A DNA stretch of 64,000 bases. It comes from Scenedesmus sp. PABB004. Taxonomy: Eukaryota. How positions within the stretch are numbered: position 1 is the stretch's first letter; each line of letters opens with the position of its first letter. The notes beneath the pieces are model-generated. The model ran no database searches, was not told the DNA's origin, and worked only from the letters and a program-made list of their open reading frames with translations. A program made the position numbers and the translations under genes. Positions 1 through 64,000 of the stretch are shown in pieces. Where the stretch lies: assembly GCA_014905635.1 (NCBI GenBank), contig CM026547.1, forward strand, positions 4,340,001 through 4,404,000, read 5' to 3'.

Positions 1-1731
1 TCAGCGCGCGCGCGCCGCGCGCCGGCCGCCCGGCGCGCCGCCGCCGCGCGGCGCGCTCTTGAGGTAACCAAATTTTTCCATGTCGCACGCGTACCAGCGG
101 CTGACCGCGTCGAGGCAGTGCGCGTGCGCGCCGCCGTACGGCCGCGACACGTTGCCGGCGCGTACGTTTTTGGGGACGAGCGGGTTGTACGGCAGCTCCG
201 GCAGCCCCGCGTCGCGCCGCGCGTTGATGGCCTTGACCACGAGCGTCCAGTCCTCGTTCGCCGACTCCACGCGCCCCACAAAGTCGACCGCCCAGTCGCC
301 GCTCTGGGTGACCATGCAATGGTGCTGCGAGCGCGCGGCGGCGGCACGGCACGGCGTCGGCGCGCGCGGCCGTCGCCCGCGCCGCCGGCCCCCGGCCGCG
401 CGCCCGCCGGCGGGCGGGGGGCCCGTGCTATAGGGGCGTCGGGCCTTAAACCCTAAACCCTAAGTCCCCACCTGGTCCATCATGTGGAAGTACATGTATG
501 ACTTGCTTCGGTAGAGGCACCCCGCGTCGGCCACGCGGTCGCTCGAACCCCAGGGGTCGGTGCAAAAGGTCGACCAGTCCATCTGGCAGCGCGGCGCCGT
601 CACGTTGTCCCTGCGCGCGCGCCGCCGAGGGCGGGCGGGCCGGCGGGCGTCGGCCGGGCGCCCCAGCGCCGCGCCCAGCGGCGCGCGCCGCCGCCGCGGC
701 GGCCGGCGCCAGCGCTTTCCGCACCCGAGCATACACCCGTCGCTCTGCATATACTTGAACAGGCTGTAAGCGCGCTTCCAGGGGTTGCGCACAAAGCCAA
801 ACACGTAGTAGTCGCGCCACATGTCGGTGATGTTTTTGGGGTCGCGGTAAAAGTGCTCCCAGCTGCTGTGCATGCCCATGCACGTGCTCGCGTTGTGCCC
901 GCGCGTGCGCACGTTGTTGCACTCGCCGAGCTCGTCCACGATGCTCGTGCTTGCGGCCTTGGGGCTGCGGATGTAGATGTACTTGTACCTGGCAGCGGCG
1001 GGGCGGCGGGGCAGGCAGGGGAGGCGGGGCGCGGGCGTGGGCGGCGCGCCGGCGCGGGCGTGGCTGCGGCAGCGCACAGCGGCGCGCGCGCGCACGCGCT
1101 GCTGTCGCCGCCGCCGCCGCCAGCAGCACACGCTCGCTCACTTGTGGTTGATGAACACGTGGCAGCCGGGGAAGGGCAGCGGCGGGTGGTCGGCGGCGGC
1201 GCAGGTGTAGCTCTCCCGCGTCGCGGCGCCCTGGCCGCGCAGCGTGCGGTTGAGCCGCCACGACAGGAAGGAATCGAAGCGCGCCTCCGACTGCTTGGTG
1301 GACCAGGCCTCCCACGCAAGGTGGCCCTTCTTGGCCACCGGGCCCCAGATCGTCGGCTGCAGCGCCTCCACGTCCGGCTCGGCGCCGAGCTCGGGGAAGG
1401 CCGCCGTGAACGTCGTGCCGCGCACCGATGCGGGGCCGGTCGCCGCCGCCGCGCCCACGAGCGCAGCGGCGGCGGCGGCGGCGCCGCCGTCGTCGCCGCC
1501 GCCGGCGCCGCCGGCCTCGTCGATGCGCGCCGCCTGGTCCGCCTCGGCGCGGTCTTGCATCTGCAGGTGGCGCGAGTCGTTCCAGCCAAACTTGCCGCCG
1601 CTGCTGGCGCCCGCGCGCACCGACGCGCTGCGCACGCTGCTCCACTCCGCGAACAGCGCGACGAGGATGACGCAGGACAGCGCGCCCAGGAAGGGCCGCC
1701 CCCGCGCGACCCAAAACGGCGGCGCCGGCAT
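1..1731 (-). CDS. Sulfotransferase family 2 (carbohydrate sulfotransferase-like) type II membrane protein, multi-exon
   Basis: ATG at 1731 gives MPAPPFWVARGRPFLGALSCVILVALFAEW (N-terminal TM anchor). Spliced exons give HK/YKYIYIRSPKAASTS (5'-PSB-like), FGFVRNPWKRAYSLFKY (3'-PB-like) and DFVGRVE...DMEKFGY. TGA at 1-3. Confidence 0.8.
447..463. repeat. Short interstitial plant-type telomere repeat / telo-box (TAAACCCTAAACCCTAA) in an intron
   Basis: About 2.5 copies of CCCTAAA in otherwise very GC-rich sequence. Confidence 0.7.
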
Positions 1732-2082
1732 GCCGCCGGGCGGTCGCCGCCCCGCGCTGCCGGGGTACGAGGGGCGCCCCAGCGCGGCGGGCTCGCGCGC
1801 GCACGCGCGCACGCCGCCCGCTTCCGCTGTAGCGCCGACCGCGGTCCCGGGGCCGGCGTGGGTGCCGCCGGTGCCGCGGACACACTGCCGCCGCCGCTGT
1901 GCTCCGCGCGCGCGCGCAGCTGCCGCCGCTGGGCGGCGGGCCGGCCGGCTGCCCGGAGCTGGCCGCCGTTCGCTGGGGCTGCGTCGGCCCGGCTCCTGTG
2001 CGGCTCAGGCCTCTGCGGGGGGCGGTCGTGGCAGTGGTGAACGATTGCTTGCTGCGACTGCTCAGCCGCGTGGGCCCGGGCG

Positions 2083-2084
<2 letters not shown>

Positions 2085-2115
<31 letters not shown>
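2085..2115. repeat. Poly-G tract (~31 nt)
   Basis: Uninterrupted G run in the intergenic region. Confidence 0.95.
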
Positions 2116-2792
2116 CGGCGTCCTGCAGGGCGTCACGCCCCGCCCGGCCCACAGGGCTCGCAAGCTCGGGCGTGGCTGGCCGCGGCGAGAGGCGGCCTGG
2201 CCAACGGACGTCCGCGACTCGGGCGCCCGCGGCCCCCTGCCGGCGCGCCTGGCCCTGCACGCCCGGCTGCTCGCAGCTGGAAACGACCGGCCGACCCCCG
2301 GCGCGGCTGCGGGCCCTGCGGCGCCGTGTCACCGCAGAATGGGGCTGTGTGCTGCTGCTGCCCCGCCACGTCGCGCCGGCCTGCCCGCCTGGCCCCCCAG
2401 CCGGCCTCTTCGCTCCCACCAGCAGCTCACCGCGCGCCGATTGGCCGCCCGAGCGCGTCGCGGCCTCCGCTGCGCGACCTAGTGGCGGGCTGCGCGCTGC
2501 CGCGCCGGCGCAGCGATGGCGAGCGCCACAGACCGATCGAACTGAGGCAGGGAGGGGTGGAGGGCGGGCCCTGGCAAGCGCGCGCTGAAGCACCGTCACA
2601 GCAGCAGCGCCCGCCGAGCTCCTGCCTCCTCAGGCGCGCGCTGTGTGGCCTCCCGCCCGCCCGCAGCGACGCCCACAGCTCGCCAACGCCAGCCCGCCCG
2701 CCGCCGCCGCGCTCGCCGGCCGCCCCGCCGCCGCCGCCGCCGCTGCTGTCGCCCGCCGGCTGCTGCCGCCGCGCGAGCGCGCCGTCGCCGGC

Positions 2793-4038
2793 ATGGAGCA
2801 GCCCGTGTCGCTGCGGTCGCACGAGCCGGGGGGCAACCTGAAGCTCATCAGCCGCTCGCTGCGCGGCGCCGCAAAGGCGACGCCCGACTCCGCCTACGTC
2901 TGCGTCGGCGACTGGATCGACGTCGAGGAGCCCGACTTCCTCAAGTGCGCCAGCAGCCGCGGCCAACGCGGGCGCCCCCACGCGGCACCTGCAGCCGCGG
3001 CCGCACGCGGCGGGGCCGCGCCCGCACGCGCGCCGCGAGCGCCGGCCGGCGCGCCGCGCCGCGCCCGCCGCAGGGGGCACGGCACCGCGCTCGTGGAGGG
3101 GCGGCTCGTGGCGACGCTGTGCGGCGTAGTGCAGCGCATCGACAAGCTCATCTACGTGCAGCCCGTCAAGAGCAGGCGCGCGCCGGCCGGTGGCGCCGCC
3201 GGCAAAGCAGGCGGCGGTCGTGGCGGCGGAACAGGCGGCGGAGCACGCTCTGCGCCGCTGACTGCGCTCACGCTGCGCGTCGGCGTCCGCCGTCGTCGCC
3301 GCCGCCGCAGGTATACGCCCGAGGTGGGCGACGTCGTGGTGGGCCGCGTCACAGAGGTGCGGCGCCGCTCGCGCGGCCGCCCGCGGCGCCGCTCCCCGCG
3401 CCCGCTCGCCGCGCGCAGCCGACAGCCCCGCCCCGCGCGCGCGCGCCGCGCCGTGCGCCGCCGCAGATCGCTGGCAAGCGCTGGAAGGTCGACCTCAACA
3501 GCCGGCAGGAGGCGGGGCTGCTCATCAGCGCGGTCAACCTGCCGGGCGGCGTGCAGGTCCGGCGCCGGCGGCCGCGGGCGCCGCGCGGCGCGCTGCGGGC
3601 GCCGCACGCGGGCGCGCCGACGCGGCCGTGCGCGCGCCCGCAGCGGCGGCGCAACGCCGAGGATGAGCTCAACATGCGCAGCATGTTCCGAGAGGGAGAC
3701 CTCATCAGCGTGAGCGACGGGCCAGCGCACGAGCAGCGCCGCTGGCCGCGGCGCCGGGAGCGGGCGGCGCGCGCGCCCGCCGCGCGGGCAGCGGGCCGGG
3801 CTGGGGCGGTCGCCGACGCCGCGCGGGCGCGCGCGCGCACGCCGCCGCCGGTTGTGGGGCCAGGCCGAGGTGCAGGGCAAGAGCCACGACGGCGGCATCC
3901 AGCTGCACACGCGCAGCGTCAAGTTTGGCAAGGTGCGGCGGCCGCACGCCTGCCTGCGCGCCAGGCGGCCCGCCGCGCTGCGCTGCACAAGGCGCTGCGG
4001 GCGGCGGGTGCACCCGGCCGCGCCGGGCGCGCGCCCCA

Positions 4039-4127
<89 letters not shown>

Positions 4128-4744
4128 GCCCCTCGCCCGGCGCAGCTGAGCGGGGGGCAGCTCGTGGTCGTGCCGGCGCGGCTGGTGAAGAAGCAGCGCT
4201 TCCACTTCACCACGCTGGCGGGGCTCGACGTCGACGTCATTGCCGGGCTCAACGGCCTCATCTGGGTCGCGCCCCACGTGCCGCGCGCCGAGGACGGCGC
4301 GCCCCTGCAGCAGCAGGCGCAGCAGGCGCCGGAGCAGCAGCAGCAGCAGGGCGCGGGCGGCGGCGGGCCGAGCGCCGAGCAGCGCGAGGCGGTCGTCCGC
4401 GCGGCGGCCGCCATACGCGCGCTGGCGGCGCTGATGCTGCAGGTCTTCCCCGAGTCAATCAGCGAAGCCTACGCGGTGCGGCGCGGGGGGCGCGGGCGGC
4501 GCGGGCGGAGGCGCGGCACGGGCGCCGCGGCGCCGCGCTGGCAGGGCGCGGTCCGCACGCCGACCGCCCGGCGCCCGCCGCCGCCGCCGCCCGGCGCCCG
4601 CCGCCACCCGGCGGTGGCCACCAGGCGTCCGTGGAGGCGGGCGTGGCGGTGCGGGAGATGACGGAGCGGCGCTTCCTGGAGGTGCTGGCGCAGCGCGAGG
4701 TCGCGCGGCGGCAGCGCGAGGCGGCCGCGGGCGGCAGCGATTGA
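2793..4744 (+). CDS. RRP4: Exosome complex component RRP4 (EXOSC2), multi-exon
   Basis: Spliced product contains GHGT...LVATLCGVVQRIDKLIYVQPVKSRYTPEVGDVVVGRVTEIAGKRWKVDLNSRQEAGLLISAVNLPGGVQRRRNAEDELNMR...EGDLISAEVQ...LHTRSVKFGKL...DVIAGLNGLIWV, the S1+KH signature of RRP4. Confidence 0.95.
4040..4126. repeat. (CCG)n trinucleotide microsatellite, ~29 units, in an RRP4 intron
   Basis: Perfect CCG run just upstream of the acceptor at ~4145. Confidence 0.95.
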
Positions 4745-5091
4745 GCGGGCGCGGGCCCGGGGTTCTGTGTGCACGCGGCGTGCGCACGCAGCGGCCTGCT
4801 TGAGCTTGCCATCGGTGAGCCAGATCAGCGTGGCTGTTCGCCCACTGGCAACAGGCACCGCCGTGGCGCACGGCGGGGCAGCGCTCACCGCCGCGGCCGC
4901 GCGCCGCACGCAGCCCGCACTCCACCCAAAGCAGCAGCAGCCATGCCGCCCCCGCGCGTGATCGCCCCCTTCAGACTCTAGCGGAGCTGTGCGGAAGGCG
5001 GCAGCAGGCGCCGCGGTTGCAGCAGCGGCAGCAGCGCGCTGCTGCGACAGCGCTTGCGCGGCAGCGGCACGAGCAACCGCCAGCCCGTGCG

Positions 5092-8052
5092 ATGGCCGGC
5101 AACGCCGCGTGGGACGCGCTGCCGACGCCGATCGTGACGGACGTGCTGCTGCGCGCTGGGACGGCGAGCTGGGCGCCCGCCGCCGCGGCGTGCCGGGGCT
5201 GGCGCGCAGCCGTGCAGGCTGGCGCTCCCGAGCTGTCCCCGCGCAGCGTGCAGGTGTGGGCTGCGCGCGTGCCGGCGGCCCGGCGCCGCGCCTGCCGCCG
5301 CACGCAGTCCCACGCTGCCGCGCCCGCAGGCGCTGCGCTTCGTCGGCGGCTGCGGCGCGCTGCGAGCGCTGCGCCTGGGCGCGGCGCAGCCCGTGGCCCC
5401 GGGCGGTGCGCTGACCTCCTTCGCGCACGTCGCCGGCGCGACGGCGCTCACGTTGCTTGACCTGGCGAGCAGCAGCAGCGCGGCGTGGCGCGGCCGCGTC
5501 GCCGCGCTGCCGGCGGCCGACCTGGCGGCCGTGACGGCGCTCTCGCTCCTTCAGGAGCTCGACCTGAGCCACCAGCCGCTCCTGGCGGCGCCGGACGTGC
5601 TGGCGCCGCTGACGGCGCTCGCGCCGCACCTCACGCGCCTCGCGCTGCGCCTGGCCGGCGCGGGCTGGCGCCTGCACGCGAGCGCGTGGCGCGTGCTGAG
5701 CTCGCTCACGCACCTGCGCGCGGCCGACCTCGCCGGCTGCGCGCGGTGCGAGGGCACGCTCGCGCCCGCCCCGCTGGAGGCGCTGAGCACGCTGGTCGAC
5801 CTGCAGCAGCTTTGCCTCGCCGATTGGGAGGAGGCGCCCAGCGCAGCCGGTGCGTGCGCGCGCCTGGGGCGACCGCCCGCCGAGGCCGGCCCCGCGCGCC
5901 GTGCCGAGCCCGCGCGTGCGCGCCCGGCCGCCGCTGGCCGCAGGCATGCGGGCGCTGGCCGGCCTGCCGTCGCTCGCTGCCCTCGACCTCTCGCGCTGCC
6001 TCGAGGGCGGCGGCACGGCACAGCCGCCGCCGCGCGTGCCGCTGCTGGCGCTGCTGCTGGGCGGCAGCGCGCCGCAGCTGGCGCAGGAGCGCCAGCGGTC
6101 GGAGGAGCAGGGCCTCGCGCTGCTGGGCGGCGGGGTGGCTGGCGGAGCTGGTCCCTTCTTTGGCAGCCTCGTCGAGCTCCGCGCGACCGCCTGCCGCGGC
6201 CTGTCGTTCAGCGACGCGCTGTGGGCGCGGCTGTCGTCCCTGCAGCGCCTCGACCTCAGCGGCGCGGAGCGGCTCGCGGGCGAGGGCCTCGCGCGGCTGG
6301 CGGGCCGCCTGCAGTCGCTCGTGCTGCAGGGTGAGCGCGCGCGGCGCGCTGCGCCGGCGCCACGGCCTGCTGCCGCACGCGCCGCCCGCCGCCGGCGCTG
6401 CCGCCGCCGCGCTGCGAACCGTCGTGGCGCGCCGCACGCAGGCTGCGCCCAGCTCGACTACGACGCGCTGGCGGAGCTGCTCCGCGGCGCGGGCGCCCTG
6501 CGGACCCTCGACCTGAGCGGCGCGACCGTGATCCTCGCCGCCGCCGGCGCGACCGGCCAGCAGCTGCTGCGCGGGCACTACCGGCCGCCGCCGGGCGCGC
6601 CGCGCCGCGGCAACGGCGGCGGCGGCGGCCGTCGCGACGTGGCGGGCCCTGGCAGCGCCGCACCGCCGCAGCCGCCGCCGGCGGCGGGGCTGCGCGTGCT
6701 GGCAATGACGCGCTGCGGGTTGGCGCTGGCGGGCCTTGGCGCGTGGCACGCGCTGCCCGACGCGCCGCTGCCGCCGCCGGCCGACCCGGGGCTGCTGCTG
6801 CTGGACCTCGTCGCCGCGACCGCGGGCGGCGGCCTCGGCGGCCTGCGCACGCTGCGCTGGGGCCAGGCCTCGTCGCCGCTGCTGGAGCTGCTGCTCTGCG
6901 CCGCCGCGCCGTGCGCGGCGCCGCACCTCGAGGAGCTGGAGCTGTGTGGCGGCGTGCTGCCGCCCGACCCGAGCCGCTGCTGGGCCGGCCTTGCCGCGGC
7001 GACGCGGCTGCGGCGGCTCGACGTGTCGCAGGTCGGCTTTGCGCGCCAGGGCGGCGCCGTCGTGTGCGGCGCCAACCCGACCGTCTCCCTCCTGCGCGCG
7101 CTGGCGGGCATGCGGGGGCTGGAGGAGCTCCGCCTCGCAGGCTGGCGCTTCTTTTTTGCCGACCTGCACGCCCTCGCCAACCTGCACGCGCTGCGCTGCC
7201 TCGACCTCTCCGGCGCGCGCGACGTCGGCGACCAGGCGCTCTGGAGCCTCACACACCTGCGAGGTGCGCGGCGCCCCGGGGCGCGGCAGCCGGTCCTGCC
7301 CGCCGGCGCGCCCGCCGCTGACCGCGCCGCGCCCGCCACGCCGCGCGCCGCCGCGCGCCGCCGCGCCGCCAGGCCTCACGCAGCTGCGGCTCGGCGGCGC
7401 GGCGGCGGGCAGCCCCCACACCTGGGGGCTCGTCTTTTCGCACATGCCCCACCTCGCCTGCCTGGACCTGTCGGGCTGCGCCGCCTTCACGAGCGCCAGC
7501 GTGGCGGGCCTGCTCCAGCTGACCGCGCTGACCGCCCTGGACATTCGCGGCACCGGGGCCGGCGACGAGGCGGCGGTGGAGCTGCTGGCGCGGCTGCCCG
7601 GCATCCGCCGCCTGGCGCTGACGCTCGCGCCGCCCAGCGGCGGCTGCTGCGCGCGGCGGCCGGGCGGCGAGGCGGCGGCCGCCGCGGCTGCGGCGCTGCA
7701 GCCGGAGCCGGCGGCGTCGAGCGGCGCGGCGGGCGCGCGCGGCAGCGAAGGGGGCGGCCCGCCGCCGTCGCTGCTGCAGCAGCTGGTGGCGCACCTGGGC
7801 CACAGCCGCATCTCGCACGGCCCGCCACCTGGCGCGGCGCAGCAGCCGCCTCCGCAGCCGCCGCTGGCGCCCCCGTGCGCGGGCGCGCTGCTGCCGCGGC
7901 GGCGCAGCAGCGGCAGCGACGCGCGGCTGGAGGACTACGACTGCCTGGCGCTGCTGGGGCGGGGGGCGCTGCGGCAGCTCGAGCTGGGCGCGGGGCCGGC
8001 GGTGGCGGAGCACGTGCGCGCGCTCCTGCCGGCGTGGGTGGAGGTGCGCTGA
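5092..8052 (+). CDS. F-box/leucine-rich-repeat protein, multi-exon
   Basis: F-box-like N-terminus MAGNAAWDALPTPIVTDVLLRAG...ACRGWR, followed by many LxxLDLSxC repeats (LQELDLSH, LRAADLAGC, LAALDLSRC, LQRLDLSG, LRCLDLSG, LACLDLSGC). TGA at 8050-8052. Confidence 0.8.
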
Positions 8053-8211
8053 GCGTCGGTAGGTGTTGCATCGCCGTCGGCGCGGCGACCGGCGCGCATG
8101 AGGATTGTGCGCGTGGTCGTGGCCCCGCAACAAGCAGCAGGGCGCGCGCGTCGCTCGCTCTCTCTCTCGCGCCGAGGCGGCAAGTCCTGCGAGCAGCGCG
8201 CCCAGCACGAC

Positions 8212-8213
<2 letters not shown>

Positions 8214-8287
<74 letters not shown>
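8214..8287. repeat. (CA)n microsatellite
   Basis: Long perfect CA run between convergent genes. Confidence 0.95.
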
Positions 8288-8288
<1 letters not shown>

Positions 8289-8323
8289 CAACAACACACG
8301 TGCACACACCAGCATGCGCGATC

Positions 8324-8328
8324 TTACA
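8324..8328 (-). promoter_or_regulatory. Putative chlorophyte poly(A) signal TGTAA downstream of the CHRD gene
   Basis: TTACA on the + strand, ~500 bp past the minus-strand stop. Confidence 0.4.
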
Positions 8329-8826
8329 CACCCAGCCAGTGGCAGGACACACGGAAAACCCAGCATCAAGGGAGGTCGCGCGTCACCCTCCTGCATGCAG
8401 GAGGCTGCAAGCCCGCCCGAGGCGGCAAAGCGAGCGCCGCCCATCCTGCGTCAAACATGCGTTATCTCGCAGTCAGCGGCCGCCCGAGCGCACGGGACGG
8501 CGGCGCTGCAAGCGCCAGCCCACGGGAGCCCCTGCCATGCTTGTCACATCCAGCAGGTCGGTGGGTGCAAAGGCAAAGGCCAGTAGGAGGTATGAGGTCG
8601 TCGATTGGCAGAGGCCCAGAGCTCACGGTACAAGCGCGCCGGGTCGCGTGCAAACATCACAGAAAGTGCAAGGTGCGTCGCGCGCAGAAATGAGGTCCGG
8701 CCTGCTCAGATCCACCCCACGGCGGGGCGCCGTCGTTCAGCGCCGAGTGCAGTCGTCGTTTGTCTTGGTCGTCGTTGGTGCGGCGCCGCCGCGCCGGCGC
8801 CGGCCGTTCGGGGCCGCGCCGTCGAT

Positions 8827-9601
8827 TCAGGGGCTGCTGCGCCACTTGCGGCCGGTCAGGCAGCCGGTCGTGTACTCGGAGCCGTGCTTGGAGGAGGGGG
8901 CGGGGAGGAGCTGGCCGCGGATCGCCCCCGCGGGGTAGGCGGCGGTGTGGATGTTGCCGTCTGCGCGGAGGGCGGCGCGGGCGCGTGGGCGCGGGCGCGC
9001 GCGGCCACGGGCGGCGGGCCGGGGCGCGCGCGCGGGCGGCCCGGCCGCGCCGCGCCGCGGCGCGGCGGGCGGCGCCCCGGCGGCGCTCACAGGTGTTGCC
9101 CGTGCGCAGCGCGGCCTCGAACATGGTCCAGTTGGTCGCGGCGCCGCCAAAGTTGATGAGGTCGCTCGCGTTGAACTTGCCGGTGGTGCCGAGGGTGCAG
9201 ATGTCAAACGGCACGATCTGAGGCAGCGCCGGGACGTTCAGGATGTCGCGCGTCGCGTTGGGCGCGAGCGCGGGGAGCAGCGCGACGACGGGCGGGCCGT
9301 TGGTGGTGGAGTTGCCGTAGTGGATGTGGCTCATGGTGTAGCCGGTGACGTCGTACATGTAGAAGCTGTACACGCCGGTCTGGGCGACAGGGTCAATCTT
9401 CACCACGAGCGTGGCCTTGGCGCGGGTGATCGTCGGGGCCGGCACCGACTTGGCGGAGTCGAGGAAGGCGACGAAGGTGTTGGGGTCGGGGGCGGGGCCC
9501 CAGCCGTCGTGCTTGCCGCCCCAGTGCTCGGGCTGGGCCTGCGCCGCAGCGGCGGCCGCGCAGGCGAAAAGCACCGCCAGAGCGAGCGTGGTGCGGGCCA
9601 T
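8827..9601 (-). CDS. Secreted CHRD-domain protein, 2 coding exons
   Basis: Signal peptide MARTTLALAVLFACAAAAAA. CHRD motifs TMSHIHYGNSTTNGPPVVAL and, after splicing, GNTYGNIHTAAYPAGAIRGQL. Confidence 0.85.
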
Positions 9602-10167
9602 GGTGGCGGCGACCTGCGGGCGGCGCGGCGCGGTGGGGAGTCGGTCAGCGGCCTGAGGGCGGCGGCGCAGGGCGGCGGACGCAAACGGCGCGCGGCGTGG
9701 AGCAGCGGGACCGCGCGCTGTCGGGGAGCGGTTTGCGTGCCGCGATGGGCGTTTGGGCGCGCGACATTTTTTTCCGATCTGCTGCTGCATGCGCCCGGTG
9801 CGCCGCGCATCCGCGGCCCGCCGGGCCCCGCAGGCGCGAGGGTCCCGCTCAGCGTAGTGTCGACGTGCGAGCGCGCCGGCCGCGTGGCCGCGCGCGCGCC
9901 CGGGCGAGCGCAGGGGCCGCGCAGTGCAGGCCCACCTTCGAGAGCGGAAAGGAGGCCGGCGCGACGGCGCGCTGGGCTGCCGGTGGTTGCAATGGAGCGG
10001 GAGGGGTGTGATGAGCTCACTGCGCGGGGGCGATCGCCTAATGTAGCGCCCGCGCGCCGGGCGGGCGTCGCGACATCCTCAGAACCCTTGAGTGCAGCCG
10101 TGCGTCACGACGCCGCGAATCACCGCAGCCGTGCGTCACAGGAGCTCCAGCACAACTCGCGCATCGC

Positions 10168-11213
10168 TCACGGGGCGCCCGGCGCACCGCCTCCGCCGCT
10201 GCCGTCACCGCTGCTGCCGCCGGTGCCGTCGCGGGCGTCGACCGCCTTCACGCGCTCGCCGCGCAGCGCTGCCACGAACTGGCGCCGGAACGCCCGGCTC
10301 GCCGGCAGCAGCAGCGGCCACAGCAGCAGCAGGCGCCAGCGCTCGCTCTCCTTGTAGGTCGTCAGCGCGTACGCGCGCGCCCACGCCGCCGTCACCGCCG
10401 CCCACGCGCCGGCGAGCGCGAGCGCGGCGAACAGCAGCAGCGGGCTGCCCAGCGGCGCCGCGGTGCCGTGCGCGGTCGTCAGCGGGACCAGGGGGCCGCC
10501 GGAGCGAATGGTCACGCTCTGGTAGTACCTGCGCCGGCGGGGAGGGGGAGGGGAGGGAAGGGGGGGGGGGGGGCGTCAGGTCACACAGGGCCCCCGATAT
10601 CGCACCCTGACCTGCGGCAGGGCAGGGCTGGCCTCGCCCGGAGCGCCGCGCGCTGCGGTGGCGTGCGCGGCGCGCGGCGCGCGGCGCTGGTGCGGCCGCG
10701 CCGCGCGGCGCGCGCGCGCGCGCCTGTACGACCCCGGCGCGCGCTCCTCGCGGCGCTCGATGCGCACGCCGTCCTCGGCGCGGCGCAGGCCGCGCGCCAG
10801 CTCGGCGTCGAGCGCGCGCTGCGCGGCGTCGAGGTCGCGCATCGCGCCGTCAAACGCGCGGTCTGCCTCGCGCATCGCGCTGTCAAACTCGCGGTCGAAC
10901 GCGCCAAACACGGACAGCGGCGGCGCGGCAAACGGCTCCGGTGCGCCGCTGCTGCCCCAGCCGCCCGCGGCGGCGGCGGCCAGCTGGCGGCGCCGCCGGG
11001 GCGCAGGCGCGGCGGGGCGCGGCAGCGGCAGCGTCGGCGAGAGCGCCGCCCGCTGCACGGCGGGCCTGGCGGCTCCCAGCCGATGCGCCTGCGGGGGAGC
11101 GGCGCGGGGCGGTCGCGCGTGGGCGACGAGGGCGTCGCAGCGGGCCGCTGCCGCGCCGCTGCCTCCGGCGCGGCGCCGGCGCGGCGCGGCTCAGGCCCCA
11201 CCGCCGCGGCCAT
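10168..11213 (-). CDS. Hypothetical membrane protein with a putative plastid transit peptide, 3 exons
   Basis: Spliced reading MAAA/RAALSPTLPLPRPAAP...FDREFDSAMREADRAFDGAMRDLD (helical)...GVRIERREERAPGSYRYYQSVTI...hydrophobic segments...YKESERWRLLLLWPLLLPASRAFRRQF. Coherent protein-like sequence with consistent splice phases. Confidence 0.65.
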
Positions 11214-11682
11214 CGCGGACTCAGCAGTGACAGCCGACAATCAGGGCGCGAGCATGGATACAGCCGAAACCGGCAGCGGCAGCGGCGCAGCGCGGCGAGA
11301 AGCTTCTGGCAGCGCGCGCCGCCGCACAGCTGCGGAAGGGTGCGCGGGGGCCGGGGATGGAGCGACGGGCGCGGGGCGGCTGGAGGGCGCACTGCCGGCA
11401 GGAGCGGCGGGCAGCCGTCGAGGCCCAGGGTCGTCAAACGTGCGCGATAACATGACGCCCCGCGCTGCGGGAGCCCCGCCCCAGGTTGCTAAGCTGCCGC
11501 GCCCCGGTCCACTCCCCGCCCCCGCCTCCGTCCCCGCCCCCGCCGCCTCCGCCGCCCTGCCCGCCCGCCCGCGCGCGCGGCGCCGCTGCCGCTGCAGCGC
11601 CGCCGCGCGCGCCGCGCCCTGCCCGGCCCGCCCGCCCGCCCGCCAGCTGCTGCGTCGCGCTCGCGCGCCCTCTCGCGCGCGC

Positions 11683-12673
11683 TCACGACTTGGCCTCGAG
11701 CGCCGAGTCGAGCGCGGAGAAGAGCTCCTGTGCGGTGCGGTTGATCGCGGCCTCAAAGTCGTCCGTCGCGGCGGCCGCCTGCGCCGACGTGAGCGCCGAC
11801 TTGACCGCGGTCGAGTCAAACTGGTCGAGCGTCGCCGCCTCGAGCACGCAGATGTCGGTCGTGGCGTTGGGGTGCACAAACGCAAAGCCGCCGCTCACAA
11901 AGAACTTCTGCACGTCCGCGCCGTCGTGCAGCTCCACGACGCCCGGCTTGAGCTGCGCGATGATGGGCACGTGGTTGGCCTTCACGCCAAAGTAGCCCTC
12001 CACGCCCGGCAGCAGCACCTGCTCCAGCTGCGCGCGAGGCGGCGGCGGCGGCGGCGGCGGCGGCGGGCGGGTCGGACCCCGCGCGGGCGCGCCGCGCGCG
12101 GGGCGGCCGCTGCTCGCGTCCCGCGCGGCCTGGCGCCGGCCCAGGCCGCCGCCCGCCGCCACGCCGCCGGCGCGGCGGACGCCGCCCGCTGCACGTCGCC
12201 GCCTGGGGGGCAGCAGCACCGCGCCGGCGCCGGCAGCACCGCCCCGCGCGCCGGCGCCAGCAGCAGCGCTGCTGCCAGCCCCGCCGCGCCGCGCCGCGCC
12301 GCCGCGGCCCCGACGCGCGTGTCACCGGCCTGACGCGCGCCGGGCCGGCCGGCGGCCGCGCCCGGGGCCTGGCGGGCGGCGGGGGGCGGGCGCTGATCTG
12401 GGGCCGCACCTTGGTGGCCGCGACGACGCCGTTGGGCGTGTAGAAGTTGACCGCGAAGCGCTCCCCGTCCGTGGCGCCCTCGGCGGCCGCCTCGGGGGCC
12501 AGGAAGCCGCTGGGGAACTCGGGCAGGCCGAGCGTGGAGGGCGCGGTGCGGTTCCAGGCCTCCGTGAACTCCTTCACGCCCGCCGGGGCGGCCTCGCCCT
12601 CGCGCAGGGCCGCCGAGGTGCTCAGGCCGCGCCCGCCGGCCCGCAGCAGGCGGGAGGCCGCCTGGCGCAGCAT
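11683..12673 (-). CDS. ATP16: Mitochondrial F1 ATP synthase delta subunit, 2 exons
   Basis: Presequence MLRQAASRLLR... followed by VNFYTPNG...EQVLLPGVEGYFGVKANHVPIIAQLKPGVVELH...KFFVSGGFAFVHPN...DICVLEA. Confidence 0.95.
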
Positions 12674-12933
12674 CGCGGGCGCTGCTGCTGCTGCACGCGG
12701 CGCGGCGGTCTCCGGGCGGCCGTGCGGGGCGGGCCTCGGCTCGAGCTCTGCGCTGGGCGCGCGGGAGGACGGCCCAGGGCTCCACAGCCCGGGGAGGCGG
12801 CCGGGCGGGCCAATCATTTGTGACGACCGCGCCCTGCCGGTTCGCGGGCGGGCCAGAGCGCGGTGTCGAGCTGCCCGCCGCCGTTCAGCGTCGCGGCCGT
12901 CGTCGCAGCAGCAGCAGCAGCCACCTCGGCGCG

Positions 12934-14446
12934 ATGGCCGCCCTCGCGCAGGCCCGCGCGCTGGCGGGCTCCAAGGCGCTCAGCCTGGCGCCCGCGGGCA
13001 CGGCGGCCGCGCGGGCGCCCTCCAACGGCGCGCGCGTCTTCATGCGGCGCCGCGACAGCTACATGGTCGAGGTGCGCCGGCTGCTGCCGCCCGCCGGCGC
13101 CGCCCATTGGCCCGCGCGCCGCGGCCGCGCAGCGGATACCGCCGGCGCCAGCGCGCCCGGGCGCGGCGGGGCCGCAGGCGCGCGGCGGGGTGGGGGCCGC
13201 GCAGCCAAACATTTCGCCAGGCCGCCCGCCAGGGGCGGCGGGTGCCCGCGGAGGCCGGCTCGCGCCGCCCCGGGCAGGCCGCCACGCACGGCGCAGAATT
13301 GGGCGCAGCAGCAGCAGCGCCGCCAGCACGCGGCGGCAGCGGCGGCAGCGCCGGCGGCAGCGGCTCGTGCCGCTGCGCCGCGGCGGCCCACGGCGTGGCG
13401 CGCCGCCGCGGCTGCCGCGCAGGTCAACGTGAACGACACGGAGACCGAGGACCAGGCCGTGCGCCGCTACATGCGCGCCGTGGTGCAGTCGGGCGTCATC
13501 AACAAGGTGCGCCGCACGGCGCCGCGCGGCGCGCGAGCAGCGGCGCTGGCTGGCGGCAGGCGGCCGGCGGCGCTGGCGAGTGTGCTTGCGCCGGTGGCGC
13601 CAGCGCCGGCAGCGAGCAGCGGCGCCAGTGCAGGCAGCGCCGGCGGCCGGAGCTCGCAGCGGCGCGGCGCGACAGCCGCGGCGGTGGCTGCCGCGCGCGG
13701 CTGCGGCCGGCGCCGACGCGCCCCGCCCCTCCACGCCGCGCCCGCGCAGCTGCGCGCGCGCCGCACCAAGGAGACCAAGATCGAGACCTACAAGCGCAAG
13801 CTCGCGGAGCGCGCGCAGGCCCGCAAGTGAGCCGCGCGCCGCCCGCTGAGCCGCGCGCCGCCCGCCTCGCCACGCCGCCCGCGCCGCGCCCGCGCCGCGC
13901 GCCCACGCCCGCCGCCGCCGCCGCCCGCGCTGCGCCGCACCGCCATTGCGCAGGCTCAAGATCGAGGAGCCGACGTGGGAGGAGTTTTACGGCGAGAACG
14001 TGGAGGAGGCGAAGCCGTTTGACGAGTTCTTTTCCAAGCCGGGCGACGAGGAGGAGGAGCTGTACCTCTCCGGCTTCACCGCGGTGCGGCGCGGCGCGGG
14101 CGGCAGCCCAGCCGGCGGCCCGGGCCCGGGGCACGCCCGGGGCGCTCGCGAGAAGGCCGCCGCGGCGCGCACGCAAGGCGGGCGCCGCGCCGGCGCCAGG
14201 GAGGGCGCGCGCGAGCGCCCACGCGTGGCGCCGCGTCGCCGCCGTGCCGTGCGCTTGCAGGACCTGCCGCTGCTGGACGCGGGCTACTACGAGGGCCCCA
14301 TGTACGACCTCTCCAGCTACGAGGCGCAGCAGGCGGCGGGCGTGGCGGGCGGCTACGCGCCGGAGCAGGGCGGCTACATCAACAGCGCGGGCGGCTACAT
14401 CAACAGCGCGGCCGGCGGCGACTACGCGGCGCCCGCGCAGCAGTAG
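12934..14446 (+). CDS. PRPS21: Plastid 30S ribosomal protein S21 (bS21c) with acidic C-terminal extension, 5 exons
   Basis: Transit peptide, then [50 protein letters not shown] (S21 core). TAG at 14444-14446. Confidence 0.85.
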
Positions 14447-14722
14447 CGGCGGCGGCAGGCAGCAGCGGCAGCAGCAGCAGCGGTTGACTGGCCGCGGGCC
14501 CGCGCGGCGGCTGCAGGCGCAGCGGCCGACGCGGGGCGCGCCACCCAGCGCGTCGCGGCAGCTGGGGGCTCGCGCGCGCGCCCCTCCCTCGCGTGGGCGC
14601 GCGCGCTGACCGGGATGGCAGGGCGGGGACTGCGGGCGCACGGCGGCGGGTGTGAGCTGTGAGCTGCGAGGGCGGGCAGGCCGGGCAGGGGGTGCGCAGC
14701 GTCGGTGCTCCGTTTGCACGCG

Positions 14723-14727
14723 TGTAA
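14723..14727 (+). promoter_or_regulatory. Putative poly(A) signal TGTAA for PRPS21
   Basis: TGTAA ~280 bp after the stop, the characteristic chlorophyte signal. Confidence 0.5.
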
Positions 14728-14731
14728 GCGG

Positions 14732-15982
14732 TCAGCCCTCGCGCCCGTCGCCGCCACCCGCGCCCCCAGCGTCGCCGCCGGCCTCGGCCCCCCCGCCGCC
14801 GCCAGCCGCCTCGCGCGCCGCCGCCGCGAGCAGCGCCATGTGCTCCGGCCCCACGCCGCAGCAGCCGCCGATGATGCACGCGCCGGCAGCGCGCCACGCG
14901 AGCGCGTGGCCGAGGTAGGCAGCCGGCGTGATGGCGCCCTCCGCGTCGTACTCGCCTGTGGTCCGCGCGGGCCGCCGGCGGTCGGCGGCGGCGGCGGGCC
15001 GAGGCGCCACGTCGCTGCGTGCGTGCGCTGCGCGAGGGCGCTCGGACGGCCCGCGCTCCGCGCCGCCGCACCTGGGTCGGGCTGCAGCAGCTCTGCCCCC
15101 GCCTCGTCCGCCTCGCCGCCGCGCAGCCAGGCGCTGGTGGTCGTGCGAAATCCGTTTGCGTAGCAGCCGACCAGCGCGCCCGGCGGGGCGTGGCGCAGCA
15201 GCACCGGCAGCGCCGCCGCCGCCGCGCCGGGCGCGCAGCAGTTGACCAGCACCGCCGCCGCGTGGCCCTGCGCCGCCAGGCCCGCCGCCGCCTCGGCCAG
15301 GGGCTCGCCGCCGCGCAGGCGCGCGCGGGCGCTGTCCTCGAGCGTGAACGACACCCACACCGGCTTGCCTGGCCGACGGTCGCGGCGGGGGCAGCGGCGG
15401 CCGTCGCCCAGCGCGGCGCGGCGCACGCGCAGCGCATGCCCTCGGGTCGCCGCCGCGCCGCGGCGGCGCACCGCGGCCCGCGGTCGCCTGCAGCGCCGCG
15501 TGCGCCTCGGCGGCGGTCGAGAGCGTCTCTGCGAGGAACAGGTCCACGTGCGGCGCGAGCGCGTCCGCGAGCTCAGCATACTCCGACGCCAGCGCGGCGT
15601 CGTTCGGCAGGCCAGCACACTGGTAGCTCTCGCGCAGCGGCGGCAGCGACCCCGCGACGAGCACGCGGCGGCCGGGCGCGTCCGCGGCGGCGCGCGCGAG
15701 CGCGCCGGCGCGCGCCGCGAGGGCCGCCGCGTCGCCGGCGCGGCCGACCTTGGCCAGGCTGTGTCGCGTGGCGGCGAAGCTGTTGGTCGTGATCACGTCG
15801 CAGCCGGCGGCGACGTAGGCGGCGTGCGCGGCGGCCACGTCGCCGGGGGACGCCTTGAGGGCCAGGACGCCGGCCAGGAACTGCTGCTCGTACGGCAGCC
15901 CCGCCACGGCAGCGCAGCGCGCCTTGAGCAGGTGCCCCATCCCCCCGTCGAGCACCAGCAGCGGCCGCTGCTCCCGCGCCAT
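14732..15982 (-). CDS. HMT: Homocysteine S-methyltransferase family protein, 3 exons
   Basis: LVLDGGMGHLLK, AHAAYVAAGCDVITTNSF, VAGSLPPLRESY, DLFLAET, KPVWVSFTL, VLVNC, YANGF and the Zn-binding IIGGCCGVGPEHM. Confidence 0.93.
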   Translation of the reverse strand: MAREQRPLLVLDGGMGHLLKARCAAVAGLPYEQQFLAGVLALKASPGDVAAAHAAYVAAGCDVITTNSFAATRHSLAKVGRAGDAAALAARAGALARAAADAPGRRVLVAGSLPPLRESYQCAGLPNDAALASEYAELADALAPHVDLFLAETLSTAAEAHAALQATAGRGAPPRRGGDPRACAARAPRRAGRRPPLPPPRPSARQAGVGVVHARGQRPRAPARRRAPGRGGGGPGGAGPRGGGAGQLLRARRGGGGAAGAAAPRPAGRAGRLLRKRISHDHQRLAARRRGGRGGGRAAAARPRCGGAERGPSERPRAAHARSDVAPRPAAAADRRRPARTTGEYDAEGAITPAAYLGHALAWRAAGACIIGGCCGVGPEHMALLAAAAREAAGGGGGAEAGGDAGGAGGGDGREG

Positions 15983-16450
15983 GGCGCCGGCGCGCGGCCG
16001 CGGCGGCACCAGGCGCTGCTGCCGGCGCGCGGCGGTCGCGGCGGTGGCGACGGGGGCGCCGCCGCTGCTGCCGGCGCGCGGCCGCGGCGGCGGCAACGGT
16101 GCGCCGCTGCTGCCGCGGGGATGTCGGCCGTGCGGACTGGAGGCTCGTGGTGTGTCGGGGCGCGGTGGGTGTTCGCGGCGCGGCGCCGGCGCCCCGGCGG
16201 CGCGTTCAAACGAACAGGCGCCCTGCCCCGCCCGCCCGGGCCGCCGCGCTGTTCCGCCCGCAGACAGCTCCGACAGCGCGTCCAGCGTGCGCCGCTCCCC
16301 GCCGGCCCCGTCGCTGGCGTTGTTGGCTCGCCTGCACATGCCGCCCTGCCCCGCACCCCTGGCGCCGCGCGGGGCGCGTGTGGCGTGCTGGGCGTGAGTT
16401 CACTGGCCCAACCTAGACCCTGGGTCCACGGCAGCAGCGCGGCGACCGCC

Positions 16451-19400
16451 ATGGCGTCCCCGGAGCTCGCGGCGCTGCTGTGCGGGCTCGCCGGCCACGC
16501 GCCGGGGCTGTCGCGCACCGAGTCGCTGGAGGAGTACCAGCGGCACGCGCGCGAGGTCTGCGGCGCCTGTGCCCTGACGCCCGCGCAGCTGGCGGGCGTG
16601 CGGGGCGGCCTGGCGGCCCTGGACGGCGCAGCGTGGGCCGCGCTCGCCGACGAGGGCGCGGCGGTTGCGGACGCCGTCAAGTGCGGCGCGCGCGCGGCAG
16701 CGCCCGCGCTCTTGCGCGCGCGCACAGCCCCGCGCCCGCGGCGTGCCGAGCGCGCCGCCGCCGCCGCTCGCAGGACGCTCAACGCGCTGATGCGGTACGG
16801 CAGCACGGCCCAGGCCTGCACCGCCGCGGCGCTGTTTTCGTGGATGCTGCGCGCGCCCGACGCGCCGGTGAGCGGGCGCCGCCGCAGCGGCCGGCTGCGC
16901 GGCGGCAGCCCGCGGCGCCCGCGGCAGCGGCGCCCGCGGCAGCGGTGCCCGCGGCAGCGGCGCCCGCCGCGCGCACCGGGCGCCGAGCCCACCACACACG
17001 CACGCGCGTGCGCCGCCGCCGTCGCCGCTGCTGGCAGGTGCACGTGCTGCTCGACACGCTCACCTTCTCGGGCTGCATGCAGCGCGTCAAGGAGTCGGTC
17101 TTTGCCGTCGCCGCCGGCGGCAAGGCCCGTGGCGCCAAGGCGGGCCAGGCGAGCCAGCGCGGCGCGGCGCAGGCGGACGGCGACGACGACGGCGAGGGCT
17201 CCGAGGAGGACGAGGCGCCGGCGCCCGCGCGCGGCGCCGCGGGCTCGGCGGCCGACGTGGAGCTCGCGCTGTGCCTGTGCCACGAGACGCTGACCAACCT
17301 GGCGGCAATGGCGAGCCAGACGCCGCTGCGCGGCAGCCAGGAGGTGCTGCAGGCGGGGCTGGAGGGCGGGACAGACCTGGCGGCCAGCCCCAAGGCCGCC
17401 AAGCCGCCCGGCGGCAGCAAGAGCCTGGGCCTCTCGGCAGGTGCGCCGGCGCCGCCGCGCGCGGCAGCGGCCGCGGCGCCCAGCGCGCCGCTGCCGTGAC
17501 CGCCGCGCCGCCGCCGCCGCCGTGCCACCGCCGCCGCCCCCGCAGGCAGCATCAGCGCTGCGGCGTACGCGCTGCTCGATGCGCTGTTCAGCCCCCGCCA
17601 CGGCGACATGCAGGCCATGGCGGCGGTGCTGCTGCCGCGCCTCACGCCCCTCATGGCCGGCGCGGCGCTGCCCGGCGGCAAGCGCAGCGCGGCCGAGGCC
17701 GGCGCCGCGCGCGCCGCAGCGGTCGCGTTTGTGCGCGGCGCGTACGGGTGAGCTGCGCGGGGGCCTGCGCCGCAGCGCGGGCCGCCCCGGCGCCGGCGCG
17801 GCCGCCCAGCCCGCCGAGCCCGCGCCCGCCGCCGCCGCCAGGCGTCACCCTGAGATCGAGGCGGCCGTCGCGGCGCTGGCGCGCCACGTGTGCCTGCGCG
17901 CGCCGGACAAGGCCGACAGCCGCGCGGCCGCCATCAGGGCGTGCACGGAGCTCGCGGCCGACCTGCCGCAGGGCGAGCAGGAGCAGTTTGTGGGCTTTGT
18001 GTTCTCGCTCAGCCGCACAAACAAGGTCCGGCGCGCGCCAAAGCAGCGGCAGCGCCGCCCGCGCGCGCGCGCCGGCGCCGGCGGCCCTGCCCTCGCCGCC
18101 GACCGCGCGCGCGCCCGCACGCGTGCGCGCAGCTCGGCCTGCGCACGCTGTCGGTGGGCCTCGCCAACGCGCTGCTGATGAACCTGCCCGAGCCGTTCAA
18201 GCGCAGCACCTTTGCGGCGGCCGCGGCGGCCGGCGCGGCGGCGGCCGGGCACGGCGACGACGACGCGGCGCCCGCGCGCGCCGCCGCGCCGGCGCCGCCG
18301 GCGGGCATGGCCGTGGCGCCCTGGAGCGTCGTCGCGCTGGCGGCGCTCCTGCAGCGGTGAGGCGCTGCGGCGGCCGGGGAGCGGCCCCGCACGGGCTCGG
18401 CGCCCCCGGCCGCGCGCCCGCCCGCTCACCGCGCCGCCGCCACGGCACCCGCGCCCGCTGCGCAGGTGCAGCGACAAGTCGGCGGTCGTGCGCGGCCGCG
18501 CGCTGAGCGACCTGGCCGAGGTGGTGGACTGCTTTGCCAGCCTGCTGGCGCAGGAGCCCGGCAGCGAGCAGCACCAGGTGGCGGAGGCATTTGTGGAGGG
18601 CCTCTGCGCCGCCGCGGCGCTGCAGCTCCCCCAGCCCAAGGCCGCCGCCGCGGCGGCGGCAGCGCCGCAGCGCCGCAAGCCGCGCCGCGCGGGGCGGGGC
18701 GACGACGACGGCAGCGACGGCGACGACGGCGACGAGGCGTACAGCCCCGGCGCGGCGCGGCGCGGCCGCGGCGGCAGCGCCGGCGCTGACGAGCCCGCTG
18801 GCGACGGGGGCTCGCCGCGCGCCGCCGAGGCGGCCGCGGAGGCCGGCGGCGAGGACGAGGAGCCGGCGTGCGCGCAGCGCCCCCGCGCGCGGCAGGGCGC
18901 CGCGTTTGTGGCGTTTGTGCCGTCGCAGCTCAGCGCGGTGAGCTGCGAGCGCGCCGGCCAGGCGGCCGCCGCCCTGCGCGCCCGCGAGCTCACGCGCCCG
19001 CCCGCCCGCCGGCGCGCGCGCAGGACCTTGGCCCTGTGACCGCGCTCGTGCACCGCCGCTGCGGCGACGCCAAGGCCGCGGTGCGGCGCGGCGGGCTGCA
19101 GCTGCTCGAGGCGCTGCTCATCATGCGCGGCAGCTGGGCGGGCTACCCGCGCCAGCTGCCCGGCAGCGCCGACCTGAGCCTGCTGGAGGCGGCCACGGCC
19201 GACCCGCTGGTGCGCTGCCGCCGCCGGGCGCTGCGGGCGGGCGCGGCTAGCGGCGCTGTGCGCGCCGCCGGCCGCTGACCGCTGACCGCCGACCGCCGAC
19301 CGCCGACCGCCCCTGGGACCGCGCGCAGGTGAGCGTGCGCAAGGCTGCCCTGGTGGCGCTGAGCACGCTGGTGGAGCTCTTCCCCGGCGAGCCCAGCCTC

Positions 19401-22400
19401 GCGGCCGCGTGGGTGTCGAGCGCGCTGCCGCTCGTGCGCGACGTGGAGGCGACGGTCCAGGACGCGCTCGCTGACTGGGCGGCGGCGCTGCTGTTGGACA
19501 AGGCCGCCGCGGTGGGCGGCGCGGCGGCCAAGGCCACCAAGCGCGGCGCCGCGCCGGCCGCGTCCGAGGCGGGCGACGGCATGGACTGGCAGCCCGAGGG
19601 CGGCGGCGGCGGCGCCGGCGGCGATGACGACGGCGACGCGGCGTCCGCGGAGCTGCGCGCGCTGCTGGCCGCGGTCGCGGGCGTCGGGCGCGCTGCGGGC
19701 GCGTGCCTCGGCAAGCTGTGCGCGGGGCTGGCGGCCAAGAGGAAGCTCAAGGCGGGGCCGGTCTGCCGCGGACTGGAGGCGGTCATCGCCGGTGCGCAGC
19801 GGCCGCGCGCGCTGACCGCCCCGCGGCCCGGGCCGGCTACGGGCCACAGCCCGAGGGCCCCCCCCCAGCCCAGCCCAGCGCGCGGCGCCGGGCGCACAGA
19901 GCTGACATGCGCGCGCCGCGCCGCGCCGCGCTCGCAGGCACGCCGACCGGCAGCGCGTCGGCGCTGGGGGCGTACGCGCTGCTCAAAGAGGTGGCAGCGC
20001 AGGACGTGGCCGCGCCGAGCTGGCGCTTCCTGCAGCAGCGCTGGGCCGCGGTGCGCGACAGCGCGGCCGCTGCGGCGCAGCACGGCGCCGCCGGCGACGT
20101 GGCCGGTTCCGCGGCCGCGGTGGCGGGGCTGGCGGACGAGGCGGCCGCGGTGCTCCTGGTTATCACCCAGACGGCCGCCGGCTTCCCGGCGGACCAGGCG
20201 CAGGCGCTCGCGGCCGAGCTGCTGCAGGTGCAGGGCGGGTGGCGCGCCGCGCCGGCCGCCGCGCGCCGGGCCCCCTGCGCCGCCACCGCGCACACTCGCG
20301 CCACGCGCCGTCCGCGGCACCCCCGCGCGCCCGCCCGCGCCGCAGCACACGCTGTCGTTCCAGCTGCCGCCCGCCGCCGCGGGCGCGCACGTGGCGGCGC
20401 TGTTCAAGCTCACCGAGGCTGCCAGCGGCGCGGCGACGGGCACCCCGGCGCAGTGGGCGCGGCAGGTCTACGCCGCCGCGCACGAGTGCCTGCGCAGGTG
20501 GGCCACGCGCCGGCCGCGGGCCGCGGGCCGCGGGCCGTGCCTCTGCGCCGCTGCGCCCGCCCGGCCCGGGCGCCGCCCACGCGCCGCCGCGCCGCCCGGG
20601 CGCCGCAGGTACATCGACGTGCGCTCCGCGCCCGGCCTCGCCGGCGCGGGCGACGCGGCGCTGGACCACGCGACCTGCGCCGCGGTGTTCACGGCCGGGG
20701 AGGTCGCGCTGCTCCGCGTGGCCAAGCCGCCCGGCGGGCTGACCGTCCTGCTCCAAGCGCTGACCGGGCACCGCTTCATTCCCTCGGCGCCGCCCAGCGG
20801 CGCGCCGGGGGGCTCGCAGCAGCCCGGCGACGGCGACGGGGCGGGCGGCGCGGCGCCGGCTGGCGGCCGGCCCGTGCCCGGCGCGGTGCAGGCGCACGCG
20901 TGGACGGCGCTGGGCAAGGTCTGCCTCGTGGACGAGGGCCTCGCCAAGAAGGTGGTCCCCCTGTTTGTCCAGGTGCGCGCCCGCGCGCCGCCGCCCGCCC
21001 GCGCGCCACGCTGCCGCCGCGGCGCCGCCCCGCCGCCGCGCGCGACACCGCGCCGCCCCGCCGCCCGGCGCCACCCCTCCTGCCGCCGCTGCAACACCCC
21101 GCAGGAGCTGGGGCGGTCGCCGCTGCCGGTCGTGCGCAACAACATCATGGTCGCCCTGAGCGACATGCTCATCCAGTACACGGCGCTCGTGGACGCGCAC
21201 ATGCCGCGCCTCGCCGCATGCATCCGGTGCGCCGCCGCGCCCGCGCGGCGCGGCCGGCGAGGCTCTCAGCGCGCGCGCGGCGCGTGCCGGCCGCCGCGCT
21301 CACGGGGGGCGCCGCCGCCGCCGCCGCCGCCGCGGCGCGCAGCGACCGGCACGAGCTCGTGCGGCGGCAGGCGCTGGCGCTGCTGGCCAACCTGCTCATG
21401 AAGGACTACGTCAAGTGGCGGGGGCCCCTCTTCCACAGGTTCCTTCTCGCGCTCGTCGACCCGAGCCCCGCGGTGCGCGCGCTGGCCGAGTACCTGCTGC
21501 GCGACACGCTCGCGACCAAGGCGCCGCTGCTCGCGTACAACCACTTTGTGGAGGCGCTCTTCGTGCTCAACGGCTGCACCGCCGGCCTGCACGGCGCGCG
21601 CCTCGGCGCGCACATCGGCCCCGCCGGCGGCGGCGGCAGCGGCGGCGCCGGCGACGACGACGCGGGCGACGGCGGCGGCAGCGGCGGCGACGGCGAGGCG
21701 TGGCTGGCGGCGACGGCGCAGTTCACGCTCAAGGGCCGCGCCAACAGGTGGGGCGCCGCGCCGCCACGCCGCGGGCGCGCGCGGCGCCGCGCCCGCCCGC
21801 CGAGCGCCCGGCGACCCCGCGCGACGCACCTCCCTGCCTCGCGCCTCGCCCTCGTCCCTCGTCCCTCGCCAGGCCCGCGCGCGACGTCATCTACGCGAGC
21901 CTCCTGCGCTCGATGTCGCCGGAGCACAAGTTCAGCTCCGCGGCCAAGCTCGCGGGCGAGGTGCTCGCGGGCGTCGCGGACGGGCTGCTGCCGCTGGCAG
22001 AGGCGGAGGAGGTGCTGCGTGACGCGCTGGTGCTGATGGCCAGCAAGGACATCAAGGTGCGGCGCCGCGGCGGCGCGCCCGCGCCCACGCGCGGCCGGCG
22101 CGCCGCCCGCGCCTGCACCCCTGCTGAGCCCCGGCCGCCACCGACAGGTGTCAGCGAGCCGCCTCGCCGCCACGGACGACGACGAGCTGCCCGCGCCCGG
22201 CGGCGGGCCGGGCGGCCCCGGCGCGGGCAGCGCGACCGCGGCCGAGGCGGCCGCGCGCGCGCGGGGCAAGCTCGTGTCGGCGCTGATGAAGCGACACCTG
22301 GTGGAGCAGGTCGTGCCGGTCCTGGTGGAGCTGCGGCGCCTGCTCGCCGAGGTGCGCCTGCTCTCTCTCTCTCTCGCGCGCGCGGCACGCCGCGCCGCCC

Positions 22401-23485
22401 CCGCGCGCCGCGCGCGCGCACGCCTGCGCCCCACTCACTGCCTGCCCGCCCGCGCGCCCGCCCGCCCGCCGTGCCACGCGCCGCCGCGCCGCGCGCCAGG
22501 CCAAGCACCCGCTGCTGGGCGAGCTCATGGGCTGCTTCGCGGCGCTGCTGCGGGACTACAAGGGCGAGGTGGAGGACATCCTGGTCGCCGACAAGCAGCT
22601 GGCAAAGGAGATCCTCTACGACATCAAGCAGGCAGAGCTGGCCAAGACCCAGATGGCCGCCGCCGCGGCGGCGGCGCACGCGGCGCACGCGGCCGGCGAC
22701 GGCGCCGACGGCGGCGCGCCGGCCGCGCGCTCGCCGCCGCCCGCGGGCGTGGTGCCCGGCACGCCGGTCGCGGCCGAGGTGCTGGCCACGGCGGAGCGGG
22801 AGCGCCGCGAGCGGCTGGCGCACGCGGCGGCCGCCGCGGCCGGCGGCGGCGACGGCGGCGCGGCCGGCGCGGGCACGCCCGCGCCGCCCGGCGGCGGCGG
22901 CGTGCTGCGGACGCCCGCGTCCGCGGGCACCGCCGCGCGGTCGCGCCTGGCGGGCGCGGGCACGGCGGGCAGGGCGCCGCCGGGCGTGTTCAAGACGCCC
23001 GCGCCCAAGGTGCCCGGCAGCACTGCCGGCGCGTCCACGGCCGCGACGGGCACGGGCGCGAGGAGCGTGGCTGCGTCGCCCGCGCCCCTGACGCTGCCCA
23101 AGGGCGGGCCGCGCGTCGGGCGCGCGCGCGGCGCGGACGAGAACCAGGCGCCCGGCACAGGCGGTGCGTGGCCCGCAGCCGCTGCGCGCGCGCGCGCGCG
23201 CGCGCGCGCCTCGCGCCTTGCGCCCGCGCTCACGCGCGCGCGCGGTCCGATCGCAGGCCACGCCGCGCCGAACGTCAGCGCAGCAGCGGCGGCGGCGCGG
23301 CGCGCGGCCGGCGGCTCGCCGGCCGAGGCAACCAACGTCGTGCTGCCGAGCCCGTACGCCGCGAGCTCGCCCCGGCAGTGGAACATCCCGCAGCACGTGG
23401 CCACGGGCGAGAAGCCGGCGCGCGGCGCGCGCGCGCGGCGCGGCGCGGCGGCGGGGGCGCTGGAGCGGGAGCTCGCGCAGGCGGC

Positions 23486-23522
<37 letters not shown>

Positions 23523-23930
23523 GCGGAGGAGCAGCGCCGGCCCGCCGCGGGCGCGCGGCGCGGGCGCGCCGCTGGCAGGCCCGAGGCGGCCGCGCCGGAC
23601 GTGGGGGGCGACGGCGGCCGGCGGCCGGCCGGCAGGTGCGGGGCCGCGTCGCGCGCCGGGCGGTGCGGCGCGCGCCGCCGCGCGCCGGGGCGGGGCGGCG
23701 CGTGCCGACTGCGCCGACCGCCCGCGCGCAGGGCCGCCGCGCGGCGCGAGGCGCTGCAGCCGACGGACGTGAACGAGGCGCCGCCGCCGGCCGGCCAGAA
23801 GGCCAGGGCCCGCGCGGCGCGGGGCGCCCGGGAGGCCAAGCCGGCGACGGTCAAGGCCGAGCCCGCGGCGGCGGAGCCGGAGGCGCGCCGCGGCGCCGCG
23901 GCGGGGGGCCGCAAGCGCCGCAACGCTTGA
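16451..23930 (+). CDS. CAP-D3: Condensin II complex subunit D3 (HEAT/Cnd1 domain), many exons
   Basis: AWTALGKVCLVDEGLAKKVVPLFVQELGRSPLPVVRNNIMVALSDMLIQYTALVD...DRHELVRRQALALLANLLMKDYVKWRGPLFHRFLLALVD...YNHFVEALFVLN, and HPLLGELMGCFAALLRDYKGEVEDILVADKQLAKEILYD. Confidence 0.92.
19272..19310. repeat. Intronic heptamer tandem repeat (CYGACCG)n
   Basis: ctgaccg ctgaccg ccgaccg ccgaccg ccgaccg just before a CAP-D3 acceptor. Confidence 0.8.
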
Positions 23931-23975
23931 GCGCGTGGCGCTGGAGCTGCTGCGTCCGCGGGGAGCTGTCACACG

Positions 23976-23980
23976 TGTAA
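23976..23980 (+). promoter_or_regulatory. Putative poly(A) signal TGTAA for CAP-D3
   Basis: TGTAA ~45 bp after the stop codon. Confidence 0.5.
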
Positions 23981-24306
23981 CGGCGCGTGACGCGCCGCTG
24001 CCGGGGCGCAGCAGCGGCGGCAGCGGCGCAGCGCGCGCCGCCGCCTCCTCACGCCGTGCCCCTCCCACAAGCTCATACAGCCGCACACGCGCAGCGACAC
24101 GCGGAGCGTGCATAAGCGCACGGCTCCACGCAACTTCCCAGCGCCTGCTTCACCGCTCGCGGTCCGCCGCGTCATGCGGTCGCCTCAGGCCGCGCTCACG
24201 CAGAGGATGCGCGCCGCGCGCGCTGCTCAGCCCCAGGGCTGAGCAGCGAGCGCCGCGGCCCGGCCCGCTCGAGCAGGGCCCCGCAAGGGCGCCCGCGCGG
24301 GCCGTC

Positions 24307-27300
24307 ATGGAGCCCGGGCACGCGGGCGGCGGGGCGTGGGGGTACGGCCTGCCGGGCGCCGCCTCGCCGGGCGGCGGGGGCGCGGGCAGGCAGCAGCTGC
24401 TGCCTGGCCAGCCCGCGGCGCCGCGGGCGCTCCAGCAGGCCCCGGGCTGGCTGCAGGCGCAGGCGGTGCCGGGCGGCTACGTCCCGGGCCTCGCCGGCGG
24501 CGCAGCGGCGCAGTGGCCGGTCGGCGCGCTGCCGCTGCCGCTGCCGCTGCCGGGCGCGCCGGGCTGGGTGCCGTGGCCGCCGCTGCAGGCGGCGCCGGCG
24601 CCGCCGCGGCAGCACGCGCCGGCGCCGCGCGCGGCCAAGAAGCGCGCGGCGAAGCGGATCCAGCGCAGCAGCGAGCAGCAGCTGTCGCCGGCGTCGGCGC
24701 AGTGGCCGCTGTCGCCGTCGCTGTCGCAGCTGTCGCCGCAGCGGTACTCGCAGCAGCTGTCGCCGCAGCGGCACTCGCAGCCGCAGCAGCACTTCTCGCA
24801 GCCGCAGCAGCAGCAGCAGCACGCGCGCGCGCCGCCGCGCCCCGCCGCGCCCTCCCCGGCGGCCTCGAAGCTCGCGGTCGCCAAGCGGCTGGCGGAGGCG
24901 CAGCGCGCGGCCAAGGAGCTGGAGGTGCAGCAGCGGCGGCTGTGGGAGGAGGAGGAGCGGCTGCAGGCGGAGCTGCGCGAGCTGGCGGAGCGCCAGGTCG
25001 CGGAGGAGCAGCGGGAGCTGGAGGACGCGCGGCAGCGGGCGCTGGAGGACGCGCGGCAGCGGGCGCTGGAGGACGCGCGGCAGCGGGAGCAGGCCGAGCG
25101 GGCGCGGCGAGAGCAGGCGGAGCTGGCGCGGCAGCCGCCGCCGCAGCAGCCGCCGCCCGCCCACAGCGCTGCTTGCGCCCAGCGCCTGCAGCAGGAGCTG
25201 TTCCGCAAGCTGCTGCCGGTGCTGCAGAAGGCAGCCGGCCAGCTGCCGGCGCAGCTGCCGGCGCAGCTGCCGGCGGCACCGCAGGCGCTGCAGCCGCCCG
25301 CGACGCAGCCGCTCCCAGTGCCGGCGCTGGGCCAGCTGCCGCCGCAGCAGGTGCAGCAGCAGGGCCAGGGCGTGGCGGGGACGCAGCCCAGCCCGCTGCA
25401 GCAGCAGGGCAGCTCCCACGGCGACCTGCAATCACTGCTCGCGGCGTCGCCCGAGCAGGACAGCTGGCAGCCGCAGCCGGTGCTGCCCAGCGGCCTGCAG
25501 GGCGGGGCGGCGCCGCTGCAGCAGCTGCAGCTGCAGCACCTGCAGCAGCGCGCGGCGGCGCAGTGGCAGGGGGCCTGGCGCCGGCCGGGCGGCCGCAGCG
25601 TTTGGCCCCGAGCCAGGCGCTGCCCAGCAGCAGCGGCAGCCGCGCCGCGGCGCCAGCGCACAGGAGCGCGGGCCAGGACGAGGAGGAGGAGTGGGAGGAC
25701 GTCACTCCGCCGGCGGCGCAGCAGCAGGCTGCGCCTGGCGCGGGGGAGCAGCATGCAGCGCCGGGCTGGCCTGCGCCGCCCCCGCCGCAGCTGGGCGGCC
25801 GCCAGCAGCCACCTGAGAGCGCGTGCGGGGAGCCGCCGGAGCAAGCCTCGTTCACAGGCTGGGCCGCGCACGCGCCCGGTGCGCCGCTCGTGGAGCAGCA
25901 GCAGCAGCCTGCTGCAGGACCGCTGCTGTCGCTGATGCAGCGATTCGGGGAGCTGGCCCAGGTCGAGCAGCAGCAGCAGCAGCAGCAGGAGCAGGAGCAG
26001 CAGCAGCAGCAGCAGCAGCAGACCACGACAACGACATCGTCGCATCTGGGGCCAGCGGCGGACGCGTTCACGCCGCCGCCGCTGCAGCTGCTGCTGCAGC
26101 CGCAGCCGCAGTGGCCGCCTGGCCCGGAGCAGCTGCCGACGCCGGCGCCCGTCGAGGCGCGGCCTCTGGCAGCGCTGCAGCGACCCGGCGCGCCGGGCCA
26201 GCAGCTAGGCGCGCTGCTGGGGGGCCCGCACGCCGTGGGGGCAGCAGCGGCAGACGACGACGGGCTGGCGGAGGATGGCGAGCACCCAGCCATCAGGGCC
26301 CTGGTCAACTCCACGCTGTCGCTGTCAGTCATGCCGGCGTTTCGGCGGCAGCTGCGCGCCCTCGAGGCACAGAGCCCAGCCGACATCGGCCCCGCGCTGG
26401 GCTCGCTGGTCGGCAGCGCGACCAAGGTCGCGATGAGCCAGGCGGTGGCCGCGCTGCTGCCGCAGCTGCTGCCGCGGCTGCTGCCGCCGCAGGAGCTGCT
26501 GCTGCCGCGCGTGGGCAGCGGCGCCGGCGAGGCGCCCAGCCCCGAGGAGCCGGCGCTGCTGGCGCCGCTGGCGCCGGCGCCGCCGCAGCCGCAGGCGCCG
26601 CTTGCGCCGGCGCTCCAGCCGCAGGCGCAGCAGCCGCAGGCGCAGCAGCCGGCGCAGCCGCTTGCGCCGGCGCCCCTGTCGCAGGCGCAGCAGGCAGCGC
26701 CCAGCGACGCTGAGGAGCCGCCCTCCGCCTTTGCGGTGCACCAGGCGGCCCTGCCCGGCCTGGCGGGCGAGGACGAGCCCCTGCCGGCGCCGCCGCTGCG
26801 CCACGGCCGCGGCCTGCACGCGCTGCCGACGCGGCAGCAGCTGCTGCAGCTGCGCTCGTCGGTGCTGCCCGCGCTCTCGTCGCCGCGCGGCGCGCTCCTG
26901 CAGCTGCACCTCACCGAGAATGATTCGATCCTGCACATGCTGTCCGAGTTTATGCCCTCCCGCGACGTGAGCTGCGGCCTCGCGGCCGGCGGCGCGGCGC
27001 CCGCGCCCGCGCCCGTGCCCGCCGGTGCGCCCGTGCTCAGCAGCGCGGGCGCCGCCGCCGCGTTTGCCGCCGCCACGCGTGCGGCGGAGGTCGGCGGCGC
27101 GGCAGGCAGCGCGGTGCAGCAGCGGCCGCCGCGGGGCGGCGCCGTCGCGGCGCCGCCGCCTCTTGCGGCGCCGCCGCCCCTCGCGGCGCAGCCGTCGGCG
27201 TCGGAGGCCTCCGTGTCGGCGCCGCGCTCAGGCGCTGCCAGCCACGGCCCCCGCCGCTCGCCGCCGACCAGCAGCGGCGACGCGAGCAAGGGCCTGAGCA

Positions 27301-28404
27301 GCCAGGACCACGCGCTCAACAACAGCGCGCAGCAGGCAGCCGCGGCGGCTGGCGGCGCGCGCACCCGCAGCCGCGGCCACGCAGCGGCGCCCGAGGGCGC
27401 GGCGACAGACTCCGAGGCGACCATTTCGGAGCCGGCCGGCGACGCGGAGGTCGCTGGGCGGCAGCCGCCGGCGGAGCGGCCCGTGGAGGCGCGGCAGCCG
27501 CTGCCGCAGCAGGAGGTGCAGGCGGAGGAGCCGCCGCCGCCGCCGCTGTCGCCGGCGCAGACGCCGCCGCTGCCGCCGCCTCAGCAGGCGGAGGAGCCGC
27601 CGTCACCGGTGCAGCAGCAGCAGCAGCAGCAGGAGCAGCAGTCCTCGCAGCAGCAGCAGCAGCAGCAGCAGCAGCTGCAGTATTCGCAGCAGCAGCCGCC
27701 GTCGCAGCAGCAGCAGCAGTCGCCGCCCCAGCACGCGGAGCTGCCACCCCCGTCGCCGGTGCAGCCGCAGGAGCTGCCGCCCCCATCGCCGGTGCAGCCG
27801 CAGGAGCGGCCGCGCCCGGCGCCGCGCGGCAAGGCAGTCGCCGCCGCCAAGGCCGCCCGGCTGGCGGGCAAGCAGGGCGCCGCCGCGGCCGCCGGCGTCG
27901 CCGCGCTGACCAAGCGGCGGCCGGGCGCGCGCGGCGGCGGCGCCGCCGCCGCCTGCCCCCGCCGGCGACGAGCCTGGCATCGACGTCCGGGACTGGGTGC
28001 CGCCGTTCTGCGTCAGGGCGGGCGCCGAGGCCGACGCCGGGGCGACGCGGTGGTACCTCCCCCGGCGCCGCGGCGTCGCCACCTATCTCCGCGTCTGGCC
28101 GCCGCTCGACGCCGCGCCCGGCCGGCGCCAGCGGCTGCGCGACACGTCTGACGTGCTGCGGGCGGGCCCGCGCGCGGCGCCGGCACGGGCGCGGTCGCCG
28201 GAGCCTGAGCAGGAGCCGCGGCAGCCGCCGCCCGGGGGCGCAAGGCCCGCGCGGCGCGCGCCGCCGCGCGCACGCCCGCAGCCGGGGGCGCCGGCGGCGC
28301 CGGCGGCGCGCCCCAGGCGAGCGCGAGCAGCCAGCCGCCGCCCTCCCAGCAAGACGCGCCGCGGCGGCGGCTGCACCTGCGGCTCAAGGGGCAGGGCACG
28401 CCAA

Positions 28405-28444
<40 letters not shown>

Positions 28445-29685
28445 CGCTGCAGCGCCCGAGCTGCCGCCCGAGCGGCCGCAGCAGCAGGCGGCGGCGGGCG
28501 CGGCGGGCCCGGGCGGCGGGTGCGCGCGCGCGCTGCCGTACCAGCGGTGGGCGGCTGAGGAGGGCGTGCTGCCCGGCCAGCCGGCGCACGCCGCCGCGGC
28601 CCGGCCGGGCAAGCCGCCGCCGCTGGTCGACTGCGCGCGGCCGGGCAAGCGGCCGCGCTGGTGCCCGCCCGCGGCGTGGACCAGCCTCGCTGTCGCGGCC
28701 GCGGCGACGTGCAGCCGGTCCGAGGCGGCCGCTGCGGCGGCGGCCGCGGCCGTCGAGGCGGACGAGCCCGCCGCGCACGAGTCGGACGACGGCAGCGCGG
28801 GCCCGCCAGCCGCCGGCGCGCGCGCCCGCAAGCGCCGCCGCCGCCAGGTGTTGGCCGACTCGGACGACGACGCGGCCGCCTCCAACGACGCGGCCGGCCC
28901 GCCGCCCGCCGCCGGCGGCGGCGGCGGCGAGCCCCGCGGCGCGCCCGCCGGCGCCCGCGTCGTGGTGCGGCGCTCGCGCATCGCCGGCCTGGGCCTCTAC
29001 GCCTCCGCCGCCTTTGCGCCGGGCGACGCGGTCGCGGCGTTCAGCGGCGAGCTGCTGCGCCGCGCGGTCGCGGACGTGCGGGACACGCGCTACCAGGCGG
29101 CCGGGCTGGGCGTGTATGTGTTTGGCGTCGGCGGCGGCCGCGTGCTCGACGCCACGCGCCGCGGCGGCGCCGCGCGCTTCGCCAACCACTCGTGCGCGTG
29201 CGTGCCGCGCGCGGCGGCGGCGCGGGAGGGGCCCGCTTGGGGGGGGGGGGGGCGAGCGCACGGCCACTGCCGCGCGGGGCGCGCGCGAGCCCGGCGCCGC
29301 CCGCCCGCCGCGACCCGGCCGCCCGCGCCCGCGCAGGCCCAACTGCGAGGTGCGCGTGTCGCCGCCCGGCGGCCGGCCCACGGTGGAGCTCCGCGCGCTG
29401 CGCAGCATCGCGCCGGGCGAGGAGCTGAGGTGCGCGCCGCGGCCAAGGCTGCCACCCGGCTGCGCGCGCTGCAGCGCCGCTCGCGGCCGCCGCGCGGCGC
29501 TCACGCGTGCCGCACGTCGTGTGCCCGCCCCACACGCCCGCCGCAGCTACGACTACGGCCTGTCCAGCCCCGTGCCCGGCGGCGAGGGGCTGCGCGGCGC
29601 CGCGCTGCAGGAGCTGGCGGCGCGGGCGGGCGTGGCGCTCATGCGCTGCAGCTGCGGCGCGGCGAGCTGCCGCGGCTTTGTGTGA
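24307..29685 (+). CDS. SET + post-SET histone-lysine methyltransferase (SET1/trithorax-like C-terminus) with a long Q/P-rich N-terminus and apparent 1-nt frameshifts
   Basis: VRRSRIAGLGLYA...FSGELLR...YVFGVGGGRVLDATRRGGAARFANHSCA/PNCE...LRALRSIAPGEELSYDY...CSCGAASCRGFV. The upstream low-complexity region joins only through frame changes at G-runs, so the start is less certain. Confidence 0.75.
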
Positions 29686-29785
29686 GCGCGCTTTGTGTGA
29701 GCGCGCGCCGGTGGGCGCCGAGCCGCGTCCTAGGTTTCGGGGCGCACGCGCCCGCGTCCGAGCGAGTGCCGGTTATAACCCTGCT

Positions 29786-32700
29786 TCATGAGCTCAGCTC
29801 CAGCGCGTGCTGCAGCGCCGACATGCCTAGCAGCCCGCCGCCGCTGCCGGCGCTGCTGGCCGACACGGCACCCGCCGCCGCAGCCGCTGCCTCGGTCCCG
29901 CACGCGCCGCCGCCGCAGCGCGGCGCCGCGCCGCCGACCCGCCCCGTGCCGGCGCGCCGCTCCGGCATCGCCACGCGCGTGAGCAGCACCGGCCGCGCGC
30001 AGCTCGCGCCGCCTCCGGACGTCGGCGAGGCTGCCGCCGCGCCGTTGTGGCCGGCCATCTGGAAGCTCGGCGCGCAGCAGCGCCCGCTCAGGCGGTGGCA
30101 ACTCTCGACGTTGACCTGCAGCAGCGCGGGGCTGGCCTCCAGCAGCGCGCGAACGCCGCCGTCCGTGACGCGCCAGCAGCCGCGAAGGTCGGTGGACGCG
30201 AGCGCGGGCGCCGCGGCGATCGCGGCGAGCCCGGCGTCGTCTACCTCGCTGCACAGCGCCAGGCCCAGGTGGCGCAGGTGGCGCAGCGCCGGGAACAGCG
30301 CGGCCACGCCGTCGCTGGTGACGCGCCGGGCGCTAGCCAGGTCGAGCGAGCGCAGCGCGCTCAGGCGCGCCAGCGCGGCCACGCCGGCGTCGCCGACGCC
30401 CTTGCAGCCCGGCAGCAGCAGCTCCTGCACCCCCGGGCACGCCGCCGCGGCCGCGGCGAGGCCCGCGTCGTCCAGGCCGGTGCAGCCGGCGAGCGCGAGC
30501 CGCGTCACGCCCGGCGCGCAGCGCCAGGCGGCAAAGCCCGCGCCGCTGAACGCGCGGCAGGCGGTGAACTCCACGCTCTCCAGCGCGGGCAGGCCGCCCA
30601 GCTCGGCCAGCACCGTGTCGTCCAGCCAGGGCGAAAACGTGACCGACACCCGCCGCAGCTGGCGCAGGCCGCGCAGCCAGCCGCACTGCGCCGCGGGCAG
30701 CTGCGCGTGCACCTGCGGCCGCGCCGCGCCCGGGTGCGCCGCCGCGCACAGGTCGGCGGAGCCGGTGCAGCCGGCAAAGAGGGCGCGCCGCACCGCCGCC
30801 GCATGCGGACCACCGCCCGCGCCGTGGCTGGCGCATCTCGGCTGCCACGCGCCGCCCCCGCCGCCGGGCAGCAGCGCCGCCACGCCCACTTGCGCCCCGC
30901 GCGTGAGGCGCGCAGGCGCGAGCGCCGGGCTGCTGCTGCAGCCGCCACCGCCGCTGACACAGCTGCAGCTGCCGCTCCTGCTGCTGCACTCGCTGCTGCA
31001 CTCGGGCGGCAGGCTGCAGCCGCCACTCCAGGCGCGCCCGGCCGCGGCGTCCCCGCCCTCGGCCCCGCCGCGCGCCTCCGGCTCGCCAGGCCCCGGCTCG
31101 TCGCTGGGGCAGGCGCCCGCCACCTGGTCCAGCCGCAGCTCGGTAAGCGCGGTGAGGCAGGCGATGAAGCCCAGTGAGGCGCCCGGGATCCGCCCCGACG
31201 CCGCAGAGAGGTCCAGCGCCCGCAGGTCGCCGAGCCCCGCCAGGTGGGCCAGCGCAGTGCCGCGCGCGCCAAAGCCCGGCACGGCGCAGCGCGACAGGTC
31301 CACGCGCGTGAGCCCGCGCGGCGTGGCGGCGAGCAGCGCGGCCAGCATCTCTTCGCTGCAGCTGAGGTGAGGCAGCGCGAGGTGCGCCAGCCGCGGCGGC
31401 AGCAGCGGGCCGGCCGCGGCGCCCGCCTGCTGCGCGACGGCCGCGGCGGTGCCGCCGCCCGCCGCCTGCGGCGCCGCGCCGGCAGCGTGGACGCCGCCCC
31501 TGAGCCGCCAGTGGCCGCCCAGCAGCTGCGTGAGCTGCGCCGCGCCCGCCAGCGCACGCAGCGCCTCGCCACCGGCGACCGCGGGGCAGCCCGACGCGTC
31601 GAGTCGTTGCAGCGACGGCAGCTCCGCCAGCGCCGCCAGGCTGCCGGCGCTCACGCCCTGGCAGCAGGCCAGGCTGAGGCCCTCCAGCGCGCGCAGGCCG
31701 CCGGCGCGGCACGCGTCTGCGAGGCAGTCACCCGACAGGCCGCTGCAGGCCTGCAGGCTGAGGCTGCGCAGCGCCGGCAGGCGCGGCAGCAGCGCCGCGA
31801 GCTGCGCGTCCTGCAGCTGGCTGCAGCCCCGCAGGCTGAGCTCCGTGAGCGCGCCGAGCCGGGCCACCACGCCGCACGCGCCGGCGCCGATTTTCATGCA
31901 GTTTGCCAGGCGCAGCACGCGCAGGCTCGTCAGGCCCGACAGGTGGCGGACGCCTGCGGCCCGGCCGGCGGCGGCGTCAGGCACGCCGGCGGCATGCTAG
32001 CGGGGCACGGTGGGCGCGCGCCGCCGGACGCCCTCCCGCCTCCTCCCCCGTGCACACGCGCACCTGCGTCGGTGAGCTCGATGCAGCCACTGAGGTCGAG
32101 CTCCTGCAGCTGCCCGTGCGGCCCCAGCACGGCGCCCAGGCCGTCGAGGGCGCTGTCAGACAGGAAGGACAGGCCCGCCTGGTCGCCAAGCACCAGCGCC
32201 GTCAGCCCCGCGCCCGGGCCGGCGGCCAAGAAGTCGCGCAGCGCGGCCGCGTCGCCGGCGGCAAACGCCAGCCCCACCAGCGACAGCCGGCGCAGCTGCG
32301 TGAGCGAGTGCCAGCCGGCGAGCACGCTCAGCCGGACCTGTGGTAGTGGGGGCGGGAGGGGCGGTCAGGGGCCGCGCGGCAAGGTCAGCTGCAGCCCGCC
32401 GCCGCCGGCTGCAGCCGGTCGCTCGCTGGTCTGCGCTTACCTTGCTGGTCTTGCACACGGTCAGCTCCTGCAGCCGCTTGAGGCCGCCCACCCAGGCGAG
32501 GTGGTGGGCGCGGAGGGCTGCGCCGGCCGGCCCGCCAACCGAGAGCGAAGTGAGCGCTGTCAGCCCGCTGCACGCCGCACCCAGCGCGGCCGGCGGCGCG
32601 GCCTGGAGGCGGTGCAGGTGCAGCTCCTTCAGCCCCGGCAGCGCCCTGCAGGCAGCGCAGGCAGCCCAGGCAGCCCAGGGCGGCGCGGCGAGACGTCAGT

Positions 32701-33010
32701 TACGGCGGGCACGCGCCGCCGGGACAGCGCCGGCGCGGGCGCGGCAATTCTGGCGCCGGCGCGGCCTGTCGCGGGACGCCGCGCGTCCTGTCGCGACGCC
32801 CGACTGATGCTGCCGCACCCACCGCTCGCGCAGGAGAAGCGGGGAGCCCAGGGAGAGCGGCGCGAGCCGCCGCAGCCCCGCGTCCGTCGCTGCACGCCAG
32901 CAACGCGAGGCAGCCCGCAGCGCAGCAACATCTGCGGGATCCAGCGCAACGTGCACGCGCTCGGCGACGTCCGCGTGGACGTCCGGCGATTGCGGCGGGG
33001 AGCCCGGCAT
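29786..33010 (-). CDS. F-box/LRR (AMN1/FBXL-type) protein, multi-exon
   Basis: F-box-like MPGSPPQSPDVHADVAERVHVALDPADVAALRAASRCWR. Cysteine-containing LRRs include LQELDLSGCIELTD, LTELSLRGCSQLQD, LLLPGCKGVGD, LGLALCSEVDD and TDLRGCWRVTD. Confidence 0.85.
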
Positions 33011-33218
33011 CGCGCCAGAGTGGGCGTGGCGGGCGGGGGGCGCGCGTTACTGCTCGATCTCGCCAGTGGGAACGCTGGGGGGCCGCGCGGTGGGCTGCGG
33101 TGGGCTGGTTGGGAGCGGCAGGCTCGGTCAAAGCGACGCTGTTTCTGCGGCGGCCGCGAGGTTTCAACCGTCGAGGCCGCCATAGCTCGCCTGATTACCG
33201 CCAGACCACGCAAGCAGC

Positions 33219-36200
33219 TCACGGCGCGGTCGCGGCGGCGGCAGCGGCGCCCGCGCTGAGCGCGGCGCGCAGGCCCGCACGCAGCGAGTCGGCCTCCTCC
33301 GCGCCGCCGCTGGCGCCGGCGCCTCCGCTGGCGCCGGGGGACTCGCGCTGCGCCTCGCCGCCGCGGGCCTGCCCCGGCCGCCAGGTGTCCGCCTGCGGCG
33401 CGCCGCTCCCGCCGCCGCCGCCGCTCGCGGACCCGCCGCCGCCGCCGCCGCGCCGGGCGCCGCCGTCGCCCGCCCAGCGCGCGAGGGCCGTCAGGCCCAG
33501 GCCCTGCGCCTCGTTCGCCTCGCGCACGAGCTGGCGCAGCCGGTTGTCGCGCTCGTCGCCCGCGAGCCGCCACGCGCGCGCCGCGACGCCGCGCTCGGCG
33601 CGCACGCCCGCCGACAGCATGCGGTGCAGCGCGCCCGCGGCGCCGCGCGCGTCGCCCGCGCGCACCGCCGTCGAGAGCAGCAGGTTCCAGCTCGTGCCGT
33701 CGGGCGGCACGCCCTTGCTGGCCATGTACGCGATCAGGCCCTCCACCGCGGCCACCTTGGCCGCGCGCTCGCAGGACTCGATCACCGCATTGTACGCGTC
33801 CGCGTCGGGCGCGAGGCCCCACCCGCCGTAGCTCTCAAACACCTTGCCCGCCGCCTCGGTCGCGCCGAGGCGCGCGACCGCGCGCATGACCACGTTCATC
33901 ATGCCCACGCTCACGCCCCGCCCGCCGTCCTGCGAGCCAGACAGCGGCGGCGGCGGCGGGCGCGGCGGCGGCGGCGAGCGCGCGTCGGCGCGCGCCGGCG
34001 GGGCCGGCCGCCGCCGCCCCTGCCGCGCGCGCATGGCCGCGGGTGCCGGCCCCCGCGCGCACCTTGCGGGCCTTGAGCTGCGCAAACGCGGCGGCCATGT
34101 CCTCCTCGCGCTCCAGGGCGAGCGGGAAGAAGGCGAGGCCGCCGTACACGCTCGCCGCGCGGCCGCCGCCGCCGTGCGCCGCCTCGAGCGACGCGACCGC
34201 CTCCAGCGCCTTGCCCCACTGCTGGCAGTCCACGTACGCGCGCACGAGCGCGAGGTGCGCCTCCGCGCTCGGCCGGCCGCTGGCGCCGCCGCCGGTGGCG
34301 GCGGCGCCGCCGGCGTCGCGCCCATGGTGCGCGGGCGGGTCGCGCGGGTCGCGCGCCGCCGGCCGCCCCGGGTCGCGCGCCGCGTCGGCGGCGAGGCGCT
34401 CCCAGGTCGTGGCGATGAGGGCAGTGTCCCCGGCACGCCCCGCGGCGCGCAGCACGGGCAGCAGCTCGGCCTCGTGGTACACCAGCGCCTGCCCGCCCTG
34501 CGCCGGCGCGAGCAACGCCGGCGGCGGTGAGGGCGCACGCGCGCGCGCCCCGCGTCCGCGCCCAGCCGGCGGCGCCGCGCGGCCCCGCGCCGCGCGCGTT
34601 CCCCGCGCGCGTGCCGCGCGCCGCACCCGCTGCGCGGTGAGGTGCGCGTCCGCCGCGCGCATGAGCACGCGCACGACGTCCAGCCGCCCCGCATCCGCCG
34701 CGGCAAAGGTCAGGCCCAGAAAGTTGGCGGGCAGGACGGGCACCAGGCTCTGCGCGGCGGGCGGCCGCGCGAGCGCACGTCAGCGCCGCGCGCGCACTGG
34801 CCGAGGGGACGCGCAGCGCCGTCGCCGCCGGCCGAGCGGCCCCGCCCGCCGCCCCGCCGCGTCCGCCGCATGCGCGCGCACACGCGCTGACGCAGCCCAC
34901 ACACGCCCACGCCCTTGTGCAAGCGCCACGCACCTCATTGTTTATAAGTTCCTGAAGCCAGAACAGCGCGCGGTCCCACGCGCCCGCCGCCGCGGCGCCG
35001 CGCGTGAGCGCGCGGTACATGCCCGCCAGCTTGGCCCGGTAGTCCTGCGCCCGGAACGGCACGACGCGGCCCGGGAACACGCGCGCCAGCCTGCGCGCGC
35101 GGCGCGCGGGGCAGGGGCGCGGGGCGAGTCGGCGCGGGCGCGCGGCGCGGGGCGCGCGTTGCAGCAGGGGCGCGGCGCGGCGCAGCGCGGCGGCCTCACT
35201 CGTCGGCGGCCTCAAAGTCCTCCGCAGCGAGCGCCGCCTGCGTCGCGGCGACGTGCAGGCGGTAGTGCCGCGCCATGTTGGACGGCGGCGTGGTGTCGCG
35301 GAGCTGCCGGAACACCGCGAGCGCCTGCGGGCGCGGACGCGGACGCACCGGCGCGTGGGCGCGGGCAGGACGGGCCGCGGGCGCAGCGAGCTGGCGAGGC
35401 CGCGCGCGCGCGGCGCGCGCAGGCGGGCCCTGCTGCCGGCCGCGCCTTGTGCGGGTGCCCCTCCGCCACATATGCCGACATCAGGGCCAGCATCACCGGG
35501 AAGGCGTGCGCCCGCACGCTCGCGTAACCCAGCAGCGCCGCCGCGCGCTCCGCGCGCGCCACGGTGCACGCGCCCGCGGGCCGGAACGTGTCGGCGGCGG
35601 CCCGCCCCCGCGCGGCGCCGGCGGCGCGCAGCCACGCGCCGCGCTCGGAGCGCGTCTGGCTCTCCGCAAGGCTGCGCGCGCGCGCGGCGGCGGGGCGGGG
35701 CGGGGCGGCGGGCGGTTGAGCGGGCGCGGCACGCGCGTGGGGGGGGGGGGGGGGGTTGAGCGGGCGCGGCACGCGGCGCGGTGGCAGCGCAGCAGTGCGG
35801 CAGCGCGCTCACAAGACCAGGGCGCGGCAGTACACGGCCAGGGTGTCGTGATCCGGCCAGTACTGGCGCGGCAGCACGTCTTCCGGCCGTGCCGCGCGGC
35901 CGCCGCCGCGCGCGGCGCCGCCCGCGCCCGCCGCGGCCGCGCCTGCGCCCTCCGTGTCCTCCGCGCCGGGCGCCGCCGGCGCCGCCGCCGCGCCCGGCTC
36001 GCTGCCGTCGCCGTCGCGGGCCGCCGCCGCCGGCGCCGCCGGCTGCTGCCGCGCGGCGGCGGCGGCCGCCGCCTCGGCCAGGCCCTTCTCCAGGAGGGAG
36101 TCGAAGAGCGCGACCACGCGCTCATAGTCGCCGGCGGCCGCCGCGGTGTGCATCTGGGTGTTGAGGTTGACGATGCCCGGCTCCCCGCTCTCCTTGACCA

Positions 36201-37196
36201 GGTGCGCCGCGCTGAGCTGCGGCCGCGTCACAAACTCCACGCGCAGCGGCTGCGGCCCCTGCTGCGCGCCGCGCTGCTGCTGGTCCTGCTGCTGCCGCGG
36301 CCGCGCCTTGGCGCCGGCTTGCCGACCGCCGCCCGCGTCCGCTGGCCGCGCGCCGTCCAGCTGCTTGGCGCCGGGGCCGGCGCGACCCGCCTGCTGCGGC
36401 GCGCCCTCGGCCCCCGCCTCCGGGCCCGTGCTGAACGCGCGCGACGGGCTCCTGTCGCGGCCGCCGCCGCCGCTCCCGCCGCCGCCTCCGCCGCCACGTC
36501 CGCCGCCGCTCGGCAGCGCGGCGGCGCCCCTCACGGGCGCGACGGCGAGCTGCAGCTGTCGCGCGTTGCTGAACGTGTACGCGCCGGCCGACGGCGCGTG
36601 CTGGAGGCCGTAGAAGTTGAACTGCGCGTCCCGCACCGCCGCACGCGCCTCGGGGGCGAGCGCGGTGTACGCCTCCGCCGGCACCCACAGCCCCGCGGCG
36701 CGCAGCTGCTCCACGCGCTCCGCCATCGTCAGCCACGCCCTCCGCCGCCCTGGCCCTGAGGCTGCGCCACCGCCGGCTGGCGGTGCCGGAGACGCTGCTG
36801 CTGCTACTCCGGCGGCGCCGAGCGGCGGCGCGGCCTGCGGGCGCGGGCGGCGGCCGCGCGTGGGCAGCAGCGGCAGCGGCGGCCGATCGCCGCGCGGCCG
36901 TGCCGGCATGGGGCGGGCTGCGGCCTCCTTCGGCCCGAATTATGCGACCCGGCCCGTCCGCGCCCGCCGCTGCGGCCTGCCAGCGCGCCCTCGCGGCGCG
37001 CGGCCGGCCACCCACGCACCGCATCGGCTGCGCCGCTCGCGCGGCGCGCCTGGCGCCCCAGGCTGGACGTCAGCGCCGACGTCGCACCGCCCAGAGCGCG
37101 GAGCGCCGCGCCCGCGGGCGCCTGCGCGCCCAGCGCGGCGCCGGCGTGCGCGCTCGCGAGCGAGGCCAGCTGCTGCTGCGCCGTCGAAAGCGCCAT
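33219..37196 (-). CDS. Pentatricopeptide-repeat (PPR) protein, probably organelle-targeted, multi-exon
   Basis: PPR motifs VSVGMMNVVMRAVARLGATEAAGKVFESYGGWGLAPDADAYNAVIESCERAAKVAAVEGLIAYMASKGVPPDGTSWNLLLSTAVRAGD. The start at 37196 (MALSTAQQQL) is inferred; an alternative is 36726. Confidence 0.85.
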
Positions 37197-37458
37197 GCCG
37201 GCGGCCGCCCCGAGCCGTGTGCCCCTGATCACAGTCCCTCGAGCGCGGCGCGGCTCGCTGAAGAACGCGCCGCTGCTTCGCCGCTGCCGCCGGCCGCCGC
37301 TGCTGCCGCTGCCGCGCGCCCGCCACTCGCGCGCTGGGATCGTGACGGGAGCGCTGTGCGGGCGGGCCGCCGCACTGCCAAGGAGGGCTCGCCGCTGCGC
37401 GTCGCCGCCGCAAAAGCCCGCCGTTGCACCGCAGCAGCGCGCGCCGCCGCGCGGCGCG

Positions 37459-38744
37459 TCACGCGCCGGGCACGGGCTTGCGGTCGAGCGCCTCCACGAC
37501 CGGGTTCCACTCCGGCGGCTTGAGCTCCGGCCAGTCGCCCCGGCATCCCATCTCCACGTACAGCCGCTTCTTGGCCGGGAGGTAGTCGTGCTGCTTGAGC
37601 AGCTGCAGCATCGCCTTGACCAGCTGCCCCGCCGCCTTGGCCGCCTTTTCGTCGAGCGGCAGCGCCGCCGCCGCGGCGCCAAAGCCGCCGCCCGGGCGCG
37701 CGAGCGCGGCGCGCACCTCGGCCGCGCCCGCGTACGTTGCGCGCGCCGCGCTGTGCGGCTTGGGCGCGCGCCGGTCCTGCTCGTCTGCGCGCGGCGGCGC
37801 CGCGGGTCGTGTGCGGGCAGTGTGCGCGGGCGGTGTGCGGCGGCGCGGTGCGGCGCGCCGCAGCGCGGCAGCCGTCGCGCCGCCAAGCGCCCCCGCTGCT
37901 GCTGCGCACCGAGCCAGATGATGATGCTGCCCCACAGGTCCCTGTAGGTCGCGGGGTCGGCCGCCGCGCCGTCGCCCAGCGTTGCGACGCAGATGCGCCA
38001 CTGGCTGCGCATGCCCCGCAGCACGCCCGCCTCGCTCGCGGCTGCGCGCGGACGGTGCGGCGCGCGGGTCGGGCCGGGCCGCGGCACGGCGCGCGCGCCT
38101 CGCCCCGCCGCGGCGGCGCGGCGGCGTCGCCGCGGTGTGCGCGCGCGTACCGAGCGCGTCGCGCCCGTCGCGGTCGACGATCTCCTGCACGCTGCCGGCC
38201 TTGTGCATGCCGAGCAGGACCTTGGACGTCGACACGGGGAACCAGCCGAGCTTCTTGGACAGCGCCTGACAGACCGCCCAGTTGAGCTCGGTGTCGTCGC
38301 CGACGATCGTTATGCTCGTGCTCGTCGCGCTCAGCAGCTCTGACAGCCTGCTCGCGGTGGCGGTGGCGGTGGCGGCAGCGGCGTCGGCGGGCACGCCGCG
38401 CGGGCGCTGCGGCGGCGGCGGCAGCGGCCGCGCGCGGCGGCGCCGCACCGCGCGGCCGGCGGCAGCTTCTTGCTCTCCTCGCCCGCCGGCTCGCCCGGCA
38501 GCGGCGGCGGCACGCTCGGCTGCTGCGGCGCCTCGCCGTCGCCCGGCGGCGGGGGCGCCGCCGGCGCCGGCGCCGGCGCCGGCGCGTCGCCCGCGCTGCA
38601 GCCGCAGGTCCGCGGCGCCGGCCGACGCCGTGCGCGCTGCTGCTGCTGCTGCTGCTGCTGCTGCGGGCGCGCGCTGGGCGGTCCGGAGCGGCTCCAGGGC
38701 GCGCGCGACGGCAGCACCAGGCCGCTGGTCAACTGAATGGCCAT
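37459..38744 (-). CDS. SKL2: Shikimate kinase-like 2 (probably catalytically inactive), plastid-targeted, 4 exons
   Basis: SITIVGDDTELNWAVCQALSKKLGWFP (degenerate P-loop), ICVATLGDGAAA...LWGSIIIWL, and C-terminal LPAKKRLYVEMGCRGDWPELKPPEWNP matching the recalled plant SKL2 tail KKSLYIRLGCRGDWPNIKPPGWDP. Confidence 0.85.
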
Positions 38745-39104
38745 TGCGCGCTGCCGATGGGGCGGTGTCTGCGCCGCGGGAGGGCGGCAATTGCGCGCGG
38801 ACCAGCCCCCGGGTGCGAGCGGCTCCAGGGCGCGCGCTGGGCGGTCCAGAGAGCGTGACAGACTCAGCGCGACGTCGGAAGCAGGAGAAGGATCCAAGGG
38901 TGGTCTCACGCGCGCAGAGCCCGGGGCCCGGGCTTTCGGCTGCTGCTGCGCCGCGCCGCCCGGCCGACTGGCTGTGTGCCGCAGTCCGCGCGCCCGCCGA
39001 CGACGCTCAAGAGCTGTTGCTGTCGGCAGTCGCGCAGCTGCCGGCGGCAGATAAGCAGCGGCGGCAGCGGCGGCGGCGGCGGCAGCGGCGGCTGCTGCGC
39101 CGCA

Positions 39105-41898
39105 ATGGCGGCGGCGCCTCAGCGCTCCCCCCTGGGCTGCACCGCCTCCGCGCCCGACAAGCCGGCGGCGCCGTTCGTGGCCTGGTGCGCCGAGCGTCGG
39201 GTGCTCTGGCCCAAGTGCGCCGTGGCGGACCTCCCGGCGACCGGGCGTGGCGTCGCCGCGACGGCCGACATTGCGGCCGGCGAGGTGGTGGTCGAGGTGC
39301 CCGACGACGCGGTGCTCATGGCGGAGAGCTGCGCCATCGCCGAGGCGCTCGCGGGTGCGCGGCCGCGCGCGTGCGCGCGCGCCCGGGGGTCCGCGCCGAC
39401 CTTCGCGCCGCCCGCCGCGCCCGCCGCGCCCGCCGCCGTCCGCCGCGCCCGTCACCGCGCCCGGCGCGCCCGCCGCAGCCGACGGCCTGGTCAAGGAGTG
39501 CGCCGAGGACGCGCTGCTGGAGGTGCAGGGCCTCGTGCTCGCGGTCATGGCCGAGCGGCGCGCCGGCGGCGCGTCGCGCTGGGGGCCATACCTCGCCCTC
39601 CTGCCGGACGACATGACCCACATGCCCATCTACTGGGAGGTGAGGCCCGGGCTCGGCCCAGCTCCGAGCTCCGAGCGCGCCCGAGCTCCGAGCTCAGAGC
39701 TCAGCCGAGCTCCGAGCTCTGAGCTCTGAGCTCTGAGCTCAGCCGAGCTCCGAGCGCGCCCGAGCTCTGAGCGCGCGCGCGCCGCGCCGCGCCCGCCGCG
39801 CAGGACGCGGAGCTGGCGGAGCTGCGCGGCACGGCGGCGCACGACAAGATGGTCGGACGGGTGCAGCACCCGGCCGACGCGCCGACACGGGTGGCGCAGC
39901 TGTTTGAGGAGCTGGTGCTCCCGTTTGTGCAGGCCCACGCCGACGTGTGCCAGGCGCTGCTGGGCAAGGCGCCGGGCGACGTCGACGAGTCCGAGGCGCG
40001 CGAGGCGCTCTGGCCGGTGCGGCGGCCGCCGCGCCGCGCCGCTCGCCGCACTGCACTCCGCGCGGCGCCGGCGCTCGCGCCCCCCGCGCGCTCGCACGCT
40101 CCGCGCCCGCCGCGGCCGGCGTCGCCGCGCGCAGCTCTACCGCTGGGCCACGTGTGCGGTGGCCTCGTACTCGTTCGTCCTCGGCGACGACCAGTACCAC
40201 GCGATGGTGCCGGTGTGGGACCTGCTCAACCACGTGACGGGCGCGGCCAACGTGCGCCTGCACCACGACGCCGAGCGCGGCGCGCTGCAGGTGCGCGCGC
40301 GCACGCCGTGCCACCGCGGCGGCGAGCTGCCCGCGCGCTGCCCGCGCTCTCTGCAGCTGCCGGCGCGCTGCCCGCGCGCTGACGCACGCCGCCGCCGCCG
40401 CCGCTGCCGCGCAGATGATCGCCACGGCCGCCATCCCGGCGGGCGCGGAGGTCGTCAACTGCTACGGCGCCCTCTCAAACGCCGAGGCGCGGCGCGCAGG
40501 GGGCGCGCCGCTGCCGCCGGCCAGCGGCCGTGCACACGGCCAGCGGCGGCACAGTGCGGCGCATGTGCGCGCGCCGCCGACGCCGCCGCCGCCGCCGCTC
40601 CCGCCGCCGCCGCAGCTGCTGCGCGGGTACGGCTACGTCGAGGCACACAACCCGCTGCGCCACGTGCAGGTGCCCGCGCAGTTCCTGATTCGGGCTGCGG
40701 CGGGCGCCGCCGGGCAGGCAAGCGGCGACGGCGGCGGCTCGGGCCCGGCGGACGCCGGCGCCGGCGCCGCGGACGACGGCGCCGGCAGCAAGCGTGCGTC
40801 AGGGTCAGGGTCAGAGGAGGGCTCTGACAGCGGCGACGAGGGGTCGGACGAGGGCGAGGAGGGGTCGGGCTCTGAGGAGGAGGAGCCGGACTGGGACCTG
40901 GAGGACGACGAGCCGTCGGCGGGCGCGCCCGCGCCCAGCCTGGCGGCCGCGCAGGCGCAGCTGGCGGACTGGGAGGACCGCTGGCAGCTGTGCTTCAACT
41001 GCAAGCTGCTGCCCAGCAACGGCGTGTTCCAGGTCCCCGCCGGCGGCCTGGCCGCGCTGCCCGCCGCGCTGCTGCCGGCGCTGCTCGTGCTGCTCGCCTC
41101 CGCCGACGACTGCGCCGCGCTCGCCGAGGCCGCCGCGGCGGCCACGAGCAAGGCCAAGGCCGCCGCCGCGGCGGCAGCCGCGCCCCCGGCGCGCAGGGAC
41201 AAGCGCGGCGGGAAGGGCGCCAAGCAGGCCAAGGGCAAGGCGGCCAAGGGCGCGCCCGGGGCAGCGCCGCCGACGCGGCGGCCGCCGAGCTGGCGGCGGC
41301 CGTGGCGGGCCTGCGACTGGCGGCGCCGGCGGCGCTGCTGCACGCGCTGGAGCTGCTGGTGCAGCTGATGCAGAGTCGGCACACCTGCAGCCTGGAGGAC
41401 GACGAGGCGCGCGTGGCGCAGGCCGAGGCCGGGCAGCTGCCGCCGCGCCTGGCGGCGGCGGTGCTGGCGCGTGTGGGTGAGAAGCGGGTGCTCCGTGAGC
41501 TGGCGCAGGCGCTGGCGCAGCCAGGCGCGGAGCGGCAGCTCGCGGCGCAGGCGCGGCAGGCGCTGGCCGCGGCGCTGCAGCAGCTGGTGGCGGCGGCCGC
41601 GGCGGGGCCGCCCGGCGGCGGCTGCGGCGTCGCGGGCTGCTCGCACGAGCACGACAGCCACTGCGGCCGCGGCGGCGGCAAGAAGAGGCGGGCGCCGGCG
41701 GGCAGCGGCAGCGACAGCGACGGCGGCGGCGGCGGCGGCGAGGGGCCGCCAGCGGCGGCCGCCGGGCAGCGCCCGCCGCGCGCCGGCCGCGCCAAGGCAG
41801 CGACGGCGGCAGAGCCGGCTGAGGCGGCTGAGGCGGCTGAGGCGGGCGGCGCTTCGAGCAAAGCCGGCGGTGGCTTTGCGTTCAACTTTGCTCTGTGA
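39105..41898 (+). CDS. SET-domain protein-lysine methyltransferase (SETD6/Rubisco-LSMT class), multi-exon, one apparent frameshift
   Basis: TGRGVAATADIAAGEVVVEVPDDAVL, SRWGPYLALLP, YRWATCAVASYSF, MVPVWDLLNH and EVVNCYGALSNAELLRGYGYV. Confidence 0.9.
39660..39772. repeat. Intronic heptamer tandem repeat (CHGAGCT)n
   Basis: Repeated ccgagct/ctgagct/cagagct units fill most of the intron. Confidence 0.85.
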
Positions 41899-41991
41899 CG
41901 CCCCGACTGTTGCAACCGCGCCGGGCATCCGCGGCTGCGCAGAGCCGCCGCCCCGCCGCCGCGCCACAGAGCGCGCGCACGCGTGCGCGCC

Positions 41992-43395
41992 TCAGGCTGA
42001 GGCCGCCTCAGCCGGCGGGCCGCTGCTGCCGCGCACCGCGGGCGCGGCGCTCTCGTGCAGGTAGTCCACCCAGCTCTCGAGGTATTGTCCGCTTCCGTAC
42101 CAGTCTGCACCCTCCGGGACGCCGACCGGCACGTGCGCCGCGCCGTTGAGCTCGATGTGCTCCGCGCCCTCCAGCGCTGCGCGCGTGCGCCGGCCGGCGC
42201 GGCGGTGGCGGCGCGGCGGTCGCTGCGCCCGCGCGGGCCGCGCGCGCGAGCCCCCCGCGCCTGCCCCCCGCGCGCTCTCACCGAGCGCGCACGACAGCGG
42301 CGTCACACCGTCGCCCCACGCAGAACCTTCTCCACTGCAGATCTTGTAGCTCTGGTAGGCGAAGTCTCCCGTCGCCCCGCCGAGCCAGGGCTTGCCCTGC
42401 ACGGTCTTGCTGCCGACGGCGACGTAGCTGCGGCCGCGGGCGGACGCGGCAGCGGGCGCGCACTCGGGCGCAGGCCGCGACAGTCGGCGGCGGCGCGCAG
42501 CTGCCTGCCTTGCTGGAGAGGCGGTCGCTGGCATCAAGCCCCAGGCGCTCAGCTTCAGCCCCCTGCCCCCGCCTCACCGCACGTCTGCCTCGTGCGCGCC
42601 GGGGCAGTGCGAGTTGACCCAGCCGATGTTTCGCAGCGTCACCGGCTCGAAGCTGTCGTGCGGCGTGCCCAGCGTCACGAGCGTGTGCACCCTGGGCGAC
42701 GAGCGAGGGCGCGCGAGCCTCAGCACACGCGGCACCTCTCTCCCACCTGTCGCGCGCGTGCGTGGGCGCGGCGGCGCGGGCACGCCAGGCGCGCACCTGT
42801 CCGCGCCGTGGAACGTCGCACCGCTGTAGCGCTGCGAGCGGCTGAGCAGGATACGGCTGATCCAGCCCCCCGCCGATGAGGCGACGAGCGCCGCGCGCTG
42901 CGCGCCCGCCCACGGCCCCGTCAGCTCGAGCGGCGGCTGCGCGCCAGTCGACGCGTCGCGCAGCTCGCGCAGCCGGTCGGCGAGCGTCGCGGGCCGCGGC
43001 AGCGGCACCTCGTACCCTGCGCGCGGCGCGCGCCGGCGGTCGGGGCGCGCCGCCCGCGCGCCGGCCGCGCGCCGGCCAGCCCCGCGCACACCCGTTGCCT
43101 CGGACACCTCCGCGCCCGCGAGCAGCTGCGTGAGCGCCCAGTCCACGCGGTCGAGAATCGGCCGCACCGAGCGGCCCCCGAGCGTCGGGAGCCAGTCGCC
43201 AGCCTTGATCGGCGGCAGCGCCGCGTTGAAGCCGCGCGAGCGCAGCTCCGCGACGAGCGGCACGAAGGGCGCGGAGCCCAGGTAGAAGGCGGGCACCACC
43301 AGCACCGGCGGGCCGCGCGCCGCGCCGAGCTGCTGCGCCGCCCGGCCGGCTGAGGCTGCGGCCGCCCGGCGCGGCGCCGCGCGGGGCGCCTGCAT
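41992..43395 (-). CDS. Alpha/beta-hydrolase (esterase/lipase, PGAP1-like) protein, multi-exon
   Basis: PVLVVPAFY, DWLPTLGGRSVRPILDR, nucleophile elbow LVASSAGGWISR, VHTLVTLGTPH, GDGVTP (Asp), GAAH (His) and WYGS. Confidence 0.85.
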
Positions 43396-43653
43396 CGGCC
43401 GTGCACCCCGCGCCGGCCGTGCACCCCGCGCCGGCACGCGCAGCGGCGGCGGCAGCAGCGGCGGCGGAGCACGCGCTGCCGGCGGCGGCCGACGGCAGAC
43501 GCGCGCGGCGCGGCGCTGGGGTGAGAACCACGCGGCGTTGGCCCGGGCTGGCGTGGCTCGCCGGGCCACCGCCTGAAGCCAGCGGCCGCTGAACAGCGGC
43601 CGCTGCGCTCCCGCATCGCGCCCCTCAAAGCCCCCGCCGCGCGCCCCGCCGCC

Positions 43654-43802
43654 TCGATCCTTCCACGGCGCGGCCTTCGTGCCGCGCCTGGTTTTTTCTC
43701 ATGATGAGCGGGATGCCAGCCCTGTGGCTGAGCGGCGTCGACCCCCCAACCTTGTAACCAGGGGCGCCTACCCAATCTGAACCGAAAAACCGGAAGGATC
43801 GA
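43654..43802 (+). ncRNA. Candidate structured RNA with box C/D (K-turn) motifs
   Basis: ATGATGA (43701-43707) and CTGA (43777-43780) are enclosed by stems GGTTTTTTC/GAAAAACC and TCGATCCTTCC/GGAAGGATCGA, with internal hairpins. Confidence 0.45.
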
Positions 43803-44150
43803 CGCGGGCGGCGGCCCGGGGGCAGCGCGAAAAAATCCGGCGATGATGCCTGGCGGCGCCAGGCCCGCAGCGCGGCCCTGGGCCGCGCCTGCCGCGGAGG
43901 CGAAGCCCCCTGACGCGCTGGCCGCGAAGGCCGCACCACAGCGGGCCCAAGGACGCGCAGCGGCGGGCGGCGGCGGCGGCGGCAGATCAACAGCAGCAGG
44001 TGAGGGCGCCGTGCGCGGGCGGCCGGGGCCCCCGCTGGGTGCGCTCCAGCGCGGCAGCTTCAGCGCGCCAGGCAGCAGCTGTTGGCGGGCGGGCGCGCAG
44101 CGGCAGCGCGCGAGCAGGGGCGGCGGCGGCAGGGCGGCAGCCCACCCTCG

Positions 44151-44237
44151 GCCGACCTGATCCTGGCTGGCGCTGGGTGCGGGCTTCAAACCCGTAGCGC
44201 CCGGGAGGGCGAGTGGTTCGATTCCACCTGGTCGGCG
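44151..44237 (+). tRNA. trnU: tRNA-Sec (anticodon TCA), copy 1
   Basis: 87 nt. 9-bp acceptor GCCGACCTG/CTGGTCGGC with U.U mismatch, 6-bp D stem with 4-nt loop, loop CTTCAAA (TCA at 44186-44188), long variable arm, 4-bp T stem GTGG/CCAC, discriminator G. This is the eukaryotic 9/4 fold. Confidence 0.95.
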
Positions 44238-44328
44238 TGCGGCGCAGCGCAGCGGCGGCGGCAGACAGCGCGGCAGCGCGGCAGCGCGGCAGCGTGCGAG
44301 CAGGGGCGGCAGCGGCAGCCCACCCTCG

Positions 44329-44415
44329 GCCGACCTGATCCTGGCTGGCGCTGGGTGCGGGCTTCAAACCCGTAGCGCCCGGGAGGGCGAGTGGTTCGAT
44401 TCCACCTGGTCGGCG
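44329..44415 (+). tRNA. trnU: tRNA-Sec (TCA), copy 2
   Basis: Identical to copy 1 by inspection. Confidence 0.95.
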
Positions 44416-44506
44416 TGCGGCGCAGCGCAGCGGCGGCGGCAGACAGCGCGGCAGCGCGGCAGCGCGGCAGCGTGCGAGCAGGGGCGGCAGCGGCAGCCCA
44501 CCCTCG

Positions 44507-44593
44507 GCCGACCTGATCCTGGCTGGCGCTGGGTGCGGGCTTCAAACCCGTAGCGCCCGGGAGGGCGAGTGGTTCGATTCCACCTGGTCGGCG
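44507..44593 (+). tRNA. trnU: tRNA-Sec (TCA), copy 3
   Basis: Identical to copy 1 by inspection. Confidence 0.95.
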
Positions 44594-44676
44594 TGCGGCG
44601 CAGCGCAGCGGCGGCGGCAGACAGCGCGGCAGCGCGGCAGCGCGCGAGCAGGGGCGGTAGCGGCAGCCCACCCTCG

Positions 44677-44763
44677 GCCGACCTGATCCTGGCTGGCGCT
44701 GGGTGCGGGCTTCAAACCTGTAGCGCCCGGGAGGGCGAGTGGTTCGATTCCACCTGGTCGGCG
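44677..44763 (+). tRNA. trnU: tRNA-Sec (TCA), copy 4 (C>T at 44719, G.U pair in the anticodon stem)
   Basis: Same fold, with TTCAAACCTGTA instead of TTCAAACCCGTA. Confidence 0.92.
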
Positions 44764-44844
44764 TGCGGCGCAGCGCAGCGGCGGCGGCAGACAGCGCGGC
44801 AGCGCGGCAGAGCGCGGCAGCGCGGCAGCGGCAGCCCACCCTCG

Positions 44845-45612
44845 GCCGACCTGATCCTGGCTGGCGCTGGGTGCGGGCTTCAAACCCGTAGCGCCCGGGA
44901 GGGCGAGTGGTTGCCGTGGCGTGCTGCTGCTGCGTGACCTTCATTTGGTGCTGAGCTGGGCGCGGCTGGCTCGGGGCGCGGCGCGCGCGTGGGTGTGGGC
45001 GGCGGTGGGGGAGCGTGGGCGGGCTTGCGGCAGGCTTCTTGGTGGTGGGCGGTGCGTGCGGCTGGCCTTTTGGCCGAGCCGCCCGCGGGTCCTGGAGGGG
45101 GCTGGAGCTGGTGGGCGTTGGCCGGCGCGGGGCGGCGGTCGCCGCGGGCCACGGCCCCGCGCGCGACGCCCAGCCGGCGCACGCCGGCCCCGCAGTGTTG
45201 AGTCCACAGAGTCTCCACTAGCCGCCCTGCACGGCCTACTCGCGTCTACCGGTCATCCTTCCCCAAGCTCCTAACATTCGGTGCACCACGTCGCAGGGGG
45301 CGCGACTCTGCGAGTGACGGTCGGCGGGGCGCGGCGCGGCGCGGCGTGTGCTGCGTGTGCGCCAGGGCGGGCTTGCCGCGGTTTGTGTGGTGCCCCTGCT
45401 GGTGGCGGCCTGCCCCACGTCGTTTGCTTGAGATGAGGCGGGGTTTGCGCTGGTTTTCCCCCGCTGCCCCTGTGGCCCGGTAGGGCCTGCGCGGCGTGGT
45501 TGCACGGGTCAAGAGGACCAGCTACCGTCCTTAAGGGGCGCGGGCCCGATATGCGCGAGCATACGGGGTAAATGACCTTGACCTTGAGTGGTTCGATTCC
45601 ACCTGGTCGGCG
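44845..45612 (+). pseudogene. tRNA-Sec copy 5, split by an insertion (5' part 44845-44912, 3' part 45586-45612)
   Basis: The 5' 68 nt end at GAGTGGTT. The gene resumes at GAGTGGTTCGATTCCACCTGGTCGGCG, followed by the normal unit 3' flank TGCGGCGCAGCGCAGCGG. Confidence 0.9.
44913..45585 (+). mobile_element. 673-bp insertion, probable 5'-truncated non-LTR retroelement (LINE 3' end or SINE-like)
   Basis: Direct repeat GAGTGGTT at 44905-44912 and 45586-45593, no obvious TIRs, and a 3' tail TGACCTTGACCTT. A frame is open from the left junction to TAA at 45272-45274. Confidence 0.7.
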
Positions 45613-46905
45613 TGCGGCGCAGCGCAGCGGCGGCAGCGCAGCGGCGGCAGCGCAGCAGCGGCGGCGGCAGCGCAGCAGCGGCGGCGGCAGCGCAGCGGCG
45701 GCGGCAGCGCGGCGGCGGCGGCGGCGGCGGCAGAGCGCGACGGCGACGCAACGCAGCGGCGGCAGCGCCAGCGCTGGCACAGCGCAGCGAGCGGCGAGGC
45801 GGCGCGACCAGCGGCGTGGGGGCGGTGGGCGGGCGCGAATGTAACGAATAACATACTGGCTTACCGACCGCTGGCGTCAACCGCCGCCGTTTGCCCATGC
45901 ACAGCGCGCAAACCACACGCCTGCACCACGCACACGACGCAGACAGGCACGCGCCCCCGCGTCGCGTACATGTCGTGCTGTCGTCAATACTCCAGCCGCG
46001 CGAGCGATTGAACGCCAGCGGGCTCTAGGCACAGCAGGCAGCGCCAACAGGGCCCTGAAGGGGGGGAGGGGTGGTGGTGGTGCGCCCGGCCGAGCGTCGC
46101 AGCCTGCAGGCAGCGCGCACACGCACGCCGCGCGCCGGCTGTGCCTGCTGCTGGACGCATTGGTTGATTGATCGAAGCGTTAGGCAAGCAAGGGACCCAG
46201 TCCAGTGCACGTGGAAAGCAGTCAGTTGAGCCTCGACTGAGGCGCAGTCGAGAGTGCAGTGCAGCGTCGCGCTTGGAACCGAGCCAGCGAGCAACTCAAC
46301 CCAGGAATTCAACCCTGTGCGGCAGGGGGTTTGTTTATTGTGTCTGCACACCCTGCTCGCGCGAGCGAGCAACGAGGGCTCCGAATTGTGCCGACCTCTC
46401 CGCTTGATTTGCAGGGACAGTGCGCACCGGACGGGGCAAGCAGCCGACCGTGCCAGCCTCTCTCAGTGCGTGCGGTGCGCGCGCCGGCAAAAAGGCGGGC
46501 GATCACGGGCAGGCAGGCCGTCATGGGCAGCGCTTGATTCGTTGGGGCGGCTCATAGCCAGTGCAGCGCCCGAGCGGGCGCGGTGTCGCTACTCCTGCAC
46601 AGGTGCAGGCCGGGGCGGCGGCGCGCGCGCGCGCGCCGCCCCCCAAGGGAGGTGCATGGCGATGTGTGCGTGTGTGGACACGCACGTGGAATGCGCGCGG
46701 GAGGAGCATGCAGTGCGATCAGTCAACTGTCGACACGCATGTGCGTGCAGGCCCTGCCTGCAAGTGTGTGTGCGCTCAGTCCTCCATTGTCAAGCAGCAG
46801 CTCACCCCCAGACCAACTCCACCCCACGCCATCAGCGTACGCTGACGGCACGGGCCGCATCCATTCGGACGCACGGCCGGCCGCCGGCGCGGCAAGCCGC
46901 CGGGC

Positions 46906-48083
46906 TCACAGCGCGAGGAGCCCCGCCGCCGGGCGCAGGAGCGGGGCGCACGCGGCGCCCCAGGTGGCGACGCTGTGCTGCGTGCGCGCGACCGCGATGG
47001 CCTGAATCTCAAGCTCCAGCTCCTGCAGCTGAGCCACCAGTCCCGACAGGCGCGCGCGCGTGCTGGCGGCCAGCTCCGCCGCGCCGGCGCCCGCCGGCGC
47101 GGCGGCGGCGGCGGGCGCGCCCCACGCGCCCGCCGTCGCGGCGTGGTGCAGGTTGGAGCTGAGCGCGCCCGCCGCCGCGAGCTGCTGCCCGATCAGCAGG
47201 TCCAGGCTGGCCTCGGCGGCGGGCCCGCCCAGGCTGGGCGCCGCGCCGAGGGCGCACTCCATGCGCTCGAGCTCCGCCTCCAGCCACGCCAGCTGCTCGT
47301 CGCCGGCCGGCCGGCACCAGGCCTCAGCCAGGGCGGCGGCGGCCGCGTCCGCGCTCAGCGCTGCGCTGCTGCTCGCGGCGGCCGCGGGCGCGCCGCCTCC
47401 CCAGTCGGCGCCCCAGGCGGCGCCGGACTCCTCCGACACGCACGTCGTGGCGCTGGGGCTCGCGGCCGCGCACGCGGCGTGGCCGCCCGGCCAGGCGCCC
47501 ACGGGCGAGGACGTGGCGGCAGGCCCGCTGGCCGCCGCCGCCGCCGCCGCCTCGGGCGCGCCCTCGAACGACTGGCAGGGCGCCGCCCGCCCGCGCTGGG
47601 GGCGGCAGGGGTGCCCGGTGTGGCGCAGGCGCTCGAGCGCCTCGCTGTTGGCGCGCTTCTTGAGCAGGCTCGCGCGGCAGCTGCGCTTGGCGCCGTCAAA
47701 GCACGACAGCGCCTGCAGCTTGCCGCACTGCTGGCAGAAGCGCCAGCGCTCGTCGCTGCCGGCGATGCACAGCGAGTCCGCCGCGAGGTGAGCGGGGCAG
47801 AGGCGGCGCTTGCGGCAGTAGGGCTTGTCGCTCGCGGCCAGGTCGGCCCCGCAGCCGGCGGCCTGTGGGGACGGCGCGGGACGGGCGGCCTCTCAGCAGG
47901 CACGCGCGCGCGCGGCGCTGCTGCCCGCAGCCCGCGCGGGACGGGCGTGCGACGGACAGCGCCAGCAAGCGCGCGGCACAGCTGCCGCCGCCGCGGCCGC
48001 CGCGGCCGCCCCTGCAGTCGGCGGCGCACCTGGCAGAGGACCGTCCCGCGCCGTGTGGTGCTCGACGCGCTGCGGCGGACCAT
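46906..48083 (-). CDS. SBP-box (SQUAMOSA promoter-binding-like) transcription factor, 2 exons
   Basis: CQ/AAGCGADLAASDKPYCRKRRLCPAHLAADSLCIAGSDERWRFCQQCGKLQALSCFDGAKRSCRASL is an SBP zinc-binding domain. Confidence 0.93.
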
Positions 48084-48873
48084 GGCCTCCTGCGGACCTG
48101 CGCGGTCCAGGGCGCGGCGAGAAGGGTCAGCCGCCGACCCACGGCGCCCAGCGGCGCGCGCGCCGCGCCTGCGCGCGCCGGGCCCCGGCCATCGGCGCGG
48201 GCGCCCGCCACGCCCGCTCTGGCGCGCCGCGCCGCCGCTGCAGCCCCCGGGCGGCCGACAGCCACGCCCCCTGAGCACGCACCGGGCTAGGATGATGGAG
48301 GCGCGCTGCGCACGGCGCTCTCGCGTGCGGCGGGAAGCGCCGCCTCCGCGCCTCGTGCAGCGGGCTAGGGGGTCGCTGAAGGGGGTCTCTGACCGCCGCC
48401 GGGGCGCGCGGGAAGGGGGAGCGGCGTCGCGGCGCGCTGCCGTGTGAAAGCCCTGCCGGAGCCTCACGCTGGGATACGCAAGCTCGCGGGGATCCGCCCC
48501 TGTGGTTGTCTGGCCCCGCTGCCTGTGCGGGAGCCGCTGATCGCCGCCGCTCTTGAGCATGGGCGACGCCTGGGCGCGCCCGGGCGCGAGTGTAACCGGC
48601 GGCGGCTGACGCCGTAAGCCTCGACCTAACCAGCGCGCGGCAGCGCGACGCTTGCACGCCCGCCAGCCCGGGGCGCCTGCGACGCGCTGTCCGGACCGGT
48701 CGTGTGCCTGCAACTGCACCCGCGCTGCAGGACGTTGGGCGTCGGCACAACCGGCCACCGCGACGGGCGGCGCCGCCGCGTCGCGCGCTGCTCCGGGCTG
48801 CGGCGCCCAACGTCCGCTGGACCTGAATCTCGCTTGGCCTGAGTCACGCCAACCTTGCGCCAGCTGGAGGAGG

Positions 48874-49272
48874 CGCGTGCGCGTGGGCCGCCCTGCGACG
48901 GGCGGTCAGGGCGGTGCGACGGGCCGTCGCCGACGGCCGCGGCAGATGGGCCCGTGTGCGGGGCTGCGCCCGCGCCCGCGGCGCAGGCGGCGCCGTCGGT
49001 CATGCCGGCCGCGGCGCAGACCGCCTCACCTCTCCCGGCGGGCGTAACCCTCACCGCGCTGCCGCTCACGCGGCGCGTACGGGCCCGTCAGCCGCGGTCG
49101 CGGGGTGGGTGCGTGGTGGCGTCGGCGCGGCTGGTGTGCGCGCCGGCGCGCGGGCGGCGGTGCGCCGGCGGCGCTCGCGGCGGCCGAGCACGGGTCGACC
49201 GTGCCGCGTCGGCGCGCGCGGAGGCCTCTCTTGCTTGTGCCGGCGCCGTCGAGCTGGTCGGCGCGTGCGCGC
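48874..49272 (+). repeat. Dispersed ~400-bp repeat, copy A (reverse complement of 54037-54428)
   Basis: Long shared blocks, e.g. GTCGGTCATGCCGGCCGCGGCGCAGACCGCCTCACC, GTACGGGCCCGTCAGCCGCGGTCGCGGGGTGGGTGCGTGGTGGCGTCG and GGCCTCTCTTGCTTGTG. Confidence 0.9.
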
Positions 49273-51208
49273 GCTCGCTCCCACCTCGTGTTTACTCACA
49301 GTCGGCACAACCGTCCCAACCAAGCCCGCCACAGCCAAGCCCAGCCAAGCCCGCCACAGGGATTCATATATGAACGTACATAGCGCGGCGCACGCGGGCC
49401 GCCGCCGGCAAGCCGTGAGGCCGCCAAAGACCTCGAGCGGCGCAGGTCAAGCGCCGCTCTGCATGCACACACTTGCCTTTTGTGGTCAAACAACCGTGCC
49501 GGGAGCTGGCAGTCCCGCCAGATGAAAATAACCACTACACAAGAGCAGCGTCGCGCTGCAGCCCCACACGCCAGCCCTGGTGCGCCCAGAGTGGGACACA
49601 CGGGCCTAGCAAGAAACAACAAGCGCCGCCGCGCGCGCAGCCGGGGCGTAGCGGCGCGGCGCACAATCAAGCGGCAGCCCCCCCCCCCTGCCACTGCCCT
49701 CTCCGGGGCTTCCCCCACTTGCCGGTGGCGTGGAGCACAGCGCGATGCAGGGTGTGAGGGCAGCAAAACATGACATGATGGTGTGGTCACGCGCCCCTGC
49801 CGCCATCATTGCCGGTGGCACGGGGCGGCGTCGAGCGTGGTGCGGCCCAGCCCCAGCGCGGCAACGGGCCTGCAGCCGGCGCGCCGTCGGCGAGGGCGCG
49901 CGGCGCTGCGCCGCTGCCGCGCAGCGGCTGGGCGCGTGTGACGGGTGGCGTCAGCCAGACCAAGTGAAGAAGGCGCAGTGAAGTAGCGGCATGCATGCGT
50001 ACCGCGCAGTGCACGCGTGCCACGTGAGCGGCACGTGGTGCATCGCGCAACGAAGCAGTGACTGCGGTGGTGGGTTTCCACCATGGGTGGCCACCACCAT
50101 TGTGGAAGCCGGCGGGCGGCAACAGCGCCACGCCCCGAGCGAGGGTGGCGAGGCCACGCCGCCGGCCAACATGGCGCGCGCGCGCCGCATGAGAGCCAGC
50201 CCTCCGTGCCGCCACCGTGGTTGGCTGGCCACGGCGGCTGTGCACGCATGCCCTGACTAGCCAGCCGACGCGGCACACGTGTGGCACGCGTCGGCCGGGA
50301 ACGCTCTGGAACACTCTCCGCACACTCTTGTTCACCCCTGGTAACGCCCTTCTTCCACTCTCCGCACACTCTTGTGTTGTGCACACAGCCAGGTGTGTCG
50401 CTCGCCGGGCACACCCGAGGCGCCCGTCATCGTCGGGGGAACCTGACCTAACGGAGGCCGCGCTCAGCTCGCGCAGTGTCGGTGCCTCGGGCAGCCTCGT
50501 CGTCGTGCACATGCAGCCAGCCCCCCCCCCTCTCCCCCCTGAAGGTCGGTGCGCGGCCAGCGCAGCCAGTGCAGTCAGCGCAGCCAGCAGGTGGGGCCCT
50601 CGGGCCGAGCGGGCTGCGACCAGACCCAGCGCCGGCCCCTGCGTGGGGTGGCAGCGATCAGGTTGTGTTGGGTGGAGCATGCGGTGTTGGTGGCGGGGTG
50701 ATGGATGGCAGCACGAGCGCCGGAGCGCGTGCGCGCGTGGGACCCCCCGGCTTGCCCAGCAAGCCGGGGGGAGAGTGAGCGCGTGTGAGTGTGTGTGTGC
50801 AGCCAGCACAGCACATCCATCCATCCAGCAGCTCCAAGGCCTCGAGTTGAGTTGGCACAGGCTGTGCCGCGCCGGACCAGACCAGAGACGGGCGCTGCGC
50901 ACAAAGTGCAATGCGTGTGCAGCAGCACAGACGGACCAAAGCATTGCCGCAGCAGGCCAGCCACGAGGGACTGCGGTAAGAGCAAGAAGGGCAAGGAGGG
51001 CGACGACGGTAGAAGGTGAGCAGACGCGTGCGCGTTCAAAAGTGCAAAGTGCTGGCGCGCGCGCCGCTGGTCAACGGGGCGCTGCCGGCTCCGCATGCAC
51101 CAGTCGTGTGCGCCCCGCACACGCGGTGTGCGCACGTGAGCACACCCTGATGTCGCCAAGCAGCAGGAAAGCAAAGAAGACACCACCACGCCGCGGGCCA
51201 AAGTGCGC

Positions 51209-51211
<3 letters not shown>

Positions 51212-51254
<43 letters not shown>
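51212..51254. repeat. (GT)n microsatellite
   Basis: Perfect GT run. Confidence 0.95.
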
Positions 51255-51256
<2 letters not shown>

Positions 51257-51815
51257 TATTCGCGTGCTGCCTATAGGCTGGTGCAGCACGCACCGCGCGT
51301 GTTGGCCGCCCCCGCGACGCCGCCAGCCGCGGCTGGCCAGGGGCGTGGCCTCGCTGCTCCAACTCCCCCAAAGCGCGCGAGCACACACGCACACTGCTGA
51401 ACGTGCCCGAGTTGGAACGCCCCTGTGCCCAAGTTGTAACGACGGGCGCTGTCTCCTGTTTTAGGAACCAAGTTGCTTGCAGTGGTAAGCTGCAAGAATG
51501 CAAAGACAGATTCGCCATCACAGCCCTTTGCCTCGGTGCCGCCGCTGCGTGCGCGTGCGGCTCCGGTGCGCAAAGCTGGGGCGCGTGCATTTGCGCACAG
51601 CGCATCAACAGCGACGACGACCCCGCTGCGACGTCTGCCGCAGCGAGCCGCCGTGTGGCGGCCGCCCTATCACAGTGCCGTTCGTAAAGGCGCCGGCCAA
51701 AGGCAGTTGATGGCCGGGGGTCATGAGTTGAGAAGAGGGCAGCCGCGTACGGCACACATCTGCACTGCTCCGCCGACGCTGAGGGAGGCATGCGCCCTCC
51801 AGGTCGGGGCCCTCG

Positions 51816-53360
51816 TCAGACGCCCGCGCGGCCCGCCCACGCGGCGGCGAGCGCGGCCGCCGCGCCGGCGCGGGCCGGCAGGCTGGCGCCGCGCGCCAGC
51901 GGCGCGGCCAGCGCCGCGGCCGCGACGCCGGGGTGCCCGGCGGGGCGCGGCTGCAGGGTGAAGCTGCGCGGCAGCGGCGGCGGGGCAGCGTGCGGGACGC
52001 CGATCCCCGCCGCCGCCTCGCGGAGCTGGTGAATCTCAGCGAGCATTTCGTGCAGCTCGCTGAACTGCTCGCGCAGCGCCTGCATCTTGGTGCGCACGCC
52101 GTTGCAGGCGCCGCGCGCGGCCGCGACGAGCGCGCTGCTGGGCAGGGCCGCGGCCAGCACGGCCGCGACTGCAGGGTCCACCTCCACGCCGCCCGCCGCC
52201 ACCTCGGCGGGCTGCTGCGGGCGCGGCGCGACGCCCCCGAGCGGGGGCACCGCGCTCAGGCTGCGCAGCAGCCCCGCGGCGTCGGCGGTCGCCGCCGCGA
52301 CGGCCTGCTGGTGGCGCAGCAGCTCCACCGCGCTCGCCGAGAGGCACTTGTCCAGGCTGCCGGCCATGCGCAGCTCGCGCTCGATCATGCCGGCCAGGTC
52401 GGCCGCGTCGCTGCTGGCGCCGCAGGTGCTGCTGCTGCAGGCGCTCGGGCTGTTGCGCTCGTCCTCGAGCGCGCCCTCCAGCTCCTCGCGCAGCAGCAGC
52501 TCCAGCTCGTCGGCCTGCTCCACCGGCGACAGCGCGCGCCCGGCCGGGCCCGCGGCCGGGCTCGCGCGGCGCGGCGGGGCGCCGCCGACCGTCGGTGCAG
52601 CCGCGCCGGCCGCCGCGGACAGGACGGAGCCCTCCTGCGAGCCGTTGCCGGCCGCTGGCGCCGCCGCACGCGGCTCGCACCACGCCGCCGCGAGCGCGGC
52701 CGCGACGGCCGTCGCCGCGCTGTCGGCCGCCGGCGCGCGCGCCAGGCTGGGCGCGGGCGCGGCGGGCTCGTCGCGGGGGCGCGCCGCCTGGGCGTCGGTC
52801 ATGGCGCTGTCAAAGATAACGAGCGGCCGGGGGCGCTGCCGCCGGCTAGTGGCCTGCGACCCGCCGCCGCGCTCGAGGCGGAACGCGTCGTCGCCGCTGC
52901 CCCGCCGGCGCTCCAGGCTGGTGCGGCAGCTCCTGCGTCACGCGGCGGCGCAACCAAGGTCAGGGCGTGCTCCCACCCGACGCGCTGCCAGCGCGCGCCG
53001 CGCCGCGCGCGCGAGCCGCTGCGCACCGCTTGTTGCCCTCAAACGAGGTGAGCGGCTCCAGCCTGCCGCACTGCTGGCAAAACCTCCAGAGCCGGTGGGC
53101 GCTGCCGCCGCAGTGCACCGCCGGCGCCTGGCGCGGGGGCGGTCGGCAGCCGGCGCGTGCGCGGCGTCGGCGCGCGCGCCGCTGCATCGCGCGCGGGGCC
53201 CACAGCTGGCGCCCAGTGCCCTACTCACCCGCACGTGCGCCGGGCAGATGTGCTTCTTGAGGTTGTAGGGCTTGCCGAGGCTCGCCAGGTCGACCTCGCA
53301 GCCGACGACGCAGCAGCGCGTGCTGCCCTCGCCCTGTCTCGCGCCCCCCTTGCGCGTCAT
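51816..53360 (-). CDS. SBP-box transcription factor (paralog of 46906-48083), 3 exons
   Basis: CCVVGCEVDLASLGKPYNLKKHICPAHVR/APAVHCGGSAHRLWRFCQQCGRLEPLTSFEGNKR/SCRTSL. Confidence 0.92.
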
Positions 53361-54036
53361 GCCGGTTGCTTGTGCGCGCAGTGTATCTGCGGTACGGCAC
53401 CCCGGCGGGGGCGGGCGGCGGCGGAGGGCGCGTGGGCGGCCGCTCACGACTCGGCGATGCCGGCCGACGCCCCACCCAGGCGGCGCCGGGTCCCAGCGGC
53501 GCGGCTACGGCCCTCTGGAGTCTCAGCGGCCGACCCGCGCTGCACGCCGAGCCCCGGCGCGACACGCATGCGCCGCGCCACGGCCCCTCTCCGCTGGCCG
53601 GCGCGGCCGGGCCGCAACGCGCGGCCGCACGCACCTGGAACGCTATGTGTGGTCTACACGAGCGGCGCCCGCAATCATGGGCAGCGCCGTGCCGCTGGCT
53701 TGCGTTGAGCCTGCTGCCCGCGGTGCTATGCGTGTGCGTTGGTGGTGTCGTGTGCACGTATGCGGTGGCGCTGGACTTGTCGGAGCGAATGAGCGGCGGC
53801 GGGGGCGCGGCAGAGACACAACGGGCCGGGGTGCGCGATCCGCTTCCTTCGGTGCAAGCTCCGACCCTGCCCCGGGTGAGCCTCGCACAGCGGCCGCGCC
53901 TGTGAGGGTGGTGGTGGTTCACACCGGGAGCCGATCGGTGGCGCCGTTTTGCGGCCTGCCGCGGTCGGGCGGCGGAGTTCCTGCCCTCCGCCTGCGGGAG
54001 GCTCGCTGTGACGCGGGCGCTCGCGTGCGCGCGGCC

Positions 54037-54428
54037 CCGCGCGCACGCGCTCCCCCCGTCTACGGTGTCCCCACAAGCAAGAGAGGCCCCCGCGAGCGCC
54101 GAATCGGTACGGTCGGCCCGCGCTCGGCCGCCGCGAGCCGCCGGCGCACCGCCGCCCGCATGCCGGCGCGCACACCAGCCGCGCCAGCGACGCCACCACG
54201 CACCCACCCCGCGACCGCGGCTGACGGGCCCGTACTAGCGCCGCGCGAGCGGCAGCACGGTGAGGGTTACACCCGCGGGAGAGCGGTGAGGCGGTCTGCG
54301 CCGCGGCCGGCATGACCGACCGCGCCGCCTGCGCCGCGGGCGCGGGCGCAGCCCCGCACACGGTCTCAGCTGCCGCCGCCGTCGCCACCGCCCCGACCGC
54401 CCGCTGCAGGGCGGCCCACGCGCACGCA
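54037..54428 (-). repeat. Dispersed ~400-bp repeat, copy B (inverted relative to copy A)
   Basis: Reverse complement aligns by eye to 48874-49272 with scattered substitutions and indels. Confidence 0.9.
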
Positions 54429-54598
54429 GTCGTCGGGAGGTGCGGCGCGAGCGCGCGCCGAGCAGTCGGGCGCCGGCACGCCCGACAGCCCGCCAGGCTC
54501 CTGGCCCTCTCGACGGGGTGCACGCGGCGGCGGACCGGCGCCCGTGTCGCCCGCTCTGGCCGCGCCGGGGCTGCAGCCGCCGCCGCGCCCGGGCGCCG

Positions 54599-55348
54599 TC
54601 ACGCCGCGCCGCGCGTGCCCAGCAGCAGGTCGAAGAGCGTCGAGCTGATGCCAAAGCCGGCGCCGTGGTCGGCGTAGTGGTGCGCCGCGTGGCGCGCGCG
54701 CAGCTCCGCGAGCAGCCCCCAGCGCAGGGCGCGGGCGCCGGCGTGGTGCATCGCGTAGTGGAGGCAGTCGTAGGCCACGTAGCCGAGCACCACCCCCGCC
54801 ATGAGAGCCGTCGCGGCGGGCGGCGGCAGCGCGGCGCGCAGCGCGCCGTAGATGCCGCCCGCGATCGCCGCCGCGGGGAGCGGCGGGAAGACGAGCCGCG
54901 CCGCGTCCTTGGGGAACTTGTGGTGATTGCCGTGGAAGAGAAAGTGCAGCGTGATGCCCGCGGCGCTGCTCACGCGCGCGTGGAAGAGCCAGCGGTGGAT
55001 CGCATACTCCAGCGCCTGCCACAGCGCGACGCCGGCGAGCTGCGCCGCCGCGAGCTGCGCGGGGCGCAGTCCGTGGCGCGACACCGCGGCCGCGCAGAGC
55101 GCCGCCCACGCGGGGAGCCACAGCAGCGGCACGACCCACCAGGGGCAGCGCGTCAGGTTCTCCAGCAGCGGGCTCGCGAAGAAGCGCGGCGCGCCCGGCA
55201 GCGGCCGGTGCACCCACGCCCAGTAGCGCGGGCCGAGGCGCCCCACCGCCGCCACGAGCGGCGCCGCGGGGTCGGGGTCGTCCGGCGGCGCCGCGGCGTC
55301 GGGGGCGGCCGGCCGCTCGCTGCCCGCCGCGCGAGCAGCGCCGGCCAT
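54599..55348 (-). CDS. FAH: Sphingolipid fatty acid 2-hydroxylase (plant FAH type, no cytochrome b5 domain), intronless
   Basis: LENLTRCPWWVVPLLWLP, His boxes EYAIHRWLFH, HFLFHGNHHKFPKD, YDCLHYAMHH and HAAHHY, then GFGISSTLFDLLLGT. Confidence 0.93.
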   Translation of the reverse strand: MAGAARAAGSERPAAPDAAAPPDDPDPAAPLVAAVGRLGPRYWAWVHRPLPGAPRFFASPLLENLTRCPWWVVPLLWLPAWAALCAAAVSRHGLRPAQLAAAQLAGVALWQALEYAIHRWLFHARVSSAAGITLHFLFHGNHHKFPKDAARLVFPPLPAAAIAGGIYGALRAALPPPAATALMAGVVLGYVAYDCLHYAMHHAGARALRWGLLAELRARHAAHHYADHGAGFGISSTLFDLLLGTRGAA

Positions 55349-55872
55349 CGCCGCCGCGCGGCGACGCGCCCGCTGACGCCGCCGCCGGGCCGGTGGCGAG
55401 CGGGCTGCTGCCGTGTGGGTGTGGCGCGCGCCGCCGCCGCGCCGGGCCGCCACCGCGCGTCTGCGGGGCCCGCCGCGCGCTGCTGCGGCGGTTGGCGCTG
55501 CCGCGGCGACTGATGGCAGCGTCTGATGGATGGCAGGCTGGTGGATCCGGGAGAGCGCGGCGGGCGGGGGGCAGCGGCGGCGAGAGAGCAGCGCGCGGCG
55601 GGCGGGCGAGCGTTAGTCTGCTGCTCGCGGGCGCTGCTCGCGATCAGGCGCGCTCGTTGCTCTTCAGCTGGGGCTGCGTGCTGGAAAGGTCTGTGGCAGG
55701 AGCGCACGGGGCAGCTCAGGCAAGGCGGCGGACGCACGGCAGTCGCGCGGGCGCGCGCGGTTGAGCATGCGTCTCGCGTGCCGCGCGGCGCTGCTCGCTG
55801 CGGGCCCGGGCTCACAGGCCGGCACCTCCGCTGCCCGCTCGGCACGCTCATCGCACCTCGTCTCGGCGGCGC

Positions 55873-57857
55873 ATGGCCGCGCCAGCGAAGCAACGGCCGG
55901 TCGGCGAAAAGCGCGCCGCCGTGCGTGCCTTCACAGTGGCCGATGCCGCCGCCACGGGCGCCAGTGAGCTGTACCTGGTCTCCCGGAAGCTGCAGCAGCT
56001 GCCTCCGGGTGCGCGCGGCGGGTGCGCGCGGCGGTCAAGGCTGGCACCGCCGCGCTTGACCGCGTGCGCCTTAAACAAGGACGCGCCGCAGGCCTGTCGG
56101 CGCTCCGGGCGCTGGCGGTGCTGGACGTGAGCGACAACCCGCTGGAGGCCGTCGGCGGGCTGCCGCCCGGGCTGCGCGAGCTCGCGCTGACGGGGTGCCG
56201 CCTGGCGGCGCTCCCGCGCTGCCTCGCCGCGCTCACCGGCCTGCGCGAGCTGCGCGCGGCGGCCAACGGCCTGGCCGACGCGGGCGCGCTCCTGGGGTGC
56301 GCGGCGTTGCAGCACGCGGGGCTCGCGCACAACTCGCTCTCCCGGCTCGTCGGCGCCGGGGCGCCGGCGCCGCCGCCGCGCGGCGCGCTTCCGGCGCTCG
56401 TGTCGCTCGACCTCAGCCACAACGACGTCACCGACCTCGCGCCGCTGCTGGGCGAGCTGGCGGAGCTGGGCCCGCCACTGCGGAGCCTGGCCCTGGCGGG
56501 CTGCCCCGCCGCGCTGGCGCCCGACTATAGGGCGCGCGTGCTCGCGGCACTGCCGCACCTGCAGTACCTCGACAGCCAGAAGCTGGACTGCAGCGCGGCC
56601 GCCGCTGACCCGCAGCAGCCCGCGGTCGCCGGCCACCTGGCGCCGGGTGGCGAGCCGCCGTGTGCGCACGTGCTGCTGGAGCTGAGCCGGCTCGCGCTCG
56701 CCGAGTCGGCGGAGCAACCCTGCTCGGAGGGGGCGAGCCAGCCCGCCCGGCAGCTGGACGGCGGCGCCGCCGCAGCGGGCGCAGCAAGCAGCCAGCAGGG
56801 CGCAGCAGCAGCAGCGGCACCGGCACCAGCGCTGCGCAGGCCTGTCACCCTCCACCTCGAGCTGGCCGGCCCCGACGGTACGGTCCCGGCCGCTGTCGCA
56901 CCGCATGCCGGCAGCAGGCATGACGCCGGACGGCGCCCCGCCGCGCCGCAGGCGCCGAGCTGTGCAGCACCGCACTGGCGGTGCCGCCGCCGCACGCCGC
57001 GCCGGAGCAGCCGGCGCACGTGGCGGCGGCGGCGGCCGCCGCTGGTGACGCCAGGCAGAAGGCCGGGGCACGGCCCAGCAAGCCGCCGCCCAGCGCCAAG
57101 GGCCGGCCAGGTGGGGGCGCCGCGGAGGCCGCTGGCGCCGCGCGCTCTGCGGCGCGGCGCCACGTTGACACACGCGCGCCGCCGCGCCGCCGCCCTGTGC
57201 CCAGGCTCCTCGGTGGCGCGCGGCGGCAGCGGCGCAAAGGCACACGATGCCGCGGGCACGGCCGCACCGCCGCTCGCGCCGGGGCGGCTGCGGGCGGTGC
57301 TGCCGCTGCCGGCGTCGGTCGCCGGCCGGGACTGGCTGCGGCGGGGCTTTATGGTGCGGCTCGTGGCAACGCGCTACGAGCAAGGGCAGGCCCTTGCTGC
57401 AGACGCGCCTGTCGGTGGCCAGCAGCCGGCCGGCGCGCCGCCGCCGCCGCCAGAGCCAGGGGCTGGGCCCGCGAGCGGCCCGCCCGCCAGGCGGCCGCGG
57501 TCGGGGCGCAGCAGCGCCGTCGGCGCCAACGCTGCTGCTGCGCCCGCGTGCGCTGGCGAGCCCGGCGTGGATGCCGCGCCGGCGTGCTGGGTGTCGCGGC
57601 AGCAGGTGCTGGGCACCGCGCGCATCGCGGCGCCCGGCCTGCTGGCCGCGCCGCAGCCGGGCGCGCCGGCGCTCGTGGTCGAGGGCGACGCCGCGTTCCT
57701 GCCGCCGCCGCCGCTGCTGAGCGCGGCGGGGACGCTGCTGCCGCTGAAGGCCGCGCGCGCGGGGCTGGCGCCGGTGGGCAGCTGCCGCTGGCGGCTGGCG
57801 CTGCTGCGCGGCGGCGCGGACGGAAGCGGCGGCGGCGGCGCGCCGGCGGGGGCGTGA
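55873..57857 (+). CDS. SDS22-like leucine-rich-repeat protein with LRRcap, multi-exon
   Basis: LAVLDVSDNPL, LRELRAAANGL, LQHAGLAHNSL, LVSLDLSHNDV, then the cap motif DYRARVLAALPHLQYLD. Confidence 0.8.
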
Positions 57858-57906
57858 GAGCGGCGCGTGCGGCGCGTGGTGGGTTTCAACAACGCGTCCG
57901 CCAGCG

Positions 57907-58702
57907 TCAGCTGCCGTCCGCGTCCGCCCCCACGCCCGCCGGCAGCAGCGCGGCCACGACGCTGCGGCCCTCGTCGTTCAAAAAGTTGAAGTAGGACAGC
58001 GCGTTGCGCTGCGGACGCGGCGGCAAGCGGCGGACGCGGACGCGGCGGCGTGCGCCGCGACCGGGCGCGCCGTGAGGGTCGGGGGCGGGCGGGCCGCCAC
58101 GCGCCCGCGCGACCGCGCCGCCGGCGGCGCGCACCGTGTCGAGCACCTCGGCCGCGATGCCGCGCGCCGCGAGGTGCGCCGCGAGGTGCGCGGGCAGGCG
58201 TCGCATCGCCGCGCCGCAGCCGAGCACGAGCACCTCTGGCGGCGGGTCGACCAGGTCGAGCACGGCAAGCGCGGCGGGCGTGACGTCGGCAAAGGCCGCC
58301 ACGTCCCAGAGCAGCCAGCTCTCCGGCAGGCACAGCACCGCGCCCTCGGCCTGCACGCCGTTGATAAGAAAGGCGTGCGGCAGGTAGCTGCGGGGGCGGG
58401 GAGTGTGCGGCGGCGCGGGCCGGCGGTCGGCGCGGTCGGTCGGTGCCCGCGCGGGCGGGGCGCCGGCCGGGCGGCGCGGCGCGGCGCGCACCCCTGCAGC
58501 TTGGTCTTGCCGGTCTCGGGGGCGATGACGCTGGACAGCGTCGACGCGGCGCGCCTGCGCGGGGCGGGCGCGCGTGCTCGCGCTGCTGCTGCGGCTGCCG
58601 GCGCCGCGCCGCGTGCCGCGCCGGGGAGGCCAGGGACGCTGCTGCTCACCGCTGCTGTTGCTGCCAGGCCGCCGCGCCCGGTTGCAGCAGGCGCCGCAGC
58701 AT
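57907..58702 (-). CDS. NDUFAF3: Mth938/DUF498 protein, complex I assembly factor NDUFAF3-like, multi-exon
   Basis: FLINGVQAEGAVLCLPESWLLWDV, PPPEVLVLGCG and GIAAEVLDT/RNALSYFNFLNDEGRSVVAALLP, with a presequence-like MLRRLLQ start. Confidence 0.88.
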
Positions 58703-58919
58703 CGCGGCGCCGCGGCAGCGGCAGCAGCGGCGGCGTACGGCGGCGCGGCGGCGCCGGGCGGCGGGCGGCGGATCGGTGTGGTGCCCCGCCCGAGGACGCC
58801 AGGCGCTGGCTAAAACGCGTGCGCCTCCCGACCTGCTTGGGCGCTGCGACCTAACTCGTCCCCGCCCTCGGCGCCGCCGCTCCCGCTCGCTCAGGCCCTC
58901 CCGACGACCGGTTCCGCTC

Positions 58920-60836
58920 ATGGCGTGCCCGCACGCTGCCGGCGTGCAGTGGGCCGTGCGGCAGTGCCCGTTCCTCGCCAAGCTCGAGGCGCAGCAGGGG
59001 CCCGACTACGCGGCCGCCATCGCGCTGCAGCCCACGCGCGCCTTCGCGGCCGGGGAGCCGGCGGCGACGGTGGGCGCCCAGAGCTCGCCATGCGAGCAGC
59101 TCTCGGCCGCCTTCTCGCTCTTCCACGGCCCCGCCGGCGCCGTGCCGCTGGCGTCCGGGTCGGCCGGCCTCGCCGCCGTCCGGGGCTGCCCCTTCGGCGC
59201 GGCCCCGGCGCCGCGCGGCGACGCGGGCGCCCCGGCTCAGGCCTCCCCCGCGCCCCGGCGCGCCGCGCCGCTGCCTCTGGCCGCCATCAGCCTGGGCTTC
59301 GGCTCCGGGGTGAGCGCACGCGCGGGGCGGCGGCACGGGGCGCGGGCCCGGGGCGTCCACCGCGGCGCGGCTGGGGCAGCGCCGCCGTGCCCCGGCGCCG
59401 CCCCGGCGCGCCCGCCACCCCTGGGCCCGCCCCGGGGCGGCGGCCAGATGCGGGGGCGCCCCAGATCTGGGCTGCGCGCGCGCCGGGGGGCGCGATCGGG
59501 CGCGCCGGCCGCTCTGGCGCGGCGGTGCCGCCGCGGCAGTGCGCCGACGCCCGCCCGCCCGCCCGCGCGCCGCCCGCAGCCCAACTTTGGTGACTTCCTG
59601 CGCAAGCGCGTGCAGCAGCACAGGCAGGGCGGCGCGCGGCGGCCGCCGGGGCAGCGCCCGCAGCCGCCGCAGCCGCCGGCGTCCAACGGCAGCGGCGCCG
59701 GTGCGGGCGGGCCGCACCACGCCGGCGGCGCGGGCTTCAAGCCGCAGCGGCCGCTGGCCGACCCCGCGGGCGGCGGCGGCCTGGGCGGCGCGGGGCAGCG
59801 CGCGTTTGGCGCGGCGCACGGCCCGCAGCCGCCGTCGGCGTCCGCCGCGTCGTCCGCCGCGTCTCACCCCGCCGCGCCGCCGAGCGCGGGGCCCGCCGGC
59901 GGCGGCCCGGGCAGCGGCGGCGCCGCGCTCGGCGGCGGCGGCAGCGCCGGCGCGGGCTTCGCCGCGCCGCCCGGCCCCGGCCCCAGCAGCAAGGGCCCCG
60001 CCGGCGGCGGCGCGACCGCCGGCGCGCGGCGCGGCGCGTGGGGCGCGCCGCCCTCGCGCGCCGCCGCGCGGGGCGGCGCCGCGCCCGGCGGCGCCCCCGA
60101 CGGCGCGCGCCCCGCGGGCCTGGGCGGCGCCGGCGTGCCGGGCGCGTCGCCGCCGGGCGCCGGCGCGTCGCCCGCGTGCCCGATGCGCACGTGGCTGGGC
60201 CCGCTCGCGGGGATGGTGTTCAATCAATACGACAAGCTCGTCTGCCCGCCGGCCATCGTCGCGGCGCGCGCAGCGCTGTCGCGCACCGCCGCGGTGCAGC
60301 ACCTGCGGCCGCAGGTGCTGCCTGTGAAGCTGCTCGCCGTCGCGGCGGTCGCGGCGGCGTCCAACCTGCCGTGCGGCGCGGTGCGGGCGCACTATGAGAA
60401 GTTCAGCGTCGGCTGGTTTGTCGCGGTGCACGCGACCATCCCCTTTGTGGCGATGCTGCGCAAGGCGGTGATCATGCCCAAGCTCGCCATGCTCGTCACG
60501 TTCAGCGCGGCGGTGCTCGGCCAGGCCCTGGGCGCGCGGCTCGAGGCGGCGCGCCTCGCCGCGCTCGAGCGTGACGGCGCGGCCGACCCGCTGCGCGTCG
60601 GCGCGTGGCTCCCGGGCGCGCGGGTGCGGGCGCGGGCGCCGGCCGCGGGCGCGGCCGCCGCGCCGGCGCGCGACTCGGGCGCCTGGCGCGAGAAGCTGCG
60701 CGCCGGCGTGCGCGCCGGCCTGGGCGAGGACGGCGGCGGGCGGCGGCTGGCGGGCACCTCGGCGTGCGCGAGCAGCAGCGCGCCCGTGGTCGGCCTGGGC
60801 AGCCTGCTGCCGCAGCTGCCGGTGGTGCGCGCGTGA
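58920..60836 (+). CDS. Conserved plant/algal membrane protein (NHR2A/B, At5g45410/At4g25030-like)
   Basis: CPFL...FSLFHGPAGAVPL...CPPAIVAARAALSRT...NLPCGAVRAHYEKFSVGWFVAVHATIPFVAMLRKAVIMPK...GQALGARLE matches recalled family motifs. Confidence 0.75.
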   Translation: MACPHAAGVQWAVRQCPFLAKLEAQQGPDYAAAIALQPTRAFAAGEPAATVGAQSSPCEQLSAAFSLFHGPAGAVPLASGSAGLAAVRGCPFGAAPAPRGDAGAPAQASPAPRRAAPLPLAAISLGFGSGVSARAGRRHGARARGVHRGAAGAAPPCPGAAPARPPPLGPPRGGGQMRGRPRSGLRARRGARSGAPAALARRCRRGSAPTPARPPARRPQPNFGDFLRKRVQQHRQGGARRPPGQRPQPPQPPASNGSGAGAGGPHHAGGAGFKPQRPLADPAGGGGLGGAGQRAFGAAHGPQPPSASAASSAASHPAAPPSAGPAGGGPGSGGAALGGGGSAGAGFAAPPGPGPSSKGPAGGGATAGARRGAWGAPPSRAAARGGAAPGGAPDGARPAGLGGAGVPGASPPGAGASPACPMRTWLGPLAGMVFNQYDKLVCPPAIVAARAALSRTAAVQHLRPQVLPVKLLAVAAVAAASNLPCGAVRAHYEKFSVGWFVAVHATIPFVAMLRKAVIMPKLAMLVTFSAAVLGQALGARLEAARLAALERDGAADPLRVGAWLPGARVRARAPAAGAAAAPARDSGAWREKLRAGVRAGLGEDGGGRRLAGTSACASSSAPVVGLGSLLPQLPVVRA

Positions 60837-61472
60837 CCGCGCGGCGGCAGGGCGCGGCCGCCCTTGAGCGAGGCCGCCCCGCAGCCAGCAGGCAGGCAGC
60901 AGGCAGGCAGCGGCGCTGGATTGGGCGCAGCAATTGTTGGCGGCGCGGCCGCCGCGTGGCTTGATCAGGCTCGGCCGTCCCCGCAGGGCATCGCGGCGGT
61001 GGTGGTCGTGGGCGAGCGGGCGTTTTGGGCTTTGCGAGGGCCGCCGGCGACCGCCGCGAGGCGGCGCGGGTGTGCACGCACGTGCGGCCGACTGGCCGTC
61101 GAAACACGTTGACCGTCTCCGTCTCCGCACGCGAGCGCCGCGCCGCGCTGTCGCTGCAGCCACAGTTCATCGAGAGACTCCAGACGCCTGAGCGCCGTCG
61201 CTAAGCACGTGCACGCGGCCCGAACACCGCCCTAGCGCAAACAACCCCCCGCCGTCCTGCGCGCGACCGAGCAATCAATCATCCTGCAGCGTGCGTCGTG
61301 CGTTTGCGCCCTCGCCGCTGGTCAACGGCGGCGGCGCGCGGCGCGCGGCGCGCCGCCGCCGGCAGTCTCCTCTGGTCAACGGGGACCGACCAAAATTGAG
61401 CGCCTCCATGCCGCGCGCGCGCCGAGCCCCCGCGACGGCCGCGCGCCGCGCGCCACCGCGGCCGCGCGGCGC

Positions 61473-62964
61473 TCACGCGCTGCCGGCGCCGCCGTGCACT
61501 GCGCCCTCAAGGCGCTCGTAGCCGCCCCGAATCGCCTGCCGCGCGTCGGCCAGCGCGCCCTCCGCGTGCTCAAACCACCTGCGGCGGGGGCGCGCCCGCG
61601 GCGGCGGCGGCTGCGTCGGTCGGCGGCGCGCGGGGCGCGGCGCGCCGCGGCGCGCGCGGCGCGCGTGAGTCGCCGCGCCTGCCGAGCTGCAGCCCGGTGC
61701 CGTAGAGCGGCCACGACACCACGGCGCCCAGCAGCGCGCCGAGGAGCTCGCCGCCGATGTAGGCCGGGACGGCGCGCCAGCCGCAACCCCAGACGATGGC
61801 GGGGCCTGCGACCCCGCGCGGCGTGCGTGTGCGAGCGCGGGGGCAGGCGGGGCAGGGGCCCGTGCGCGCGCGCGCGCGCGCCCGTCGCGCACCCAGCACG
61901 CGTGCGGGGTTCATCGCGGCGCCGGTGAAGAAGCCGCCGGCCAGGGCCGCGGCGTAAACTGCGAGGCCGATGGCCAGCGGGCCGACGATGCCAAAGGACG
62001 GCTCGCCCACTGCGACGCTGCGCGCGGGCGCGGGCGCGGGCGCGGCGCCGCGTGCGCGCGGCGGTCGGCGGGGCCGGCGCGCTCGCGCGGCGCGTGCGCG
62101 TGCGCGTGCGGCGGTGCGGGGTTTAGGTCCTTCTGAGCCACGGGCATGGCGCCCCTAAACCCCGTACCTGTACACGGTGACCACGAGCATGAAGGTCATC
62201 ACAGTCTCCCAGCCAAACGCACGCCACAAGCCCACGCCCTGCCGCGGGCGCGGGCGACGGTGGCGCGCGCGTGGGCGCGGGCGCGGGCGTCGAAGCCGGC
62301 AGCGGCGGCGGCGGCGCCGGGGGCTCGCGTGCGTGTGGGCGCGTGTGCGCGGGCGCGGGCGCGTGCACGCACGATGTGGGGCGCGAAGCAGCCGACGTCC
62401 GAGGCGCGGGGGATCAGGGCCATCTGTGCGTGGCGCAGAGCGGGCGAGCGTCAGCGGGCCCCTCGGCATCGGCGGGCCCCGGCGGGAGCTCCCGCTCGAG
62501 CGCGCGGCGGGAGCGCGCGGCGGCGCGGACGCGCGGGCGCGCGGCGCGGCGCGCACGTGCAGCAGGGAGGCGAGCACCGCGCCGCCGGTCTGCGCGAGGA
62601 TGTAGTAGAGCGCGCGCGAGCCGCTGCTGTGCCCCGTCACGGTCGTGGCAAAGCTGACGGCGGGGTTGAGGTGTCCGCCCGACACGTTGGCCGCGACATA
62701 GACTGCGCGCGGCGCGGCGGCGCGGCGGCGCGGGCGGCTCGGCAGCGTGCGCGCGCGGGCGGCGCGGGCGGCGCGGCGGCGCGGCGGCGCGGGCAGGGGC
62801 GACGCACTGAGCACGGCGAGGCCGAGCCCGTTGGCGGCCGCCGCCGCGCCGCCGGGCGCGGCGCCGCCAATGAAGGCAAACAGGAAGGTGCAGGCCGCCT
62901 CGCACGCGACCGCGGCGGCGAGCTTGCTGGAGGTCGAGGCCTCGGTCTGCAGCAGGCCCGGCAT
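61473..62964 (-). CDS. Aquaporin / major intrinsic protein, 7 exons
   Basis: EAACTFLFAFIGG, SGGHLNPAVS, ETVMTFMLVVTVY, GAAMNPARVLGPA (two NPA boxes) and YIGGELLGA. Confidence 0.95.
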
Positions 62965-63599
62965 CGCGGCTGGACTGCGCGAGCGGGCAGGGGGGGGGGG
63001 TGGCGGGCGGGGGTTGGCCGCGGCGCCAGGCTGCGCGCGGCGCGGCGTGCGCGCTGCCCGCTGGCTGCTCGGCGCGCGTGCCACAGGCTGGCAGCTGCCT
63101 GGCCAGGCGCCCCACGGGCGCCGGGGAGCTGCGCGCGCCCCGACGCGCCTGGCAGCAGCAGCAGGAGTGAGTGCGCTCAGCTGGCGCGCGCGGCCGGCGC
63201 GCAGGCAGGCGGCGGGGCGGCGGCAGGGGGCGCGGGAGTCGCGATCGGTGGCGGTGGGATGGCGGCGGGAGGGCGCGGCACGTGGATCAGAGCGGAGGGG
63301 GCTGCCAAAAGTGGCGGTGCGTCAACCTTTACGCACCTCCGCCGGGACCCCAAACCGCCGCCGCACGTGGCCGCCATCGCAGCTGCGACACACGCGCAAA
63401 GGACGTCACGGCGGCCCGTAACCCCGCGCCGCGCGGTCGCCGCCGCTCCCCCCGACAGCGCCGCTGCAGCCCGCCGCGCCGTTCGCGGCCGCCGCCGCCC
63501 TGCGCCCCCGGCTCGCTTCCGCTCCGGCGCGGGACTGGCCGGTCTCCCGCGGCAGCTGCGCGCCCGGCGGCGCCCGCAGCCACCGCAGCCCGCGGCGCG

Positions 63600-64000
63600 A
63601 TGCCGGAGCCGCTCCCGCCGGCGGTGCTCGACGCGGCGGTCGCGGGCGCCACGCCGCGGCAGCGCGCGGCGCTGGCGCTCGTGTGCCGCGAGTGGCGCGC
63701 GGCGGTCCTGCGTGCGGCGCCGCGCGTGGACGCGCCGCTGCGCAGCGACGCCGGCGCCGCGTCCCTGGCCGCCTGGCTGGGCGCGCACGGGGGCGAGCTG
63801 CTGGAGGTCAGCGTCTCGACCGAGGGCCTGTTCGGGCGCCACTGCACCCCAGCGACGCGTCTTTCGATTTTTGCCGCCCTCCACGCCGCCGCCGGCAGTG
63901 CGCCGCCCGCGGTCGCCGCCGGGGCCGGCAGCGACGGCGACGGCGACGGCGACGGCAGCAGCGACGGCGAGGACGAGGCGCCCCCGGGACAGCTGGAGCC
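63600..64000 (+). CDS. F-box-like protein, 5' part (runs off the window)
   Basis: MPEPLPPAVLDAAVAGATPRQRAALALVCREWRAAV...SLAAWLGAHGGELLEV. Confidence 0.65.
   Translation, partial: MPEPLPPAVLDAAVAGATPRQRAALALVCREWRAAVLRAAPRVDAPLRSDAGAASLAAWLGAHGGELLEVSVSTEGLFGRHCTPATRLSIFAALHAAAGSAPPAVAAGAGSDGDGDGDGSSDGEDEAPPGQLE

What the first reader, a model, noticed from the sequence alone, without database searches (positions are those of the whole stretch)
44095..44912. Tandem array of selenocysteine tRNA genes (4 intact + 1 disrupted)
Seen: five head-to-tail units of 168-178 bp. Each has an 87-nt gene with a TCA anticodon, 9-bp acceptor with U.U, 6-bp D stem, long variable arm, 4-bp T stem and G discriminator. 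The tRNA bodies are near-identical, while spacers vary in GCAGCGCG subrepeat number. Established: tRNA-Sec is usually single- or low-copy in eukaryotes and, in animals, relies on upstream promoter elements. Inference: this is a recent amplification or a homogenised array that raises Sec-decoding capacity. The ~80-90 bp GC-rich spacers have no TATA box, so either the internal A/B boxes suffice or the array is one polycistronic precursor.
Basis: partly seen in the sequence, partly recalled or inferred. Interest (0 to 1): 0.8.

Follow-up and report, generated by a model that had tools for sequence, protein, structure and literature searches.

The report
Promoterless selenocysteine tRNA array behind U13
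A green alga keeps all five of its selenocysteine tRNA genes in one tight row, one of them broken by a jumping element; none has the start or stop signals its ordinary tRNA genes use, so they are probably cut out of one long RNA that begins at the small nucleolar RNA gene U13 just upstream.

Summary
The array is real: four intact tRNA-Sec genes (Rfam 77.9/74.6 bits, cut-off 47), the only ones found in the genome. The fifth is not truncated: a 673-bp 5'-truncated non-LTR retroelement with an 8-bp target duplication splits it, and its 3' part lies at 45586-45612. A metagenome contig holds a tRNA plus a spacer variant absent from the window, which argues against an assembly artefact.

The copies have no oligo-T (25 of 26 ordinary tRNA rows do), no consensus A box, no AT-rich upstream and no snRNA-type -30 CAA. 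A single-copy U13 snoRNA candidate starts 495 bp upstream on the same strand. It has that -30 element but lacks the 3' box of 7 of 7 Pol II snRNA rows; a UGUAA follows the array. Best reading (0.5; inferred, no RNA data): one read-through precursor, probably Pol II, U13 then tRNA-Sec x5, with duplication raising yield per transcript.

Against: U6 and the rDNA-linked 5S also lack oligo-T here; the motifs are short and post hoc. High Sec demand is unsupported. Multi-copy and Pol II tRNA-Sec are each known; this layout was not found in ten literature searches. The scan's earlier notes hold nothing similar.

The parts
43626..43629 (+). CAA(A) at -30 of the U13 start; snRNA-type upstream element of this genome (motif defined here)
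   Evidence: CAA at -28..-30 in 6 of 7 U1/U2/U3/U6 rows; out of sample, present in both U4 copies (identical upstream) and absent in U5; background 6.4% for a 14-nt window
43656..43782 (+). U13 (SNORD13-like) box C/D snoRNA candidate, single copy
   Evidence: Rfam snoU13 26.3 bits, E 0.017, below the cut-off of 46; box C 43701-43707, box D 43777-43780; 9-nt and 8-nt antisense elements to the 3' end of the genome's own 18S rRNA; one place in the genome; a contig of run X2 covers it with 6 substitutions, none in the boxes or antisense elements
43792..43801 (+). 3' flank complementary to the 5' antisense element of U13; closes a long precursor-like stem
   Evidence: fold of 43636-43826: -97.5 kcal/mol, z -3.16, 1 of 200 shuffles as good
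43997..44004 (+). splice-donor-like CAG|GTGAG 151 nt before copy 1 (weak; may be chance)
   Evidence: only [CA]AGGT[GA][AC]G site in 43400-46900 on +; 9% of shuffles have such a site
44151..44237 (+). tRNA-Sec copy 1, intact
   Evidence: Rfam 77.9 bits; ARAGORN
44238..44328 (+). spacer 1 (91 nt), GCAGCGCG subrepeats, 2 T in its first 81 nt
44329..44415 (+). tRNA-Sec copy 2, intact, identical to copy 1
44507..44593 (+). tRNA-Sec copy 3, intact, identical to copy 1 (spacer 2, 44416-44506, identical to spacer 1)
44677..44763 (+). tRNA-Sec copy 4, intact, C43T (G-U in the anticodon stem); preceded by the 83-nt spacer 3
   Evidence: Rfam 74.6 bits
44845..44912 (+). tRNA-Sec copy 5, 5' part (nt 1-68), ending in the left copy of the 8-bp target duplication (44905-44912); preceded by the 81-nt spacer 4
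44913..45585 (+). 5'-truncated copy of a ~1.25-kb non-autonomous non-LTR retroelement with a (GACCTT)n tail, inserted in the T loop / B box
   Evidence: 5 copies (this one included) at 97-100% over the whole 673 bp, many more sharing only the 3' end; longer copies extend ~560 bp further 5'; 5-9-bp duplications at unrelated targets in 4 other copies; shares ~48 bp of its 3' end with a LINE whose ORF has RVT_1 (E 1.8e-24) and a weak Exo_endo_phos hit
45586..45612 (+). tRNA-Sec copy 5, 3' part (nt 61-87), starting with the right copy of the duplication (45586-45593)
45840..45844 (+). TGTAA, 228 nt after copy 5; the green-algal poly(A) signal (recalled)
   Evidence: lies 218 and 144 nt after the stop of two protein genes of this genome; 9 sites in the window against ~6 expected from composition, so weak alone
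45909..45916 (+). first one-mismatch match after U13 to the 3' box CAAA(A)CYAA of this genome's Pol II snRNA genes
   Evidence: 11 such sites on both strands of the 64-kb window; post hoc

Best explanation
The array is the alga's only tRNA-Sec locus, and its copies are not separate transcription units. They are cut out of one long precursor, most likely made by RNA polymerase II, that starts at the snRNA-type promoter of U13 (or just behind U13), runs through U13 and the five tRNAs, and ends near the UGUAA/3'-box-like sites at 45840-45916. RNase P and RNase Z would free each tRNA (established activities; inferred here). A Pol II start is expected to fire less often than a Pol III tRNA gene, so head-to-tail duplication, by unequal exchange in the GCAGCG repeats around the gene, raises the tRNA yield per transcript. 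A LINE-mobilised element then knocked out the last copy, which the four spare copies tolerate. Shown: gene identity, layout, missing signals, U13 features, the insertion. Inferred: the single precursor (~0.8), Pol II (~0.65 given that), linkage to U13, dosage compensation.
For: No T>=4 after any copy: outside the insert the first lies 3,865 nt after copy 5 and the first 5-T-in-7 stretch 716 nt after, against 25 of 26 ordinary tRNA rows with T>=4 within 30 nt and the 26th at 34 nt, 3 of 3 dispersed full-length 5S genes, and 5 of 5 single tRNA-Sec genes from other organisms' metagenome contigs, which show TATA-like upstream and T4 downstream. A+T at -45..-16 is 0.10-0.17 against a median of 0.52, minimum 0.27. 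A box degenerate. The -30 CAA is in 8 of 10 snRNA-type rows and in U13, in 0 of 5 Sec copies. U13 holds T6 internally, so it is unlikely to be a Pol III product; it lacks the 3' box found 7-10 nt behind 7 of 7 U1/U2/U4/U5 rows, even at 2 mismatches. Its flanks pair as in a precursor. A diverged tRNA-Sec contig of run X2 shows no T4 in the 21 nt displayed behind it. Precedent: Pol II polycistronic tRNA-Sec, two copies, in T. brucei (PMC2943599); plant U13 genes have Pol II-type promoters (PMC2875012). SepSecS and a SelM-like gene with in-frame CSG-TGA exist.
Against: No transcript was seen: the two RNA runs laid gave no real cover. Oligo-T is not universal for Pol III genes here: the single U6 gene has no T4 for 1,876 nt, the rDNA-linked 5S none until +165, one of two U3 copies none until +157. 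The B box is perfect. U5 and one U3 lack the -30 CAA, and 58% of random 120-nt windows lack CAA. The CAA and 3'-box motifs were defined post hoc on few, partly duplicated genes; a snoRNA may form its 3' end without the snRNA 3' box. U13 scores below the Rfam cut-off. A second CAA..TC|R site at 43801 could start a separate transcript behind U13 (such sites occur 0.42 per kb). The retroelement families lie near ordinary Pol III tRNA genes more than chance predicts, so the hit on copy 5 could mean the array is treated like a Pol III locus. C. reinhardtii has terminator-less polycistronic tRNA genes (PMC3531208). No related algal genome could be compared.
Confidence: 0.5

Rival explanations
1. A Pol III polycistron: Pol III starts before copy 1 (or at any copy, guided by the intact B boxes), reads through the T-free spacers and stops far downstream or, today, at the T4 inside the insert. 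U13 is only a neighbour.
For: Perfect B box in every copy; terminator-less polycistronic tRNAs in C. reinhardtii (PMC3531208); U6 and rDNA-linked 5S lack nearby oligo-T here; SNAPC3 is present; retroelement tails lie within 2 kb of 7 of 18 Rfam-ranked nuclear tRNA genes, 0.14 expected.
Against: No A box, TATA, AT-rich upstream or -30 CAA before copy 1; no T-rich stretch for 716 nt after the last copy; the repeat that follows U6 and 5S genes is absent downstream of the array.
Confidence: 0.25
2. Each copy is its own Pol III unit with an unrecognised upstream element (for example the 17-nt GCGGCAGCCCACCCTCG before every copy) and a non-T terminator; the array then simply multiplies gene dose.
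For: The 17-nt leader is invariant in 5 of 5 units and puts TC|G one base before each tRNA, like the TC|R starts of U1, U2, U3, U6 and U13; U6 shows non-canonical Pol III ends exist here.
Against: Invariance is expected from recent duplication; U4 and U5 do not start after TC; spacers hold 2-3 T in 81 nt and fold worse than shuffles (z +1.96, +1.47).
Confidence: 0.15
3. The copy number is partly an assembly expansion, or most copies are silent by-products of slippage in a GC microsatellite.
For: Units 2 and 3 (spacer plus tRNA, 178 bp) are identical, so the count could be off by one; no raw reads were available; selenoprotein demand looks modest.
Against: Three distinct spacers, a private SNP in copy 4 and a target-duplicated insertion in copy 5 require at least three real copies. 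Contig 7 of run X1 covers a tRNA and a spacer to 10 nt short of the next copy with an 8-nt gap and no other difference; that spacer differs from the window's 83-nt spacer at 2 places and from the terminal trailer at 25 of 60.
Confidence: 0.08

Closest known systems
Eukaryotic tRNA-Sec (Rfam RF01852)
   Same: 9/4 fold, UCA anticodon, 6-bp D stem, long variable arm, G discriminator; well above the cut-off.
   Different: Generally single-copy (PMC13578239, PMC5330540; passages); here five head-to-tail copies 81-91 nt apart with no promoter or terminator signal.
Multi-copy tRNA-Sec genomes (zebrafish 2; spider, lancelet, Fragilariopsis 4; Diacronema lutheri 9)
   Same: Several functional-looking copies, significance unclear.
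   Different: The passages seen describe no compact tandem array ('tandem' has 0 hits in PMC5330540's main text) and no snoRNA linkage; supplements were not read and may hold coordinates.
Pol II-transcribed tRNA-Sec of Trypanosoma brucei (PMC2943599)
   Same: More than one copy, no upstream Pol III elements, release from a longer transcript.
   Different: There the two genes lie between protein-coding genes of a polycistron and the B box is deficient; here the B box is perfect, the copies abut and the upstream gene is a snoRNA. Pol II is shown there, only inferred here.
Plant dicistronic tRNA-snoRNA genes (cited in PMC2875012, PMC5122169)
   Same: A tRNA and a box C/D snoRNA in one precursor.
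   Different: There the tRNA comes first and supplies the promoter (order recalled); here the snoRNA would come first and supply it.
Polycistronic tRNA clusters of Chlamydomonas reinhardtii (as summarised in PMC3531208)
   Same: Green alga, closely spaced tRNA genes without oligo-T.
   Different: Those are ordinary tRNAs with A/B boxes; in this genome the ordinary tRNA rows examined nearly all have their own oligo-T (25 of 26), so the Sec array is the exception.
Non-autonomous non-LTR retroelements mobilised by APE-type LINEs
   Same: 5' truncation, short-repeat tail, variable target duplication, 3' end shared with an RT-coding LINE.
   Different: Clade not determined; no sequence-specific target, but an excess near tRNA genes.

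Membership tests
Eukaryotic tRNA-Sec | Covariance score above the RF01852 cut-off | tested here: met
   77.9 x3 and 74.6 bits vs 47; the two parts of copy 5 score 38.9 and 19.3
Eukaryotic tRNA-Sec | UCA anticodon, 9/4 acceptor/T fold, 6-bp D stem, long variable arm, G73 | tested here: met
Eukaryotic tRNA-Sec | Host has Sec machinery and a UGA-Sec gene | tested here: met
   SepSecS; SelM-like gene with CSG-TGA in a short exon. EFSec, PSTK, SPS2 and SECIS not searched
Eukaryotic tRNA-Sec | Expressed, charged and converted to Sec-tRNA | not testable with these tools
   RNA runs gave no cover
Canonical Pol III tRNA gene | Consensus A box | tested here: not met
   2 mismatches, G10 and A14 missing; usual for tRNA-Sec (recalled)
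Canonical Pol III tRNA gene | B box | tested here: met
   GGTTCGATTCC in copies 1-4; broken by the insert in copy 5
Canonical Pol III tRNA gene | Oligo-T terminator close behind the gene | tested here: not met
   0 of 5, vs 25 of 26 control rows
Type-3 (U6-like) promoter gene, as animal tRNA-Sec | TATA or the local -30 element upstream | tested here: not met
   0 of 5 copies; 8 of 10 snRNA-type rows have CAA at -28..-30
U13 / SNORD13 snoRNA | Boxes C and D with a 5' extension before box C | tested here: met
   box C 45 nt from the 5' end, box D at the 3' end; PMC2875012 gives ~30 nt for plants
U13 / SNORD13 snoRNA | Two antisense elements to the 3' end of 18S rRNA | tested here: met
   9-nt and 8-nt perfect complements to the own 18S
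U13 / SNORD13 snoRNA | Rfam RF01210 cut-off | tested here: not met
   26.3 bits vs 46, E 0.017, full model length
U13 / SNORD13 snoRNA | Guides 18S helix-45 acetylation | not testable with these tools
   needs ac4C mapping
Pol II polycistronic tRNA-Sec (trypanosome type) | Precursor spanning the tRNA and neighbours; Pol II dependence | not testable with these tools
   no RNA cover
Intronic ncRNA host gene | Donor, branch and acceptor around U13 and around the array | tested here: inconclusive
   donor-like sites before 4 of 7 snRNA-type/Sec rows vs 4 of 23 tRNA rows; shuffle chance 4-19% each; acceptor near 43940 scores below the 90th percentile of all AG
Non-LTR retroelement | Target duplication, 5' truncation, 3' repeat tail, dispersed copies | tested here: met
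   no duplication found for L008 and L011
tRNA-sequence-specific retroelement | Other copies inserted in tRNA genes at a fixed site | tested here: not met
   ARAGORN found a tRNA in 2 of 29 loci (one and the same gene, ~0.7-1.2 kb from the element); targets unrelated

The most novel reading that the evidence does not exclude
In this green-algal lineage tRNA-Sec has lost its own Pol III promoter and terminator and has become the 3' passenger of the U13 snoRNA's Pol II transcript: a snoRNA-first U13-(tRNA-Sec)n operon in which tandem duplication makes up for weaker initiation and ties selenoprotein decoding to ribosome-biogenesis control. It would be a second, independent switch of tRNA-Sec to Pol II outside trypanosomatids and an arrangement I did not find described.
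Probability: 0.4. Interest if true: 0.78.

Novelty: new variant of a known kind. Interest (0 to 1): 0.58.

Why it matters
PMC2943599 notes that tRNA-Sec transcription had not been analysed in algae, and PMC5330540 and PMC13578239 leave the meaning of extra tRNA-Sec copies open. This locus offers a concrete, cheap-to-test answer: extra copies may compensate for a change of polymerase rather than for a large selenoproteome. If true it adds a snoRNA-first tRNA operon to eukaryotic gene organisation and a natural model for Pol II-driven tRNA arrays like those used for multiplex guide-RNA expression. If false, it remains a well-delimited compact tRNA-Sec homocluster with an unexplained promoter, plus a probable chlorophyte U13 gene.

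Tried and rejected
1) RNA evidence: runs X11 and X17 gave no real cover of 43400-44328 (0 contigs; 6 short pieces of 19-35 nt in GC repeats). This is no evidence of silence. Contig depths (X2: 3.9 over U13, 2.0 over the tRNA contig) are not copy numbers and were not used. Only one repeat unit was laid, so the presence of the insert in other strains is untested.
2) Related algal loci: the one metagenome scan returned 5 single-copy tRNA-Sec genes in AT-rich contigs unlike this alga; they serve only as a control.
3) Spliced host gene with U13 and the array in introns: inconclusive; U13's own -30 element argues against U13 being intronic.
4) Loss of the whole type-3 promoter system: rejected; SNAPC3 is present and one U3 copy has T4 at +1.
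5) A shared k-mer upstream of snRNAs and Sec copies: only GC-rich background words.
6) tRNA-specific insertion site: rejected.
7) Large selenoproteome: not shown. Cys in 3 of 4 GPX loci; the fourth reads ASE-TGA with an unclear exon border. MsrA motifs show Cys in three loci; the Rdx hit showed no UGA in the part read; the SelK hit is spurious. Exon-wise searches miss short exons, so this is a floor.
8) The sigma-70 scan does not apply to this eukaryote.
9) ARAGORN's tRNA-Thr (10660) and tRNA-Leu (39679) lie in GC repeats and have no Rfam support.
10) Cognat et al. 2008 was not held; its result is cited through PMC3531208.
11) Earlier findings of the scan: none bears on this locus.

Full report
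Observation. The window is 70-84% G+C throughout and lies at G000:C1:4340001-4404000 of a 40-Mb, 80-contig genome. An SBP-domain gene, plant-type U3, organelle-like contigs and Sec machinery point to a green alga; its order was not determined. ARAGORN and Rfam agree on four intact tRNA-Sec genes at 44151, 44329, 44507 and 44677 (77.9, 77.9, 77.9, 74.6 bits; cut-off 47). Units are 178, 178, 170 and 168 bp, spacers 91, 91, 83 and 81 nt; copy 4 has one change that keeps the anticodon stem paired. The genome search found no tRNA-Sec outside the array.

Copy 5 is interrupted, not truncated. Nt 1-68 lie at 44845-44912 and nt 61-87 at 45586-45612; between them are 673 bp flanked by an 8-bp duplication (the first 2 bases of the right copy could equally belong to the element's tail). 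The insert has 5 near-complete copies, itself included, at 97-100% among 49 matches. Longer copies reach about 1.25 kb, shorter ones share only the 3' end, and nearly all end in a (GACCTT)n tail. Four other copies have 5-9-bp duplications at unrelated targets; none was found for two more. About 48 bp of its 3' end are shared with a LINE carrying RVT_1 and a weak endonuclease hit. It is a 5'-truncated non-autonomous non-LTR element. It has no fixed tRNA target, but tails of the two families (92 and 19 other exact matches) lie within 2 kb of 7 of 18 Rfam-ranked nuclear tRNA genes (0.14 expected under a uniform null) and of 1 of 13 further genes. That null ignores clustering in intergenic DNA, and the 18 come from the 63 of 216 candidates that one search scored.

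Artefact check. Three spacer types, a private SNP and a target-duplicated insertion cannot come from one collapsed gene; units 2 and 3 are identical, so the count may be off by one. In metagenome run X1 a 183-bp contig covers a tRNA and a spacer up to 10 nt before the next copy, with an 8-nt gap and no other change. This spacer differs from the window's 83-nt spacer at 2 places and from the terminal trailer at 25 of 60, so a second strain very probably has the tandem too; the contig does not enter the second tRNA. Run X2 holds the U13 region and a leader-tRNA-spacer contig as separate pieces.

The copies lack the signals this genome uses. From 32 loci, ARAGORN plus a T-loop filter gave 26 ordinary tRNA rows (loci without a call dropped; some rows are duplicates; not the full gene set). 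Of these, 25 have T>=4 within 30 nt and the last at 34 nt; A+T at -45..-16 has median 0.52 and minimum 0.27. The Sec copies have 0.10-0.17, 2-3 T per 81 nt of spacer, and, the insert aside, no T4 for 3,865 nt and no T-rich stretch for 716 nt after copy 5. Their A box misses G10 and A14; the B box is perfect but is also demanded by the T loop. Five single tRNA-Sec genes from other organisms show the textbook TATA-like upstream and T4.

The neighbour. At 43656-43782, same strand, Rfam gives a weak full-length U13 match (26.3 bits, E 0.017, cut-off 46). It has boxes C and D, a 5' extension, and 9- and 8-nt complements to the 3' end of the genome's own 18S rRNA, the features by which plant U13 genes were recognised (PMC2875012, passages; PMC9226516, passages). 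It is single-copy. Lining up this genome's snRNA genes shows CAA at -28..-30 in 6 of 7 U1/U2/U3/U6 rows and in U13 (background 6.4%); tested afterwards, both U4 copies have it and U5 does not. No Sec copy has it. All 7 U1/U2/U4/U5 rows have CAAA(A)CYAA 7-10 nt behind the gene; U13 has nothing within 2 mismatches in 30 nt and no exact match before copy 1. U13 holds T6, a Pol III stop, and its flanks pair into a long stem (z -3.16). So U13 seems to have a start signal and no stop signal, and the array has neither. Behind the array lie TGTAA (45840) and the first near-match to the 3' box (45909), each weak alone.

Mechanism. The simplest joint reading is one precursor, probably Pol II, from the U13 promoter through five tRNAs, trimmed to U13 and cut by RNase P and Z into tRNAs, with duplication raising the yield per initiation (0.5). 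Shown: layout, identity, missing signals. Inferred: precursor, polymerase, purpose. Against it: no RNA cover; U6 (one gene) and the rDNA-linked 5S also lack a nearby oligo-T, and one U3 copy does too, so missing T runs do not prove Pol II here; the motifs rest on few genes; a second start-like site at 43801 could separate the array from U13; the retroelement excess near Pol III genes fits a Pol III-like array. Rivals are a Pol III polycistron (0.25), separate units with unknown signals (0.15) and partial artefact or silent copies (0.08). A spliced host gene was inconclusive. Demand for Sec does not look high: SepSecS and one SelM-like UGA gene were found, but Cys in 3 of 4 GPX loci and in the MsrA motifs read.

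[quoted passage not shown] T. brucei makes its two tRNA-Sec by Pol II within a polycistron (PMC2943599, passages and Discussion). C. reinhardtii has terminator-less polycistronic tRNAs (PMC3531208, passages). Ulva and Chlamydomonas U6 genes are reported with TATA and a T-rich end (10.64898/2026.10.23.761446, passages). Green-algal selenoproteomes range from 0-5 to over 20 (PMC7539508, passages). Passages of PMC8287931, PMC7671301 and PMC5122169 added background on promoters and snoRNA clusters only. Ten searches (listings seen) showed no report of a tandem tRNA-Sec array behind U13; the library lacks most subscription papers and no supplements were read.

Verdict. Real, a true tRNA-Sec homocluster, and a new variant of known kinds. 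The copy number alone is of moderate interest; the promoterless layout behind U13 is the part worth an experiment. Interest 0.58.

Noticed in passing
G000:C77:372889-372989 (L110): The genome's only full U6 gene has no oligo-U 3' end, no T4 for 1,876 nt and no TATA; its 5' flank can pair with the ACAGA box.
   Followed up: partly
G000:C17 and C54 rDNA spacers; behind U6 and 5S genes: TGCTACAGGCCGG is a strand-specific repeat (164 vs 1) in the rDNA spacer and also follows U6 and, in part, two dispersed 5S genes; possibly a protein-bound terminator shared by Pol I and Pol III.
   Followed up: partly
G000:C17:535512, C17:547198, C54:12580, C54:24883: 5S genes sit inside the 45S rDNA repeat, about 1.1 kb upstream of 18S on the same strand, besides three dispersed copies.
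   Followed up: no
genome-wide: Tails of two related non-LTR families lie within 2 kb of 8 of 31 tRNA genes (0.24 expected under a uniform null); possible preference for Pol III gene neighbourhoods in a green alga.
   Followed up: partly
U1, U2, U4, U5 loci on G000:C46 (L112, L113, L141, L142, L150-L152): A compact snRNA signal set: CAA at about -30 and CAAA(A)CYAA 7-10 nt behind the gene; U5 lacks the CAA and lies 786 bp upstream of a U4 copy on the same strand.
   Followed up: partly
G000:C76:1199949-1204673 (L106); C46:1606588-1617002: Other tRNA genes are also tandemly repeated, but in 1.6-kb and ~5-kb units and each with its own oligo-T.
   Followed up: partly
G000:C54:8166-11487 and C17: The 18S matches span 3.3 kb against a 1.8-kb model, suggesting about 1.5 kb of introns.
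   Followed up: no
G000:C7:816516 (L128): A GPX gene reads ASE-TGA at the catalytic position, but the following exon border is unclear: Sec-GPX, or a splice site overlapping the codon.
   Followed up: partly
window 39105-41898 +, ~41990-43396 -, 46906-48080 -: Flanking protein genes: a SET-domain gene (weak Pfam hit), a spliced gene with a lipase-like motif (recalled; no Pfam hit) diverging from U13, and an SBP-domain gene converging on the array.
   Followed up: no
L080, L083, L086: A ~172-bp tandem satellite lies among nested LINE and LTR elements, in two of the three loci near a contig end; possibly centromeric or subtelomeric.
   Followed up: no

Follow-up and report, generated by a model that had tools for sequence, protein, structure and literature searches.

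Green algae carry both LINEs and Chlamys Penelope-like elements. The closest described systems on the LINE side are RTE-related retroposons, which are described as having target-site duplications (TSDs), 5' truncation and microsatellite-like tails that are correlated with the first TSD base (PMC6007223). For Chlamys elements, frequent 5' truncation, non-autonomous derivatives (MRC1 is one) and a common use of (CA)n or (C)n repeats as targets are described (PMC8557442). Several other mobile elements are reported to be specific for RNA genes, among them R2 (PMC5035012), Utopia in U2 snRNA genes (PMC4640811) and the Dada DNA transposons in small RNA genes (PMC3706591), and a Penelope-like element of Selaginella is reported in 28S rDNA (PMC8557442).

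The insert analysed here interrupts the fifth unit of a tandem tRNA-Sec array in Scenedesmus sp. PABB004, within a window of 64,000 nucleotides (the whole stretch of DNA that was analysed). With LINE-type elements that have microsatellite-like tails (the RTE clade and Au-like SINEs), as described in PMC6007223, it shares a TSD, the lack of inverted repeats, variable 5' ends and a tandem-repeat tail of variable length that is in register with the first duplication bases, but it differs from them in that no RT/endonuclease ORF was recovered and no Pol III head is present. It is like Chlamys and MRC1, as described in PMC8557442, in its green-algal host, in frequent 5' truncation and in non-autonomous copies, and is unlike them in that this copy shows no pseudo-LTR or head-to-tail arrangement and has no (CA)n or (C)n target. 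It also resembles R2, Utopia, Dada and the Selaginella Penelope-like element in being a mobile element lodged within an RNA gene that is repeated in tandem. However, nearly all copies of R2, Utopia and Dada sit at one target, whereas all eight other listed junctions or break points of the insert family lie elsewhere. In its way of working the insert resembles a retroposon that is of LINE type or depends on a LINE and that ends in a microsatellite tail, and we know of no named family with TGACCT as its tail unit.

The tRNA-Sec array and its surroundings

The window has a GC content of 79% and contains 274 stop-free stretches of at least 150 aa, which overlap across all six frames. Its ORFs with Pfam matches represent SBP, PPR, MIP, FA_hydroxylase, S-methyl_trans and other families, and these matches show that the window is gene-dense nuclear DNA. 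Four tRNA-SeC(tca) genes of 87 nt each, with starts at 44151, 44329, 44507 and 44677, were called by ARAGORN and reach 77.9, 77.9, 77.9 and 74.6 bits, respectively, in the Rfam tRNA-Sec comparison (gathering score 47), and a fifth, partial match at 44845-44920 is sub-threshold with 38.9 bits. TRF describes the array as 4.5 units of 178 bp that end at 44912. The features of the array and of the insertion are as follows:

44151..44237, + strand: tRNA-Sec copy 1, anticodon TCA, intact (ARAGORN; Rfam RF01852, 77.9 bits)
44329..44415, + strand: tRNA-Sec copy 2, intact (ARAGORN; Rfam)
44507..44593, + strand: tRNA-Sec copy 3, intact (ARAGORN; Rfam)
44677..44763, + strand: tRNA-Sec copy 4, intact, one C-to-T (ARAGORN; Rfam, 74.6 bits)
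44845..44912, + strand: tRNA-Sec copy 5, 5' 68 nt including the left target-site duplicate (Rfam partial match; restoration)
44905..44912, + strand: left target-site duplicate GAGTGGTT, 8 bp (repeat family D7)
44913..45585, + strand: 673-bp retroposon copy, 5'-truncated or non-autonomous, without recognisable ORF (contigs X1, X2 and X6)
45573..45585, + strand: 3' hexamer tail (TGACCT)2 + T, still in register across the right duplicate's GA (TRF)
45586..45593, + strand: right target-site duplicate GAGTGGTT, 8 bp (repeat family D7)
45594..45612, + strand: tRNA-Sec copy 5, 3' 19 nt (restoration, 87/87 against copies 1-3)

Five tandem tRNA-Sec units, four intact and one disrupted, are present at 44151-45612, with a unit period of 178 bp and a distance of 168 bp from copy 4 to copy 5. 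A single C-to-T at tRNA position 43 (window 44719) sets copy 4 apart both from the restored copy 5 and from copies 1-3; the change turns an anticodon-stem G-C into G-U and lowers the Rfam score from 77.9 to 74.6 bits. According to a published survey, tRNA-Sec is generally assumed to be single-copy, Volvox is entered with two copies, and no more than four tRNA-Sec copies that are not identical are reported among about 10,000 genomes, in three eukaryotic genomes (PMC5330540). The four-gene intact array is a more unusual feature of this neighbourhood than the insert. A close relative has the array as well, since a contig from one public DNA run (X2) repeats the spacer between copies 4 and 5 with a 168-base joint that goes back. 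Directly downstream of the fifth unit, at 45608-45816, a long imperfect GCAGCGGCG/CGG-type low-complexity tract stands in place of the shorter CAGCGCGG spacers of units 1-4; the contig comparison described below passed over 45624-45741 as repeat.

Several other features were observed in the window. A weak Rfam snoU13 match (26.3 bits, gathering score 46, E = 0.013) lies at 43657-43782, about 370 bp upstream of the array, and may be due to chance. ARAGORN also calls a 91-nt tRNA-Leu(cag) at 39679-39769 and a tRNA-Thr(ggt) at 10660-10747. The length of the latter, 88 nt, and its anticodon at position 30 are odd; the gene may contain an intron, or the call may be wrong. About 1.3 kb downstream of the array, an ORF on the minus strand (46909-47892) encodes an SBP domain (SQUAMOSA promoter-binding, 66.3 bits), which to our knowledge is restricted to the green lineage and points to a green alga or a plant as the host.

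A clean insertion in the fifth tRNA-Sec copy

The octamer GAGTGGTT at 44905-44912 is found again at 45586-45593 as a perfect 8/8 duplication, and the insertion site lies inside the GGTTCGATTCC T-loop/B-box of tRNA-Sec copy 5. When 44845-44912 was joined to 45594-45612 by script, the result was an 87-nt gene identical to copies 1-3 at 87/87 positions and to copy 4 at 86/87; the event is therefore a clean insertion of 673 bp with an 8-bp TSD. It is young; neither the duplicated octamer nor the 87 nt of the disrupted gene carries a substitution. The empty-site joint (44912 to 45594) is not present in the environmental contigs compared, among which the X2 contig with the copy 4-5 spacer stops at 44887, short of the site; uncovered parts carry no evidential weight in this comparison.

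A tRNA intron was also considered and ruled out, as the 673 bp are located in the T-loop, eight bases are duplicated and the same sequence occurs in other flanks. Eukaryotic tRNA introns usually lie one base 3' of the anticodon (PMC5330540).

The insert has a GC content of 73% and no terminal inverted repeats: its first 60 nt and the reverse complement of its last 60 nt gave a local score of 6, where shuffled sequences averaged 7.2 and 470 of 500 shuffles scored at least as high, and the repeat search that gave family D7 reports no pair at the termini either. At its 3' end TRF reports a repeat of period 6 (45573-45587, 2.5 copies, 100% matches), and the hexamer tail thus runs 2 nt into the right duplicate. 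A sequence-only reading of this stretch had described a 673-bp insert with duplicated flanks that splits copy 5 in the T-arm/B-box, lacks terminal inverted repeats and carries its tail in register into the GA of the target, and both its coordinates and its description prove correct on these points. The 12-mer TGACCTTGACCT occurs nowhere else in the window (0.04 expected by chance), and the 7-mer TGACCTT also sits 22 nt from the 5' end of the insert. Within 44913-45585 neither a tRNA (ARAGORN) nor any Rfam family at E up to 1 was found, the fold of the 3' 146 nt is no better than that of shuffled sequences (z = -0.64), and there is no second copy of the insert in the window, where the best other blastn match (78% over 72 nt) falls in low-complexity DNA rich in GC.

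DNA transposons of the hAT type also typically produce an 8-bp TSD, and the exact 8-bp duplication might thus point to a non-autonomous DNA transposon (hAT-like, P-like or similar). Such an element would have a fixed 5' end, and one environmental contig does break exactly at 44913. However, breaks at 44925 and 45085 are seen in other contigs, copies differ in how many TGACCT units they carry, the ends form no inverted repeat in the above test, and no transposase was found in the scanned ORFs of the window, and we regard this explanation as extremely improbable. In particular, the insert is not a hAT-like transposon, as inverted repeats are lacking, and, having no head derived from a Pol III gene (tRNA, 5S or 7SL), it is no classical SINE either.

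Copies of the insert in environmental sequence

Among public data sets from freshwater and sludge metagenomes, seven DNA runs belonging to three studies contain a fraction of 0.50-0.59 of the words sampled from the insert. In four RNA runs of one study the fraction is 0.23-0.26. Contigs of three DNA runs, one from each of three studies (X1, X2 and X6), and of one RNA run (X9) were compared with 44700-47000 at a likeness of at least 88%; the other copies discussed here are therefore those of environmental contigs of related organisms, and not of this genome. On 44913-45587, the X1 contigs match over 125 nt with 0 mismatches and over 461 nt with 9, the X2 contig over 528 nt with 5, and the X6 contigs over 150 nt with 0 and over 354 nt with 4. 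The contigs of the three DNA runs match the insert at about 97-100%. The X9 RNA contig (432 nt, 12 mismatches) is compatible with transcription of the element as well as with DNA carry-over, between which it does not distinguish. The right flank at 45624-47000 is almost bare except for a single 482-nt contig of X6, which shows 7 mismatches and 33 gap letters.

At least five contigs depart from the locus at 45586/45587 (one of X1, one of X2 and three of X6 among the loose ends listed). Their continuations, among the contigs listed, are unlike this locus and different between runs, and the three X6 3'-junction contigs agree with their own consensus at only 0.69. The X2 and X6 continuations begin with CCT(TGA), that is, with one more TGACCT unit, and 2-3 units are seen overall. 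Among the loose ends listed on the 5' side, three different sequences precede 44913 (X1), 44925 (X6) and 45085 (X6), and the 5' ends are thus variable, because these contigs break at three positions; the X1 break at 44913 may derive from a longer (parent) copy rather than from a shared 5' end. Eight contigs of X6, two of X1 and two of X2 are present at 45551, and one of each across 45321-45443. These counts fit a larger number of copies that keep the 3' end, although such a 5'-truncation gradient is only suggestive, since contig depth is no copy number. We left out an X6 loose end at 45146, which we take to be a library adapter, and the 21-22-nt pieces of X2 record 11. In searches of public collections for exact matches only, the 24-mer 45517-45540 gave 0 hits in metagenome_contigs, genome_contigs and viral_contigs, and the 22-mer 45202-45223 gave 0 in metagenome_contigs, results that do not imply absence from other data. 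The insert is a real mobile element, and its multi-copy state with copies in different flanks is directly observed.

Coding potential and family assignment

A frame on the plus strand is open at 44855-45274, with its stop codon at 45272-45274. The earlier suggestion of a reading frame that enters from the left junction and is followed by a 3'UTR-like part stands insofar as the frame exists and stops at 45274, but it has no force as coding evidence at 79% GC, because a window of this composition is full of stop-free stretches. Within the insert several frames are open on both strands. No Pfam family was detected in any of the eight insert-overlapping ORFs scanned, and the frame translation (44915-45271) matched 0 of 1189 candidate proteins at E up to 0.01 in a search of 65-209-aa proteins only. 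Third-position GC is 0.93-0.98 in five host domain segments versus at most 0.84 in any frame of the insert, and no long frame was opened when the differences from the other copies were applied in a script. We read the 673 bp as non-coding, either as a 3' UTR or as the body of a non-autonomous element. In the whole window, no RT, endonuclease, transposase or other element protein family was found by Pfam among the 178 ORFs scanned (the 57 with the least Ala/Gly/Arg/Pro and 117 others of the 274, together with 4 shorter insert ORFs).

A candidate for a conserved ORF end was also tried: 37 nt at 45524-45560 match a lower-GC contig with 4 mismatches in X1 and X2, and all that X6 has behind 45560 is a loose end of 11 letters. 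We dismissed this match as due to chance: simulation of 40 Mb of random sequence gave one match of equal score at 50% GC and zero at 60%, and the rate at 50% GC scales to about 19 expected matches of this score in a 756-Mb run.

As to the family, we lean towards a LINE-type element, for instance an RTE-like one. Alternatively, the insert might be a Penelope-like element of the Chlamys type that is non-autonomous, as MRC1 is in Chlamydomonas, and is moved by a GIY-YIG/RT protein instead of a LINE. The green algal host (cf. the SBP-domain gene at 46909-47892) would suit such an origin, as would the wide distribution of Chlamys in green algae and its often 5'-truncated, non-autonomous derivatives that share 3' ends, as described in PMC8557442. 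Two weak hints point the same way, namely the X6 flank consensus, which is rich in CA/CAAA and recalls the frequent (CA)n targets of Chlamys, and the TGACCTT 7-mer near the 5' end of the insert. However, the shared 7-mer is possibly due to chance (about 4% for the whole insert, as an estimate), and the target here is neither a (CA)n nor a (C)n repeat. Moreover, neither RT nor GIY-YIG was found in the scanned window ORFs, and the present copy shows no pseudo-LTR, no tandem or inverted arrangement and, the 7-mer aside, no direct repeat of its 3' end at its 5' end, although a 5'-truncated copy need not show one. On balance we consider a Penelope-like origin unlikely, and the LINE-type assignment is retained as the favoured one.

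Choice of the insertion site

It had been suggested from the sequence that the insert belongs to a family that targets tRNA-Sec or B-boxes. This claim is not borne out by the environmental copies: among the contigs listed, none of the five other 3' junctions and none of the three other 5' breaks is in tRNA-Sec or a B-box. The sequence-only reading had itself named copies at unrelated targets as grounds against specificity, and all eight listed flanks are indeed elsewhere. Because the other copies sit in unrelated DNA, the present one seems to be an ordinary insertion and not that of a tRNA-Sec-targeting element. Within the array, only one of five target sites with identical sequence is occupied, and ARAGORN finds both tRNA-Thr and tRNA-Leu of the window intact. 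No description of a tRNA-Sec-targeting element was found among the best-ranked matches of a literature search, which is a weak negative.

A retroelement with sequence specificity for tRNA-Sec, or for the B-boxes of tRNA genes at large, to which the tandem array would offer a safe haven, could account for the precise position of this copy in the B-box/T-loop of a multi-copy RNA gene, and the chance that a random insertion falls within about 435 bp of tRNA-Sec sequence may well be low. Against this, neither tRNA-Sec nor GGTTCGANTCC is present at the above 3' junctions (0/5) and 5' breaks (0/3) listed for the three DNA runs, and no insert is present in copies 1-4, whose target sequence is the same, or in the genes for tRNA-Thr and tRNA-Leu. 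There is also a look-elsewhere effect, as many element families and many kinds of RNA gene are open to notice, and with many families each inserting many times an occasional hit on some RNA gene is to be expected. Specific targeting is therefore judged to be very unlikely.

Also improbable is that the family prefers, genuinely though not exclusively, genes transcribed by Pol III or open tRNA-gene chromatin, or that it represents an undescribed hexamer-tail clade active in freshwater green algae. One possible route to a Pol III-gene preference is annealing of the (UGACCU)n tail to targets that start with GAG; the junction CCTTGAG is common to the present copy and the X2 copy. Were such a preference true, the tRNA-Sec array would be a tolerated landing pad. 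The reading that we prefer remains an ordinary insertion.

A model for the insertion

Taken together, the insert probably belongs to a young multi-copy family of retroposons in a freshwater green alga of high GC content and came to this site by target-primed reverse transcription. The best reading is that it is either a 5'-truncated copy or a short non-autonomous derivative. Target-primed reverse transcription is indicated by the combination of a duplication, the lack of terminal inverted repeats, a precise 3' end with a variable tail, variable 5' ends, many flanks and near-identity between copies. The same mode of insertion had been proposed by the sequence-only reading, and this part of its account is upheld by the multi-copy state of the element, by ends that lie as the duplication predicts, and by the variation in 5' ends and tail units. 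From these features we infer that the intermediate was RNA, in which order the nicks were made and to what class the enzyme belongs.

In the proposed mechanism, an element-encoded endonuclease would nick the bottom strand opposite the C/G step at 44904/44905. The freed 3' end (...CACTC-3') would then pair over 2 nt with a GA of the element RNA's (UGACCU)n tail, and the annealed end would prime cDNA synthesis. A second nick, on the top strand and 8 nt downstream, would generate the GAGTGGTT duplication. Annealing to a GA within the (UGACCU)n tail would also explain why copies differ in the length and phase of their tails. That tRNA-Sec copy 5 was hit is probably incidental. The insertion destroys the T-arm/B-box of this copy, a loss that seems to be tolerated because four intact copies adjoin.

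Implications

The insertion matters little beyond annotation, and its analysis removes the tempting but unsupported claim of a tRNA-Sec-targeting element. It also gives a practical warning: at 79% GC, ORFs are no evidence of coding, and ORF-based reasoning fails throughout the window. For the host, it shows that the loss of a single unit from a tandem tRNA-Sec array need have no visible cost. For the family, it documents a young, probably active (TGACCT)n-tailed retroposon in an extremely GC-rich green alga, close copies of which occur in several freshwater and sludge metagenomes.
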